Source: Gemmatimonadota bacterium
GTDB lineage: Bacteria > Gemmatimonadota > Gemmatimonadetes > Longimicrobiales > Gaopeijiaceae
DNA: 58,935 nt
Direction: 5' to 3'
NCBI GenBank assembly: GCA_007122885.1
Contig: SKSR01000132.1
Coordinates: 1-58,935, forward strand
Shown here: piece after piece, positions 1 through 58,935 of the stretch
Layout of the letters: the number at the start of each line of letters is the position of its first letter
Numbering within the stretch: position 1 is the stretch's first letter
The notes under the pieces: model-generated
Seen by the model: the letters and a program-made list of their open reading frames with translations, nothing else
What the model was told of the DNA's origin: nothing
Database searches by the model: none
Program-made: the position numbers and the translations under genes

Positions 1-204
1 GAGGTCGCTCTCAGGGTCCTTCAGATGGTGGCGGAGGGGGTGCCTTCGGTGGAGCAGTGGATCTTCATCAGTGAGGACCATCTTCCCGACCGCTTTCCGG
101 ACCTTCTCCCCCGGGTTGTAGAGGTGCTCCCCGATCCGGGGCCGGGCCGCTCCCCGTTCCGCGTCTTGAGGAATCCCTCCCACGGGGTCGCTCTCGGCCG
201 TTAA
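1..204 (+). CDS. 3-prime end of an unidentified protein (partial, runs off the left edge)
   Basis: Frame 1 is open from nt 1 to TAA at 202-204 (...VEQWIFISEDHLPDRFPDLLPRVVEVL...). GC-rich third positions. No family recognised. Its stop overlaps the convergent hyuA-like stop. Confidence 0.3.
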   Translation, partial: EVALRVLQMVAEGVPSVEQWIFISEDHLPDRFPDLLPRVVEVLPDPGPGRSPFRVLRNPSHGVALGR

Positions 205-2228
205 TCCGGGCGCCCGTCTCCGGGAGCGGCCGGCCCGGCCCGCCCCGAACGGGTGAGGAGCAGCGCCCCCGACGGATGTACCTTTCCTTCCCAGCCGTTC
301 GGGATCCAAGTGGTGGAGCTGTACTCGAGGATCTGGGCCGGCCCCTCCAGGCGGTGGCCCGCCGGCAAGTTCCTGCGCCAGAACCTGCGGACGGGGACCC
401 ACCCTCCTTCCGTGAAGACTTCCCCCCCGCCGGTGGGTGCCGGCTCCGAAGCCGGGGGAAGGGGGGATGATGGAGGCGTCCGACCGGCCGCCGAAAGACG
501 GACCCGGAGTGTGACGGCTTCCAGGGGGTGTTCCCTCCGCTCGTACCCGTAGCGCTCCAGATGCCGCTCGTGGAAGCGTGTGACCCATTCTTCCGCAGGG
601 ACCCCGAGCTCGAAGCTTTGTCCTCGGTAGCGGGCATCCACCGTTCGCTCCACCGTGACGGCCCCGGGGGCATGACCTTCCTTCTCCATCACCGAGCGGG
701 CCTCCGTCTCCATCCGGTCCAGCTCCCTTCGAACCGCATCCTCGGTTCCGCGCTCGTCGGTGGACAAGAGAACCGTCCGGGCGTGCTCCCGGGCCACCGG
801 TGCCACCAACATCCCGAACGCCGAAAGGAGCCCCGGATCGGGCGGGATCAGCACGCGGCTCATGCCCAGCCTCTCCGCGAGCTCTGCAGCGTGCAGGCCT
901 CCGGCTCCTCCAAATGCGACCAGGAGGGAGTTCCGGGGATCGTGGCCCCGGTCCACCGAAATGACCCGCAGGGCCCGTTCCATGGCCGTGTTCGCCACGG
1001 AGATGATGCCCAGGGCGGCTTCCTCGGGAGAGCGTTCCAGGGCTCCGGAAAGCTCCGCCACGGCCTCCTTCAGTCCTTCCAATTCCAGCGTCTCCCGACC
1101 TCCCAGGAAACCGTCCGGAGGAAGTCGGCCCAGGAGGACATGAGCGTCGGTCACTGTTGTTTCCCTGCCTCCCCGTCCGTACACGATGGGACCCGGGTGG
1201 GCGCCGGCGCTTTCCGGGCCCACCCGAAGGACCCCTCCGGGATCAATCCGGGCGATGGAGCCGCCTCCCGCTCCTACCGTATGGATGTCCAGAAGTGGAA
1301 TGGCCACCGGCGTGTCCGCGATCCGGAACTCCCGGGTCCGGATCAAGCGCCCTGGGGCCAGGGCTACGTCGGTGGAGGTGCCTCCCATATCGAAGGAGAG
1401 GATCTCGTCCATCCCGACGGTCCGACCCCACTCCGGGGCTCCCACCACGCCTCCGGCCGGACCGGAGAGGACGGTGTGTACCGGCTCCTGGGAGGCTCGC
1501 TCCACCGACAGCGCTCCCCCGTCCGAACCCATGATTCGGACGGTTTCGGCTCCGGCCGAAGTGGCGAGTCGGCCCAGATACCGGGAGATGACGGGCCGGA
1601 CGTAGGCGTTCACCACGGTGGTGGCCGTTCGCTCGTATTCTCGGTACTCGGGCAGGATACGGGAGGACAGCGAAACCGGGACCGGAAGATCGGAGAGGAC
1701 GCGGGCCACCTCTTCCTCGTGAGCGGGGGTGGCGTACGCGTGTAGCAGAGAAACCGCCACCGACTCCGCGTCGGCCAGCCGGTCCGGAAGCTCCTCCAAC
1801 TCGGTGGAATCCAGCGGGCTCAGTTCTCGACCATCCCGATCCAACCTTCCGCCGATTCCCACCCGGTCTCCCCGGTCCACCAAGGGGCTGGGCCGGACGG
1901 GGTGGAGTGCGTACAGTTCAGGGCGGTTCTGACGTCCGATCTCGACCACGTCCTGGAAACCGTCGTTCGTCACCAGGAAGACCCGGGCTCCCTTCCGTTC
2001 CAGCAGGGCGTTGGTGGCCACCGTGGATCCGTGCACGAGGTGGAAGCTCCCCTTCCTTTGGAGGAGTTCCCGGAGGCCGCGGAGGACGGCCGTCGAGGGG
2101 TCGTCGGGGGTGGAGGGCACCTTGAGGGTTTTCAACCCTTCGGAGTCCAGGAGTATCAGGTCGGTGAAGGTGCCTCCGGTATCCACCGCCACCACGGGAG
2201 TTGACTTTCCTTGCGCTCCGGAGGACAT
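201..2228 (-). CDS. Hydantoinase/oxoprolinase family protein (HyuA-like, N-methylhydantoinase A type)
   Basis: MSSGAQGKSTPVVAVDTGGTFTDLILLD N-terminus and overall family resemblance. ATG at 2228 is preceded by GAGGAGG. The ORF-track start at 2273 is probably an upstream extension. Confidence 0.85.
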   Translation of the reverse strand: MSSGAQGKSTPVVAVDTGGTFTDLILLDSEGLKTLKVPSTPDDPSTAVLRGLRELLQRKGSFHLVHGSTVATNALLERKGARVFLVTNDGFQDVVEIGRQNRPELYALHPVRPSPLVDRGDRVGIGGRLDRDGRELSPLDSTELEELPDRLADAESVAVSLLHAYATPAHEEEVARVLSDLPVPVSLSSRILPEYREYERTATTVVNAYVRPVISRYLGRLATSAGAETVRIMGSDGGALSVERASQEPVHTVLSGPAGGVVGAPEWGRTVGMDEILSFDMGGTSTDVALAPGRLIRTREFRIADTPVAIPLLDIHTVGAGGGSIARIDPGGVLRVGPESAGAHPGPIVYGRGGRETTVTDAHVLLGRLPPDGFLGGRETLELEGLKEAVAELSGALERSPEEAALGIISVANTAMERALRVISVDRGHDPRNSLLVAFGGAGGLHAAELAERLGMSRVLIPPDPGLLSAFGMLVAPVAREHARTVLLSTDERGTEDAVRRELDRMETEARSVMEKEGHAPGAVTVERTVDARYRGQSFELGVPAEEWVTRFHERHLERYGYERREHPLEAVTLRVRLSAAGRTPPSSPLPPASEPAPTGGGEVFTEGGWVPVRRFWRRNLPAGHRLEGPAQILEYSSTTWIPNGWEGKVHPSGALLLTRSGRAGPAAPGDGRPD

Positions 2229-2271
2229 TCGGGCCTCCTCAGGCTCCTTGCAGATCGGTGGATCCGTGACC

Positions 2272-3780
2272 ATGGACCTCGTGCCCGGCTTCCAGGATTT
2301 CGTAGGCCTTTCCCGGAACGCCCGGATCGTTCCCCTCCGCCGCGAGATCCTTTTCGATCTGGATACGGCGGTGACCGCCTACGGGAAGGTCAGGCGGGGT
2401 CCGTTCGGCTTTCTCCTGGAGTCGGTGGTCGGGGGGGAGCAGTGGGCCCGCTACACCTTCCTGGGCACGGAGCCTCGTTGGGCGTGGCGCCTTCGGTCCG
2501 GGACGGTGGAAACCTGGACTCCCGACGGCGGGTGGATACCCCGGGAGGACCGGGATCCGCTCCGTGACCTGGACCGCCATCTTCGGGAATGGACGCCGGC
2601 CCCCGTACCCGGCCTCCCCCGGTTCTGGGGAGGGGCCGTGGGGTACTTCTCGTACGACTGGGTCCGGTACCTGGAACGGCTTCCCCATCCTCCCCCCGAC
2701 GATCTCGGCCTTCCGGAAGCCCTCCTCCTGTTCACGGATGTGGTCCTTGCCATCGACAACTTGCTGGGGCGGGCGATGCTCGTGGCGGCGGTTCCGGTGG
2801 AGTCGGGCCTCTCCGAGGGGGAGCTTCGCCGGCGATACGACGAGGCCGCCCAGAAATTGGATCGGGTGGAGGAGCGACTTCGAACCGACGAGCCCCCCTC
2901 CGCGCTTCGGCTCCGGCCCGACGCTTCTCCGGACCCGGTGGTGGAGAGCACCTTCACCCAGGAGGCCTTCGAGGAAGCGGTGGAACGGGTTCGGGATTAC
3001 ATCCTGGCGGGCGACGCCTTCCAGGTGGTTCTCAGCCAGCGCCTCTCCATGCCCATGGCCCACTCCCCCTTTGCTCTGTATCGCGCCCTCCGGACCCTGA
3101 ACCCCTCGCCCTACCTCTTCCTCCTGGAGCTGGACGACCTGGCTCTGGTGGGATCCTCTCCGGAGGTTCTCGCCAGACTGGAGGATGGGACGGTGACGGT
3201 TCGTCCCATTGCGGGAACGCGACCGAGAGGAGCCACCCCCGAGGAGGACCGGGCCCTTGCCCGCGAGCTGGAGGAGGACGAGAAGGAGTTGGCCGAGCAC
3301 CGGATGCTGGTGGACCTGGGGCGCAACGACGTGGGACGGGTCTCGGAGTACGGAACGGTCCGCGTCCCTGAGCTCATGGAGGTGGAGCGCTACTCCCACG
3401 TGATGCATCTGTGCAGCCAGGTGGAAGGGAGCGTGAGGGAGGATTTCTCGGCTCTCGACGTGCTTCGGGCCTGCTTTCCTGCAGGGACGGTTTCCGGGGC
3501 CCCGAAGGTCCGCGCCATGGAGATCATCGACGAGCTGGAGCCCGTCCGTCGGGGCCCATACGCCGGGGCCGTGGGGCACATCGGTTACGGCGGCCACACC
3601 ATGGATACGGCCATCGCCATCCGTACTCTCTTCCTCCAGAGGGGGGTCGCCCACGTCCAGGCGGGAGCGGGGGTGGTGGTGGATTCGGATCCCCGGAAGG
3701 AGTACGAGGAGACCTTGAACAAGGCCCGGGCCCTCCTCCGGGCTGTCGCCTCCCTGCCCCAAGATCCGGCGGGCCCCTGA
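2272..3780 (+). CDS. trpE: Anthranilate synthase component I
   Basis: Internal ATG at 2272 (MDLVPGFQDFVGLSRNARIVPLRREILFDLDTAVTAYGKV). Chorismate-binding motifs (GDAFQVVLSQR, PEVLARLEDGTVTVRPIAGTRPRG, FPAGTVSGAPKVRAMEIIDELEP). Confidence 0.9.
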   Translation: MDLVPGFQDFVGLSRNARIVPLRREILFDLDTAVTAYGKVRRGPFGFLLESVVGGEQWARYTFLGTEPRWAWRLRSGTVETWTPDGGWIPREDRDPLRDLDRHLREWTPAPVPGLPRFWGGAVGYFSYDWVRYLERLPHPPPDDLGLPEALLLFTDVVLAIDNLLGRAMLVAAVPVESGLSEGELRRRYDEAAQKLDRVEERLRTDEPPSALRLRPDASPDPVVESTFTQEAFEEAVERVRDYILAGDAFQVVLSQRLSMPMAHSPFALYRALRTLNPSPYLFLLELDDLALVGSSPEVLARLEDGTVTVRPIAGTRPRGATPEEDRALARELEEDEKELAEHRMLVDLGRNDVGRVSEYGTVRVPELMEVERYSHVMHLCSQVEGSVREDFSALDVLRACFPAGTVSGAPKVRAMEIIDELEPVRRGPYAGAVGHIGYGGHTMDTAIAIRTLFLQRGVAHVQAGAGVVVDSDPRKEYEETLNKARALLRAVASLPQDPAGP

Positions 3781-3907
3781 CCCCACCCTTCCGCCCCGAA
3801 GATCGACCGCCCGGCGCCCGCGCGGTGGATTCGGAACCCGGGAGGGATCCCCTACCAACCCAGCCGAGGGTGGGACGTCCCGGCCAAAGGGACCCCGGGG
3901 GTGTTCC

Positions 3908-4270
3908 TCAACGGCCGAGGAGCTCTCGGACGTTCTCGACGGGACGGGCGAGTACTGCCCGGTTCCCCCGTTCCACAATGGGTCGCTGGAGGAGGTTGGG
4001 CTCGTCGAGGATGAGCTGGATGATTTCGTCGTCGGAACGGCCATCGTCGTCCTCGATCCCGAGCTTCCGCGCCTCCCGGGTTCTCAGAACCTCCCGGGGC
4101 CCGAGCCCCGACTTCCGGAGCAGCTCCCGGAGCTTGGCTTCCTCCAGTGGCTCTACGAAGTAGTTCACCCGCTGGAAATCCACTCCCTCCTCGTCCAGGA
4201 GCTTCTTGAGCTTTCGGCAGGTGGTACAGGTGGGCTTTTCGTAGACGGTGAGCTCGCCTTCGCCTTCCAT
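3908..4270 (-). CDS. ArsC/Spx-family thioredoxin-fold protein
   Basis: VYEKPTCTTCRKLKKLLDEEGVDFQRVNY N-terminal CxxC motif and LLQRPIV motif. Start taken at internal ATG 4270 (MEGEGELTVYEK). Confidence 0.8.
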   Translation of the reverse strand: MEGEGELTVYEKPTCTTCRKLKKLLDEEGVDFQRVNYFVEPLEEAKLRELLRKSGLGPREVLRTREARKLGIEDDDGRSDDEIIQLILDEPNLLQRPIVERGNRAVLARPVENVRELLGR

Positions 4271-4396
4271 GTTAGTCCTCCGGTACGTACGGTCCAGGAA
4301 TCCAGTCATGTGCCACAGCACTTCCGCGACACATCACCGGGTGGCCGGCGTCAGAATCGGCTCCCCAGCCTGTGGGCTCGGACCGGAGGGCAGCCG

Positions 4397-5773
4397 TCAT
4401 CCGCTCGGTCCGAGTCTTCCGGCCTCCCGGTAGAAGTGGACGAGTGTCCGGATGCCGGACTCCACATGGGCGTCCGGGAACCACTCGTTCGGCGCGTGCA
4501 TGTTGGACCCGGGAAGTCCAAAGCCCAGAAGGACCACCTGGGCCCCAAGGAGCTCTTCCAGGTCCCGGACGATGGGGATCGTCCCTCCTTCCCCGGTGAG
4601 GACGGGCCGGCGGCCGAATCCCACCTCCAGCGCGTTCCGGGCCGCTTCCAGGAAAGGACCCTCCAGCTCGGCCCGCCATGGGAGCCCTCCGTGCAGAACC
4701 TGCATCTCGGACCGCACGCCCGGCGGGGTGGCCTGCCGAAGATGGCGGCGGAGGAGCTCGGCCACCCGTTCCGGATGCTGGTCCGGAACCAGGCGAAAGC
4801 TCACCTTTGCCCGCGCCCGAGACGGAAGCACGGTCTTGGCCCCCTCTCCGGTATAACCGCCGACGATACCGTTCACGTCGCACGAAGGACGGATCCAGGT
4901 CCGTTCCAGAGGCGTGTATCCCTTCTCCCCTCCCAAGGCGGCTACGCCGAGGGACGCCCGGTACTCCTCCTCATCGAATGGGAGGGCTCCAAGGGCTTCC
5001 CGGGTGCCCTGGTCCCACTCCACCACGTCGTCGTAGAAGCCGTCGATGGCGATCCTCCCGCCCTCATCGTGGAGAGAGGCCAGGATCCGGGCCAGGGCGT
5101 TGGCAGGATTCTCCACCGCACCTCCGAAGGACCCGGAATGGAGGTCGCCGGTCGGACCTTGGACGGTGATCTCGAAGTACGCGAGGCCTCGGAGGGAGAA
5201 GAGGAGCGAAGGGAGGCCCGGTGCGAACATGTTCGAGTCCGAGATGACGACGGCGTCGGCCGTCAGGCGTTCCCTCCTTTCCTCAACGAACGGGAGGAGG
5301 TTGGGGGAGCCCACCTCCTCCTCCCCTTCGAACAGGGCGACCAAGTTCACCGGCAGCCTCCCGTCCGTGGCCAGAAAGCACTCCAGTGCCTTCAGGTGGA
5401 GGAAGAGCTGGCCCTTGTCGTCGGTGGCCCCTCGAGCGTAGATCCTACCGTCCCGAACCCCCGGTTCGAAGGGAGGGGTGGTCCACTCCTCCATGGGTTC
5501 CGGAGGTTGGACGTCGTAATGCCCGTAGACCAGGATGGTGGGCGCCGACGGACCTGCCTCCATCCACTGTCCCACTACGACAGGGTGCCCGGCGGTGGGT
5601 GCCACCTCAGCTTCGAGTCCGATCTCGAGGAGCTGCTCGTGAAGCCATCGGGCCGCCCGGGCCGTGTCGGCCCGATTTTCCTCCCGGGCGCTGACCGAGG
5701 GAATCCTCAGAAATTCGAAGAGCTCCTCCCGGAACCGGGGGAGCTCTCTTTCCAGATACGCCTCGGGAGACAT
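4397..5773 (-). CDS. M20-family metallopeptidase (dipeptidase / ArgE-DapE-CPG2 type)
   Basis: FLRIPSVSA, ILVYGHYDVQPP, RGATDDKGQ and FEGEEEVGS motifs typical of M20 peptidases. Confidence 0.85.
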   Translation of the reverse strand: MSPEAYLERELPRFREELFEFLRIPSVSAREENRADTARAARWLHEQLLEIGLEAEVAPTAGHPVVVGQWMEAGPSAPTILVYGHYDVQPPEPMEEWTTPPFEPGVRDGRIYARGATDDKGQLFLHLKALECFLATDGRLPVNLVALFEGEEEVGSPNLLPFVEERRERLTADAVVISDSNMFAPGLPSLLFSLRGLAYFEITVQGPTGDLHSGSFGGAVENPANALARILASLHDEGGRIAIDGFYDDVVEWDQGTREALGALPFDEEEYRASLGVAALGGEKGYTPLERTWIRPSCDVNGIVGGYTGEGAKTVLPSRARAKVSFRLVPDQHPERVAELLRRHLRQATPPGVRSEMQVLHGGLPWRAELEGPFLEAARNALEVGFGRRPVLTGEGGTIPIVRDLEELLGAQVVLLGFGLPGSNMHAPNEWFPDAHVESGIRTLVHFYREAGRLGPSG

Positions 5774-5805
5774 GGAGGCGAGCGGTAGGAAGGTTTACCT
5801 GACCG

Positions 5806-6084
5806 TCAGATGAACACGCGGATGCTCAGGCGATAGAGCCACGCCATGAAGCCGGCCAGGAAGACGGCGCTCAGCATCCCTCCGACGCTGAGCGCCGACG
5901 GGTGGGGAAAATGGAAGAGTCCCACCCCCAGCATCCCTCCCACCACCGCTCCAAAGGCACCGAAGAGGACCAGGATGGTGTTGTGTCCCGGCTGTTCCTC
6001 GGGGACTTTGGTCACCGCCTTCATCGCGTAGCCGATGAAGCCTCCCAGAACGATCCAGATGCCCACTCCGATCCAGTTCTCCAT
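5806..6084 (-). CDS. GlsB/YeaQ/YmgE-family small stress membrane protein
   Basis: MENWIGVGIWIVLGGFIGYAMK... Gly-rich transmembrane segments, about 92 aa. Start at internal ATG 6084. Confidence 0.75.
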   Translation of the reverse strand: MENWIGVGIWIVLGGFIGYAMKAVTKVPEEQPGHNTILVLFGAFGAVVGGMLGVGLFHFPHPSALSVGGMLSAVFLAGFMAWLYRLSIRVFI

Positions 6085-6186
6085 CGCTCGTCCGATGCTA
6101 GAAATGGTTGTTTTCCACTCGCACACAAGGCGATGCTAATCTAGGCGGAAGGAGAGGTTCCGGCCACCCCCGGTTCCCGGCAGCCT

Positions 6187-6840
6187 CTACTCCATGCCCA
6201 TCCGTCGCTTGAGCTCCCGGAGGCGCTCCTCCACTTCCGGGCCCTTGGCTCCGTCGGCGGATGGAGCGACCCCGTCGTCCGCCATTTCCTCGGTGAAGGC
6301 CCTGGCGGCTTCGGCTCGCGATTCCTCGTCTCCCACCCTTTCGCTCATCCGCTGCAATTCCTCGAAGAGGGCGTCGGCTTCCTGAAGGGTCTTCCGCCCC
6401 TGGGCCCGGCTCGCCTGGGCCATCATGTCGGCCCTTCGGACATCGGCCTCCCGAACCATCCGGGTCATCTCCTCCAACTCGGACTCCCGGAGCTCGAGCT
6501 CCTCCCTCAGAGCCAGGGCCTTCCGTTCCAGGACGCGAGCACGCTTTTCATGTTTCTCGGCGTAGCCCCGGGCCACCTGAACCGTCTCGTCGTCATCGAT
6601 CTCCCGAGCCAGTTCTTCCCTTCGTCGGCAGGTGGCGGCCTCTTTGCGCTCCTCCTCCGCGGACCGAAGGGTGGAGCGGATTTCCTCCTTGAGGCGCTCC
6701 ACCGCCTCTTCCGTCTTGTTCAGCTCGCGCCGCATGGCCTCCACCAAACGGTCCACGGCCTCGGGCATCCGGTCCCGGTTCAGTTCGGTCTTGAAATTCT
6801 CCACCGCCTGGCGGAACGCCTGTCGAAGTTCGTCGAACAT
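6187..6840 (-). CDS. PspA/IM30-like coiled-coil protein
   Basis: 217-aa all-helical, Glu/Arg-rich heptad-like sequence with PspA-like architecture (MFDELRQAFRQAVENFK...). Family assignment is tentative. Confidence 0.55.
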   Translation of the reverse strand: MFDELRQAFRQAVENFKTELNRDRMPEAVDRLVEAMRRELNKTEEAVERLKEEIRSTLRSAEEERKEAATCRRREELAREIDDDETVQVARGYAEKHEKRARVLERKALALREELELRESELEEMTRMVREADVRRADMMAQASRAQGRKTLQEADALFEELQRMSERVGDEESRAEAARAFTEEMADDGVAPSADGAKGPEVEERLRELKRRMGME

Positions 6841-6958
6841 GGTTCCTCGGATCCCCTTGAGATGAGCCCCCTTCACCCTGCGACGACCCTCTCCGCCCGA
6901 ATGACGCTCCACTGAGCCGCCTCTCCCCAGCCATTCCCACCGAAGCCCTTCCTACACC

Positions 6959-6998
6959 AAAAAAGCCCCTCCGTCGCCGGAGAGGCGAACGGAGGGGC
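6959..6998 (-). terminator. Rho-independent terminator downstream of the ECF sigma gene
   Basis: Perfect 10-bp stem (6965-6974 GCCCCTCCGT pairs with 6989-6998 ACGGAGGGGC). On the minus strand it is followed by a T6 tract (A-run 6959-6964 on plus). It lies about 40 nt after the sigma stop at 7039. Confidence 0.8.
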
Positions 6999-7038
6999 GA
7001 AGGCTCGGCCGGCGGTCGCCGGCATCCGAGTTCGAAGG

Positions 7039-7677
7039 TCAGTTGAGCAGGTGCTCGATTCGCTGGGCGAAGGAGTTCCTCGCCCGGTGAAGCCGGCTTT
7101 TGACCGTGCCCAGGTTCACCCCCGTGATCTCGGCGATCTCCTCGTAGCTCTTGCCCTCCAGCTCCCGGAGACGGAAGACGAGTCGGTGGTGCTCGGGAAG
7201 CTCCTTCACCGTGTCCTCCACGATGCGTTCGAGATATCGCTTCCGGTAGAGATCGTCCGGCTTCATGGTGCCATCCTCGAACTGCAGCGGCCGGTGGTCG
7301 TCCTCCCAATTGTTCGTCAGCTTCTGAAAGAGCACGAGGGGGCTTCGGGACCGGTTACGGAGCTCGTTCTTCGAAAGGTTGCTCGCGATCGTGTAGATCC
7401 AGGTGGAGAACTTCTTGCTCGTATCGAACCGATGCAGGTGCCGGGTGACCCGGATGAAGGCCTCCTGGACCAGGTCCTGGGCTCGGTCCGGATCTCCCGT
7501 CTTTCTGCTGATGAAGTGGATCAGGCGCTCCCGGTAACGTTCGAAAAGCTCGTTGAATGCGTCCGGCGTTCCTTCCAGGTGGGCCGTGACGAGCTCTTCG
7601 TCGGTCATTTCGCCGACGGGAGAGTCCGTGCTGCGCTCGGAACCATCTATCAAATCCTTCGAGCGGAGTTCAGCCAT
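7039..7677 (-). CDS. ECF-type RNA polymerase sigma-70 family factor
   Basis: Region 2 (FNELFERYRERLIHFISRKTGDPDRAQDLVQEAFIRV) and region 4 (YEEIAEITGVNLGTVKSRLHRAR). ATG 7677 is preceded by AGGAAGGGAG. Alternative upstream ATG at 7722. Confidence 0.85.
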   Translation of the reverse strand: MAELRSKDLIDGSERSTDSPVGEMTDEELVTAHLEGTPDAFNELFERYRERLIHFISRKTGDPDRAQDLVQEAFIRVTRHLHRFDTSKKFSTWIYTIASNLSKNELRNRSRSPLVLFQKLTNNWEDDHRPLQFEDGTMKPDDLYRKRYLERIVEDTVKELPEHHRLVFRLRELEGKSYEEIAEITGVNLGTVKSRLHRARNSFAQRIEHLLN

Positions 7678-7835
7678 CTCCCTTCCTGGGGTTGCAGGAT
7701 TCAGTTGGAAAAGGGGTGCCACCTCGGACGTCTCCCTCCGTCGTGGAACCCCTTTTGAGTGTCATGGTACTCTTCGGATTGTACCTGTCTAATATGGCCC
7801 GATTCGGTTCCAGCTTCAAGGTCCGTGCGTCGGGG

Positions 7836-8954
7836 TCAAACGGGACGGAGATCGAGGGAAAGAAGGGTTCCTCCCTCGGTGAACCCTTCGTAGAGAGCGT
7901 CTTCGGGCGCAGGTTGGCGGTCCAGGGACTCGCGGGCGGCTTCCGCCGCCGCCTCCACCTCCTCCGTCACCTCACGCTCCACCTCCTCCAGCACCGTCCT
8001 CTTCAGACCTTCCTCTTCCAAGTAAGCCTCGAAAAGGCCTACGGGATCCCGTCGTCCCCACTCCGTGAACAGTTCCTCCGGAAAGGTGTCCCTCGCCTCC
8101 CGCTCGTCGTGGGTGGCGTGGCCTCCCATGCGGAAGGTGTGGGCCACCACCACTACCGGCCCCTCCCCGGCTCGGCACCGACGGGCCGCCAGGGCGGTGG
8201 CCGCGTAGACATCCAGGATGTGGTTGCCGTCGCACTCCTCCGAAGGGATCCCGTACATTTCCGGGAACGCGGACATGGGGGCCCTGCTGTGCTGGTTCAG
8301 CCGGGTTCCCAGAGCCACCTGGTTGTTCTGCAGCACGTAGATGACCGGGAGGTCCTGCACCGCGGCGAAATTCACGCCTTCGTGGCAAACCCCGGTCCGC
8401 GTGGCGCCGTCCCCGATCCAAGTCAGAGCCACCCGGTCCTCGCCTCGCTGCTTGAAGCCCAGGGCCACGCCTGCCATGACGGGCGCGTTCGTCCCCATCT
8501 GACTGACGGGTTGGATGACCCCCTTGGCAAGGTCCCCCACATGCAGATCACGGCCGCCGTTGGGTGAATCGACGGTGGCCAGGTACCCTCGGAAGACGTC
8601 GGCTATCTCCATTCCCATCATATGACAGGCGCCGGCGTTGCGGATCATGGGATAGACCACGTCCTCGTCCCGTCGCAACGCGAAGACGCTTCCCACCGTC
8701 ACCGCTTCCTCTCCGGTGCCGAGCCAGGCCTTGGAGATGACTCCCTGCCGGACCCACCGCTTGAGCCCGATGTCCAGGAGGCGGGTCCTGAGGAGGTCCC
8801 GGTAGAGGCGCAGGAGGGCTTCTTCGTCCAGGGCCTCCACCTCCCGCTTTCGTTCGGGAGTCTCTTCGATCCGGGTCCGATACCGGTTCACCAGCTCGGG
8901 ATCCGCTTGCCAGTCCACGTACTCCGGCGGATCGTATGCGGGGTAGCGCTTCAT
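7836..8954 (-). CDS. TPP-dependent 2-oxoacid dehydrogenase E1 component, alpha subunit
   Basis: TWIGDGATRTGVCHEGVNFAAV (TPP-binding GDG...N motif), VIYVLQNNQVALGT and FRMGGHATHD motifs of the PDH/BCKDH E1-alpha family. Confidence 0.85.
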   Translation of the reverse strand: MKRYPAYDPPEYVDWQADPELVNRYRTRIEETPERKREVEALDEEALLRLYRDLLRTRLLDIGLKRWVRQGVISKAWLGTGEEAVTVGSVFALRRDEDVVYPMIRNAGACHMMGMEIADVFRGYLATVDSPNGGRDLHVGDLAKGVIQPVSQMGTNAPVMAGVALGFKQRGEDRVALTWIGDGATRTGVCHEGVNFAAVQDLPVIYVLQNNQVALGTRLNQHSRAPMSAFPEMYGIPSEECDGNHILDVYAATALAARRCRAGEGPVVVVAHTFRMGGHATHDEREARDTFPEELFTEWGRRDPVGLFEAYLEEEGLKRTVLEEVEREVTEEVEAAAEAARESLDRQPAPEDALYEGFTEGGTLLSLDLRPV

Positions 8955-9245
8955 CGCTCTTCACTTCGGATATGGGGAGAAGGAGGGCCCAACCGGCCGC
9001 CCGGGAAGGTACCCAGAAGAGGTAGCCCCGGGCAATCCGCCGTCGTTGATCGGGGGCACCCCGTGTTCGAGATTGGAGTCGGTCAGCGCGCTCACCCGGC
9101 CCGAGGGAACACTGTGTCCGACCCCGCCCATCCCGACCCACCCACGAGAAAGCCCAAGCGCCGCGTCCGGGCGCTCGTGGCGTTGATGCTCCTGGAAGCC
9201 ATCCGGGACCATGACCTTCCCGCCGAAGTGCTGGAAGACGAGAAC

Positions 9246-9848
9246 ATGGCGATCACGTTGCCGCGGAGGTTGGGTCTCAGCGGGGTGATAGACGCACGGA
9301 TCCGACATTACCGGGATGAAGCCAAGCGCGGTCGCAGGGTTCCCGACTCGGAAATCAGGGACCTCTTCGGGCTGGTAGCCCGGAGGCCCGATTCGGAGGA
9401 GCTCTTCCGGTGGGTGGGGCGCGAGCTCTACGGACAACCGGGTCGGATGGCGCGCGTCCGGGGCATCCTGCCCCGGGGGGTGACCCTCCGGCTCCTCCGC
9501 CGGGACGTGCTTCGCCGAACCAAGGCCCTGTTCGGGCGCTCGGTGCTGGCTCCCGCAGACGGGGAAGGGATTGCTTTGGAAGCCCGGGATCCCATCTTCC
9601 TGGAAGGCGACCCGGGTGGACACGCTTGCCACCTGGTCACCGGACTCCTTCGGGCCGCTCTCCTGAGAGACCTGGGAGGGCATGGAGAGGTGGACCACGG
9701 GACGTGCGAAGCCCGGGGGAGTGAGGTGTGCCGTTGGGCGGTTGCGGCCGCCGGGGATGACTCCCCGCCGGGCCGCCGAGCTCGGGGATCATCGAAGGAC
9801 GATGGGACTGCATCGGAAGGCGACAGGACCACGAAGGAGGCGTCATGA
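9246..9848 (+). CDS. V4R (4-vinyl reductase-like) domain protein
   Basis: C-terminal GGHACHLVTGLLRAALLRDLGGHGEVDHGTCEARGSEVCRW resembles the Cys-containing V4R small-molecule-binding domain. Start is uncertain (ATG 9246 or 9186). Its stop overlaps the bcp start (ATGA at 9845-9848). Confidence 0.6.
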   Translation: MAITLPRRLGLSGVIDARIRHYRDEAKRGRRVPDSEIRDLFGLVARRPDSEELFRWVGRELYGQPGRMARVRGILPRGVTLRLLRRDVLRRTKALFGRSVLAPADGEGIALEARDPIFLEGDPGGHACHLVTGLLRAALLRDLGGHGEVDHGTCEARGSEVCRWAVAAAGDDSPPGRRARGSSKDDGTASEGDRTTKEAS

Positions 9849-10306
9849 TCGAGGAAGGGGAAAAGGCTCCGGACTTCACCCTCCCCTCCGACGAGGGGGA
9901 GGATGTTCGTCTGTCGGACCTTCGGGGGAAGAAGGTGATCCTGTACTTCTACCCGAAGGACGACACGCCCGGATGCACGACGGAGGCATGTGAGTTCCGG
10001 GACGCGCTCCCGCGCTTCCAGAAGGAGGGGGCGGTGGTTCTCGGCGTATCACCCGATTCGGTGGAGGATCATCGGGGCTTCAAGGAGAAGTACGACCTGA
10101 CCTTCCCGCTCCTGGCCGATGAGGAACGGTCCGTCGCCGAGGCCTACGGGGTTTGGAGGGAGAAGAACGTCTACGGAAAGAAGAAGTGGGGCATCGAGCG
10201 GACCACCTTCCTCATCGGAGAGGATGGAGCGGTGCGGAAGGTGTGGAAGCGGGTTCGACCGAAGGGACACGCCGAGTCCGTGGCCGAAGCCGTGACCCAG
10301 GTCTGA
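9845..10306 (+). CDS. bcp: Thiol peroxidase / peroxiredoxin Bcp
   Basis: KAPDFTLPSDEGEDVRLSDLRGKKVILYFYPKDDTPGCTTEACEFRD, the canonical Bcp active site with two Cys. Confidence 0.9.
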   Translation: MIEEGEKAPDFTLPSDEGEDVRLSDLRGKKVILYFYPKDDTPGCTTEACEFRDALPRFQKEGAVVLGVSPDSVEDHRGFKEKYDLTFPLLADEERSVAEAYGVWREKNVYGKKKWGIERTTFLIGEDGAVRKVWKRVRPKGHAESVAEAVTQV

Positions 10307-10323
10307 ACCCGTCGTCTTCAGCG

Positions 10324-10782
10324 TTAGTCCAATGCCCGGTGGACTTTGAAAATGCAGAGGTCCTGGACCAGCCGCCTTCCGGTGGCCCGGAGCCGGGCGG
10401 CCTCCTGGGGGCTCGTGATTCCTTCCTGTAGCCAGATCACCGGGTTCTCGGGGCGCTCCGCCGCCCGTCGCACCACCTGTGCGGCCTCCTCCGACGGCCG
10501 GAATACCAGAACCAGGTCCACGGTCTCCTCCACCTCCTCGAGCTTCCCGTAGCTTTCCCGTCCGAGGATCCGCTCCGCGTTCGGGTTCACCGGGATCACA
10601 TCGAAGCCTTTTGTCGCCAGATAGGAGGGGACTCTCCGGGCCGCCTTGGTAGGGTCTCGCGAAAGGCCCACCACGGCCACCGAGCGAACCGAGGTGAGGA
10701 TCTCCCTCAACTCCTCGGGGGTGGGGTTTTCCGGATCCCCGCTTTCCTGGGCCGCACGCGCGATCCGCCGGAGCTCGGACAT
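10324..10782 (-). CDS. CoA-binding domain protein (YccU/YneT type)
   Basis: SVAVVGLSRDPTKAARRVPSYLATKGFDVIPVNP and VDLVLVFRPSE motifs. Start at internal ATG 10782 (MSELRRIA). Confidence 0.8.
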   Translation of the reverse strand: MSELRRIARAAQESGDPENPTPEELREILTSVRSVAVVGLSRDPTKAARRVPSYLATKGFDVIPVNPNAERILGRESYGKLEEVEETVDLVLVFRPSEEAAQVVRRAAERPENPVIWLQEGITSPQEAARLRATGRRLVQDLCIFKVHRALD

Positions 10783-10969
10783 GGTTTTTCCCTTAAGGGG
10801 GTGAAACGGCCCACAGGATATTTCCGGCCGGTGATGCGGGCAACTCTCCGGCGTCCGTTCCCGGTCCTGGCTCGGGAGAGGTTGCTCTCTGGGCCTTGGA
10901 AGCCCATTGTCCCTCCGCTTCCGGGCGGTAGCCCGGTTCCTGGCAGGCATCCGGGAATGGGATGGTGTT

Positions 10970-11815
10970 ATGACGACGTTTCTGGCAATCCTCGTGGTGG
11001 TCTTCGCTGGGCTTTCCGCCTATCTCTGGCGCCGGGGGGGTGTGGGTTCCGTGCCGGACGAAGCGGTTCACGCCTTGGCTCGGGAGGTCCGAAGCGGGTC
11101 CGTGTCCCCCGCGCCCCGCCCGGACGAGCCCGAAGCCCTGGGGGAGCTGCGACGAGCCTTGGCGGAGGGGCGGTCGGGACAACGGGCGGCACCTCAAAGC
11201 GAAGGAGAGCGCGCTTCGGCCGGCGACGACGCCCTGGACCGGATAGCCCGATACCTCCGGAACTCGGTGGTTCGACCTCTGGACGGGGCGGGGAAGGACC
11301 CGAAGCGGCTCACGGAGGCGGCTACCCGGGCGTTGGATGCCCTCGCCGACCTGGAATTCTTCACTCAGGACCGGAAGGAAGAGGTCCGGTCGGATAATCT
11401 TTCGGTGGCCGTGCAGGAGACTACCCGGGAGTTCGGTCTCGAGTACGCCGTTCCGGTCCGGGTCCGCGGGTCGGAGCGACCGGTCCGGGCCCGCTTTCCT
11501 TCCGAGGGGCTGAAGGACGCCCTCTACCTCCTCATGGTCAACGGGGCTCGCTTTTCCGGGGACCGGGTGGTGGAGGTCGTGGTGGAGGATGGAGACCACG
11601 GTCCCACGGTCCGGGTGCTGGATCGGGGTCGCGGGTTCTCTCCTGAAGCCTTGGAGAAGGGGACGGAGCCCTTCTTCACCACCGAGTCGGACTCCCTCGG
11701 GCTGGGCCTCACTCACGCTCGTCAGGTGGTGGAGCGGTCGGGAGGCCGGCTGATCCTTCGGAACCGGGACGACGGCGGAGCCGAGGTGGAGATCCGTTTG
11801 CCTCCACCCTCCTGA
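10970..11815 (+). CDS. Membrane-anchored histidine-kinase-like ATPase protein (HATPase_c)
   Basis: N-terminal TM helix (MTTFLAILVVVFAGLSAYLW). C-terminal VLDRGRGFSPEALEKGTEPFFTTESDSLGLGLTHARQVVERSGGRL gives the G1, F and G2 boxes. No clear H-box His (see findings). Confidence 0.65.
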   Translation: MTTFLAILVVVFAGLSAYLWRRGGVGSVPDEAVHALAREVRSGSVSPAPRPDEPEALGELRRALAEGRSGQRAAPQSEGERASAGDDALDRIARYLRNSVVRPLDGAGKDPKRLTEAATRALDALADLEFFTQDRKEEVRSDNLSVAVQETTREFGLEYAVPVRVRGSERPVRARFPSEGLKDALYLLMVNGARFSGDRVVEVVVEDGDHGPTVRVLDRGRGFSPEALEKGTEPFFTTESDSLGLGLTHARQVVERSGGRLILRNRDDGGAEVEIRLPPPS

Positions 11816-11871
11816 CCGGTCGCCCCCCCGGAGAAGTCCTGGCGCCGGAAGGCTCGGGCCGGATCCCCGCG

Positions 11872-12813
11872 TCACCCGCCTCGTCCCCCCTCGGGAGGGG
11901 CCGGTCCCCCGGCCCGGTAGGCGCCTGCCACTCCGGCCACGAGGACGATCAACCCCAGCCACCCCGTTCCGTCCAGGGTCTGCTCCAGGAACGCCACCGC
12001 CAAGATCGTCGCCACGAACGGTTCGATGGTGGTTCCGATGGCCGCCCGCCCTGCGTCCACCACCTCCACGGCGTAGAAGAGGAGAAGGGCGGCCAGGGTG
12101 ATCGTCGTGAACCCGAAGATCACGAGGATCACCCATGCTTCCGTAGTGGAAGGCAGGATGAGTTGTGCGCCGATCCCCCGAAGGGCCACCCCCAGAAGGA
12201 TGGCTCCCCCCAGGGTGCTCCAAAACAGCGGTGCGAGCGGGCCATGCCGGGGTGAAAGGATGCGGCCGAACATGGCGTAGCTCCCGTAGGTCACCCCGCA
12301 CATGACGCCCCAGAAGAGGCCCTCAGGAGTGATTTCCACATCCACCCCTCGGGAGCCGAACACCGTCATCCACACTCCCACCACGGACACGGCTGCCAGC
12401 CCGGCCCGGACCCAGGTGATTCGCTCGGCCAGGATCCACGGGGAGACGGCCACCACGAAGGCGGGCGCCAGGTAGAGGAGGGCCACCGTGGCCGGGACCC
12501 CGATGGCCTCGGTGGACATCTGGAAGGAAAATTGGAAGACTCCCACGATGACGCCACCGAGGCCCATCATGGCCACGAGGTTCCTTCGTGAGATCCTGAA
12601 TCCAGCCGGGTTCATCCAAAGCAGGAAGAGGGCGAGGAAGATGCCTCCGACCACCGTTCTGAGAAGGGCCACGCTCTCCGGTGGAAGGCCCATCCGGAAA
12701 AGGGTGACGCTGAATGGGCCGGAGGTGCCCCAGAGGATCCCGGCTCCCAGGACCGCCAGGTAGGCCATGACCGGCCGGGGAACACGCCTCCGTTCCGCAC
12801 GGCTCGCCACCAT
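11872..12813 (-). CDS. EamA/DMT-family transporter
   Basis: About ten hydrophobic helices in two EamA-like repeats (ILWGTSGPFSV..., TIEPFVATILAVAFLEQ). Alternative start ATG at 12768. Confidence 0.8.
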   Translation of the reverse strand: MVASRAERRRVPRPVMAYLAVLGAGILWGTSGPFSVTLFRMGLPPESVALLRTVVGGIFLALFLLWMNPAGFRISRRNLVAMMGLGGVIVGVFQFSFQMSTEAIGVPATVALLYLAPAFVVAVSPWILAERITWVRAGLAAVSVVGVWMTVFGSRGVDVEITPEGLFWGVMCGVTYGSYAMFGRILSPRHGPLAPLFWSTLGGAILLGVALRGIGAQLILPSTTEAWVILVIFGFTTITLAALLLFYAVEVVDAGRAAIGTTIEPFVATILAVAFLEQTLDGTGWLGLIVLVAGVAGAYRAGGPAPPEGGRGG

Positions 12814-13140
12814 CCCCTCCTCCTCAGGTCCGGATCGGGGGCCGCCCCCGACCCGTCCCTCGCGGTGCGTTCACGGTGGAAGCCCTTGGTCTCCCTCCGC
12901 CCCTGGGAGCCTCTCCGGGCTTCGGGGCGGGCCGGGCTGGAAGCGCCACGGTGCCCGATCCGAGACCGCCCGAGCGCCCCAGCGCACGGACTCCCTCCGG
13001 TCGCCCCGTGGAGACGCCGCACCTACCCGGTTGCACCGAGGGCCGTTCCTGGCACCCCGGCCGGGCCTTGCCGCCAAGCTTTCCACTCCTATCTTGCCAC
13101 CACCGACCCCTCGCCCTCCCGACATCTCCGTGGACGGCCC

Positions 13141-14922
13141 TTGAGTTCAAGCGCGACGTTCGGATTTCTCTCCCGTCTGGTGCCCCGGATCCGGCCCTTC
13201 CGGAGGCACTTGCTGGTAGGTGGCGTCTTCGTTCTCCTCACCACCGCCATCTCCTTGGCCTTTCCGCTCATCGTGCGGGAACTCCTGGACGCGGCGTTCC
13301 TGGCTGGTGACAGGGAGCTCCTGAATCGAGTGGCTCTCTTTCTCGTCCTACTCTTTTCGGTCCAGGCCCTTCTCACCTTCGGACAGAGCTACCTCACCGC
13401 GTTCGTCTCCGAGCACGTGGTGGCCGGTCTCCGACAGGACCTCTTCAGCCGCCTGGTTCGACAGCCACCCGGGTTCTTCGAGACCCGCCGGGTAGGGGAG
13501 CTGAGCTCCCGTCTGGCGTCCGATGCCGGCCTCATTCAGCGGATTCTCCGGTTCGGGGTCCCGGAGCTGGCCCGTCAGGGTCTCTTCCTGGCGGGGGCCT
13601 TGGTCCTGGTCACGGTCACCCACCCCCGCCTGACGCTCGTGACCATGGTGGCCATACCTCCGGCGGCGGCCGTAGGGTGGTTGCTCGGGCGTCGGGTCCG
13701 CCGGATCAGCACGGGCGTACAGGACCGGCTGGCCAGCGCCGTTTCCCGGGCCGAACAGGTATTCACGCAGATCACCACGGTGCAGAGCTTCAACCGGGAG
13801 GATGAGGAGCGGAGACGCTTCGAGGGGGAGGTGGAGGCGACGTTGGACGGTGGGATCCGTCGGGCGGGCGCTCGAGCCGCACTCACCGGAGCCGTCACCT
13901 TCGCCGCTTTCGGCGCCATCGTCCTGGTTCTCTGGGAAGGAGGGCGCTTGGTTCTGGACGGGACCCTGACGCCGGGAACCCTGGTGGCGTTTCTCCTCTA
14001 CGCGGTGGTCATCGCCGGCGCCATCTCGTCACTGGCCGGGTTCTGGAGCGACTTTCAGGAAGCATCCGGCGCCGCCCGGAGGATCTTCCAGCTCCTGGAT
14101 CTCCCTCTGGAGCTTGAGGACCCCCCGGAACCGCAGCATCTCCCTCGGCCCATTCAGGGGCGGGTTCGATACGAAGGGGTCCGCTTTCGCTACCGCCCTC
14201 ACCTCCCGGAAGTGATCCGAGGCGTGGATCTGGAGGTGGAGCCCGGAGAGACGGTGGCTCTGGTGGGGCCTTCCGGGGCCGGAAAGAGTACCCTGGCCTC
14301 GCTCCTGCCCCGCTTCTACGACGTCACCGGGGGTGCCGTCACCCTGGACGGGGTGGACGTGCGGGACGTGGCTCTGGACGAGCTCCGGACGGCCATCGGG
14401 CTCGTCCCCCAGGAACCCATGCTCTTCGCCGGCACCCTCATGGAGAACCTCCGGTACGGGAAGGAGGACGCCTCTCCGGAGGAGGTGGAGGAGGCTGCCC
14501 GGAAGGCCAACGCCCACGAGTTCATCTCGGCTCTACCCCGGGGCTACGAGGAAGAGGTGGGCGAGCGGGGCGTAACCCTGAGCGCGGGGCAGCGCCAGAG
14601 GATCGCCATTGCCCGGGTGCTCCTCAAGGCGCCCGCAGTCCTGATCCTGGACGAAGCGTCCGCCAGCCTGGACGCCGAAAGCGAGGCCCTGGTCCAGTCG
14701 GCCCTCGAGCGGCTCATGGAAGGGCGAACGACCCTGGTCATCGCCCACCGACTCACCACCGTGCTCCGGGCGGACCGGATCGTCCTCCTGAACGAAGGGC
14801 AGGTAGTGGCCACGGGAGCCCACCTGGAGCTACTGGATCGGAGCCCCCTCTACGCCCGTCTGTACCAGCGTCAGTTCGACGACGCTTTGGCCTCCAGGGG
14901 GACTTCCTCCGACGGTGTCTGA
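13141..14922 (+). CDS. ABC transporter, fused permease/ATP-binding protein (MsbA/ABCB type)
   Basis: Six-TM domain, then Walker [10 protein letters not shown], signature [13 protein letters not shown] and Walker [13 protein letters not shown]. No internal ATG near the TM-domain start. TTG 13141 is a guess; the track ORF from 12865 is likely over-extended. Confidence 0.85.
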
Positions 14923-16820
14923 GCGTCGTCACCGGCGGCCAGAGATCCATGGGCGAGGGAGTCCTCCAACCCCACCACCCCTTCCTCGGCCCAAGCGTAC
15001 GCCCCCTCCATAGCCCTTTGAGCCACTCGGTAGGTTGCGTCGTCGTCGTTCCGGAAGAGGTTGCGGAACCGGTCGTTCACCCGCCGCCGGGCCTGCCGAC
15101 AGAAGAGGTCCGCCAACTCCTCGGGCGTCCGATCGGAGGGATTCCGTTTCAGGAGCATCTGGGCACGCAGGCAGGTGGCCGTCATCATGAAGAGTTCGGC
15201 GCCCACGTCCACCAGACGTCCGAGCACCCCCTGCTTCTTCTCGAGCTTCGGTCCGAAGCGGACCATGGCGTGAAAGAGGGACCGGGCGAGCCTCCGTGAG
15301 GCCCGATCCACGAACCGAAGGTGCTTGGCCAGCCGTCCGAACTCTCCGTAGCGGGGCCAACGTCCCCAGCCGAGCCACCGTGTGGGATACCACCACGCGT
15401 AGTGGAGCCCCGCCCGCACCAGGGCGGCGACTTTGGCTCCGAACCCCGCCTTCGGGTCCACCAGATCCCCCGCCACCTTCAGGTGGGTGTCCACGGCCTC
15501 ACGGGCGATGAACAGGCGCAGGATCTCGCTCGAGCCCTCGAAGATCAGGTTGATCCTAAGGTCCCGGAGGCCCCGCTCCATGGGGATCGGGTCGTCTCCT
15601 CGGTCAGCCAGGGACTTTTCGGTTTCGTACCCTCTCCCACCCCGGATTTGAAGCGCGTCGTTGGCCAGCTCCCAAGCCACTTCCGAATGCCAGAGCTTGG
15701 CGATGGCCGCCTCGAGGCGGATGTCGAACCGCTTGGCGTCCGCCATGAGGGATGAGAGCTCCAGCCCGGCATCCATGGCGAAGGTGTTCGCCGCCATGGT
15801 CCCCAGCTTCTGGGCGATGGCGTCGTGCTTTCCGATGGGGGCTCCCCACTGGACACGTTCCTTGGCCCACTTTCGCGAAACCTCCAGGTAGAACTTCCCG
15901 GAGGCGGCGCAGAAGGCGGGGAGGGACAGCCGGCCCGTGTTCAAGGTGATGAGGGCCAGCTTGAGGCCCTGGCCCTCTCCCCAGAGCAGGTTCTCCTTGG
16001 GCACGCGGACGTTGTCGAAGGTGATGATTCCGTTGGAGAGGGCCCGGAGTCCCATGAACCGGCAGATGTTCTTCACTCCCACGCCGGGCCAGTCGCTCTC
16101 CACGATGAACGCGCTGATGGGGCGCCTGGCCTTCACCCCCTCCCGGGGTGGAGTCCGGGCCATCACCACCATGAGCTCGGACCGGGGTCCGTTCGTCGTC
16201 CAGAGCTTCTCGCCGTTGAGGATGTACGCGTCGCCGTCCTCGGTGAGCTCGGCGGTGGTCGTCATGTTCGCCGGATCCGACCCTACTTCCGCCTCCGTGA
16301 GGGCGAACGCCGACAGAGCTCCCTTCGCCAGCCGGGGAAGGTACTTCTGCTTCTGTTCCTCCGTACCGAAGAGGGTCAGCGGCTGCGGAACGCCGATGGA
16401 CTGGTGAGCGGAGAGGAAAGCCCCGGTGGCCGCGCACCGTCCCCCCACGATCTCCAAGGCCCGGTTGTAGGTGAGCTGGGAGAAGCCCAACCCTCCGTAC
16501 TCCTGGGGGATCTTGATCCCGAAAGCGCCCAGCTCGCGCAGGCCGTCCAGGGCCTCGTCCGGGACCCATCCTTCCCGATCGAAGCGCTCGCCGTCGATGT
16601 GCTCCTTCGCGAAGGCCTCCAGCCGTTCGAGGAACTCCCGGGCCCGCTCCTGCTCCTCCGGGTCCGGCTCGGGGTGGGGATGGAGGAGCTCCAGGCGAAA
16701 CCTCCCGTCGAAGAGGCTCTTCGAGAAGCTTTCCTTCTCCCACTCCTTCTCGCGAGCGGCCTCGGCGACCTCCCTGGACTCCAGCTCCGTGGTGTGGCGG
16801 GGCTTCTCTTGGGTGGACAT
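14871..16820 (-). CDS. Large acyl-CoA dehydrogenase (FadE-like, with C-terminal extension)
   Basis: ACAD N, middle and C domains ([54 protein letters not shown]). Confidence 0.85.
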
Positions 16821-16928
16821 GGGCCCGATCCGGAAAAGTGTGATTTCTGGTTGGAGCGGAGCCCATCCAGGCTCCGACGCTATATCGCGGCCGGTGGACC
16901 TTATCCCGCGCCCGCGACGTCCTCGTGA

Positions 16929-18209
16929 TTACCCTCGGGGCGCACTGGGGTTCTCTCCCCAGGAATGGCCCCGTTCCGGGTCCACGAGCTCCCGGATCTC
17001 GTCCTTCCGGATCTCCGCGTCCACTTCGCCCCTGCGGATCAGCGCCTTCAGGTAGTCGGGCTGAAAGAGCATGAGGCTCAGTGCGTCCGGGCTTCGGGTG
17101 GCTCGGGTTCCCAAACCGCGGGAAAGAAAACGGAAGGTCGAGGGCAGTCTGGGCTCGAAGCGATTGGCCAGTCGTCCCAGGTCTCGGGAGGGTCGGAGGT
17201 GCAGGAGCTGGATCGGCCGCAGGCCTTGCCGGTGCTCGGGAGGGACGTGCTCCAGAAGCCGGTTCAGGAGCTCGACACGGTGAGCGTCCTGATCCAGGAG
17301 GTCCAGGAAGACGGCGTTGAGCAGTGTGCCGGCCACCTGGGCCGGAGGTGGGTACCCGGGTATATCCGGCCGGTCCATCTCTTCTCCCTGCTTCTCGTAG
17401 CGGGTGGAGATGGCCAGCAGCCGGTCCGCGCCCAGGTGGATAGCCGGGGAGATGGGGGCCGTCAGCCGCACTCCTCCGTCCCCGTACCAGTGGGGGCCCA
17501 CCTGAACCGCTGGAAAGAAGAAGGGGAGGGCGGCCGACGCCATGACGTGGTCGACGGTCATGGTAGTGAGCCTTCCCCGGCGGTGGGGCCGGGTCCACTC
17601 CCGGATCCCTCGGCCCTGAATCCAGGTGATGGATTGCCCGGTGGTGTAACTGGAGGCGCTTACGGCCAAGGCCCGGAGCCTTCCCTGGGCCAGGTTCTCT
17701 TTCACCCCCCGGATCACCCCCGCCTCAGCCCTCAGATGTCGGTTGAGGAAATGTCGAAGGGGGGTCGTGTCCACGAGCCCTCGGACCTGCGTCTCCCCGG
17801 CCAACCCCCCCGTTCCCAACTGAAGGAGCCACTTGAGCACGTTCATGGTGAGGCTTCGGGCGTCCACCCGGAAGACGTCCTCCACCGTCAGGTTCTCCCA
17901 GAGGGCCGCCAGTTCCTCCACCGCTTCCCGAAAGGAGCCCGGATGGGCCGCCAGGAAGACGGCGTTGATGGCCCCGGCGGAGACACCGGTGAGGACGGGT
18001 GGGTTCAGTTCCGGGTACGTCCGGGCCAGGAAGCGGAGGAAGCCCACCTGGTAGGCCGCGCGGGCTCCTCCCCCCGTCATTATGAGGGCCAGATCCCCGT
18101 CTATGGGGTGGCCCCGGGCCTCCGGGTCTCCAGCCGACGGCCGGGAGATAGGACGGGGGGCCGACTCGATGTGGGACCCCGATTCCTCCGGCCGCTCTCC
18201 GGTAGCCAC
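16929..18209 (-). CDS. Patatin-like phospholipase
   Basis: LIMTGGGARAAYQVGFL (oxyanion GGGxR) and GVSAGAINA (GxSxG nucleophile). GTG 18209 lies 2 nt after the upstream gene stop (18212-18214). The track ORF to 18533 is an Arg/Pro-rich extension. Confidence 0.8.
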   Translation of the reverse strand: MATGERPEESGSHIESAPRPISRPSAGDPEARGHPIDGDLALIMTGGGARAAYQVGFLRFLARTYPELNPPVLTGVSAGAINAVFLAAHPGSFREAVEELAALWENLTVEDVFRVDARSLTMNVLKWLLQLGTGGLAGETQVRGLVDTTPLRHFLNRHLRAEAGVIRGVKENLAQGRLRALAVSASSYTTGQSITWIQGRGIREWTRPHRRGRLTTMTVDHVMASAALPFFFPAVQVGPHWYGDGGVRLTAPISPAIHLGADRLLAISTRYEKQGEEMDRPDIPGYPPPAQVAGTLLNAVFLDLLDQDAHRVELLNRLLEHVPPEHRQGLRPIQLLHLRPSRDLGRLANRFEPRLPSTFRFLSRGLGTRATRSPDALSLMLFQPDYLKALIRRGEVDAEIRKDEIRELVDPERGHSWGENPSAPRG

Positions 18210-18211
18210 GG

Positions 18212-18601
18212 TCAGAGGATGGGGCGTCCTATGGCCAGGATTGCCAACACCACCGTGGCGAGGGCCACGGCCGCACCGACCAAGTGCGGCACGGCCGTCC
18301 GTTCCTCCACGGGTCTTCGCTTGAGGACCGAAACGGGGATCTGGGCCACCACAGCGGCCAGGAGGGCCATCAGGATGTGGCCGATGAGCTGAGGGTGGAA
18401 CCGCCCCGAGAAAAGGAGGAAGAATCCCACCAGGACCTGGAGGTGGAGGAATCCGGCGAACGAAGCTCCGGAGATCCGGACCCATCGGTCGTATCCCCGG
18501 CCCGTGGCCAGCGTGAAGATGGGGTAGGCGCACGCCACGACCCCGGCCAGGAGGACCAGGTATCGGATACCGGAGTGAGCGTGGAAGAGGAAGTCGGCCA
18601 T
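18212..18601 (-). CDS. Small integral membrane protein (four predicted TM helices), unknown function
   Basis: MADFLFHAHSGIRYLVLLAGVVACAYPIF... hydrophobic periodicity. Internal ATG 18601. Confidence 0.6.
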   Translation of the reverse strand: MADFLFHAHSGIRYLVLLAGVVACAYPIFTLATGRGYDRWVRISGASFAGFLHLQVLVGFFLLFSGRFHPQLIGHILMALLAAVVAQIPVSVLKRRPVEERTAVPHLVGAAVALATVVLAILAIGRPIL

Positions 18602-18737
18602 CCGCAGGGCTCCCCGGGTGAGGTTCGCTGAATCCCTCCTGCCCTCGGAGGGTAGGGGGACGTTCGATACTGTCGCCGTCGGATCCAACGAGGAAGGTGG
18701 AGCCATAGACGGGATAGGGAAAGTGGAGTCGGAGAGG

Positions 18738-20336
18738 GTGATACGGCCCTGGGTCCAGGAAGTCCTCCCGGCCCCCGAGCCGGCCGCCGTCCTCGCTCGG
18801 GCGTCACGGCTGCCTCACCCGCTCCTCCTGGAAAGCGTCCCCTCGGGGGGACCGGGGGGCCGCTACTCCTTCCTTTCGGCTGACCCTTTCCGAATCCTCA
18901 CGGAGGGCGAGGAAGGAGATCCGTTCGCGGCGCTCCGCCGTCTCCTGGTCTCGGGGAGGATGGAGACGCTCCCCGGCCTGCCCCCGTTCCAAGGGGGCGT
19001 TGCGGGGTACTTGGGGTTCGAGCTCCACCGCTTTCTGGAGCCCGGAATTCTCCTCCCCCCTCGAGACCACCGGCACCCGGAGCTTTGGCTCGGGGCTTTC
19101 GACTGGGTGTTGGCCTGGGACCACGTGAAGGATCGGTGCTGGGTGTTCTCCACAGGCCTTCCCGAAGGGGAGGAGGAGGACCGAAGCCGTCGGGCCCGGA
19201 GGCGGCTGGAGCTGGCCCTGTCCCTGGCCCAGGAAGCGGGGGAGCCCAATTCTGGCTCAGCGGACCAAGCGCGGACGGGGGCCGAAGGCCGGGCAAGTGG
19301 GGACGCCCGCTCCTTCCCCTCCGCCCCGGGTCCGGATCGCCCCACTTCGGGCCCTTCGGGTGAGCTGCTCCCCGGTCATTCCGATCACCCCGTCCCCGCG
19401 TACTCGGGCCTCTTTTCCACCTTTTCCCGGGATGGCTACCTGGCCGCGGTGGAGCGGGTGCGATCGTACATCCGGGCCGGGGACGCCTTTCAGGTGAACT
19501 TGTCCCAGCGGCTCACCGCTCCTTCGTCCCTGGGGCCCCTGGGGGCGTACCGCCGCCTGCGGGAGCACAACCCGGCATCGTACGCGGGTGTGGTAGCGAC
19601 CCGGGAGTCGTGGATCCTGAGCGCCTCTCCCGAGTGCTTCCTTCGCGTTCGAGGTCGGGAGGTGGAGACCCGGCCCATCAAGGGAACGGCGCCCCGGAGC
19701 CGGGATCCCGAGCAGGACCGGCGGTTGGGGCAGGGGCTCCAGTCGAGCGAGAAGGACCGGGCCGAGAACGTCATGATCGTGGACCTGCTCCGAAACGACC
19801 TCTCCAGGGTCTGCGAGGATCACGGGATCGAGGTTCCCGAACTTTGCGTCCTGGAATCCCACCCCTCCGTCCACCATCTCGTCTCCACGGTTCGCGGGCG
19901 GCTCCGGCCGGATGTGGACCTGGTGGATCTTCTGAAGGCCACTTTTCCAGGCGGATCCATAACGGGGGCTCCCAAGATCCGGGCCATGGAGATCATCGGC
20001 GAACTGGAGCCCGTCCGGCGGGGAGTCTACACGGGAAGCGTGGGCTATCTGGGCTTCGACGGCTCGGCCGACCTGAACATCGCCATCCGGACCGTGGTGC
20101 TGGAGTCCGGGCGGGCCCACCTATCCGTAGGGGGAGGGATCCTCCTGGACTCGGATCCGGACGCCGAGTACGAGGAGACGCTCCACAAGGGCCGCCGGCT
20201 TCTCGAGGCCCTGGGCATGAAGCGGGAAGGAGACTCGGCAACCGGGACCGGCGGCCGGGAGGTCGGCCTCCCCGTCGCCTCTCCGGAGAACGCCGACGGC
20301 GAGCGAAAGCCGAGTCCCGAAAGGGGAGAGCCATGA
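18738..20336 (+). CDS. pabB: Aminodeoxychorismate synthase component I
   Basis: Chorismate-binding family (GDAFQVNLSQRL, ECFLRVRGREVETRPIKGTAPR, FPGGSITGAPKIRAMEIIGELEP). Followed by overlapping pabA-like and pabC-like genes. GTG 18738 has GTGGAG upstream; alternative ATG at 18618. Confidence 0.75.
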   Translation: MIRPWVQEVLPAPEPAAVLARASRLPHPLLLESVPSGGPGGRYSFLSADPFRILTEGEEGDPFAALRRLLVSGRMETLPGLPPFQGGVAGYLGFELHRFLEPGILLPPRDHRHPELWLGAFDWVLAWDHVKDRCWVFSTGLPEGEEEDRSRRARRRLELALSLAQEAGEPNSGSADQARTGAEGRASGDARSFPSAPGPDRPTSGPSGELLPGHSDHPVPAYSGLFSTFSRDGYLAAVERVRSYIRAGDAFQVNLSQRLTAPSSLGPLGAYRRLREHNPASYAGVVATRESWILSASPECFLRVRGREVETRPIKGTAPRSRDPEQDRRLGQGLQSSEKDRAENVMIVDLLRNDLSRVCEDHGIEVPELCVLESHPSVHHLVSTVRGRLRPDVDLVDLLKATFPGGSITGAPKIRAMEIIGELEPVRRGVYTGSVGYLGFDGSADLNIAIRTVVLESGRAHLSVGGGILLDSDPDAEYEETLHKGRRLLEALGMKREGDSATGTGGREVGLPVASPENADGERKPSPERGEP

Positions 20337-20953
20337 CCGGGCCGGCTGCCGAGCGGCGGGCGGTTCTTCTGGACAACCGTGATTCCTTCGTCCACACCGT
20401 GGCCCGCTACCTCCGGGAGCTGGGCGCCCGGACCACGGTCCTCCGGAGCGACCGTGCCACCCTGGAGGAACTGGAGCGAACCGGGCTCACCCATCTGGTC
20501 GTCTCGCCGGGTCCGTGTACGCCCACCGAGGCCGGCGTTTCCGTGGAGGCGGTCCGGGCCTGGGGTCCGAAGGCTCCGGTGCTGGGAATCTGCCTGGGCC
20601 ACCAGTGCGTGGCCGCCGCCTATGGCGGACGGGTGGTCCCGGCCAAGGAGCCGATGCACGGGCGGAGCTCCCGGATCCACCACCGGGGGGAGGGGATTCT
20701 GGCGGACTTTCCCAACCCGGCCGAGGCCACCCGTTACCACTCCCTGGCCGTGGGCCGGGACGGGCTTCCCTCCACGCTGACGGTGGAGGCGGAAACGGAG
20801 GATGGGGAGATCATGGCCCTCCGACACCGAACACTCCCCGTGTGGGGGGTCCAGTTCCACCCAGAGTCCGTCCTCACCCGCGGAGGGAGAAATCTGCTGG
20901 GCGCTTTCCTGGACCTTCAGGGGCCGTCCCGGGAAGGGGGCTCGGGGGCATGA
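20333..20953 (+). CDS. pabA: Aminodeoxychorismate/anthranilate synthase component II (class I glutamine amidotransferase)
   Basis: LLDNRDSFVHTVARYL, VLGICLGHQC (catalytic Cys) and VWGVQFHPES (His-Glu). ATGA overlap with the pabB stop. Confidence 0.85.
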   Translation: MTGPAAERRAVLLDNRDSFVHTVARYLRELGARTTVLRSDRATLEELERTGLTHLVVSPGPCTPTEAGVSVEAVRAWGPKAPVLGICLGHQCVAAAYGGRVVPAKEPMHGRSSRIHHRGEGILADFPNPAEATRYHSLAVGRDGLPSTLTVEAETEDGEIMALRHRTLPVWGVQFHPESVLTRGGRNLLGAFLDLQGPSREGGSGA

Positions 20954-21828
20954 GCCTTGGGGAGGAGGGTCTGGCTCGGGTCTGGTTGGATGGGGTTCTG
21001 TGGGGCCCGGGGGAGGCCCTCGTCCCGGTGGAAGACCGAGGGTTCACGTTGGGGGACGCGCTCTTCGAGACCCTGCGCGTGGCCAATGGCCGACCGTTCC
21101 GGCTGGACCGACACTTGAGCAGGCTCGCCCGGGGCGGTCGGGTCCTGGGGATCCCGGTTCCCTTGGAGCGGATCCGAGGTGGTGTGGAGGAGGCTCTGCA
21201 GGCTGGCGCGATCAGGGACGGTGCCCTCCGGATCACCCTGAGCCGGGGCGAGGGGCCTCCCGGCCTGGCCCCGCCGCCCGCCGCCGAGCCAAGGGTGGTC
21301 GTGACGGTCCGTCCATACCGGCCGCCCTCTGACCGGCGCAGGGGAATTCGGGTGCTCGTCGGTGAGGGCCGGGTGGCCGAAGGTGCTCTCACGGCCGGCT
21401 GCAAGCTGGTGGCCTACGGCGAGAGGGTGGCAGCGCTGCTGGCCGCCCGGAAGGAGGGGGCCGACGACGCCCTTCTCCGGAACGGACGGGGGACGGTGGT
21501 GGGAGGAACGGCCTCCAATGTGGTCGTTGTGGAAGACTCCGGGTCCCTGCGCACCCCGGCCGAGTCCTGTGGAGCACTCCCGGGGGTGACCCGGGAGGTG
21601 GTGCTGGAGCTGGCCCGTAGCGAGGGGCGTCCGGTGGAAGAGGGACCGATCCGCCCGGAGGAGCTCATCGGGGCGCAGGAGATCTTCCTCACCAGCAGCC
21701 TTCGGGGGTTGGCTCCGGTGATCTCCCTGGACGGGATTCCTGTGGGTTCCGGTGAACCGGGCCCGATATGGGAAGGGCTGGTCCGCTTCTACGAGACGGT
21801 GGTGGCGGAGGAGACCGCCGCCCATTGA
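20950..21828 (+). CDS. pabC: Aminodeoxychorismate lyase / class IV aminotransferase
   Basis: VPVEDRGFTLGDALFETLRVANGRPFRLDRHLSRL and GVTREVVLELA motifs of fold-type IV PLP enzymes. ATGA overlap with the pabA stop. Confidence 0.75.
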   Translation: MSLGEEGLARVWLDGVLWGPGEALVPVEDRGFTLGDALFETLRVANGRPFRLDRHLSRLARGGRVLGIPVPLERIRGGVEEALQAGAIRDGALRITLSRGEGPPGLAPPPAAEPRVVVTVRPYRPPSDRRRGIRVLVGEGRVAEGALTAGCKLVAYGERVAALLAARKEGADDALLRNGRGTVVGGTASNVVVVEDSGSLRTPAESCGALPGVTREVVLELARSEGRPVEEGPIRPEELIGAQEIFLTSSLRGLAPVISLDGIPVGSGEPGPIWEGLVRFYETVVAEETAAH

Positions 21829-21871
21829 TCGTCCCCTTTCCGGTATGTTCGGGGCCCCCGGGCCGGGCCAT

Positions 21872-22672
21872 CTATCCCCGGTCTTCGTCCACGGCCCGGG
21901 CGTCCTCCACCGCGTCCCGGACCTCCGAGTCCAGGTCGTCGAGCGAAAGCATCCAGCTCAGGTAGTCCGGTTCCAGGCGGGCCACTTCGTGGAGAGGCCG
22001 CCCTCGATGCTTTCCTCTCCGGAACACGAGGCCTCCGTCCCGTGCTTCGAACCAACGTTCTAGTTCTGTTTCGAAGGGTTGCACTTCGTCGCAGTAGCTC
22101 GAGAGGCCTGCAATGCTGCGGGGGAGGTGGGGATAGCGGTCGAGTTGGGCCGCCAGGACCGCCGCCGTTGTTCTGATGTCGCCCAGGGCCGTATGGGCGT
22201 CCTCGTGTTCCCGCCCCAGGTAGTAGCGGGCCGCCGCCTCCAGGTCTCTGGGCTCCTCCCTGTGGAAGATCGTTTGGGCGTCCACGATCCTACGCCCCCG
22301 CGGGTCGAAGCGGACCCCGGAGCGGCGGAACTCCGCCAGGAGCATGGGCAGGTCGAATCGCCGGATGTTGAAGCCGGCCAGGTCGCACGGATCCAGGAGC
22401 TCGGCCAGGCTTCGCGCGCGGGCCGGAAACGGGGGTTCGTCGGCTACATCCTCGTCCCGTATCCCGTGGACTGCGGTGGCCTCCGGGGCGATGGGCATCT
22501 CGGGATTGAACCGACGGACCTTCTCGGTTACGTCCCCGGTGGGCGAGATCCGGAGGACCGCCAGTTCCACGATTCGGTCACGTCCGATGCGGAGCCCCGT
22601 GGTCTCCAGGTCGAGGACGGCCAGGGGCCGGTCCAGCTCCATGGGGAGGCGGATTTCGTCGGGTGGTTCCAT
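21872..22672 (-). CDS. DEDDh 3-prime-5-prime exonuclease (DnaQ-like) with a DUF3820-like C-terminal domain
   Basis: LAVLDLETTGL (Exo I), GFNIRRFDLPML (Exo II), HTALGD (Exo III). The C-terminus FRRGKHRGRPLHEVARLEPDYLSWML resembles DUF3820. Confidence 0.8.
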   Translation of the reverse strand: MEPPDEIRLPMELDRPLAVLDLETTGLRIGRDRIVELAVLRISPTGDVTEKVRRFNPEMPIAPEATAVHGIRDEDVADEPPFPARARSLAELLDPCDLAGFNIRRFDLPMLLAEFRRSGVRFDPRGRRIVDAQTIFHREEPRDLEAAARYYLGREHEDAHTALGDIRTTAAVLAAQLDRYPHLPRSIAGLSSYCDEVQPFETELERWFEARDGGLVFRRGKHRGRPLHEVARLEPDYLSWMLSLDDLDSEVRDAVEDARAVDEDRG

Positions 22673-22730
22673 CGGCCGAGGCTCCGGTGAATGTTCCGGC
22701 GGGGCCGAATACTACCTGCGGGAGGAAGGC

Positions 22731-23753
22731 ATGTCGAGGGAGCGAAGTCCGGGGAAGGAAGAGATGGAGGCGGTCTGGATCCGGGAGTTCGGGGATCCCG
22801 AAGTCCTGGAGTTGCGTCGGGTGGCCATGCCCGAGCCGGAGCCGGGGCAGGTCCGTGTGCGGGTAGCGGCGTCGGGGGTCAACCGCGCGGATCTCCTGCA
22901 GCGACGAGGACACTATCCCCCTCCGCCGGGCTATCCTCCCGAGATCCCCGGTCTGGAGTTCGCCGGGGTCGTGGAGGCTGTGGGCCCGGGCGTCCGGCTC
23001 TGGTCGGCGGGCGACCGGGTCATGGGAATTACCGGGGGAGGAGGGTACGCCGGGTTCGTCATTGCGCGGGAGCGGGAACTGGTCGTGGTTCCCGAGGGAC
23101 TTTCCCTTGTCGAGGCGGGGGGAGTGCCGGAGGTGTACATGACGGCCTTTGATGCACTCTTCTCCCAGGCCGGCCTCCAGGCCGGCGAGACTGTCCTCGT
23201 CCATGCGGTCGGCAGCGGTGTGGGCACCGCCGCCCTCCAACTGGCGCGGAGAGCCGGCGCCAGAGTCCTCGGTACGTCGAGAAGCGACTGGAAGTTGGAT
23301 CGGGCCGCCGAATCGGGCCTCCACTTTCCCATCCCCGGAGACGAGCGCTGGGAGGAGCGGGTCCGGGAAGCCACGGAAGGCCGTGGAGTCGATGTGATCC
23401 TGGACCTGGTGGGGGGAGCGTACCTGGATGGGAACCTGAAGGCACTGACCACTGGCGGGCGCCAGGTCGTGGTGGGGGTCCCTTCGGGCAGCGCCGCAGA
23501 AATCGATCTACGAAGGCTCATGACTCGTCGAGCCCTCGTTCGCGGCACGGTCCTTCGGCCCCGACCACCAGAGGAGAAAGCCCATCTGGCCCGGACCTTC
23601 CAGAGACGGGTGCTCGCCGGCTTCCGGGACGGGACCCTGAACCCGATCCTGGATCGAGCCCTTCCGCCCTCCCGGGCTCCGGAAGCCCACCGGGCCCTGG
23701 AGGGGAACGAGGTCTTCGGGAAGATCGTGTTGGACTGGGAAGCGCCTCCGTGA
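22731..23753 (+). CDS. NAD(P)H:quinone oxidoreductase (zeta-crystallin/PIG3-type MDR)
   Basis: VRVRVAASGVNRADLLQRRGHYPPPPGYPPEIPGLEFAGVV and VHAVGSGVGTAALQLA Rossmann motif. ATG 22731 is preceded by GGGAGGAAGG. Confidence 0.85.
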   Translation: MSRERSPGKEEMEAVWIREFGDPEVLELRRVAMPEPEPGQVRVRVAASGVNRADLLQRRGHYPPPPGYPPEIPGLEFAGVVEAVGPGVRLWSAGDRVMGITGGGGYAGFVIARERELVVVPEGLSLVEAGGVPEVYMTAFDALFSQAGLQAGETVLVHAVGSGVGTAALQLARRAGARVLGTSRSDWKLDRAAESGLHFPIPGDERWEERVREATEGRGVDVILDLVGGAYLDGNLKALTTGGRQVVVGVPSGSAAEIDLRRLMTRRALVRGTVLRPRPPEEKAHLARTFQRRVLAGFRDGTLNPILDRALPPSRAPEAHRALEGNEVFGKIVLDWEAPP

Positions 23754-23856
23754 ACCCGTCAGGGCCCCCTCTATTGGGACCGGACCCTCTGGGGACCTGG
23801 CCCCCCCGCGGGCACCTGGCCCTCGGCTTCGGGCCGGCCTCTCTGTTTCATCAACG

Positions 23857-23889
23857 GGGGGAGGCGGCACCCTGGGTGCCGCCTCCCCC
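23857..23889. terminator. Perfect 14-bp GC-rich hairpin between convergent genes (possible bidirectional terminator)
   Basis: 23857-23870 GGGGGAGGCGGCAC pairs with 23876-23889 GTGCCGCCTCCCCC, loop CCTGG. It lies between the oxidoreductase stop (23753) and the sucA stop (23896). No strong U-tract. Confidence 0.55.
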
Positions 23890-23895
23890 TGCGCT

Positions 23896-26793
23896 TCAGC
23901 CTTCGGTCGGGCCCAGAGCGTCCTGGACAATCCTCTCCTGCTTCGCCTTGTGGGACTTGGTCCGACCTTCGGCCGGGCTGGCTCGCTCGGACCGGGCCAC
24001 GTACCTCAGGGGCACTTCGCGGGGGACCACCGCCCGGAGGCGGGGACCCACGAACGAAAGCGCGCCCATATTTCGGGGCTCCTCTTGAGCCCACATGACC
24101 TCTCGCAGGTTCGGGTATTGGCGCACCAACGCCTCGATTTCCTCGGCCGGGAACGGGTAGAGCTCCTCCACCCTGCCCACGGCCGCGTTCGGGGCCTTTT
24201 CCCGTAGCGCGCTGCCCTGCAGGTCGTAGTAGAACTTTCCGCTGCAGAGAATCAGGCGATGGACCTCGTCGGGGGAGTCCACCTTCGGGTCGGGGATGAC
24301 ACGATGGAACTCTCCCGTGGCCAGAGCCCTCACCGGGGAGGTGGCGGCCGGATGGCGGAGGAGGCTCTTCGGCGTCATGACCACCAGGGGACGTTGCGGG
24401 CTGCCCAGGGCCTGGCGCCTGAGGAGGTGGAAATACTGGGCGGGGGTCGTGGGATAGGCCACCCGCATGTTGTCTTCGGCGCAAAGCTGGAGGAATCGTT
24501 CCAGTCGAGCGCTGGAATGTTCGGGGCCCTGTCCCTCGTATCCGTGGGGGAGGAGGAGGGTGAGCCGGGACACCTGTCCCCACTTGGCTCTGCCCGAGGC
24601 GATGAACTGGTCGATGATGGGCTGGGCCACATTCACGAAGTCACCGAACTGGGCCTCCCACAGGACGAAGTCCTGATCGGCTCCCACGCTGTGTCCGTAT
24701 TCGAAGCCCAGGACCGCCGTTTCCGACAGGGGCGAGTTGTAGATCTCGAACCGGCCCTTCCGGAGCGACCTCAGAGGAAGGGTCCGCTCTCCGGTCTCCA
24801 CATCGTGGAGGACCATGTGCCGCTGGCTGAAGGTCCCTCGCTCCGAGTCTTGGCCCGACAGTCGGACCGGAATCCCGTCGCGAACCAGGGAGCCGAAGGC
24901 CAAGCTTTCCGCATGGGCCCAGTCCAGGGCCTTTTCCTCTGAAAAGTCCGTTCTCCGCTTCTCGAGCTGCTTGCCCAGCTTGGGGTGGATGGAGAAGCCG
25001 TCGGGCAGGTGGAGGGAGGCCTCGTTCACTTCCTCCAGCACGGAGAAGGGTACCGAGGATTCCACCTCCACCGGTTCCGGGTCGTCCGGAGGGGGGGGCA
25101 TCATGGAGCCCTCACCCTGGCCCGCCTCCACCTTCACCCCTTCCTGCGCCGCCTGGAGGGTGTCGGAGACCGAGCGGCCGATGGCCTCCACACGGCTCCG
25201 GTCCACGACACCTTCCTCTTCCAGCTTACGAGCCCACTGGGTCCGGACGGAGGGGTGGCTTTCGATTCGTTGGTAGAGCGTCGGTTGCGTGTAGGTGGGC
25301 TCGTCCCCCTCGTTGTGCCCATGCCGGCGATAGCCCACCAAGTCGATGAGGATGTCGTCCTTGAACCGGTGCCGGTAGGCCATGGCCAACCGCATGGCCC
25401 CGAGACACGCCTCCGGATCGTCGGCGTTCACGTGGAGGACCGGGATATCGTACCCCTTGGCCAAGTCGCTGGCGTAGCGGGTGGACCGGCCCTCGCCGGG
25501 GGTGGTGGTGAATCCCACCTGGTTGTTCACGATGATGTGGACTGTTCCACCGGTCGCGTAGCCTCGGAGCCGGGCCAGATTCAACGTCTCCGCCACCACT
25601 CCTTCGGCGGCGAAGGCCGCGTCTCCGTGGATGAGGATGGGAACCACCGCGGATGTATCCTGTTCCGCTCCGTCCTCCGGTCCCGAGAGCTGCAGTGCCC
25701 GGGTGATCCCCATGACCACCGGGTTCACGAACTCCAGATGGCTCGGGTTGGGCACGAGCTCCACATCGATGTTCCCCCCGTCACCCAACTCGTAGGTGCC
25801 CCGGGCCCCGTGGTGGTACTTCACGTCTCCCGTGCCCGGGTTGGCCGCCGCCAGTGCCCCTTCGTTTTGCGGCGCTCCCTCGAACTCTCGGAGGATGGCT
25901 CGGTACTCGATCCCCACCAAGTGCGCCAGGACATTGAGGCGGCCCCGGTGGGCCATGCCCAGAACCACGTGCCGTCCTCCGATCCGAGCGGCATCCTCCA
26001 CCGCCGCGTCGAGCATCGGGATCAGCATGTCGTTTCCTTCCACCGAGAAGCGCTTGTAGCCCAGGTACGCACGGTGCAGGAACTTCTCCAGGCCCTCGAC
26101 CTGGGAGAGGCGTTCCAGGAGAGTCACCCTCTGTTCCGGGTCCAAGGGCTCCTGGTGGATACCCGATTCCACCTCGCTCCAGAGCCACTGGATCTTCTCG
26201 GGTTCCTCCAGATGCTCGAACTGGTAACCCACCGTCCCGCAGTAGATCTCCTGGAGTCGTTGCAGGGTCTCCGACAGGGGTGTGTCGCCCCCTTCGTCGA
26301 GGACCAGTGACGTGGGCACGCGCTTGAGCTCCTCCAGAGACGTACCGAAGAAGGAGGGATCCAGCTGTGGATGACCCGGCGGTTCGCTACCGAGGGGGTC
26401 GATCCGGGCGAGCTGGTGCCCGTGGTCCCGGAAGGCCTGGATCAGCGCAGCGGCGCGAGCGATCAGGGGCAGGAGGGCTTTGACTTCCTGGAACTCGTCC
26501 CTTTCCTGCCGGGAAAGGGTCCCCTCGGAGGCCCTATCCTCCGCCGTTTCCGGCGCCGCGGACCGATCCGCGTCCGGCGGGGCGCTCGGCGGTGCCGACG
26601 CCACAGTGGGCCCCCCCCCGTTGATTCTCAGGCCCTCCGGCACGATGAGGCCGGACTGGACGGCCTCTTGAATTCCCTTCGAGAAGAAGTTGCGCCACTC
26701 CTCGGGGACGGAGTTGGGGTTTCGGGCGTAACGTTCGTAGAGATCCTGCACGTATCCCGCGTTGTGCGGGTCGAACAGCTTGAAGGTGGACAT
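23896..26793 (-). CDS. sucA: 2-oxoglutarate dehydrogenase E1 component
   Basis: MSTFKLFDPHNAGYVQDLYERYARNPNSVPEEWRNFF N-terminus, GMAHRGRLNVLAH, HGDAAFAAEGVV and LLLPHGYEGQGPEHSSARLERFLQL motifs. Internal ATG at 26793. Confidence 0.9.
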   Translation of the reverse strand: MSTFKLFDPHNAGYVQDLYERYARNPNSVPEEWRNFFSKGIQEAVQSGLIVPEGLRINGGGPTVASAPPSAPPDADRSAAPETAEDRASEGTLSRQERDEFQEVKALLPLIARAAALIQAFRDHGHQLARIDPLGSEPPGHPQLDPSFFGTSLEELKRVPTSLVLDEGGDTPLSETLQRLQEIYCGTVGYQFEHLEEPEKIQWLWSEVESGIHQEPLDPEQRVTLLERLSQVEGLEKFLHRAYLGYKRFSVEGNDMLIPMLDAAVEDAARIGGRHVVLGMAHRGRLNVLAHLVGIEYRAILREFEGAPQNEGALAAANPGTGDVKYHHGARGTYELGDGGNIDVELVPNPSHLEFVNPVVMGITRALQLSGPEDGAEQDTSAVVPILIHGDAAFAAEGVVAETLNLARLRGYATGGTVHIIVNNQVGFTTTPGEGRSTRYASDLAKGYDIPVLHVNADDPEACLGAMRLAMAYRHRFKDDILIDLVGYRRHGHNEGDEPTYTQPTLYQRIESHPSVRTQWARKLEEEGVVDRSRVEAIGRSVSDTLQAAQEGVKVEAGQGEGSMMPPPPDDPEPVEVESSVPFSVLEEVNEASLHLPDGFSIHPKLGKQLEKRRTDFSEEKALDWAHAESLAFGSLVRDGIPVRLSGQDSERGTFSQRHMVLHDVETGERTLPLRSLRKGRFEIYNSPLSETAVLGFEYGHSVGADQDFVLWEAQFGDFVNVAQPIIDQFIASGRAKWGQVSRLTLLLPHGYEGQGPEHSSARLERFLQLCAEDNMRVAYPTTPAQYFHLLRRQALGSPQRPLVVMTPKSLLRHPAATSPVRALATGEFHRVIPDPKVDSPDEVHRLILCSGKFYYDLQGSALREKAPNAAVGRVEELYPFPAEEIEALVRQYPNLREVMWAQEEPRNMGALSFVGPRLRAVVPREVPLRYVARSERASPAEGRTKSHKAKQERIVQDALGPTEG

Positions 26794-27071
26794 CGTCCGT
26801 TGAACTGGTCCTTCGGCGGCGGTTCCTCGCAGCTCCGGAAGGCCGGCATCGCACCGACCCCCAGACCCGAGCGTCGTCCGGAGCGACACCGGGATACACT
26901 GATACCCTAAAGGTATTGATTTTTCCATTGCATGCGAGACGTAGCTCCCAGGTCCCGCCGAAGACACCTTCCGGCCCCGACCGGGGTGCAGTGGGTGGGT
27001 CCGGTGAGGCGCTGGGACCCGGCGGCCCCTTTCGGGGTTTCCGAACGCTCTGGACCTGAGGTGTTCCATCG

Positions 27072-27923
27072 ATGCCCCTCCGCGCCCGGAGCTGTCGTCC
27101 GGGCCGGGAAGTCGGCCATCTGGACGGAGGGTGGACCATCCCCGAAACGCTCATCTCCAACCCGTTTCCGGCCCTTGTCCACCGGGAGTGGGCCGAGCGC
27201 CTTCCTTGGCTCGTGCAGGGTACGACCCTCGCCTCCCAGGGCCATTCGGAGAAGGGACGGAACGGAAAGCCTTGGGACCTGGCGCTCTTCGGTAAGAGCT
27301 CAGGGGAACGGGCCCTGGGCGCCTGGGTCCGTCTCATGGAGGGTCTGGAGATCACCCGGGCCGCCCATGCCCGGCAGGTGCACGCTTCCGCGGTTCTTCT
27401 CCACGAACCCGGCCCTCCGGGGATGCATGTCCACCCGGGAGCGGACGGTCACGCCACCCGCCACCCGGATCTCCTCCTGACCATCTCCCTGGCCGATTGC
27501 ATCCCCGCCTTCGTCGTGGAGCCGGAACGCAGGATCGTGCTGCTCCTTCACTGCGGATGGAGGGGGGTGGCGGCAGGAATCGTGGAGGCGGGCCTTCTCC
27601 TCCTGGAGGACAGACTGGCGGTGGCCCGCGGCGACCTTCATGTTCATCTCGGGCCGGGCGTCTGCGGAGAATGCTACGAAGTGGGGCCGGAGGTGCATGA
27701 AGCCCTGGGTGAGCCGGTATCGACAGGTCCGCGTCCCATTGCTCTTCCCGAGATCGTCCGGAACCGCTTCCTGGAGGGAGGGGTTTCCGAGGCCAGGGTC
27801 AGCGTGTCCAGGACCTGCACCCTGTGTAGCGATCTCCCCCTCTTTTCCCATCGAGGTGGGGACGGGGGTCGCCACGTGGCCTACCTGGCGGTCCGGCGGG
27901 ACGCCGCCGGCCGGTATCCGTGA
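27072..27923 (+). CDS. pgeF: YfiH/PgeF-family (DUF152, laccase-domain) protein
   Basis: QVHASAVLL, ADCIPAFVV, LLHCGWRGVAAGI, GPGVCGECYEVG and CTLCSDLPLFSHRGG motifs characteristic of YfiH/PgeF. Confidence 0.8.
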   Translation: MPLRARSCRPGREVGHLDGGWTIPETLISNPFPALVHREWAERLPWLVQGTTLASQGHSEKGRNGKPWDLALFGKSSGERALGAWVRLMEGLEITRAAHARQVHASAVLLHEPGPPGMHVHPGADGHATRHPDLLLTISLADCIPAFVVEPERRIVLLLHCGWRGVAAGIVEAGLLLLEDRLAVARGDLHVHLGPGVCGECYEVGPEVHEALGEPVSTGPRPIALPEIVRNRFLEGGVSEARVSVSRTCTLCSDLPLFSHRGGDGGRHVAYLAVRRDAAGRYP

Positions 27924-28174
27924 GATCCGGGAGGGGCTTTCGTCCGGAGGCGGGAGGTGTGCCGGCGGGCCTCTGCGGGCGATGTGGCCACAGCAGGGTG
28001 ATCCGGACCCGCAAGGGATCGGTCTTTCGTTTTTGCCGGAAGTCCGAGCAGGACCCGGGGTATCCCCGCTACCCGCCCTTGCCCGTGTTGGCGTGCCGGG
28101 GCTTCGAGGAGGAAGGCGGTAGCGGGGTTGAAGACGGTACCCACGAATTTCCCAATGAGGAGGACAGCGAATGA
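27920..28174 (+). CDS. Small Cys-rich (4-Cys, zinc-ribbon-like) protein of unknown function
   Basis: LCGRCGHSRVIRTRKGSVFRFCRKSEQDPGYPRYPPLPVLACRGF. I recognise this pattern from conserved hypothetical proteins but cannot name the family. GTGA overlap with the pgeF stop and ATGA overlap with the osmC-like start. Confidence 0.5.
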   Translation: MRSGRGFRPEAGGVPAGLCGRCGHSRVIRTRKGSVFRFCRKSEQDPGYPRYPPLPVLACRGFEEEGGSGVEDGTHEFPNEEDSE

Positions 28175-28638
28175 GCAAGCCGTTCTACGAAGCCAAGGCC
28201 CGGATCGAGAAGGTGGAGGGAGTCCACCGCCGGGCCACGCTGGAAGCCGGTGCCACCGTCGAGTTCGGTGTACATGGGGCCATCAAGGAGCACTTTCGGC
28301 TGACGGACGCTGAGGATCTCCCCCTCCCCGTCGACTACGTGGTGGCGGCTACCGGTGCGTGACTACTAGGAACACTCAACGGCGCACTGGAGGTGCGCGA
28401 GATCAAGCTGGACCCTTCGGCCATCACCGCCGAAGTCACCGGTATCAACGAGGTTCGGGAGAAGATCCCGGTTCTCACCGAAGTCCGTATCCACTACACG
28501 CTCCGGATCCCGGCCGGCTCGCGAGAGACGGTGGATCGGGCGTTGAGTCGCCATGTGGAGAAGTGTCCCACGGCCCAGACCTTGAAGGGGGCTGTGGAGG
28601 TGAGCTGGACCGCCGACATCCAGGAGGAAGGAAGCTGA
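28171..28638 (+). CDS. OsmC/YhfA-like peroxiredoxin-fold protein with in-frame TGA (28360-28362), candidate selenocysteine codon
   Basis: ORFs 28171-28362 and 28393-28638 share a frame and are separated only by this TGA. The joined 155-aa product reads ...PLPVDYVVAATGA[TGA]LLGTLNGAL...VDRALSRHVEKCPTAQTL. The TGA sits where the family has its first conserved Cys, and the second Cys (CP motif) is present. GAGGAGG lies 7 nt before ATG 28171. Confidence 0.65.
28375..28401 (+). promoter_or_regulatory. Candidate bacterial SECIS-like hairpin
   Basis: Upper stem 28382-28387 GCGCAC pairs with 28393-28398 GUGCGC, apical loop UGGAG (28388-28392). Possible lower stem 28375-28377 CUC with 28399-28401 GAG and a 4-nt bulge. 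The upper stem starts 19 nt after the UGA. Confidence 0.4.
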
Positions 28639-28716
28639 GGGTTCGTCCGCGTCGTGCAGATCGACGGCAGGCGGCCGTGTCTCGAGCCGTGGTTGGAGTC
28701 GAGCTTTCCCATGGGA

Positions 28717-28745
28717 GCCCGGCCCCCGGATCCCGGGGGCCGGGC
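28717..28745 (+). terminator. Perfect 13-bp GC hairpin downstream of the osmC-like gene
   Basis: GCCCGGCCCCCGG (28717-28729) pairs with CCGGGGGCCGGGC (28733-28745), followed by CGTTTCGGGTT. Weak U-tract. Confidence 0.5.
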
Positions 28746-28816
28746 CGTTTCGGGTTCGATCCCGCGGCGCTTCCAGCGCGCCTCGTTCCCCTTTCCGGTC
28801 AGCTTACCGGTACGGC

Positions 28817-29524
28817 GTGAGCTCGTCCGGGGTGGTCGTACTGATCCCCGCGTTCAACGAGGAGGAGGCCCTTCCCCGAGCACTTCGCTCGATTCCTCCC
28901 GGTCGCGTGGATCATGTCCTCGTGGTGAACAACGGTTCGACGGACGCCACGGAGGAGTTGGCCCGCGCTCAGGGGTGCGTCGTCGTCTCCGAGCCCCGAC
29001 GCGGGTACGGGGCGGCCTGCCTGGCCGGTATCGAGCGCCTGGCTGGATTGGAGCCTCCCCCAGAGGTCCTGGTCTTCATGGACGCGGACGCCGAGGTGGA
29101 GGCGTCATACCTCTCTGACCTTCTGGGGCCGATCCATTCGGGAGAGGCGGACCTGGTGGTGGGCGTTCGCAGCGTGGGGGAGGATGGGAGCCCGGTCCGA
29201 GTTCCCCTCCATGCCCGCGTCGGCAACGGGCTCGTCCTCGCCCTGGTCAACCTCTTCTTCGGTTGTCGGTTCCGGGACTTCGGTCCTTTCCGGGCCATCA
29301 CCGTTCCGGCGCTGGAGCGACTTGAGATGGATGACCGGGATTGGGGGTGGACCCTCCAGATGCAGCTCCGGGCTTGTCGCCGAAACCTCCGGATACGGGA
29401 AGTGCCCATCCCGTACGGTGGGCGCGTGGCGGGACGATCGAAGATATCCGGGACCGTCTCCGGTTCCCTCCGGGCGGGCTCCAAGATGCTCTACACCGTC
29501 GTGAGGGAGGCCCTGCGCTCCTGA
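28817..29524 (+). CDS. Family 2 glycosyltransferase (dolichyl-phosphate sugar synthase-like)
   Basis: VVVLIPAFNEEEALPRAL, VLVVNNGSTDAT and VFMDADAE (DxD) motifs. GTG start at 28817. Confidence 0.8.
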   Translation: MSSSGVVVLIPAFNEEEALPRALRSIPPGRVDHVLVVNNGSTDATEELARAQGCVVVSEPRRGYGAACLAGIERLAGLEPPPEVLVFMDADAEVEASYLSDLLGPIHSGEADLVVGVRSVGEDGSPVRVPLHARVGNGLVLALVNLFFGCRFRDFGPFRAITVPALERLEMDDRDWGWTLQMQLRACRRNLRIREVPIPYGGRVAGRSKISGTVSGSLRAGSKMLYTVVREALRS

Positions 29525-29567
29525 CGGCTCCGGCGAGGTGGGGTCCGGGTCTAAGCGCTCCCGGTGA

Positions 29568-30452
29568 TCAATCCGTGGCTGCCTTCGCCACACCCTCGAG
29601 AAACTGGAGAACGGGCGCCAGGCTCTCTTCGGGTCGCTCCTCCATGGGAATGTGCCCGCAGTCCTCCACCGTGGACAGTCGGGCGTCGGGAAGGTCTTCC
29701 GTCAATCTTGCCCCGAGGGCCCACGGGATCACCGGATCCTGCCGGCCCCAGACCACGAGGGTGGGGGAGCGAAGGGAAGGTATTCGGCGTAGCAGTCCCG
29801 GGTGGTCGTCGGGGAAGAGCTCCCGGGCCGCCCGGATCATGGCGTACCGACGACGTAGGCTCCGGAGGGGCTCGGCGTAGCCGTGGACCTGCTCGCGGCT
29901 CACCTGGACGCTCGAGTGGGTGATTCGGTCCAACGCCAACGTCATGAGGACCGTCGGTGGGAGGAGGGTGAAAAGAAGCTCGCCCATGACCGGAACTCGA
30001 GCCGCTGCGATGAAGGGAGGGAGCCTTTGGGGGTAGATGGCCGGGCACACCAGGACCAATGCCGTGGCCGGCGCTCCCGCCTCTTGAAGGGCGAGAGCGG
30101 TCATGAGGGCCACGCCCCCTCCGAAGGAATGTCCGACCAGGACGGGATTCGATACGCCCCACTCCCGCAGGGCGCCCTGGAGCTCTCGACTCTGCTCGTC
30201 GGGGCCGAACCCTCGGGATCGTTGGATGGAGCCCCGACCGAAACCCTTCAACTCCACCAGGAGGAGCCGGTGCCGCTCCTTCAGGGCTGGTGCCCACAGG
30301 CGCCAGCTGAAGTTGGAGGCGCCGAAGCCGTGGAGGAGCACCAGTGGGGGGTGCCCTTCCCCGAGCTCTTCCAGGTGGAAAGCCCCAGCTCCGCTCCTTC
30401 CTTCGGGCCCGTCTCCCTTATCCGGATCCACCTTCTCCACCCTCCGGTCCAT
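29568..30452 (-). CDS. Alpha/beta-fold hydrolase
   Basis: PPLVLLHGFGASNFSW and VLVGHSFGGGVAL (GxSxG nucleophile elbow), C-terminal GHIPMEE. Start at internal ATG 30452 would overlap the upstream ATPase gene end (30418) by 35 nt. Confidence 0.8.
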   Translation of the reverse strand: MDRRVEKVDPDKGDGPEGRSGAGAFHLEELGEGHPPLVLLHGFGASNFSWRLWAPALKERHRLLLVELKGFGRGSIQRSRGFGPDEQSRELQGALREWGVSNPVLVGHSFGGGVALMTALALQEAGAPATALVLVCPAIYPQRLPPFIAAARVPVMGELLFTLLPPTVLMTLALDRITHSSVQVSREQVHGYAEPLRSLRRRYAMIRAARELFPDDHPGLLRRIPSLRSPTLVVWGRQDPVIPWALGARLTEDLPDARLSTVEDCGHIPMEERPEESLAPVLQFLEGVAKAATD

Positions 30453-33312
30453 CGGGAATCTCCAGGTCGTCGCCCCTGGGTCGGGGTCGGGGGAGCTGGA
30501 TCCGCCGTCCACCGAGCGCTTCCACTTCGGCTGCGATGGCCGGGTGGCAAGTGAGGAGGAAGATCTGCCGTGAGGCCGAGAGCTCGGCCAGGAGCTCGAG
30601 GCCCCGGCGTCTCCTCGGTTCGTCCCAGTTCACCAGAATCTCGTCCAGGACGAGGGGCAGCGGGGTCCCGTCCCCCTCCACCATTTCCACGACGGCCAGG
30701 CGAAGGGCCAGGTAGATCTGCTCTCGAATTCCGGTGGACAGGGGCTCCTCCACCGGCAGGGCATCCGGGAGATGTTCTCCCAGGACCCTGAGCTCGTGAC
30801 CCCCTTCCCGTGCCGCCATCCGGAGCCCCCGGTAGCGTCCTTCCGTGATCCGCTGAAGGTAACGGCCGGCCCGGCGTAAAAGCTCCGGTTGATGTGCGTC
30901 GCGGAAGCGGTCGTCGGCCCTCCGTACCACCCGAGCCAGGGTCCAGAGGCGATCCCGTTCACGTCGGGCTCGGGCCCGCTCCTCCTGGATCTCCCGGATG
31001 GAGGACTCCAGCACGTCAACCGTCTCCTCCCCTCCTTCCTCTCCCACCACGGTGGCGAGGCTGCCCCGCTCGGCCTGAAGATCCGAGAGTCGTTCGTCCA
31101 GCTCCTGGAGCCGCTCCTCCAGCCTATCTTCGAGGGCTTCTTCGAGCTCCGGCTCCAGTTCCTCTCGGACGGCCCTCCGGGCCTCTTCCACCTCCCCTTC
31201 CAAGGCCTCCACGGAACCGAACTCCTCCTCCAGCTCCCGGAGGATCCTCCGGGAATCCTCGAATGCCTCCTTCCTCTCCCGCGCCCGTTGGGCCGCTGCC
31301 TCCGGAGGGAGGGCCTCTTCCGTGGCTTCCACGAGGGCCGCCTCCAAGGCCTTCAGTTCCTCTTCCGCTTCGTTCATTCGGCTCCGGGCCCGTCGGAGTT
31401 CGTCGCGGGCCCGCTCGCCTTCCTGCTCCCAGGTCCGCCGGTTCTCGGCCCACTGATGAGCCCGGTCCAACCAATCCTCAAGGACGGCGAACGCGGTGGC
31501 GGGCTCGGCGGGCAGCGCCAGGTCCTCCACCCGTTCACTGAGGACCGCCAACCGGTCACGGCTTTCCCCTTCCTTCCGTTCCAGCTCCCGGAGCTCTTCC
31601 TCCACCGCGTCCTGGTCACGTAGGAGTCTCCGTATCTCCTCCAGTTCCCGAGGCAGTTGGGGGTCCGGCTCCTGGAGGCGCGTGGGGCGGATCGGTAGGT
31701 CGGCCAGGAGCGATCGAACGCTCTCGGCCGCCCGGCGGGCCCCGGATTCGAGCTCGTCCCGGCGGCGGGACAGCGCCTCCCGGGCCTCCTCTTCGGCTCG
31801 CCGCTGCCCTACCAGATCCTGGACCCGGTCCTTCCAGGCGGCCCACCGGGTCCACACCGCCCCTCCGGCGGCCACGGCCGCCACCAGGAGGGTGAGTCCC
31901 AAGGGGAAAAGCCAGTCCGGGCCGGAGAGCACCATGAGGAGCCCACCCATCAAGGCCATCACCCCTGCTGCCCCTCCTGCCGCCCACAGCCCTGGCGGGG
32001 CGGCGGTCGAGGGCTCCGGAGGGAGGCTGCGAGCGAACGCGGTTTCCATCTCCTCCTGGACTCGGCGGAGGCGTTCGGTCTCCCGGCCCCATCGGTCCAT
32101 GGCGAGCCGCAGCTCCGGGACGGGGATCGAGCCGGCCTTCCGGGCTGCCGCCGGGTCGTCGGGTTCCTCCAGGAGGTCGCGAAGAAGCGGGGCCATCTCC
32201 TCGGAAAGGGCGTCCCGTCGACTTCCAAGGACGGAGGCACGCTGCTCCCTGTCACGGACCACGGGAGCCTCGGCAACCAGGGCGCGGACTTCGTCCCCCC
32301 GTTCGAGAAGCTCTCGGATCCCGGGTTCCGGTCCCTCGGCTGCGGATTCCACCTCCTCCACGCGTCGGCGCCCCTCCTCCTCTCGGCTCCGCGCTTCGTC
32401 CAGTGCCTTCCGAAGCTCATGGAGTCGGGCTGGAGGGTCGTCGGGGAGGGCGCGCAGCTCCGCCGGGTCTCCTGCCCGGTCACGGAGGCGTTGCAGCCGA
32501 GCCAGCCTCTCCGCCCAGGGTAGGAGGCCTCGGAGTCGATTCAGCCTGGAACGGAACGCCTTGAGCCGGTCCAACTCCTCCTTCACCTCCTCCAGGCGAT
32601 CCGCCGCCTGGCGAACGGCTCGGTCCCGATCCCGGGCCCGGGTGAGCCGTCCCCGTAGCTCCCGCTCCTCCTCCGCCAACGAGCCTTCGTGGGAGCCCTT
32701 GTTGCGTCGGGACTTCCACAGCTCCCGGGCCTCCTTCTCCAGTTCGTCGGCCACCAGCGACGGGGGCTTCAGTTCGCTGGAAACCATTCCTGTGACCAAG
32801 CGGTCCCGGACGGTGGCCCACGAACCCTGGTCCTGGAGAGCCGCAAGCTGCGGGAGTGTGATGGTGAACACCTCCTCGTACAGGCTTCGAGGCACGTGTT
32901 CGAGGCCCGGGACCGCGTCGTTGCGGAGGTCCTGGACGCTTTCGTCCCCGTTCCGGGAGAGGCGCCCCCAGGGGGTTGCGAGCAGGCGACGGTGGACCTC
33001 CCAGACCCCCGTGTCCTTCCCTTCGGCAGTGGCCGTCCCTGTGGGGGCCGCGCCTCCCTCCCTCCTTTCCCGCCCCCCCATGGCGAGCCAGGCCCGGAGC
33101 TCGGCATCGCTTCCGTCCCAAGGGGCTCGGGGATTTCGCTGGCGGGAAGCCGGGTAGAAGCCGTGGAGGAGCACCCGGATGGCGTGGAAGAAGGAGGTCT
33201 TCCCCGCTTCGTTCGGTCCCTGAACCGCCACCAGCCCGGGAAGCGGCTGGTGGCCCGAGTCCAGCTCGGTCAGCGGCCCGAACCGCTCCACGCGGATGCG
33301 TAGGAGCCTCAA
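30418..33312 (-). CDS. SbcC/YhaN-like AAA/SMC-type ATPase with central transmembrane segment
   Basis: LRIRVERFGPL...VQGPNEAGKTSFFHAI (Walker A), long Glu/Arg coiled coils, hydrophobic block GGAAGVMALMGGLLMVLSGPDWLFPLGLTLLVAAVAAGGAVW, C-terminal PLVLDEILVNWD (Walker B). TTG 33312 overlaps the upstream stop (TTGA). Confidence 0.8.
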   Translation of the reverse strand: MRLLRIRVERFGPLTELDSGHQPLPGLVAVQGPNEAGKTSFFHAIRVLLHGFYPASRQRNPRAPWDGSDAELRAWLAMGGRERREGGAAPTGTATAEGKDTGVWEVHRRLLATPWGRLSRNGDESVQDLRNDAVPGLEHVPRSLYEEVFTITLPQLAALQDQGSWATVRDRLVTGMVSSELKPPSLVADELEKEARELWKSRRNKGSHEGSLAEEERELRGRLTRARDRDRAVRQAADRLEEVKEELDRLKAFRSRLNRLRGLLPWAERLARLQRLRDRAGDPAELRALPDDPPARLHELRKALDEARSREEEGRRRVEEVESAAEGPEPGIRELLERGDEVRALVAEAPVVRDREQRASVLGSRRDALSEEMAPLLRDLLEEPDDPAAARKAGSIPVPELRLAMDRWGRETERLRRVQEEMETAFARSLPPEPSTAAPPGLWAAGGAAGVMALMGGLLMVLSGPDWLFPLGLTLLVAAVAAGGAVWTRWAAWKDRVQDLVGQRRAEEEAREALSRRRDELESGARRAAESVRSLLADLPIRPTRLQEPDPQLPRELEEIRRLLRDQDAVEEELRELERKEGESRDRLAVLSERVEDLALPAEPATAFAVLEDWLDRAHQWAENRRTWEQEGERARDELRRARSRMNEAEEELKALEAALVEATEEALPPEAAAQRARERKEAFEDSRRILRELEEEFGSVEALEGEVEEARRAVREELEPELEEALEDRLEERLQELDERLSDLQAERGSLATVVGEEGGEETVDVLESSIREIQEERARARRERDRLWTLARVVRRADDRFRDAHQPELLRRAGRYLQRITEGRYRGLRMAAREGGHELRVLGEHLPDALPVEEPLSTGIREQIYLALRLAVVEMVEGDGTPLPLVLDEILVNWDEPRRRRGLELLAELSASRQIFLLTCHPAIAAEVEALGGRRIQLPRPRPRGDDLEIPDGPEGGEGGSG

Positions 33313-34577
33313 CTCTTCTCCTCGTCCATGAAGCGCGCCGCCAGCTCCTGGTCGCCCGAGGCTAGCAGCTCTTCCACATACCTTCGGACCACGTCCCGGT
33401 CCTCCCCTTCGACTGCGGCCAGCTCGGCCGGGTCGATGCCGAGTTCGGCCAGGGGGTCCTCCTCTCCGTCGGCGAGGGCTCGGACGAGTCGAATCGCCTC
33501 TCCCACCGGGTCCTGGCGCTCCAGGAGCGGCGCCGGGTCCACCTTCGGCCGGATCCCTCCGGCGCGAACCTCCGTGTGGAGCACCTCCAGGCGGGAGGTC
33601 AACTCCACCTCCAAAGTCTCCAGGTCCTCCGAGCGTCGAAGTTCCCGATGGAGGTGAGTGGGCCCCCCCACCTCCACACGGACCACCCACTCGGTGCCGG
33701 GTCTCCCCGGGTCCTGGGAACGCTCTTCCCGCCAGGCCTGGCTCACCTTGCGGATCAGGCCGTCCAGATGCCTCACGTCTTCCAAGCCGGTCACCCGGAG
33801 TGTCTCCCAGCGGATAGGTGCCAGTTCGACGAACTCCACACCGGGCTCGCCTCCACCTGGGACGAGCTCCACCAACAGCCCTCCCTTGGGTCCTGTTTCT
33901 CGGGGGTTCCGGCCCTGGATGTTCCCCGGGTAGTGGACGCCCGGTACCCGGGACAACATCTGGCGTTGGTGAACGTGACCCAGGGCCCAGTAGTCGTAAC
34001 CGGAAGACACCAGATGGGAGAGCTCCGAGGGTGCGTAGGGTTCGTGGCGTTCCTCGGAGCGAGCACCTCCCACCTGGGTGTGGAGGAGGGCCGCCGCCGG
34101 GACGCGGTCGCCTGGGGCATCTCCGGCCGGAAAGCTTCGGGACAGGTCCCGGCTCTCTCCCGGAGTGGCGTGGCCTGCTCCGGTGATGCGCCCCACCAGC
34201 CGTGACCCTCTGTGGACCTCCACGGTCCGGGGCCCGGGCCCGTCGAAGACCGTCACGTGCTCGGGCCAATGGATCCGTCCGCGCTCCGCCGTTCCCTGTC
34301 CCGGGTCGTGGTTGCCGGTGGCGTAGAACACGGGTATTCGGGCTTGGGCGAGGCGGTCGAGCTCCCGGGCCAGTAGGCGCTCGGACTTGAACGAGAGCCG
34401 TTCCCCGTCGAAGAGGTCTCCGGCCAGGAGAAGAGCATCCACTTCTTCGTCCAACGCAACGTCCACGCCCCGGGAAAGGGCGGAGAAGACGGCCTGCCTG
34501 AGGCGCTCCCGTAGGTACCGGGACCGGCCGTGGAAGAGGGTGTCGAGATGGATGTCGGCCAGATGGAGAAAGCGCAC
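33309..34577 (-). CDS. SbcD/YhaO-like calcineurin-type DNA repair exonuclease
   Basis: MRFLHLADIHLD, LLLAGDLFD, FYATGNHDPG and WALGHVH metallophosphoesterase motifs. Confidence 0.85.
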   Translation of the reverse strand: MRFLHLADIHLDTLFHGRSRYLRERLRQAVFSALSRGVDVALDEEVDALLLAGDLFDGERLSFKSERLLARELDRLAQARIPVFYATGNHDPGQGTAERGRIHWPEHVTVFDGPGPRTVEVHRGSRLVGRITGAGHATPGESRDLSRSFPAGDAPGDRVPAAALLHTQVGGARSEERHEPYAPSELSHLVSSGYDYWALGHVHQRQMLSRVPGVHYPGNIQGRNPRETGPKGGLLVELVPGGGEPGVEFVELAPIRWETLRVTGLEDVRHLDGLIRKVSQAWREERSQDPGRPGTEWVVRVEVGGPTHLHRELRRSEDLETLEVELTSRLEVLHTEVRAGGIRPKVDPAPLLERQDPVGEAIRLVRALADGEEDPLAELGIDPAELAAVEGEDRDVVRRYVEELLASGDQELAARFMDEEKS

Positions 34578-34785
34578 CCGCCGCTCCCGAATGATGGACC
34601 GTCCGGTCCGGGTCCGATGCTTGTGGAGCCTCTGTGAAGATATCCTGGGGAAGCATGCCCGTGAACGGGCTCGGACACCCTTTTCCCTTCCCTCTCCCCA
34701 TGATACGATTGAGCCAAATGACCCCTCCGCCGTCCCTCTTGCCGGACGCCTCGTTCCCTACACCTCCCATCTTCTTCGTCCGCCT

Positions 34786-37700
34786 ATGAACCAGGAGCCG
34801 GGCACCACGCGGGAGCGAACCCTGACCGACCAGCCCGGAATCGTAGAGGTGCAGGAGCACGTCTCCCGGCATGTGGACGACGACCGGGAGCGGGAGTTGG
34901 TGGTTCGCTTCACCGAGCTTTTCCTGGCCAAGGCGCCCCCCGGGTTTCTTCAGGAACGGAGCGTGGATGCGGTGGCCCGCATGGTCTTGGGCGCCTACCA
35001 CTTCCTCCGGGAGAGCCGGCCCGACCGGCCCGATGTGCGGGTGCTCAATCCCGATGTGGACAACGAGGGATGGTTCGCCGCCGTCACGGTCATCCGCGCC
35101 CACGTCTCCGAACGACCGTTCGTGGTAGACACGATTCGGGAGTTCCTCCACACCGAGCAGCTCGGGATCGAGTCCTACATCTACCCGGTGCTTCCGGTGG
35201 TCCGGAGCGAGGATGGGGAGCTGGAGGAGCTGGCTGCGGCGGGCCGCAACGGGGGGCGTGAGGCCTTGGTCCATTGCGAGGTGGCCCGGGTGGCGGACGT
35301 GGAGTACCGCGACTACCTGCAGCGCGAGGTGGAAAGGCGGCTGAGGGACGTGGTCCTCGTCACGGATGATTTTCCCTATCTCGTGGACGCCCTGAACAGC
35401 ACCGTGGGGGCTCTGGCCGAGTACGCCCGGGATCATCCCGAGAGAAGGGAGGAGGTGGAGGAGGTGCAGGCCTTCCTCCGCTGGCTTCGGGACGGAGGCT
35501 TCGTCTTTCTCGGGTACCGGGGATACGACCTCGTGGACCTACCCGAGGAGCCGGGAAGGAGGGCCATGGTCGTGGAGCCGGACTCCGGACTCGGTATCCT
35601 GAGGGACGAATCCACGTCGGGGTTCTCCGAGCCTGTGCCTCTCGACGAGTTGCCCGGGGGTCTTCGGGAACTGGCCGAGGGCGGTCCCCTCCTGATCATC
35701 TCCAAGACCAACGCCACGTCCACCGTCCACCGTAGGGCCCGGATGGACTACATCGGGATCAAGAAGCTGGACCGGAACGGACAGGTGGTAGGCGAGCATC
35801 GCTTCCTGGGGCTCTTCACCTCGGAAGCGTATTCGGAGAAGGCCGACCGGATTCCCATCCTACGCGAGAAGCTCCACAGGATCCTGGACGACGCCGGGGT
35901 GGACGAAGGCTCTCACGACTACAAGGAGATCCATACGATTTTCAACTCTCTTCCGAAGGAGGAGCTGTTCCTCACCTCCGCGGAAGAAATCGGTGCCGAT
36001 GTCCGGACGGTTCTCACGACCTACGACTCGGACGAGGTGCGGGTCACCCTCCGCCCGGATCCCCTGGCCCGGGGCGCGTCCATCATGGTCATTCTCGCCA
36101 AGGAGAAGTTCTCGGGGGAGGTCCGCAAGCGGATCGAGGAAGCGTTCGTGGAGCGGTTCGAGGGGGAGGTCCTCAACTACCACCTGGCACTGGGGGAGGG
36201 GGATCAAGCCCGCCTGCACTTCTATATGGCGGCCCCCACGGAGCGGATCGAGGCGGTGAGCGTTCGGGAGCTGGAGGAGCTCGTTCGGGAACTCACCCGG
36301 ACCTGGGCGGACCGGGTTCTGGAGGGCTTGGAACGGGTACGGCCTCCGGATGAAGCGCGGAGGCTTGTACGGCGGTACGGAGAGGCTTTCAGCCCCGAAT
36401 TCAAGGCGGCCACCGAGCCGGCGACGGCCGTCCAGGACATCCTCGAGTTGGACGCCATGGAGGTCGAGGGCCGAAAGGTTTCCATTCGCCTTCGCAACCT
36501 GGAGGGGCGACCGGCGGTGACCGGGGACGACCGGTTCACCGAGCTGAACCTCTACTTGGTGGGAGAGCGTCTGGTCCTTTCGGACTTCATGCCGATTCTG
36601 GAGAACGCGGGGCTGCGGGTGATTGCGGTGAACCCCTACGAGGTCCGGGGTCATTCCGTGCCCGATGCTATCCTCTACGCCTTCATGGTTCAGGATGCTT
36701 CCGGAGAGCCCTTGGATATCGACGCTCGGGGCAGCCTCCTGTCGCAAGCCCTGCTGGCCGTTCGGGAGGGGGAGGCGACGAACGATCGGCTGAACGGCTT
36801 GGTTCTAAGCGCGGGCCTGTCGTGGCGAGAGGTGGATGTCCTGCGGGCCTACGCCTCCTTCGGGTTTCAATCCGGAGCCCTGCCGAGCCGGATGTCCTTG
36901 CCCACGGCTTTGCGGAAGCATCCGAACCTGGCCGGACTCCTCTTTCGGCTCTTCGAGGTTCGTTTCGACCCCGAGGGGGCGGCGGCCAGGGAGGAGAAAG
37001 CGGCACGGATACGGAGCGCGATTCGGGAAGGCTTGGCGGACGTGGCTTCGTTGGGAGACGACCGAGTGCTTCGGCAGCTCCGATCCCTCATCGACGGCAC
37101 CCTGCGGACGAACTACTACCGGACGGGAGGCCGAACGCCCACCCGCCGTTCCGGCGGCGTTCCGTACATCTCTCTGAAGTTCGACTGCCGAGCGCTCCAG
37201 TCGGGTGGTCGCTCGTCCCTGCGCTACGAGGTCTGGGTACGATCGGCCAGGATGGAGGGGGTCCACCTCCGGGGAGGAAAGGTGGCCCGGGGCGGGATCC
37301 GTCATAGCGACCGCCCGGACGACTTCCGGACGGAGGTTCTCGGCCTGGTACGCACCCAGATGGTAAAGAACGCGGTCATCGTTCCGGCCGGGTCCAAGGG
37401 GGGCTTCGTGACCCTCCGCCTTCCGGCCGAAAGGGAGGATCGGGCCCGGGAGGCTCGGGAGCAGTACAAGACGTTGATCCGGGGGCTCCTGGATGTGACG
37501 GACAACCTGACGGAGAATGAGATCCAGCCCCCCGAGAGCGTAGTGGCGTACGACGATTCGGATTCCTACCTGGTGGTCGCCGCCGACAAGGGAACCGCCA
37601 AGTACTCCGACCTGGCCAATGAGGTGGCGGAAGAGTACGGCTTCTGGTTGGGTGACGCCTTCGCCTCCGGGGGACGACACGGCTATGACCACAAGGAGGT

Positions 37701-39729
37701 GGGGATCACGGCCGCCGGAGCATGGGAGTGCGTGAAGCGCCACTTTCTGGAAAGGGAGAAGGACATCCAGGCCGAACCCTTCACCGTGGTGGGGATCGGG
37801 GACATGAGCGGCGATGTCTTCGGAAACGGCATGCTCCTGTCCCGGCAGATCCGCCTGCTGGCGGCCTTCGACCACCGTGACATCTTCATCGACCCCGATC
37901 CGGATCCGGAAACGTCCTACGAGGAGCGAGAGCGACTCTTCGCCCTCGGTGCCTCCACCTGGCAGGACTACGACCGATCGGTTCTCAGCCCCGGGGGGAT
38001 GATCGTTTCGCGTACCAGCAAGGAGCTGACGCTCACTCCGGATGCCCGGGAGGTGCTGGGGGTGCCGGAGGACGTGGAATACCTGGACGGGGAGAGTCTG
38101 GTCCGGTGGGTTCTCTGCGCACCGGCCGAGCTTCTCTGGAACGGAGGGATCGGGACCTACGTGAAGGCGTCCGACGAGACCCACGCCGACGTAGGGGATG
38201 CTCAGGGCGACGCGGTTCGAGTGAACGCCTCCGATCTGCGGGTCCAGGTGGTGGGGGAAGGGGGGAACCTGGGATTCACTCAACGGGCCCGGATCGAGTT
38301 CGCCCTGAACGGCGGCCGGATGAACACGGATGCCATCGATAACTCGGGGGGAGTGGATCTGTCGGACCGAGAGGTGAACCTGAAAATCCTGCTGGCTTCG
38401 TCGGTCCAGGAGGGGGCGTTCGACATGGAAGAGCGAAACCGCCTCCTGGAGGAGCTCTGTGAACCCGTCTCTCGCCAGGTACTCAGGGACAACCAGAGTC
38501 AAAGCCTGGCGGTCTCCCTGGACGAGCTTCGTTCGGAAGAGGCCGTGGACGATTACCGGGACCTGATGACGGGGTTGGAAAGGGAGGGGTTCCTGGACCG
38601 GGCGAGCGAACGCCTTCCTTCGTGGGAGGCGCTACTGGAGCGCCAGGATCAAGGACAGAGCTTCACCCGTCCCGAGCTGAGCGTTCTCCTCTCCTACGCG
38701 AAGCTCCACCTGAAGTGGCATCTGGTCCGGAGCGAGGTCCCCGATGACGACGAGGCCCAGGCCTACCTCTGGGAGTACTTCCCGCCGGCGGCTATCCGGG
38801 CGGTGGGACAGGACCGGGTCCGGGGACACCCCCTCAGGCGTGAGATCGTCGCTACCCAGCTAACGAACGATCTGGTGGACCTCATGGGCTCCGGTTTCGT
38901 CCAGCGCATCGGCCGCGACACGGGACGCACGCCGGACGAAGTGGCCCGGGCGTGGCTGGTGGCGTCCAACTTGGCAGGGCATCGCGGTCTGGTGAACCGT
39001 CTCCGGGTCGGACAAGCCGAGCTTCCCCCGAGGGACGCATATCGGTGGCTCAGGGGGTTGGCACGGGTCCTGGACCGAACCACCCGTTGGATCCTGGGGA
39101 ACGTGCCTCCCGAGAAGAGCGCCGGTGAGATCGTGGCCGACAACACGGACGGCCTGGAGACACTGCGGCGAAGCTTCGGAGAAATCGTCACCGGGGACGA
39201 GCGGGCCCTCTTCGAGGAGCTGGTGGACGATCTCGTCTCCGCCGGGGCGGACCCGGACTTCGCCCGGAGCCTTATCAGCCTGCGCTTTCTGGATCACCTT
39301 CTCGAGATCCTTCGGGTGGTGCGGGAATCGGGGGCGGAGCCGTTGGAGGTGGGAAGGGCGTTCTACCGGGTTTCCGACCGGTTCAGCTTCTCCTGGCTCA
39401 AACAGGCCATATTCGACGCCGCGGCGGACGACCGTTGGGAGCAGCGGGCGGCCCAAGCGCTGAGCGAGGACCTGACACGAACCCAGCGGGACCTGGCAGG
39501 GGCCGCGGTGGCCTTCAGCCGGGAGGCCGGCGACTTGGAGGAGGGACTCAGGAGAATGGAAGAAGCCGCCCCACGAAGCGTGGCCCGTTTCCGGGAGGCC
39601 TTGGACGAGATCCAGGAGGAGGAGCGAATCACGCTCTCGGCCGTGACGGTGGCGGTCCGCGAAATCATGGGAGCCGCCTCCAGGATCCTGACGGTCAGAG
39701 AGGAAGGAGGCACTCCACCCCCTTCGTGA
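34786..39729 (+). CDS. Large NAD-specific glutamate dehydrogenase (about 1650-aa class)
   Basis: 1647 aa. Catalytic core ([95 protein letters not shown]) is typical of the giant Bac_GDH family. ATG at 34786. Confidence 0.9.
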   Translation: [1647 protein letters not shown]

Positions 39730-39774
39730 CGGAGTGGTGCCCCCTTCCTCGTCTGGGTCCGCCGGGCCTCCGCG

Positions 39775-40167
39775 TCAGCCTCGGCCGGCGGCCTTCAGAA
39801 CGTCGTCCACGTAACGGTCCACCCCCGCCAGGACCTTCACCAAGTCTTGCTTGTCTTCAGCCGCAGTCAGGTCCGTGGCGAAGGAGAGGAAGGTGGAGCG
39901 GACCGCTTCCCGCCGTTCCTGTTCCTGAGCCCTTCGGGTTCCCCTTCGGCGGCGCGTCGGGCTTTTCCGCCCTCCTCGCTTTCCGCTCTTTCGCCGTTTG
40001 ATCTGCAGAGGGTAGCGGGCGTTGAACTGCCGAAGGTCCAGGTCTCGAACCTCCGGGTGAGCGGTTTTCGTCTTCTCGAAGAGATCCTTCACCTCGATGC
40101 TCGGGGTCTTCTGGAGCTCTTTCTTCACGAACTCCATGACCTTGTCGTTGGTTTCCGCCACTTGCAT
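39775..40167 (-). CDS. Small highly basic protein, unknown function (possible nucleic-acid binding)
   Basis: 130 aa with a central KRRKSGKRGGRKSPTRRRRGTRRAQEQERRE tract. Internal ATG 40167. An AT-richer upstream patch contains promoter-like hexamers. Confidence 0.55.
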   Translation of the reverse strand: MQVAETNDKVMEFVKKELQKTPSIEVKDLFEKTKTAHPEVRDLDLRQFNARYPLQIKRRKSGKRGGRKSPTRRRRGTRRAQEQERREAVRSTFLSFATDLTAAEDKQDLVKVLAGVDRYVDDVLKAAGRG

Positions 40168-40228
40168 TCCTCGACTGTTGTCGTAACCGTGCGGTGGTCT
40201 ATGTGTCCCAGGGTACTTGATGCGCCTA

Positions 40229-40257
40229 AGTATCAAATATCGGGACGCATTGTCAAT
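40229..40257 (-). promoter_or_regulatory. Sigma-70-like promoter candidate for the basic protein gene
   Basis: On the minus strand: TTGACA (40257-40252), 17-nt spacer, GATACT (40234-40229). It lies about 60 nt upstream of ATG 40167 in a locally AT-rich patch. Confidence 0.3.
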
Positions 40258-40374
40258 ATATGAAAAACATTTACGCACGGGGGTGATAGTGGCCGGCGGC
40301 AGGGGCATCGGGTCCCGTCTCAGGCTGGGAAGGGAAAGGGCTTCTTGCAGCGGGTTGAACGGAATGCAGCCGGA

Positions 40375-40968
40375 CTAAGGGGAATGAGTGAGGCGAATGG
40401 AAGCACTGATTCCGAATCCGTGGAGATCGGAGGTCCGGACCCCCGGGACCCCGGTGACGGGTGAGAGGAGCCTGTATCCTGCGCCCAGGGTCAGGGTGAG
40501 GGCGTCCTCCACCGGTACGACCACCTCCCCTCGGGGTTCGAGCACCAACACGTTGTTGGAGCCCAGCTCGGCACCGAAGGAAGGGCTTCGGACCCGGACC
40601 GTTCCGGCACCAAGCAGAGCCCCACCGGACCACGAAAGGCCGTCGCCGTTCTCCGGCGTGCCCACCCCCAGGAGCACGCCCCCGTACCCGAAGCTCATCC
40701 GAGGGTCTCCTTCGGGCAGCTCCACTTCGTTGAAGAGGAGAAACCCTCCTCCCCCCACCCGGAAGACGGAGGTCATCTGGAGGCCGGCGAACCCGCCTGC
40801 CATGAAGCGAGCCTGGTCCACAACCCGGGTGAGCTGGAGAGTGGGCTCCACGAAGGCGCTCACGCCTCCCTCTCCCTCCCCGTCGGCTTGGCGCCCTTCC
40901 ACGGGCCCCGTGGGAATGAGCACTCCCCCCAGAAGAACGGCGAGTGCCAGCGTACGAGGATGGGCCAT
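40375..40968 (-). CDS. Secreted Gly-rich beta-type protein, unknown function
   Basis: Signal-peptide-like N-terminus MAHPRTLALAVLLGGVLIPTGPVEG. Alternating Gly/hydrophobic strands (GGFAGLQMTSVFRVGGGGFLLF, GYGGVLLGVG). Internal ATG 40968. Confidence 0.55.
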   Translation of the reverse strand: MAHPRTLALAVLLGGVLIPTGPVEGRQADGEGEGGVSAFVEPTLQLTRVVDQARFMAGGFAGLQMTSVFRVGGGGFLLFNEVELPEGDPRMSFGYGGVLLGVGTPENGDGLSWSGGALLGAGTVRVRSPSFGAELGSNNVLVLEPRGEVVVPVEDALTLTLGAGYRLLSPVTGVPGVRTSDLHGFGISASIRLTHSP

Positions 40969-41228
40969 GGGCTGTGGCACCCCAGTCGATGAGAGTTCGT
41001 GCAAGGCCGTCTTGAAAATACCCACGAAGTCCTCGTCGTCCATCGGACCCCGGCAGGTCTCCGGGGCGGGGGCGGGGGGGCGTAGAGCCTGGACGGTGGG
41101 ACGCACTATATTAGGCGGTTTCACGGATGTGCTGAAACAATGCGTTTCGCAGCGGTGATTCCCATCCCGTCCACACCTGAGCGGGGTGTCTGCCCGTTGG
41201 CCACAGCCACACCTTGTAGCCAGGGACT

Positions 41229-41765
41229 ATGTTGCTTTTTCGAACCGGAGAGGTCGTCTCGGGGCGGCGCTCGGTGGATCCGGTGAAGCCGGCACCCCTG
41301 GTGGTCGACAGGGCAGGGTTTTCCCTGGTGGAGGTGGCGGTGGCCGTCCTCCTGCTGGCGGTGGTTCTGGCCATCTCGGTTCAGGGATTCCGCGTATATT
41401 CCGATCAGGTGGGACCGAGACGGAGCGCCGAGGTATTTTCCAGGGATCTGGCGTTGGCCCGAGGGTCCGCGATCCGGGAGCGACAACCCGTCGTGGTCGA
41501 GTTCATGCCCGACGAGCTCCGGTATGTCGTTCGCACGGGGACGGGACGGCAGGTGGTGGAGCGACGATTCGACGGTTCGGGGCAGGTGACTCTGAGCGGG
41601 ATCGAGTTGGACCTTCCGGACAACGAGCTGACCTTCGACCCGCGGGGGGTGGCGGACCTCACCGGGGTGGACGGCCCCCTGGGCACCGCTCGCTTCACGT
41701 CGGGCGAGACCGTATACTCAGTGTCGTTCAACAGCTTGGGCACTTCGACGGTGGCTCCGGAATGA
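41229..41765 (+). CDS. GspH/FimT-like type IV minor (pseudo)pilin
   Basis: Prepilin N-terminal motif RAG|FSLVEVAVAVLLLAVVLAI, then FSRDLALARGSAI typical of the GspH/FimT family. The true start may be a downstream GTG. Confidence 0.7.
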   Translation: MLLFRTGEVVSGRRSVDPVKPAPLVVDRAGFSLVEVAVAVLLLAVVLAISVQGFRVYSDQVGPRRSAEVFSRDLALARGSAIRERQPVVVEFMPDELRYVVRTGTGRQVVERRFDGSGQVTLSGIELDLPDNELTFDPRGVADLTGVDGPLGTARFTSGETVYSVSFNSLGTSTVAPE

Positions 41766-42130
41766 ACGACCGTTCCGGCTTTACCCTTATCGAGGTCATC
41801 GCCGCCTTGGTGGTTTTCGCAGTGGGCGTGGTCATCGCCACCAACCTGACCGAGGCCCTGGCCCGAGGGATGGAGCACGCGGCCGCCCGGAGCGAGGCCG
41901 TGTCAGTGGCCGAACACGCCCTGGACTCGCTTTCGGCGGTCCCGTACGACGAGCTCCCGGTTGGGGAGACGGAGACACACGAATACCGAATCCAGGGTCG
42001 AACCTTCCTTCGGGTCGACGAGGTGGTGCAGGTGGGCCCCCGACTCCGACAGATCCAAGTGGAAGTGGCACCCGAGAACGGGGGAACCCCCCGCTTCGAA
42101 GGTGTGGGGTACGTGGTGGCGCCATGGTGA
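41762..42130 (+). CDS. PilV/GspI-like type IV minor pilin
   Basis: MNDRSG|FTLIEVIAALVVFAVGVV prepilin methylation motif. ATGA overlap with the upstream stop. Confidence 0.7.
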   Translation: MNDRSGFTLIEVIAALVVFAVGVVIATNLTEALARGMEHAAARSEAVSVAEHALDSLSAVPYDELPVGETETHEYRIQGRTFLRVDEVVQVGPRLRQIQVEVAPENGGTPRFEGVGYVVAPW

Positions 42131-43077
42131 GGTCCCGAAGAAGGTTTCCGCCTGAGGGACTGCCTGAAGGGGCGATGGAAGATACGGTCGGACCCGGTTC
42201 GTCGGGCGGTTGGGGCCGTGGCGGATTCAGTCTCCTGGAGGCTCTCGTAGCGGTCACCCTGGCCACCGTCCTGATCACCCTGGTCGCGTCCGTCTTCGTG
42301 GCACAGAACCGCTTTTTCCAGGGCACGGTGGCCCGGAGTGACGTCCAGGACCGGGTGAGAAGCGTGGCGGAGCAGATCCGAAGCGAGTTCCGGGCCGTCA
42401 CTCTGGATGGTGTGGAGGTGGCTGAGCCGGACCGGATCGTCCTCCGAACCCCCATCACCATCGGGATCGTCTGCGACTACGATGAGCCTTCCGGGAAGGG
42501 AAAGGGGAAGGGCTCGGGGGCTACAGGTTCGGTGTCGGTCTATCTTCCGAGGGAGGAAGCCCTCTTCGACGAGGACCGGGTGACCGGCTACGGCGTCCGG
42601 GACGAGGGGGGGACGTGGAGCTACTTCGGCAACGGATGGGGTGACATCGTCGGCTCGGGAGGAAACCCAAGGGCCGACTGCGAGGAGGCCGGGGACGACG
42701 GAACGGGTGACGACGCCGAGTACCTCACGTTGGACGGGTCCGTGGCTCAGAACCTGGATGGAAGCGGCTTGATCAGCCTGATCACCCGGCTGGAGTTCAC
42801 CCTGGACGAATCGCAGCTCCGGCCGGGAGAGCTGGCCCTCTTCCGGGCCGTGGGAGACGGAGCTTCGGTGGAGTTCGCCACGGGAATGGCCGAGGATGCC
42901 CGCTTCCAGTACCGGGTCGGGGACTCGGACGAGTGGCAGGACCAAGTGAATCCTCCACCGCAACGCAGAAACATCCGGGCGGTCCGAATGGTAGCGGAGG
43001 CCCGGTCGCCGGATGGGGCCGGCGGGGAGGTGCAGCACGGATGGGTGGTGGAGATCCCGTTCCGGAACGCGCCGTGA
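42124..43077 (+). CDS. PilW-like type IV minor pilin
   Basis: GRGG|FSLLEALVAVTLATVLITLV prepilin motif, about 300 aa. 7-nt overlap with the upstream gene. Alternative start ATG 42175. Confidence 0.65.
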   Translation: MVRSRRRFPPEGLPEGAMEDTVGPGSSGGWGRGGFSLLEALVAVTLATVLITLVASVFVAQNRFFQGTVARSDVQDRVRSVAEQIRSEFRAVTLDGVEVAEPDRIVLRTPITIGIVCDYDEPSGKGKGKGSGATGSVSVYLPREEALFDEDRVTGYGVRDEGGTWSYFGNGWGDIVGSGGNPRADCEEAGDDGTGDDAEYLTLDGSVAQNLDGSGLISLITRLEFTLDESQLRPGELALFRAVGDGASVEFATGMAEDARFQYRVGDSDEWQDQVNPPPQRRNIRAVRMVAEARSPDGAGGEVQHGWVVEIPFRNAP

Positions 43078-44072
43078 GCCCGGGGAACTCCATGCCTCCG
43101 GCGTCCTCTTCCCATTCCAGCCGGGATCCCGGAGGGGACCGGGGTGGCTTCGCCGTCCTCATCGTCGTCTTTCTCCTCTTCGCCGTGGGTGTGGCCGCGG
43201 CCACGGCCCACCAGATCGTCCAGGGCCAGCTCGAGCTGGCCGGTTACTCCTACGATGGAGGGCGGGCGTCCGCTGCGGCGGAGGCCGGCCTGAACCGGTA
43301 CCTGGGAGAGCATTTCGGAGGAACGCCCGAGCCCGAGGCGTTCTCCATCGGGGGCGCGGACGTCTTCGTGGACACCCGCCGGGTCCAGTATTCCGGCCTC
43401 TGGAACGAGATCCATCGGGTCCGGTCCGAAGGACGGGTGGTGGACCCTCGCCACTTCGATTCGCCCAGCGTGAGGACGTCGAGCCGTTACGCTCTCCTCC
43501 GTCAGCCCCCGTTCCACGTGGAGGCCCTCATGGCCTCTTCCGGACCCGTCAACGTGGGTGGCTCCTTCGTCCTGGACGGGAACGACCAAGCTTCCGGCGG
43601 GGCTTGCCGCCCGGCCGTGGGAGCTTCCTTGCCCGGTACCGGAGGCGTGGGGGAATTGGAAGCTCCTCCCTGGTCGTTCTTCACCGATCCGGCTTTGACC
43701 GTGGATCACGAGTACCCGGCTCAAGGGTGGCCCATCATGCCTCCGGGGAACTACCAAGCGATTCGGGTCTCGGGCGACTTCAATGCCAATGCAGCCCGAA
43801 GCGGAAGGGGTTTCCTCATCGTCACCGGTGAGATCTCCTTCGGCGCCGCGTTCCTGTGGGAAGGGGTGATCCTGGCCGGGCGAATGGAGGGGATCGTGAA
43901 CGCCCCCGGAATGGACGTCCAGGGCTTGGTGGTGGTGGGTCTCGATGGCGATCAGCCGCCAATACAGCTCAGTACTGGCTCCTTCCGGTACCATTCCTGT
44001 CATGCCTACGAGGCCGGAAGAGCCGCCTCCTACCTGAGCCCCCTCCCCTCCTCCTGGTGGCTCGACTACTGA
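43074..44072 (+). CDS. PilX-like pilus assembly/minor pilin protein
   Basis: Hydrophobic N-terminus GGFAVLIVVFLLFAVGVAAATAHQIV followed by AAAEAGLNRYL (PilX_N-like). GTGA overlap with the upstream stop; alternative ATG at 43092. Confidence 0.6.
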   Translation: MSPGNSMPPASSSHSSRDPGGDRGGFAVLIVVFLLFAVGVAAATAHQIVQGQLELAGYSYDGGRASAAAEAGLNRYLGEHFGGTPEPEAFSIGGADVFVDTRRVQYSGLWNEIHRVRSEGRVVDPRHFDSPSVRTSSRYALLRQPPFHVEALMASSGPVNVGGSFVLDGNDQASGGACRPAVGASLPGTGGVGELEAPPWSFFTDPALTVDHEYPAQGWPIMPPGNYQAIRVSGDFNANAARSGRGFLIVTGEISFGAAFLWEGVILAGRMEGIVNAPGMDVQGLVVVGLDGDQPPIQLSTGSFRYHSCHAYEAGRAASYLSPLPSSWWLDY

Positions 44073-44109
44073 CCGGCGGGTCCGCCCGTCGACGGAGCCC
44101 GGCCTCGGT

Positions 44110-46158
44110 TTACTGGGTCCGCACCACCGTGAGCGTGAAGCCTCCGGGAAGGGAGTTCCCCGAGCTGCCCATGGCCGGCGGCGGGCCGCGCAGAGCCCCT
44201 CCCCCTCCCCGCACCAACGGCCCCAACTCGCGTTCCGCTCGGCGCATGAGCTCCATGTGCAGATCGTGGTCGACCCGGGGAGCCGGGCCGTGGCCGAAAT
44301 GCCCGGCCGCTGGTGTGTGGACCGGGCTTGGGGCCGGCTGGGCCACTGCAGGTAGCGGCGGCCCGTCCACCCCCCGGGTGCCTGAGGCCTCGAAAGTCAG
44401 GGAGAGATCTTCGTCCGGGTCGGCCCCGTGGAAGCCCACGGCCACGTACTCGGCTCCCTCCGAGCCTCCGTCCAGGCAGACGCCCTCGGCGTCGCTTCCT
44501 TCGAGCTGGAGGGCATCTCCTACGGACGCCAGCGAATGGGCATTCCCTCCCCCGCACCCGTTGCCACCGTTCACGGTGACCTCACCTTCCTCTCCCGCCT
44601 CCACTCCGAAACGGAGGTAGACGGCCCCGCCTCCCCGGACTGTGACCGACTCCTCGGCGCCGTCGGCGAGTTCGTGGGTCTCGATTGGGAATTCCTCGAA
44701 GATGGGCTCTCCCCCCGACTGAAGCCGGGCGAAGAGGTCCGCGTGGTTCCAGCTCCGGTCCGTGAACTCCTCCGAGACCCCGTCCACCCGGCCGTCGGTG
44801 TAGAGGGTCACCGCCCAGTCGGCCATCCAATCGTGGGCATCGATCCCCAGGACGGCCTCCAGGTTGCTGATGCCCCGGCGGGTCGTGTTGACCAGGGCGT
44901 CCACACGGGCGTGCTCACTTCCTCCGTCCCGGTCCAAGGCGTACCTGAGGAAGTGCCACGCCCCTCCCCGCATGGCGGAGCCGTCCTCGTCGTCCACCAC
45001 CGAGCTCTCGCTGGGATCCTGCATGAACTCGGCGATCCGAACCAGGTTGATGATCTGGATCTCATTGAACGCGTCGAGGGCATCCTCTCCCGCTCCGGTC
45101 AGCTCGTCTCCCCCGATGTTCGTCCGGGAAGAAAGCCCGGCTTCCTGGAAGAAGAAGATCTCCTCGGTGAGGTGGGAGAGCCCCTCGTTCAGCCAGAGGG
45201 CCTCGAACGGTTGGGAGCCTGAGACCTGCTGTACGAAGAGGCGCCGGTTCGCGTTCACCAGGTGCTGATGCTCGTGGGCCATGGTGGACACGGTGAAGCG
45301 ACGGACGGCCTCCCGGTCCTGCTGGCTTCCCACCTCCCCATCCTCGTCCGGGACCCGCATGTAGAACATGTTCAGCTCATTGCTGGCCGGGCATCCTTGG
45401 AGCTGAGCGGTGCCCTCCCGGGGAAAGAGGTCCCGGGCGAAGAAGAAACCCAGGACGACCTGGTCGGAATCCGCCTCGGTGAGCTCGTTCACCGCCTTGG
45501 TGAAGAAGGCCACCACCCGACTCTCACCTCCCACCGGTTCCGGAGCTCCAAAGAGGTCGTCGGTGAGGGGGCGAACTCGGGAGTCGTAGGCGGCGGCGAA
45601 CTCCTCGTAGTCCGTCCGTGAGAAGGTGGGTTCCGGATTAGCCGTATCGGCCACGACGATCACGTGCTCCCCGATGGCCTCCACCCGTCCCGTGCGTTCG
45701 TCCGGATTCTGGCAGGCGCTGGAGGTTTCCGTGTTCAGGGTCACCAGGTTGCCCACCTGCGAGAAGTCGTCGCCGGTGGGAAAGCGGGCGCTGAACTCCA
45801 CCGGGGACAGCTCTGCGGCCCTGGCCGACAAGCGTTGGGACTCTGCCTCGTCAGTGCCCAGGGTCCAACGGGCTTCGGCTCGCCCCTCCTCGTCGGTCAC
45901 GGAGGTCTCGGGACTCACCGAGCCGCCCCCCGCCTCTACGGTCCAGACGATTTCCACATTGGGAATCCCCTGGCCCTCGCCGTTCACGGCACGGACCACG
46001 AGCGGGTCGCCGAGCTCCTCCCCCGGAGCTCCCACCTGCTCGTCGCCGGACTCTTTGATCAGCTCTTCAAGGGCGGGCTCGGTGCCCGAGTCACAGGCCC
46101 AGAGGGCCAAAAGTCCCGAGAGGAGCACCAAACGAAACCGAAAGGACGTACTGACCAT
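44110..46158 (-). CDS. Lipoprotein zinc metallopeptidase (HExxH, M30/hyicolysin-like) with an N-terminal Big_1 Ig-like domain
   Basis: Lipobox LLALWAC. Ig-like DPLVVRAVNGEGQGIPNVEIVWTVEAGGGSVSPETSVTDEEGRAEARWTLG. TMAHEHQHLVN zinc-binding HExxH resembles the M30 HEFQH motif. Confidence 0.7.
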   Translation of the reverse strand: MVSTSFRFRLVLLSGLLALWACDSGTEPALEELIKESGDEQVGAPGEELGDPLVVRAVNGEGQGIPNVEIVWTVEAGGGSVSPETSVTDEEGRAEARWTLGTDEAESQRLSARAAELSPVEFSARFPTGDDFSQVGNLVTLNTETSSACQNPDERTGRVEAIGEHVIVVADTANPEPTFSRTDYEEFAAAYDSRVRPLTDDLFGAPEPVGGESRVVAFFTKAVNELTEADSDQVVLGFFFARDLFPREGTAQLQGCPASNELNMFYMRVPDEDGEVGSQQDREAVRRFTVSTMAHEHQHLVNANRRLFVQQVSGSQPFEALWLNEGLSHLTEEIFFFQEAGLSSRTNIGGDELTGAGEDALDAFNEIQIINLVRIAEFMQDPSESSVVDDEDGSAMRGGAWHFLRYALDRDGGSEHARVDALVNTTRRGISNLEAVLGIDAHDWMADWAVTLYTDGRVDGVSEEFTDRSWNHADLFARLQSGGEPIFEEFPIETHELADGAEESVTVRGGGAVYLRFGVEAGEEGEVTVNGGNGCGGGNAHSLASVGDALQLEGSDAEGVCLDGGSEGAEYVAVGFHGADPDEDLSLTFEASGTRGVDGPPLPAVAQPAPSPVHTPAAGHFGHGPAPRVDHDLHMELMRRAERELGPLVRGGGGALRGPPPAMGSSGNSLPGGFTLTVVRTQ

Positions 46159-46336
46159 GAAAAAGACGTGACCCTGTTTGGGGGAGTCGCGTGGGACCGG
46201 CCGCGGTACAACGGCGGCTACGAGTCCGTCCTGAGAGGAGGTGCGAGGTCGGCCTGGACGGCGCCGAGCGCTTGGGTTCCCGGTCCTAACACCGCGGAAC
46301 GGCGTGGCAGTTCCAGTCCGTACGCCACGGCGGTCC

Positions 46337-47674
46337 TCAGCGGACCTGGTTCCCGGCGATCCAAACGCCGTGGAGTTCCCGGGTATTCAGGATGTCCTGG
46401 GTCGGATCTCCATCCAGAACCAGAAAGTCCGCCCACGCTCCGGGCTCGAGGGTGCCGACGATCCCGCCCAGGCCCATGCACGCCGCCGCTTGTCCGGTGG
46501 TGGAGAGGAGAACGTCCACGGGAGTCATTCCCGCGTTCACCATTCGCTCGAGCTCCAGGTGCTCGAAGTAACCCTGGAAGCGGCCGTATGGCCCCGTATC
46601 GGTGCCCATGGCGACCGGAACCCCGGCGTCATGGAGCCGCACCATGTTCTCCTCGGCCACCGGCAATGCTTCCCGCCAGAACTGGGCTCCGGAACTCTCG
46701 CGGTATTCGGCCTGCGTTTCCGGATCCTCCAGGTCGGCGATCACCTCAGGGTCCGCACGTTCCAGGAAGAATGGATCGTCGAAGAATTCCGGGCGCTCGG
46801 CGTACACGAAGGTGGACACCTCCCGCATGAGCGTGGGAGTGTAGCAGACCTCCCGGTCCACGAGGAGGTCGATCAGCTCTTGGTCCACAGGCCCGTCCCG
46901 AACGCTGTGGGCCACCACGTCGGCACCGGCCTCCACCACCCCCTTGGCGTCCTCCAACTGATAGATGTGCACGGCCACGGGAAGGTTCCGCTCTCGCGCC
47001 TCATGGATGATGGTCTCGTAGACCTCCGGAGCCATCTTTTCCGCTTGGCCCAGGAAGTCGTCGACCCGGAACTTCACCCAATCCACGTCCATAGCCGCCA
47101 AGGCGGCCACATCCTCCCGGGCCTCCTCGGGGCTGCCGGGGTTGATCACCGGTCCCGCCACAAAAAGGCGAGCCCGGTCCAGGCCGGGGCTCCACTGTTC
47201 GTCTCTGACCTGCACCCCGTCGTCCGTGTCTCCGCCCAGGCTCACCACGGTAGTGACCCCGTAGTGCCCGTAAGTTTCGAGCTGCTGGAGGACTGCCTCC
47301 CGGTCTCCGCCGGAATGTCCGTGGGCGTTGACGAGGCCCGGGATCAGCCAACGACCTTCGAGGTCGATTACCTGGGCTTCGGGGGGAACGTCCACCTCCT
47401 GGGCCGGTCCTGTCGCCCGCACGATCCCATCCTCCACCAGGAGGACCCCGTCCTCGATCCAGGGGGAACCGGTGCCGTCGAAGATCCGGGCCCCTGTAAA
47501 AGCCTGGAGCTCTCCTGTTTCCGGGCCCACCGCGGAGCTGTTCGTCGGCGGGCCCTCGGCTTCTCCCACCTGGCAGGCGGCGGCCACCGTCAAGACGAGC
47601 ACCAATGCTCCGATGCCGGCTCGGTGGCCCGAGGGTCCGTGGGGCCTTGCATGGAGGATGGTGGAGGTGCTCAT
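46337..47674 (-). CDS. Amidohydrolase-family metal-dependent hydrolase, probable lipoprotein
   Basis: Lipobox-like LTVAAAC. LIPGLVNAHGH (HxH metal motif), VAVHIY, VAHSV and AMGTDTG motifs. Confidence 0.8.
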   Translation of the reverse strand: MSTSTILHARPHGPSGHRAGIGALVLVLTVAAACQVGEAEGPPTNSSAVGPETGELQAFTGARIFDGTGSPWIEDGVLLVEDGIVRATGPAQEVDVPPEAQVIDLEGRWLIPGLVNAHGHSGGDREAVLQQLETYGHYGVTTVVSLGGDTDDGVQVRDEQWSPGLDRARLFVAGPVINPGSPEEAREDVAALAAMDVDWVKFRVDDFLGQAEKMAPEVYETIIHEARERNLPVAVHIYQLEDAKGVVEAGADVVAHSVRDGPVDQELIDLLVDREVCYTPTLMREVSTFVYAERPEFFDDPFFLERADPEVIADLEDPETQAEYRESSGAQFWREALPVAEENMVRLHDAGVPVAMGTDTGPYGRFQGYFEHLELERMVNAGMTPVDVLLSTTGQAAACMGLGGIVGTLEPGAWADFLVLDGDPTQDILNTRELHGVWIAGNQVR

Positions 47675-48090
47675 CGCGGGGCTTCTTCCCGTATGGGGTG
47701 GGACGGCTACGAGGTAGGCACATTAGGGCGGGTTGCGGACCTACGGCAAGGAGCGGACGGAGATGGGAAGGGGGGCGACGGGCGAGATCCGCGGAATGCC
47801 TCGAGGTCGTTCTCCACCGCTTCGAAGCCACGGTGAGGACACGGTCCGGCTCGCGAATCCCAATCGCCCGCCCGTTCGCGGCCGTTGCACGTATCTCTTC
47901 CGCCCACCGACGTCGTCTTGTGTGGCGGAAGGAACCCACGCAGCATGTGTACCGGCCGCGTTGGGCCGTGCGGTCGCTTCCCCACTCTCGATCTCGGGAG
48001 TCTGAACGCAGTGGCGGCGGACGCCGGCTCGCCTCCCCATCACTGGCTGACCGCGGCCCTCCCTGCACACGAGCAAGGTGCCCGTCCGAC

Positions 48091-48849
48091 ATGAAAGCGT
48101 ATCATCTCGATCTTGCCCCCGAGGCGACGGGGGGAGCACGCTTCGCCTTCCTCCCCGGCGATCCGGGCCGCGTGCCGGGGATCGCCCGCGCGTTCGATGC
48201 GGAAGCCCGGGAGGTGGCCTCGAAGCGCGAGTACCGAAGCTTCGCGGGCTCCATGGAAGGACACCCGGTTCTTGTGACCTCCACCGGGATCGGAGGACCT
48301 TCGACTTCCATCGCGGTCGAGGAGCTCGCCCACCTGGGGGTGAGAACGTTTCTCCGGGTGGGAACCACCGGGGGGATTCGGGATGAGTTGGCTCTGGGCG
48401 ATGTGGTCATCACCACGGGGGCGGTCCGGTTCGACGGCGCCTCCTCCGAGTACGCTCCCCCGGAGTTTCCCGCCGTGGCCCACCACGAGGTTGTGGAGGC
48501 CCTGGTGGCCGGCGCCCGGACCGAGGAGGTGCGGTACCACGTTGGGATCACCGCGTCGACGGATACCTTCCACCCCGGACAGGAGCGGTCGGGCTCGTAC
48601 GGAGGGGGACTCCTCCACCGGCTCCAGGGCCGGACCGAGGAGCTTCGGCGCCTCGGGGTCCTCAACTACGAGATGGAGGCTGCTACTCTTCTCACCATGG
48701 GTGCGGCCCTGGGGCTCCGGGCCGGATGCGTGACCGGGGTCGTGGCGGACCGGACCCGTAGCGAAGCGGTCCATCCGGAGGCTCTGGCCGAAGGAGAACG
48801 GAACGCGGTTCGGGTGGCGGTTCGAGGGATGCGGTTGCTTCTGCAGTGA
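48091..48849 (+). CDS. udp: Uridine phosphorylase
   Basis: Near-colinear similarity to E. coli Udp as I recall it (LPGDPGRV, STGIGGPSTSIAVEELAHLGVRTFLRVGTTG, RFDGASSEYAPPEFPAVA, FHPGQER, NYEMEAATLLTM). ATG at 48091. Confidence 0.9.
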   Translation: MKAYHLDLAPEATGGARFAFLPGDPGRVPGIARAFDAEAREVASKREYRSFAGSMEGHPVLVTSTGIGGPSTSIAVEELAHLGVRTFLRVGTTGGIRDELALGDVVITTGAVRFDGASSEYAPPEFPAVAHHEVVEALVAGARTEEVRYHVGITASTDTFHPGQERSGSYGGGLLHRLQGRTEELRRLGVLNYEMEAATLLTMGAALGLRAGCVTGVVADRTRSEAVHPEALAEGERNAVRVAVRGMRLLLQ

Positions 48850-49055
48850 CCGACCGCGATGGCGCCCTGGCGGTCGGTGATCCGGCCGTAGGCGGGGACA
48901 GCTTCGGTCGAGTAGTCGGGACGGCCGGGTTCGGGCCGGCGGCTGCTGATGGTATAAAACATGTCTTCATAGGCACTTATGCTCGTCACTGTGGAAAGTG
49001 TCTGACAAAGTCAAAGGGTAGGCTCGGGTCTTAGGCAGGAATCCTCCCGAAGGGG

Positions 49056-49376
49056 ATGGGACGCGAGGGGCAAGTCCCCGTGGACGCTGAGGCCCTCCGG
49101 CAGATCTTCGAGTCCTTCTTTACTACCAAGAACGACGAAGAGCCGACCGGCCTGCGGCTTGCCATCGCCTATGGCATCGTCCAGCACGGCGACGGCGAGC
49201 TCGATGTGGAGAACGTTCCCGGCAGCGGCCCGACCTTCCGGATCGACCTTCCCCGAGCCGATCCGGAGCCCGATCCGGCGTGGGAGCACGCAAGAGCCCG
49301 CGCCCGGAAGGCCCGTCCGGAGGCGCGGCCCCCTTGGGCCGTCGCCTCGGTAGTGTATCCGGGCTCGCCTCCTTGA
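49056..49376 (+). pseudogene. 5-prime-truncated histidine kinase fragment (C-terminal part of HATPase_c only)
   Basis: Only EALRQIFESFFTTKNDEEPTGLRLAIAYGIVQHGDGELDVENVPGSGPTFRIDLP (F-box and a degenerate G2 box) is present. No H-box, N-box or G1 box upstream; an in-frame TAG lies just upstream. Confidence 0.55.
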
Positions 49377-49397
49377 GGGCCGTGGCCCCGCTGGGGA

Positions 49398-50504
49398 ATG
49401 TGGCGTCTCCCCCATTCGTTCCCGGAATCGACTCCTTCGTTCCCCTTGGTACGCATCCGTTCCTGTTCGAGGGCGCGGTGCTCGGCCCCTCCCTATCGTT
49501 CCAATGTTTCCGGCGAGTGGATGGAGGCCCGGGTCGTGTACGGGCCGGACGCGCTCGACGTGGGGATGCGGATGCACGACACCGAACCGCGCGTGATCTC
49601 CGCGCGGCTCACCCGGAGGGACGCCTGGTCGAACTTCTCGGACTGGGCGATGGTGATCGTCGACAGCCGATTCGACCGGCGATCCGCCTTCGGCTTGGCT
49701 GTGAATCCATTGGGGGTTCAGCGCGACAATTACTTCTTCGCCGACGGCCGCCAGGGCTTGTCCTGGGTGGTTGTGTGGGGGGCGGTCTCCTCCGTGGAAG
49801 TCCACTTCGGCCCCTCATTCGCCCGCAATGTGAACCACCGGCAGTTCGTGACCGCGTTCGAGGACCCCGGGGCCGCCACCACCTTCGGCCGACGGATCGT
49901 CTTCGGGGATCTGGACCAGACCACGGTTGCCGCCAACCTGCGAGTGAACTGGACCTTCACCCCCAACCTCTCGCTGGAGCTGTTCGCGCAGCCCTACGCA
50001 TCCGCAGGATCGTACTCACGGCTCAAGGAGTTCACCACCCCGAGAGCGCTGGAGTTTGCCGTATGCGGATCCGACCGCGGGATGTTCTGCCGCCTCCCGG
50101 GAGTCTACGCGATCCATCCGACCGCGGCGGTGGCCTGCCCGGCGGGGACCGGGAATGAGATGCAGGGGGCCGGGCTCCACCCCCTGGGCCATCCCGACTT
50201 CACCTTCCGCTCACTTCGCGGCAACGCGGTTCTCCGCTGGGAGTATCGCCCCGGCTCCACCCTTTTCGCCGTCTGGCAACAGGACCGCTCCGCAAGCGCC
50301 GCCTTCGGTGACCTCGCGTGGAGCCGGGACGCCGGTGACTTCCTGCGCCAGCCTGGACGACACGTACTGATGCTGAAGGGGAGCTACTGGTTGGGGCGAT
50401 CGGCCCCCACCCGTCATTGGCTCCAGGGGAAGGTTGAAATGCCCATTCTCCTGCCCGGACACCTTCCGGGGCACACGGTGTACCGTGTTTCAGCGCGTCC
50501 ATGA
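49398..50504 (+). pseudogene. Internally deleted, N-terminally truncated CBM9/DUF5916-family paralog
   Basis: Retains a CBM9-like piece (EARVVYGPDALDVGMRMHD...DWAMVIVDSRFDRRSAFGLAVNPLGVQRDN) and the family C-terminus (NLRVNWTFTPNLSLELFAQPYASAGSY...LRGNAVLRWEYRPGSTLFAVWQQDRS...MLKGSYWLG). It lacks the signal peptide and several hundred residues present in the 783-aa paralog at 55292-57643. It remains in frame, so it may still be expressed from ATG 49521. Confidence 0.55.
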
Positions 50505-51703
50505 TGCCTGCGGCGGTATACGTCCGGCGCCGACCCGCGCCGTCCAACCTCCCCCTGGACTCCCTCACCCGCTTGCGCGACGACACTCGCCGCTGGCTAC
50601 TCATCGGCCTATGTGGATGGACGGCGATCCTGGCGATCAGCTTCGCCGACATCGGCTTTCAGGCAATGAGCCAGGGGCGCCCCCTCACGGAGAGCTGGCC
50701 CGAAGTGCTCCGGATGAGCTTCTTGTGGGCCGGTCCGGGAGCGGTCCTATCCGTTGTGGTCTTCCTCCTGTTCGAGCGGCTCGTTCGCCCGGAACACCGA
50801 CTGGGGGCGCGACTGGGGAGGTACGCCGGGATCGGTCTCGTCTACTGGCTGGGGTGGTCCGGCATCCAGGCCACACTCCTTCCATGGGCCGCCCGTATGG
50901 AGACGCCCTTCGGGTCCAGGTTTGCCTGGGCGGCAGTAGCGATGGCGTTCAGCGGCACGCTGATCTACGCGGCGATGGCGGGGATCCACACTGCGGCCCA
51001 GAACGCAGCGGCCGCCCGTCGGCAGGAACGGCGCGGCGCGGAGCTCCGCCGGGAGCTGGAGCGGGCGCGCACCTCGGCTCTCTCCGCAAGGCTCAACCCG
51101 CACTTCCTCTTCAACACCCTCCACGTTGCCTCCGGGTTGATGGGGCGGGACCCCGACGGATCGCGGAGGGTGCTGGCGGATCTCCGGGAGCTCCTCGCTC
51201 AAGCCCTCGAAAGGGACGACCGGGACCTCGTCCCCCTGCAGGATGAACTGCGGTTGGTGGAGGGATACCTGCGGATCCAACGCGCTCGCTTCGGAGACCG
51301 CCTGGAGGTCCGCTCCGAGGTGGCACCCGAGGCCCGGTCGGTGCTGGCGCCCCCCCTTCTCCTGCAGCCGCTGGTGGAGAATGCTGTGCAGCACGGCATC
51401 GCTCTGGCACCTGCGGGAGGGTGCGTTCGGATCTCAGCCCACCTCCGGGGCCACCGGCTGCACCTGGCGGTGGAGGACACGGGCACCGGTGAGCCGAGTG
51501 AGCTGCATCCGCCGATTGAGCAAGTGGGTCTCGGTGGGGTCCGGGCGCGGCTCGAGCTGATCTTCGGGGACGCCGCAATAGCCAGCTTCTCGCCCCTTCC
51601 GAGCGGTGGGTTCCGGGCCGCCCTCTCCTTTCCCAGTGTCCGTGCCGAGGCGCCCCAGCCGGTGCCCGGTCCCCTCCACCTGCCGACCGGCCATGCGGAG
51701 TAA
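50501..51703 (+). CDS. LytS/YehU-type sensor histidine kinase (His_kinase PF06580 type)
   Basis: N-terminal TM helices, LNPHFLFNTLHVASGLM (H-box), LLLQPLVENAVQHGI (N-box), VEDTGTG (G1), GLGGVRARLE (G2). ATGA overlap with the upstream ORF stop. Confidence 0.85.
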   Translation: MMPAAVYVRRRPAPSNLPLDSLTRLRDDTRRWLLIGLCGWTAILAISFADIGFQAMSQGRPLTESWPEVLRMSFLWAGPGAVLSVVVFLLFERLVRPEHRLGARLGRYAGIGLVYWLGWSGIQATLLPWAARMETPFGSRFAWAAVAMAFSGTLIYAAMAGIHTAAQNAAAARRQERRGAELRRELERARTSALSARLNPHFLFNTLHVASGLMGRDPDGSRRVLADLRELLAQALERDDRDLVPLQDELRLVEGYLRIQRARFGDRLEVRSEVAPEARSVLAPPLLLQPLVENAVQHGIALAPAGGCVRISAHLRGHRLHLAVEDTGTGEPSELHPPIEQVGLGGVRARLELIFGDAAIASFSPLPSGGFRAALSFPSVRAEAPQPVPGPLHLPTGHAE

Positions 51704-52916
51704 GATGCTTCGCCACGCTGTCATCCCGGCGCGGGGGCAGCACTGGTCCGCGCGGGAATGGCTGATGACCGGCGCCGCCGCCTGGATGGCCATGACCCTG
51801 CTGTATGTGGTGGTCATCGGCCTTCGGCGGATGAATGTGGGCCTGCCGTTCGCCGACGGGTGGCCACAGGTGGGACTTACCGTTGCCACTTTACTCATTG
51901 CCGCCCTTCTTTGCCCACTGGTGGTGCTGGCGGTTCGGCAGGTGCGGCGTGTCTCGCTACCAGCGCCGCTCCGCATTACGACATACGTGCTGCTCGGGAT
52001 CGCCTACTGGGTGGGATGGGCGGCGCTCGTGGCGCTCCTTTTCCCCTCCGAAGGTGCAACGTTGGTGGGCAGTTGGCACTTTCTTCCGCGCGATACGTCA
52101 GAGCCGTTGCTCCCTTTCCCGCCCGCCGATGCGACGTGGGTGGAGGCCGTGTCTGGCACAATGGTGAGGGGGGCCCTGATCATCCTGACTGTTCATGCCG
52201 TGGTCGTCACCGTCTTCGAGGCACTTTGGAACCTGGACCAGGCACGAAAGGCGGAGGCAAAGGCGGTAGCCATGCAAGCTGAGCTCGTGGCGACCGAAGC
52301 GGCCGAGCGCAAGGCGCGGCTCAACCCCGGGCTGGTGTTCGAGTCGCTGGACACCGCCTCCCACCTGATGGGCGTGGATGAGCGCGCCGCGCGCAGGGTA
52401 CTGGCCGACTTGAGCGAGCTCCTCCGCGTCTCCCTGGGACGGGAGGGCGTGCAGCTGATTCGGCTCAAGGACGAACTGCATCTTCTGCTGCGGTACCTGC
52501 GTATCCGTCTCGCGCACATACGAGCCACACCGAAACTCGAACTCCGAATTCCCCGTGCCGCCGAGGTCTGGCCCGTCCCTCCGCTTGTCTTGATGTCGCT
52601 GCTGGACGAGGTGCTCCGCAGTGTGGAGGATGGGGACGGCAGGCCGATCCGGTTTGCCGTTTCGGCGACGGAGGCCCAGGGGGCGGGTGGCCTCCGACTT
52701 TTCCTGGAGCTTTGCGGCCTGGAACGCACGGAAAGGCCTCCTGTGGCGACCGGAGGAGGCATTGCGGACGCCCTCATCCGGCTCCGAGCCGCCTACGGTG
52801 CGGACGCCACTGTGGAAGTGGTTCCTGGGCCCGATGGAGGGATTCGGATCGAGGTGGCGCTCCCGGCTCACGCCCAAACCAATATCCATCTGCACCCGAT
52901 GTCCCATGCTCGCTGA
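51693..52916 (+). CDS. Degenerate LytS-like paralog (probable pseudokinase)
   Basis: Same architecture as the upstream kinase, but the H-box reads LNPGLVFESLDTASHLM (His replaced by Gly), the N-box position reads SLLDEVLRSV, and no DxGxG is visible. 11-nt overlap with the upstream gene. Confidence 0.7.
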   Translation: MRSKMLRHAVIPARGQHWSAREWLMTGAAAWMAMTLLYVVVIGLRRMNVGLPFADGWPQVGLTVATLLIAALLCPLVVLAVRQVRRVSLPAPLRITTYVLLGIAYWVGWAALVALLFPSEGATLVGSWHFLPRDTSEPLLPFPPADATWVEAVSGTMVRGALIILTVHAVVVTVFEALWNLDQARKAEAKAVAMQAELVATEAAERKARLNPGLVFESLDTASHLMGVDERAARRVLADLSELLRVSLGREGVQLIRLKDELHLLLRYLRIRLAHIRATPKLELRIPRAAEVWPVPPLVLMSLLDEVLRSVEDGDGRPIRFAVSATEAQGAGGLRLFLELCGLERTERPPVATGGGIADALIRLRAAYGADATVEVVPGPDGGIRIEVALPAHAQTNIHLHPMSHAR

Positions 52917-53682
52917 ACTTACGGCGATCATCGTCGACGACGAGCCGGTTGCCCGCGATCTCCTGCGTTCCATGCTCGCGACGGTAGAAGGCGGCGGGGG
53001 GATCCACGTGGTTGCAGAGTGCCGCGATGCATCGGAAGCGATCCGTGCCATCCGCGAGCACGCTCCCGATGTCGTCTTCCTCGACGTGGAGATGCCCGGC
53101 GGGGACGGGTTCGGGGTGATCGAGGCCGTCGGCGCGGCGAGCATGCCCGCGGTGGTGTTCGTGACCGCCTACGACCACTATGCGATCCGGGCTTTCGAGG
53201 TCGTGGCCACCGACTACCTGCTCAAGCCCTTCGATGAGGAGCGCCTCGAGAACACGCTTGCTCGCCTAGTGAGCCGCCTGCGGCAGCCGGACGAGGGGGA
53301 GGAGCGCCGGATCCTCCACCTTTTGGAAGAACTCCGCACCCACCGCCGCTACCCCACGCGGTTGGCGGTGGAGGTCGGCGACCACCGCATTTTCCTACCC
53401 ACCGAGCGGATCGACTGGATCGAGGCGAAGGGAAAGCACTCGCTGGTGCACGCGCGGGAGAAAACGTACGTGGTGCGGGAAGGGCTCACAGCCCTCACCG
53501 AGCGGCTGGATCCGGCGGAGTTCATCCGCATCCACCGTTCCAGCACTGTCCGGATCGACCGGATTCGCGAGATGCACCGTTGGTTCCGAGGGAACTACCA
53601 CTTCGTCCTGGCCGATGGGACGGAGCTTGACTCCGGGAGCACCTACAGGAAGGCCATCGAGGAGACGTTGTTGGGGGAGTGA
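52906..53682 (+). CDS. LytTR-family response regulator
   Basis: Receiver (IIVDDEPVARDLL..., VVFLDVEMPGGDGF, VVFVTAYDHYAIRAFEVVATDYLLKPF) plus a LytTR DNA-binding domain (IDWIEAKGKHSLVHAREKTYVVREGLTALTERLDPAEFIRIHRSSTVRIDRI). 11-nt overlap with the upstream gene. Confidence 0.9.
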   Translation: MLAELTAIIVDDEPVARDLLRSMLATVEGGGGIHVVAECRDASEAIRAIREHAPDVVFLDVEMPGGDGFGVIEAVGAASMPAVVFVTAYDHYAIRAFEVVATDYLLKPFDEERLENTLARLVSRLRQPDEGEERRILHLLEELRTHRRYPTRLAVEVGDHRIFLPTERIDWIEAKGKHSLVHAREKTYVVREGLTALTERLDPAEFIRIHRSSTVRIDRIREMHRWFRGNYHFVLADGTELDSGSTYRKAIEETLLGE

Positions 53683-54380
53683 TGCCGACACGCCGCATTT
53701 GATCCGCAGCACTCCCCCAGGCCGACGCGTGCCCCACTGCCCGCCCCGGCTTCGGCGGTGCGTTCGTTGCCTGCCGCTATCGTCTCCATCTTCGACACGA
53801 CCTTCCTGTTCCTCCGCCGGTGTCAGGGCAGCACCGGTGATGTCAGGGCCCAGTCCTGTAGTGCGCTGTCCCGTGAAGTTGTCTCGATGTGGGGGATGAC
53901 CTGCAGATGACCGGATTCCGTCGCTACCCTGCCTTCTGTACTGCCAGCCTTCGACCTCGTCATCGGACACCTCAAGAACGAACTCGTGTTCATCAGGCCG
54001 GGCAAGGAGTTGCGACAAAGGGTCGCGGTGACCTCGGAGGTGTATCAGCCGCGGGTTGAGCTGCACTGCCCGCTCGTGGGGCGTGTGCTCGTCTGGGTCG
54101 GACACGATCTTTGCACCCACCACCGCCGGCTCGACGCGTCTGGGGTCCGGGGAAATCGTGGCTCGGCGCGGCACGCCCCTCAGCTCCCGAGCCAGTACGT
54201 TGCCTTCACCATGAACACGTTCCTGCCCGGCTCGCCGAAGAGGAACCTACCTCATACACAGTGAGCTTTCTCCACCCCCGACCCGTCTGAAGTAGCGAGG
54301 ATCGAGTTTTCGCTTCTCGACTGATTGGGGCAACTCCTAGAGAGACCGTGACGTGGATCGCTGATTCCGCTGGAGGAGGT

Positions 54381-54419
54381 GTTCATTCCTGCTGGAAGCT
54401 GTTCGTTCCTCGTTCGTGG
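54381..54419 (+). promoter_or_regulatory. Phased GTTC(A/G)T direct repeats, candidate LytTR/AlgR-type binding boxes
   Basis: GTTCATTCCT (54381-54390) and GTTCGTTCCT (54401-54410) lie exactly 20 bp apart. They are followed by CGTTCGTGG (54411-54419), which resembles the AlgR box CCGTTCGTC. Confidence 0.3.
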
Positions 54420-54447
54420 CTGCGGGCTGTCCCTGGGGGTATATATC

Positions 54448-54465
54448 TGTCACTGGTGTCACTGG
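54448..54465. repeat. Perfect tandem duplication of a 9-mer
   Basis: TGTCACTGG TGTCACTGG read directly from the sequence. It is preceded by a TATATA patch. Function unknown. Confidence 0.9.
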
Positions 54466-54625
54466 CCGGGCGAATGTCGGAACCCGCGTTTCCCTGAACG
54501 ACTCCTTTTTCTCGGAGCAGCGACGGATCCATGACCGCCCCTCCTCTTCGTTGGCGACGGCTTCGCCCGGGCCGATCTGGAGCGAGCCTGACCCCGCGCG
54601 CGACGCGCTAAGGGATGCAGGGGGG

Positions 54626-55043
54626 ATGGACGCCATTTGCTGGCTCTTCATCGGGACCGCCGTGGTCACCCTCCTGGCCAACCCGCTCTTCGGGCTCCTG
54701 GCGCTGGGCGGCACCATCGGCGCCATCTTGGGGCCCTGGCTCGCTTCTCGGCTGGCCGAGCTGCTCGGCTCCTCCAGCTTGCTCCTGGTGGCCGTGGCCT
54801 TCCTCGGGCTCGGTGTGGTGGCGGCCTGGGTGGTGGCGTACCTCCAGCCGGAGCGGAAAGTGGCGAGGGCGGCTGCCGTCGAGGCGGACACTGATGAGGA
54901 CGATGAGGAGCGGCCGCCCGCCGTCGACGAGGCCGCCGTCATCGGCGCGAGCTCGTGGGAAGGCTTTTGCCGCGGCCCTCCTTCACCCGTACCTCCTGGG
55001 CATCGCTGGCTACGTCGTGATCCTCACCCTGTCCGCGCAGTGA
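54626..55043 (+). pseudogene. Remnant of an MFS-type transporter (TLC/Npt-like), frameshifted and truncated
   Basis: TM-rich MDAICWLFIGTAVVTLLANPLFGLLALGGTIGAILGPWLASRL...LLLVAVAFLGLGVVAAWVV in one frame. It continues as GKAFAAALLHPYLLGIAGYVVILTL in another frame and then stops. This is only about a third of a normal transporter. Confidence 0.45.
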
Positions 55044-55291
55044 AGCTGGTTATGCCAAATCGATCCCGCGGCCCCGTTCTGAACCCTGCTTGCATTGGAG
55101 ACCTCTCGATGCGTTGCTTCCTGGCCGGTCTGCTGGACATGGTATTCTCGTCAGAAGGCTTCAGTTTGTCCCGGTGGATTCGCCCTCGTCCAGGGGGTGG
55201 TCGGGTGGGGCTTGGAAACGTGCGGCGTAAAGCTCTTCGCCACGCACCGGAAGGCTCGCTCTCCCCGGCGAGCAAGGACCGCCGAAAGGTC

Positions 55292-57643
55292 ATGGAGTCG
55301 GTCCCCGCGCCGCTCTCTCCTCCGACCGCACTCCCTTCGGGGGCTCCCCCCCCGGCCTGCCGACCCACGGTGCGGTGCCGGGCGGCCCTGGCCGGGCTGG
55401 CGCTCGCCCTTGCCCCCACGGTAGCGTTCACCGCCCCGGAGGCCGCCGGGGCCCAGGAGAACGGAGTGGAGGCTCGCCCTTCCGTGGAGGCCACCCGGAT
55501 CCCCGACGGAACGGACGTCCGCATCGACGGACACCTGAACGAGGAGGTGTGGAGCCTGGCCGAGCCCCTCACCGACTTCCGCCAGCAGGATCCGGTAGAG
55601 GGCGGACTGCCCTCGGAGCCGACGGAGATTCGGCTCCTCTTCGATTCCCACGCCCTCTACATCGGAGCCATGTTCTACGACTCCGATCCCTCGGGGATCC
55701 TGGCCCACCAGCTGGAACGGAACGCTGGCCTGGGGACCGACGACCGCTTCATGTGGATCCTGGACACCTTCCAGGATGGCCGGACGGGGTACTTCTTCGA
55801 GATCAACCCGGCGGGGCTCATGGGGGACGGGCTTATCGGCGGCGGAGGAGGTGGTCTCAACAAGCGTTGGGACGGCATCTGGGAGGTCCGGACGCAGATC
55901 CTCCCGAACGGTTGGTCGGCGGAGATTCGGATCCCCTTCTCCACCCTGAACTTCGATTCCCAGGGGGACACCTGGGGGATCAACTTCCAGCGCACCATCC
56001 GGCGGAAGAGCGAGGAGATCCTCTGGAGCGGGTGGAGACGCAACGAGAGCCTCTTCCGCCCGGTGAGCGCCGGGGAGCTTCGCGGGCTCGAGGGAATCAA
56101 CCAGGGCGTGGGTGTGGAGGTGAGGCCCTACGTGGTTGCCCACGGAAACCAGTCGCCGGCCCTGGGGACGGGGTGGGACACCGAAGCCAAGGTGGGGATG
56201 GACCTCTCCTACTCCATCACCCCCTCCCTCCGGGCTGGGGTCACGGTGAACACCGACTTCGCCGAAGTGGAGGTGGATCAGCGCCGGGTGAACCTCACCC
56301 GGTTCCCCCTCCAGTTCCCGGAACAGCGGGGGTTTTTCCTGGAGGGGTCCGGCGTCCACTCCTTCAACTGGGCCAATCCGTTCTTCAGCCGCCGGATCGG
56401 ATTGGTGCAGGGGCAGGAGGTGCCCATCCGCTATGGGGCCCGGCTGGGGGGAAATGCCGGTCGGTACGAGCTGGGCTTCTACCAGATCCGCACCGGCGAG
56501 GCCCCGCTGGAGCTGGGGGGGATCGATGGCCTCTGGCCGACCGAGGACTTCACAGTGGGGCGGGTGCGTAGGAGCCTCTTCCAGCAGTCCCATGTGGGCG
56601 CGGTGTACACCCGCCGGAGCACGGCCTTCGATCCCGTGGAGGGGCCCCGGTCCGAGGGGCTCCCGGGTCGACACACCGTGGGGGGGGATTTCAACCTCTT
56701 CACCTCCCAGGCCCTGGGGCGCTTCAACGCTCAGATCGAGGGCTTCATGATCTTCCACACCGACCCCACGGGCGAGGTGGGGTTCCTGTCCCCGGACCAT
56801 CGGTCTCGTGGGTATCGGTGGAGCTTTCCCAACGACCTGATCCGACTCCACTCCTCGTACCGGGACTTCGGGAGGGGATGGGATCCAGCGGTGGGATTCG
56901 CACCGCGTCGTGGGTTCCGGAGGCACCAGCCCACCCTCACCATCGCCCCCCGCCCCCAGTGGATCGCCTCCGTCCGTCAGATGGAGCACCAGTTCTACTT
57001 CGAGTACCTTACCGACTGGGACAACCGCCTCCTCACCCGGCTGTTCCGCGTCCAGCCCCTCCAGGTGAACTTCGAGAGCGGGGACCGGTTCGGCTTCCAG
57101 GTGGAGCGGGAATTCGAGCGCCTGGAGCGGACCTTCACCATTTACGAGAGCGGGGAGGATTCGGTGGTCATCCCGGAGGGAGACTACTACTCCTGGGGAT
57201 GGGGGGTCGGAGGACAGACCGCGGGCCGCCGGACGCTCTCCGGCTCGGTGGACCTGGGGCGCTCCGATTTCTGGGACGGGGAGCGGACCCAGTTCGATCT
57301 CCGGGGGACGGTGCGCCCCCGGCGGGGCGTCTCCATATCCACCGACTACCAGCGGAACGAGGTGCGGTTGGAGCAGGGCGCCTTCGACACGAACCTGGTC
57401 CGGCTCTCGGGCTCATGGAACCTGAGCCCCCTCACCTCCTTCACCGGGAACATCCAATACGACGATGTCTCCCGGGTGGTGGGGCTCTTCGCCCGGGCTC
57501 GGTGGATCGTCCGTCCCGGAAGCGACGTCTTCCTGGTCTGGACCCACAACTGGCGGAACGAGGTGGCTCGCCTCCTGGACCGGGAATTCGTGACCCTCTC
57601 CCGGGGAGGAGCCGTGAAGGTGAACTACAGCTACCGGTTCTGA
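55292..57643 (+). CDS. CBM9-like / DUF5916-family secreted (probably outer-membrane beta-barrel) protein
   Basis: Signal peptide (ALAGLALALAPTVAFTAPEAAGA). CBM9-like DGHLNEEVWSLAEPLTDFRQQDP...LYIGAMFYD...GYFFEINPAGLMGD...WDGIWEV...GWSAEIRIPFSTLNF. Long beta-rich C-terminus ending VKVNYSYRF. Confidence 0.8.
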   Translation: MESVPAPLSPPTALPSGAPPPACRPTVRCRAALAGLALALAPTVAFTAPEAAGAQENGVEARPSVEATRIPDGTDVRIDGHLNEEVWSLAEPLTDFRQQDPVEGGLPSEPTEIRLLFDSHALYIGAMFYDSDPSGILAHQLERNAGLGTDDRFMWILDTFQDGRTGYFFEINPAGLMGDGLIGGGGGGLNKRWDGIWEVRTQILPNGWSAEIRIPFSTLNFDSQGDTWGINFQRTIRRKSEEILWSGWRRNESLFRPVSAGELRGLEGINQGVGVEVRPYVVAHGNQSPALGTGWDTEAKVGMDLSYSITPSLRAGVTVNTDFAEVEVDQRRVNLTRFPLQFPEQRGFFLEGSGVHSFNWANPFFSRRIGLVQGQEVPIRYGARLGGNAGRYELGFYQIRTGEAPLELGGIDGLWPTEDFTVGRVRRSLFQQSHVGAVYTRRSTAFDPVEGPRSEGLPGRHTVGGDFNLFTSQALGRFNAQIEGFMIFHTDPTGEVGFLSPDHRSRGYRWSFPNDLIRLHSSYRDFGRGWDPAVGFAPRRGFRRHQPTLTIAPRPQWIASVRQMEHQFYFEYLTDWDNRLLTRLFRVQPLQVNFESGDRFGFQVEREFERLERTFTIYESGEDSVVIPEGDYYSWGWGVGGQTAGRRTLSGSVDLGRSDFWDGERTQFDLRGTVRPRRGVSISTDYQRNEVRLEQGAFDTNLVRLSGSWNLSPLTSFTGNIQYDDVSRVVGLFARARWIVRPGSDVFLVWTHNWRNEVARLLDREFVTLSRGGAVKVNYSYRF

Positions 57644-58085
57644 AGCCACTGGCCCTGAGGGAAGGGTTCCTTCCGCGGAGGCGTGTGCCTTCCGGGGGGC
57701 CGGTATGGACCGGAGCCAGCGAACCAAAGGCTCAACGCGCGTTCCTCGCCATCGACCAGGACAAAGATGATCAGAGTGGGGTGAGGGGTGTGGTCGAGGC
57801 ATGGGAGATGTGTGATCGGTGGGAGCGACCCCTCCTTGAATGGCATGATCGCCCGGCTCGAAGGTCGCGTACAGCGTGCGGGTTCATTCCGGCCTGGAGG
57901 TGATTCGTACCGGATCTTCCCCCCTTCATGCTGCGATCAGTGCAGCGCTCCGAGCTGCTCCCGCTCGTCCGTACCGGGGCCACGTTCATCGACGGGGAGC
58001 AACCGGGGCGAGAGGACCAAGAAGACGCGGAGAGGATCGCCGCTTGATCATCCCAATCCACAACTCTTGACGATACCTCATCAAC

Positions 58086-58687
58086 GTGGATGACCGTCCA
58101 GCCTACCATGAGGAACTTCTGGAGATCGTGGAGGCCACGGCCGTTGTGTTCGCCGAGAGTGGATTCCATGGAGCGAGCATCCGGGACATTGCGGCTGCCG
58201 CCGGGATGAATCTGTCGGGGCTGTACTGCTATGTGAGGAGTAAGGAAGAGATCCGCTTTCTGATCCAGGGGCGATGCCTGCAGGCCCTTCTCAAGCAGTT
58301 GGGAGAGGGTATGAACACGATCTCCGATCCCAGGTCCCGACTTCGGCTGCTGGTGCAGAACCACCTGCATTCCTTCGCCCGGGAAAGCTCGGCGATGAAG
58401 ATCCCTACCCATGAGATCAATGTGCTGGCGGGAGAGCATGGGGACCGGATCCAGTGCTTGAAGTGAAGCGCCGCTACGGTCGCGTGGCCACGGAGGTTCT
58501 GGCCGAACTCCGACCCGACGAGGGCCCCCGTCTTCGTACGGCTGCATATGCCCTGTTCGCGATGATGGACCGAGTCTACACATGGTACCCTCCGGAGAAA
58601 GATTTGCCCGTGACCATGCTTGATGAGGAGATGGTCAATCTTTTCCTCCCCGCACTCCTGGTGGGTGGAGTTGACCCGGGAGTTTGA
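58086..58687 (+). pseudogene. TetR-family transcriptional regulator with an apparent 1-nt frameshift near 58450
   Basis: N-terminal HTH (FAESGFHGASIRDIAAAAGMNLSGLYCYVRSKEE) in ORF 58086-58466. The C-terminal ligand domain continues in a different frame (58454-58687, LEVKRRYGRVATEVLAEL...). This is either a true frameshift or a sequence error. Confidence 0.65.
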
Positions 58688-58730
58688 GCCCTCAGAGGGA
58701 ACGATCAGGCACTGGGTCAAGCGGGCTGAT
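58665..58730 (+). mobile_element. Short remnant of an IS3-family OrfA (HTH segment only)
   Basis: VELTREFEPSEGTIRHWVKRAD matches the ELAREFEPS..TIRNWV.QAD signature I recall from IS3-family transposase OrfA. No OrfB, frameshift site or inverted repeats are visible. Confidence 0.45.
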
Positions 58731-58737
58731 TGGACGA

Positions 58738-58935
58738 AGGCCTTCGAGCGCTCTTCCACGGCGAAGGCATCAAGGGCCAGCGGTCGGCTGTCGGCATCCT
58801 CCCGGATGAGGACCTCGGGGTCGTGATCGGCGAAGGCGCTGAACGCGATGACGAAGACGATCACCGGCGTCTTTCCGGGATCGAGCTCTTCGAGCACCTG
58901 GAAGGCATCGAGCTCGGGCACTTGGCCCGCAGCCA
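58738..58935 (-). pseudogene. Fragment of a response-regulator receiver domain (partial, runs off the right edge, truncated at the IS3 remnant)
   Basis: Minus-strand ...QVPELDAFQVLEELDPGKTPVIVFVIAFSAFADHDPEV... resembles the MP..DG.EV...TPVIFVTAY.EYA core of LytTR-type regulators. No DNA-binding domain follows. Confidence 0.4.

Follow-up and report, generated by a model that had tools for sequence, protein, structure and literature searches.

A predicted OsmC-family selenoprotein of Gemmatimonadota with a conserved UGA at the peroxidatic cysteine column and a covarying SECIS-type hairpin

The window analyzed here is a stretch of 58,935 nucleotides of DNA from a Gemmatimonadota bacterium (assembly GCA_007122885.1, contig SKSR01000132.1, forward strand). 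It contains a run of three genes on the forward strand, the last of which encodes an OsmC-family protein and is interrupted by a single in-frame TGA. The features of this region, numbered from the first letter of the window, are as follows:

27072 to 27923, forward strand: Cu-oxidase_4 (YfiH-like) gene (PF02578, E = 1.6e-37), the first gene of a recurrent three-gene arrangement
27920 to 28174, forward strand: small, conserved four-Cys ORF of 84 amino acids, with no Pfam or NCBIfam match, whose stop overlaps the start of the OsmC gene (ATGA)
28157 to 28164, forward strand: putative Shine-Dalgarno-like element GAGGAGGA, read from the sequence, 6 nt 5' of the ATG at 28171
28171 to 28638, forward strand: complete coding sequence of the predicted OsmC-family selenoprotein, 155 residues, with its ATG at 28171, the Sec-UGA as codon 64, and its terminal TGA at 28636-28638
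28360 to 28362, forward strand: UGA predicted to be read as selenocysteine (Sec) at residue 64, where OsmC/Ohr proteins have their first, peroxidatic Cys
28382 to 28398, forward strand: predicted bacterial SECIS hairpin, with stem 28382-28387/28393-28398 and loop UGGAG at 28388-28392
28564 to 28566, forward strand: TGT codon of Cys132, corresponding to the second (resolving) family Cys, in a KCPTA motif; Cys132-Pro133 is invariant in two alignments

An earlier note on this DNA had described two ORFs that share one frame, are separated by a single TGA at 28360-28362, and would together encode a product of 155 amino acids. This arrangement was confirmed at those positions, the frame running from the ATG through the internal TGA to the terminal TGA as 63 + 1 + 91 = 155 codons. 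The joined product reads ...PLPVDYVVAATGA[UGA]LLGTLNGALEVRE...VEKCPTAQTL..., with the peptide LLGTLNGAL directly after the UGA, and the second family Cys that the note had recognized in VEKCPTAQTL is indeed present, encoded by the TGT at 28564-28566. With Sec written as Cys, the joined product matches PF02566 OsmC at 53.1 bits (cutoff 27.5; E = 4.5e-14), the match spanning residues 50-146 and positions 5-99 of the 100 in the profile. Gene callers split the gene as had been predicted, into 63 aa and 81 aa in L178 and L179, and across the contigs inspected their products are a 62-63-aa orphan ORF and an 81-97-aa fragment named 'OsmC family protein'. When reconstructed across the TGA, the Sec-form orthologs are all 153-160 aa long and share a conserved N terminus, M-[ST]-[ED]-P-[FI]-Y. 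We hold with high confidence that positions 28171-28638 are one gene, encoding a 155-residue protein of the OsmC/Ohr fold in which residue 64 is selenocysteine.

The identity of the residue replaced by the UGA emerges from a search of 5.8 billion proteins, for which all figures refer to the best 120 matches. Full-length relatives account for 29 of them (152-161 aa, 53-64% identical), C-terminal fragments for 90, and a partial protein for one. At the column of the UGA, Cys is found in all but one of the full-length homologs (28 of 29), the exception being a one-base GGA variant (Gly). The short matches, at least 90 among the best 120, are 89-110 aa long and 66-76% identical, cover the C-terminal 57-59% of the query only, and come mostly from Gemmatimonadota MAGs; no full-length record of a Sec-form protein is found among these best 120. 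At the DNA level, L001 has a 62-aa ORF that ends at the base immediately preceding a 97-aa 'OsmC' ORF, with the junction GGG TGA ATG CTG GGA. The short database matches are truncated gene calls. The earlier placement of the TGA at the conserved Cys position is borne out by this column, which also aligns with the first Cys of the structurally characterized protein 1ukk.

Orthologous DNA was drawn from 80 species-representative (GTDB) genomes and from 80 metagenome contigs seeded with Cys forms, and six Cys-form proteins were fetched individually. In the first set, made up of the window, eight P0031 contigs (L001-L008), and 78 of the 80 GTDB species genomes, TGA stands at the column in 87 of 87 copies, and 78 of the 80 metagenome contigs carry the TGA form even though they had been seeded with Cys forms. 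Overall, the TGA-form copies, which take in the window, about 79 species-level genomes, and 78 metagenome contigs, have TGA at this column in 167 of 167 cases and never TAA or TAG; TGC is found in eight further loci, and GGA in one (L177). Carriers of the TGA form include complete genomes, for example NZ_OZ253465.1, NZ_OZ250143.1, OZ220691.1, OZ241352.1, OY970192.1, and OY970342.1. The TGA-form genes end in a mixture of stops (100 TGA, 37 TAG, and 11 TAA among distinct sequences). About two changes between TGA and TGC are counted on a tree from which the hairpin codons had been left out. TGA is also the usual stop in the window, where it ends 23 of 30 confident ORFs, the OsmC gene included, and the genetic code has therefore not been reassigned.

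These data bear on the possibility that the TGA is a nonsense mutation, the gene being a pseudogene, or that TGC or TGT was misread during sequencing or assembly. A single sequence with one in-frame stop is compatible with such an origin, and the GGA in L177 illustrates that single-base changes or errors do occur at the column. However, two independent assemblies of the same organism, which match the window at 99.96-99.97% identity over 18.7 kb and 3.1 kb with SNPs elsewhere, have the same TGA and zero mismatches across the gene, and the TGA is kept across the species-level genomes and metagenome contigs at protein identities of 58-73%. Among 149 distinct orthologs, none has an additional in-frame stop over a stretch of 50 codons 5' and 85 codons 3' of the UGA, no further disruption is seen, and the third codon position is the most variable on either side of the UGA, such that codon periodicity holds throughout. 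The earlier note had itself raised sequencing error and other disruptions in close relatives as ways in which its proposal might fail; the identical TGA in both assemblies answers the first, and the intact relatives, with TGA in every TGA-form copy, answer the second. A pseudogene or an error is effectively refuted.

Alternatively, the UGA could be a true stop, with the adjacent ATG (TGAATG) re-initiating translation and the two products, of 63 aa and about 90 aa, assembling into an OsmC-like fold. An ATG directly follows the TGA in 137 of 148 distinct orthologs, and two ORFs are what gene callers annotate. The Cys forms, however, also have Met after the Cys (GC-MLGTL), which makes the ATG an inherited Met codon rather than a site of initiation, and 11 of the 148 orthologs have non-initiating Leu codons at this position, including the window itself (CTA), in which the next start is a GTG that lies inside the hairpin and has no ribosome-binding site. 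Coupling of a stop to a start would moreover allow TAA or TAG, neither of which occurs at the column in any of the 167 loci, whereas the terminal stops vary. Such a split would also sacrifice the catalytic residue and would leave the covarying hairpin described below unexplained. We regard translation as two separate products as highly unlikely.

The hairpin that the earlier note had pointed out 3' of the UGA, with its stem, its UGGAG loop, and its 19-nt offset, is present at 28382-28398. It starts 19 nt 3' of the UGA, and the distance from the UGA to the loop is 25 nt. RNAfold adds a seventh pair, U·G, to the 6-bp stem; the first and last loop bases can pair with each other to leave a GGA triloop. 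The minimum free energy (MFE) is -9.7 kcal/mol for 28382-28398, and -11.3 kcal/mol with one extra base on each side (28381-28399). Published criteria for bacterial SECIS elements describe a loop of 3-9 nt, a stem of 4-16 bp, a G in the first two loop positions, a distance of 16-37 nt from the UGA, and an MFE of -7.5 kcal/mol or lower, with an apical loop of the pattern N1-G-[G/U]-N-N2 in which N1 and N2 are pairable (PMC13188914). The window hairpin falls within these limits on all four counts, with a loop of 5 or 3 nt, a stem of 6-7 bp, the loop sequence U-G-G-A-G/A, and its 25-nt spacing. A SECIS assignment, which the earlier note had left to be checked with a predictor, hence agrees with the published description and has covariation behind it as well. 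Folding of a single 71-nt sequence is not unusual for DNA of 67% GC (z = +0.73 against shuffles), Rfam, among whose families no general bacterial SECIS model was seen, has no match at gathering thresholds anywhere in the window, and a promoter and terminator scan of 26900-28900 found nothing.

Counting the T of the TGA as offset 0, the stem consists of offsets 22-27 paired with 33-38. Across 72 distinct sequences from different species, pairing is retained in 432 of 432 cells. The pair 26/34 is A·U in 56 of these sequences, G·C in 14, and G·U in two, with no mismatch, such that the double change from A·U to G·C has taken place in 14 sequences and the only intermediates seen are G·U. Shifting the partner by 1-3 columns in the same 72 sequences lowers pairing to 2-68%, and the helix is also the one predicted by RNAalifold. 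When the sequences are pooled (141 distinct), all six pairs are formed in 137 and the loop is UGGAN in 134. Here, the pair 22/38 is G·C in 101 sequences, G·U in 24, and C·G in 15, and in the C·G forms a change from Gly to Ala is compensated by a change from CGC to CGG. L177 contributes a one-off replacement of C·G by U·A at the pair 25/35. By Fitch parsimony on the tree that leaves out the hairpin codons, the two variable pairs have changed state no fewer than 27 and 19 times.

The codons that form the stem encode a conserved peptide, G-A-L-E-V-R, and their usage departs from that of the remainder of the same genes. GCA makes up 72% of the Ala codons at the stem vs 5% elsewhere, GTG 99% of the Val codons at the stem/loop vs 50% elsewhere, and CTG, the source of the loop G, 95% of the Leu codons at the stem/loop vs 43% elsewhere. 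Given the peptide, the expected probability of obtaining six pairs together with the loop G is 0.04; this combination was observed in 102 of 102 sequences. The peptide and normal codon usage would not by themselves yield the hairpin. In the small control of only eight Cys-form DNA sequences, which have nearly the same peptide, three of eight keep all six pairs and six of eight have lost the loop GG through CTC. On comparative grounds, the hairpin is a structure under selection that is tied to the UGA forms, clearly beyond what chance would produce. In a small subgroup (six distinct sequences) whose peptide is NGALAVR, the loop reads UCGCC, and a remodeled, longer hairpin seems to form at the same place.

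To look for the selenocysteine insertion machinery, E. coli SelA, SelB, and SelD were used as tblastn queries on the window and on every locus. All three are missing from the 59-kb window and from the approximately 2 Mb of sequence flanking more than 170 loci, a negative of no weight for a genome several Mb in size, and a tRNA scan of the window and 45 loci returned no tRNA-Sec. The only tblastn matches, SelB-like and confined to the N-terminal GTPase, were rejected, having been identified as IF-2. Within the phylum, Slaby et al. 2017 list one SelA, one SelB, and one SelD COG in each of two Gemmatimonadetes MAGs, bin94 and bin43 (67-68% GC). This literature on related MAGs lends indirect support to the presence of the machinery in the lineage.

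Read-through of the UGA could in principle proceed outside the Sec pathway, by near-cognate insertion of Trp or Cys or, for example, by a suppressor tRNA; the hairpin would then be a generic stimulator and the full-length product free of selenium. The result of the machinery search in the window and flanks and the small size of the hairpin are in keeping with this. Against it, the UGA stands in for a redox Cys, the classic signature of Sec; the hairpin fits the SelB-type consensus, with the loop GG in 134 of 141 sequences and a spacing within 16-37 nt; SelA, SelB, and SelD are present in relatives within the phylum; and the nearest curated protein family is itself a selenoprotein family. We judge selenium-free read-through to be highly improbable. 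The selenoprotein reading put forward in the earlier note is strongly supported, through the Cys column, the conservation of the UGA, the covarying and SECIS-compliant hairpin, and the agreement of two assemblies.

To place the protein structurally, the family profile was compared with known structures. It detects T. thermophilus OsmC (1ukk) at E = 4e-5, and YhfA, E. coli OsmC, and Ohr more weakly; a phmmer search of PDB sequences with the single protein gave no match, the profile being needed for detection. Of the two conserved Cys of 1ukk, the first (in AAHAGC) is matched by column 64 and the second (in GCP) by Cys132 in this profile alignment; Cys132 is also aligned with the CP motif of 1nye. 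A structure model was made for the Cys homolog P0004, which is 61% identical to the window protein, and not for the window protein itself. This AlphaFold2 model (pLDDT 96.2, pTM 0.88) matches 2onf, 2egt, 1vla, 1ml8, 1nye, and 1ukk with a probability of 1.00 and TM scores of 0.64-0.87, reaching 0.87 for Ta0195 (2onf) and ranging over 0.64-0.83 for TM0919, YhfA, OsmC, and Ohr. In the model, a long central helix (53-75) contains residue 64, and residue 132 sits at the junction of helices 118-131 and 133-138. Judged from this homolog, the window protein is predicted to have the OsmC fold. By analogy with characterized family members, Sec64 would be the peroxidatic and Cys132 the resolving residue, and the label of a peroxidase would likewise derive from membership in the family.

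These observations are consistent with the following course of events. As the ribosome meets the UGA at 28360-28362, SelB·GTP·Sec-tRNA(Sec) would bind the mRNA hairpin at 28382-28398, with its GG in the apical loop, and Sec would be inserted at the UGA, where translation would otherwise stop; at the second TGA (28636), which lacks a hairpin of this kind, translation would end. In the folded protein, Sec64 on the central helix, at the position of the peroxidatic Cys, would attack a hydroperoxide and be converted to a selenenic acid, which Cys132 of the KCPTA motif would resolve to a selenenylsulfide, to be re-reduced by a dithiol donor. Both parts of this scheme, SelB/tRNA-Sec decoding in the window organism and the peroxidase chemistry, are what we infer from the features above.

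The genes preceding the OsmC gene recur with it. The four-Cys ORF is found at 46-59% identity in 29 loci by tblastn, and lies directly upstream of the OsmC start in the loci inspected; it is probably co-transcribed with the OsmC gene. The Cu-oxidase_4 gene is located upstream of the OsmC gene in 24 loci, among them the Cys-form loci L171 and L173. A systematic scan of the window for coding ORFs interrupted by TGA left the OsmC gene as the sole credible case. A second candidate, 49035-49376 plus 49377-50504 in the same frame over a TGA, was rejected, as it consists of the C terminus of a histidine kinase followed by a separate gene.

The clade is distributed mainly among Gemmatimonadota, with some of its MAGs labeled Acidobacteriota or Eisenbacteria. 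In the literature on selenoproteins of Gemmatimonadota/Gemmatimonadetes, we found no report of this OsmC clade, and the Palauibacterales paper does not mention selenium. We tentatively suggest, as one possible reading of these distributions, that the clade is a distinct Sec-OsmC subfamily that is widespread in the largely aerobic Gemmatimonadota, where the Sec form by far outnumbers the Cys form, that it often sits in a three-gene module with the YfiH-like enzyme and with the four-Cys mini-protein as a possible redox partner, and that it is missed by NCBI's selenoprotein model, all Sec-form entries among the best database matches being annotated as truncated fragments. The clade is apparently a distinct subfamily of the OsmC-like selenoproteins, which as such have been catalogued since 2005.

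For annotation, once the Sec codon is recognized, the catalytic residue is regained and the split records are put right, an issue that affects well over a hundred related bacteria, and the conserved hairpin offers a specific search pattern. The predicted Sec-dependent, antioxidant-type enzyme would also mark these Gemmatimonadota as likely users of selenium; according to reviews, selenoproteins are rarely retained in aerobic bacteria (PMC13188914). In addition, the locus provides a clean example of a SECIS maintained by selection on synonymous sites within a conserved peptide. Mechanism and family type are textbook for bacterial selenoproteins; the case is useful for showing how widely such genes are mis-annotated, how strongly the Sec form dominates in a mainly aerobic phylum, and how cleanly the hairpin covaries.

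Three known systems provide a frame for this locus. The closest in kind are the OsmC-like selenoproteins predicted in the Sargasso Sea data in 2005 (three sequences, COG1765, motif UxxT) and in the GOS data in 2008 (PMC1088965, PMC2398784), as the earlier note had correctly stated of marine metagenomes; they are also listed in reviews from 2022 and 2026 (PMC9312934, PMC13188914). Catalogued members include MCS5647933.1, MBR72571.1, and AACY01145085. These proteins come from metagenomes and have never been tested biochemically (PMC1088965, PMC2398784, PMC9312934, PMC13188914). Shared with them are the PF02566 fold, a Sec at the N-proximal redox Cys, and a bacterial SECIS in the coding region just 3' of it. 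The redox motif differs: the window protein has U-L-L-G-T and most orthologs have U-M-L-G-T, which puts Gly at +3 and Thr at +4, in contrast to the UxxT of the known OsmC-like selenoproteins (PMC1088965, PMC2398784, PMC13188914), which the window clade does not have. The best NCBIfam match of the window protein is the curated family NF041052 (OsmC_like_Se), at 33.6 bits against a cutoff of 95; on the same scale, P0004 scores 22.5 bits and ten reconstructed Sec-form orthologs score 20.7-30.6 bits. This low score may explain why annotation pipelines truncate the gene. Judged from its sequence, the locus would work like the known OsmC-like selenoproteins while falling outside the curated NF041052 family.

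With the OsmC/Ohr proteins (1qwi/1nye, 1ukk, 1n2f/6eb4), the window protein would share the fold, at TM scores of 0.64-0.72 for the P0004 model, and the arrangement of the two redox positions, the first Cys on the central helix after P-x-[ED]-hydrophobic-AA-x-G and, some 68 residues further on, the second within a C-P motif. It differs from them in that Sec replaces the peroxidatic Cys and in a sequence identity of 13-22%, and none of the curated OsmC, Ohr, and SACOL1771 subfamily models is reached by the window protein. By the P0004 model, its structurally nearest relatives are uncharacterized members of the YhfA/Ta0195 type.

The third comparison is with the consensus bacterial SECIS (the model of Zhang and Gladyshev as given in PMC13188914, with E. 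coli fdhF as its prototype), with which the window hairpin shares its place in the coding sequence directly 3' of the UGA. Unlike the fdhF element, it is very compact, at 6-7 bp, and has no bulged U. It is built wholly from the codons of the conserved G-A-L-E-V-R peptide, so that its structure is kept through synonymous sites.

In the window, the OsmC gene is preceded by two genes on the same strand, in the order Cu-oxidase_4 (PF02578), four-Cys small ORF, OsmC gene:

27072-27923, + strand: Cu-oxidase_4 (YfiH-like) gene, PF02578
27920-28174, + strand: 84-aa ORF without annotation, four conserved Cys

The same order is repeated in 24 of the collected OsmC-bearing loci (numbered with the prefix L), which include both Sec forms (TGA at the Sec/Cys column) and Cys forms (TGC at that column), for example L173. 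This recurrence across both forms suggests that the three genes constitute an operon. The small ORF lies immediately 5' of the OsmC start in the loci read, and its stop codon in the window overlaps that start (ATGA). By tblastn, 29 loci match the small ORF at 46-59% identity, including:

L055, 9778-10005: match to the four-Cys small ORF
L035, 9816-10001: match to the four-Cys small ORF
L171, 498-635: match to the four-Cys small ORF

Its core motif is GLCxxCxHxRV[IV]xxR[RK]GSxFxLCxxSxxDPx[FY]PRYPxLPVxxCxG[YF], and searches of Pfam and NCBIfam returned no match to the small ORF. The ORF could encode a zinc ribbon or, alternatively, a redox partner for the OsmC protein.

The largest Cys-form clade (L169, L170, and L172) has a gene neighborhood unlike that of the Sec forms, adjoining a gene cluster for ctaA/ctaB and an aa3-type cytochrome c oxidase, and in these three loci the GG of the hairpin loop is lost. 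The loop also departs from UGGAN in a subgroup carrying the peptide NGALAVR (L026, L042, L126, L133, L137, and L159), where it reads UCGCC instead. Between +21 and +48 relative to the TGA, most members of this subgroup fold into a longer hairpin, GGUGCAC...GUGCACC, built around a small inner stem, which looks like a remodelled SECIS element at an unchanged position. Among the homologs, protein P0003 alone, from L177, a 906-bp Logan contig (SRR34348099), has Gly in the Sec/Cys column, encoded by GGA. Its SECIS-type hairpin remains intact: the loop reads UGGAG, and there is a U·A pair that is compensatory. The GGA is probably either an assembly error affecting one base or a TGA→GGA mutation that arose very recently.

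Elsewhere in the window, two high-GC3 ORFs at 49035-50504 (+ strand) share a single frame and are joined end to end at a TGA (49374-49376). A second selenoprotein at this position was rejected, the region comprising a histidine kinase C-terminus and, after it, a gene unrelated to the kinase. Across the entire 59-kb window (1-58935), neither tRNA genes (ARAGORN) nor Rfam families at gathering thresholds were found.

The sponge study that yielded L082 (VXNP01000066.1), labelled Gammaproteobacteria, also produced Candidatus Palauibacter MAGs whose OsmC segments are nearly identical to that of L082, and the label of L082 may therefore reflect a binning error. The Acidobacteriota-labelled loci (L012, L015, L024, L032, L045, L048, L063, L075, and L087) form a separate sequence subgroup, AAVGT-U-MLGTLNGALEVRQV, and this OsmC family may thus span more than one phylum.
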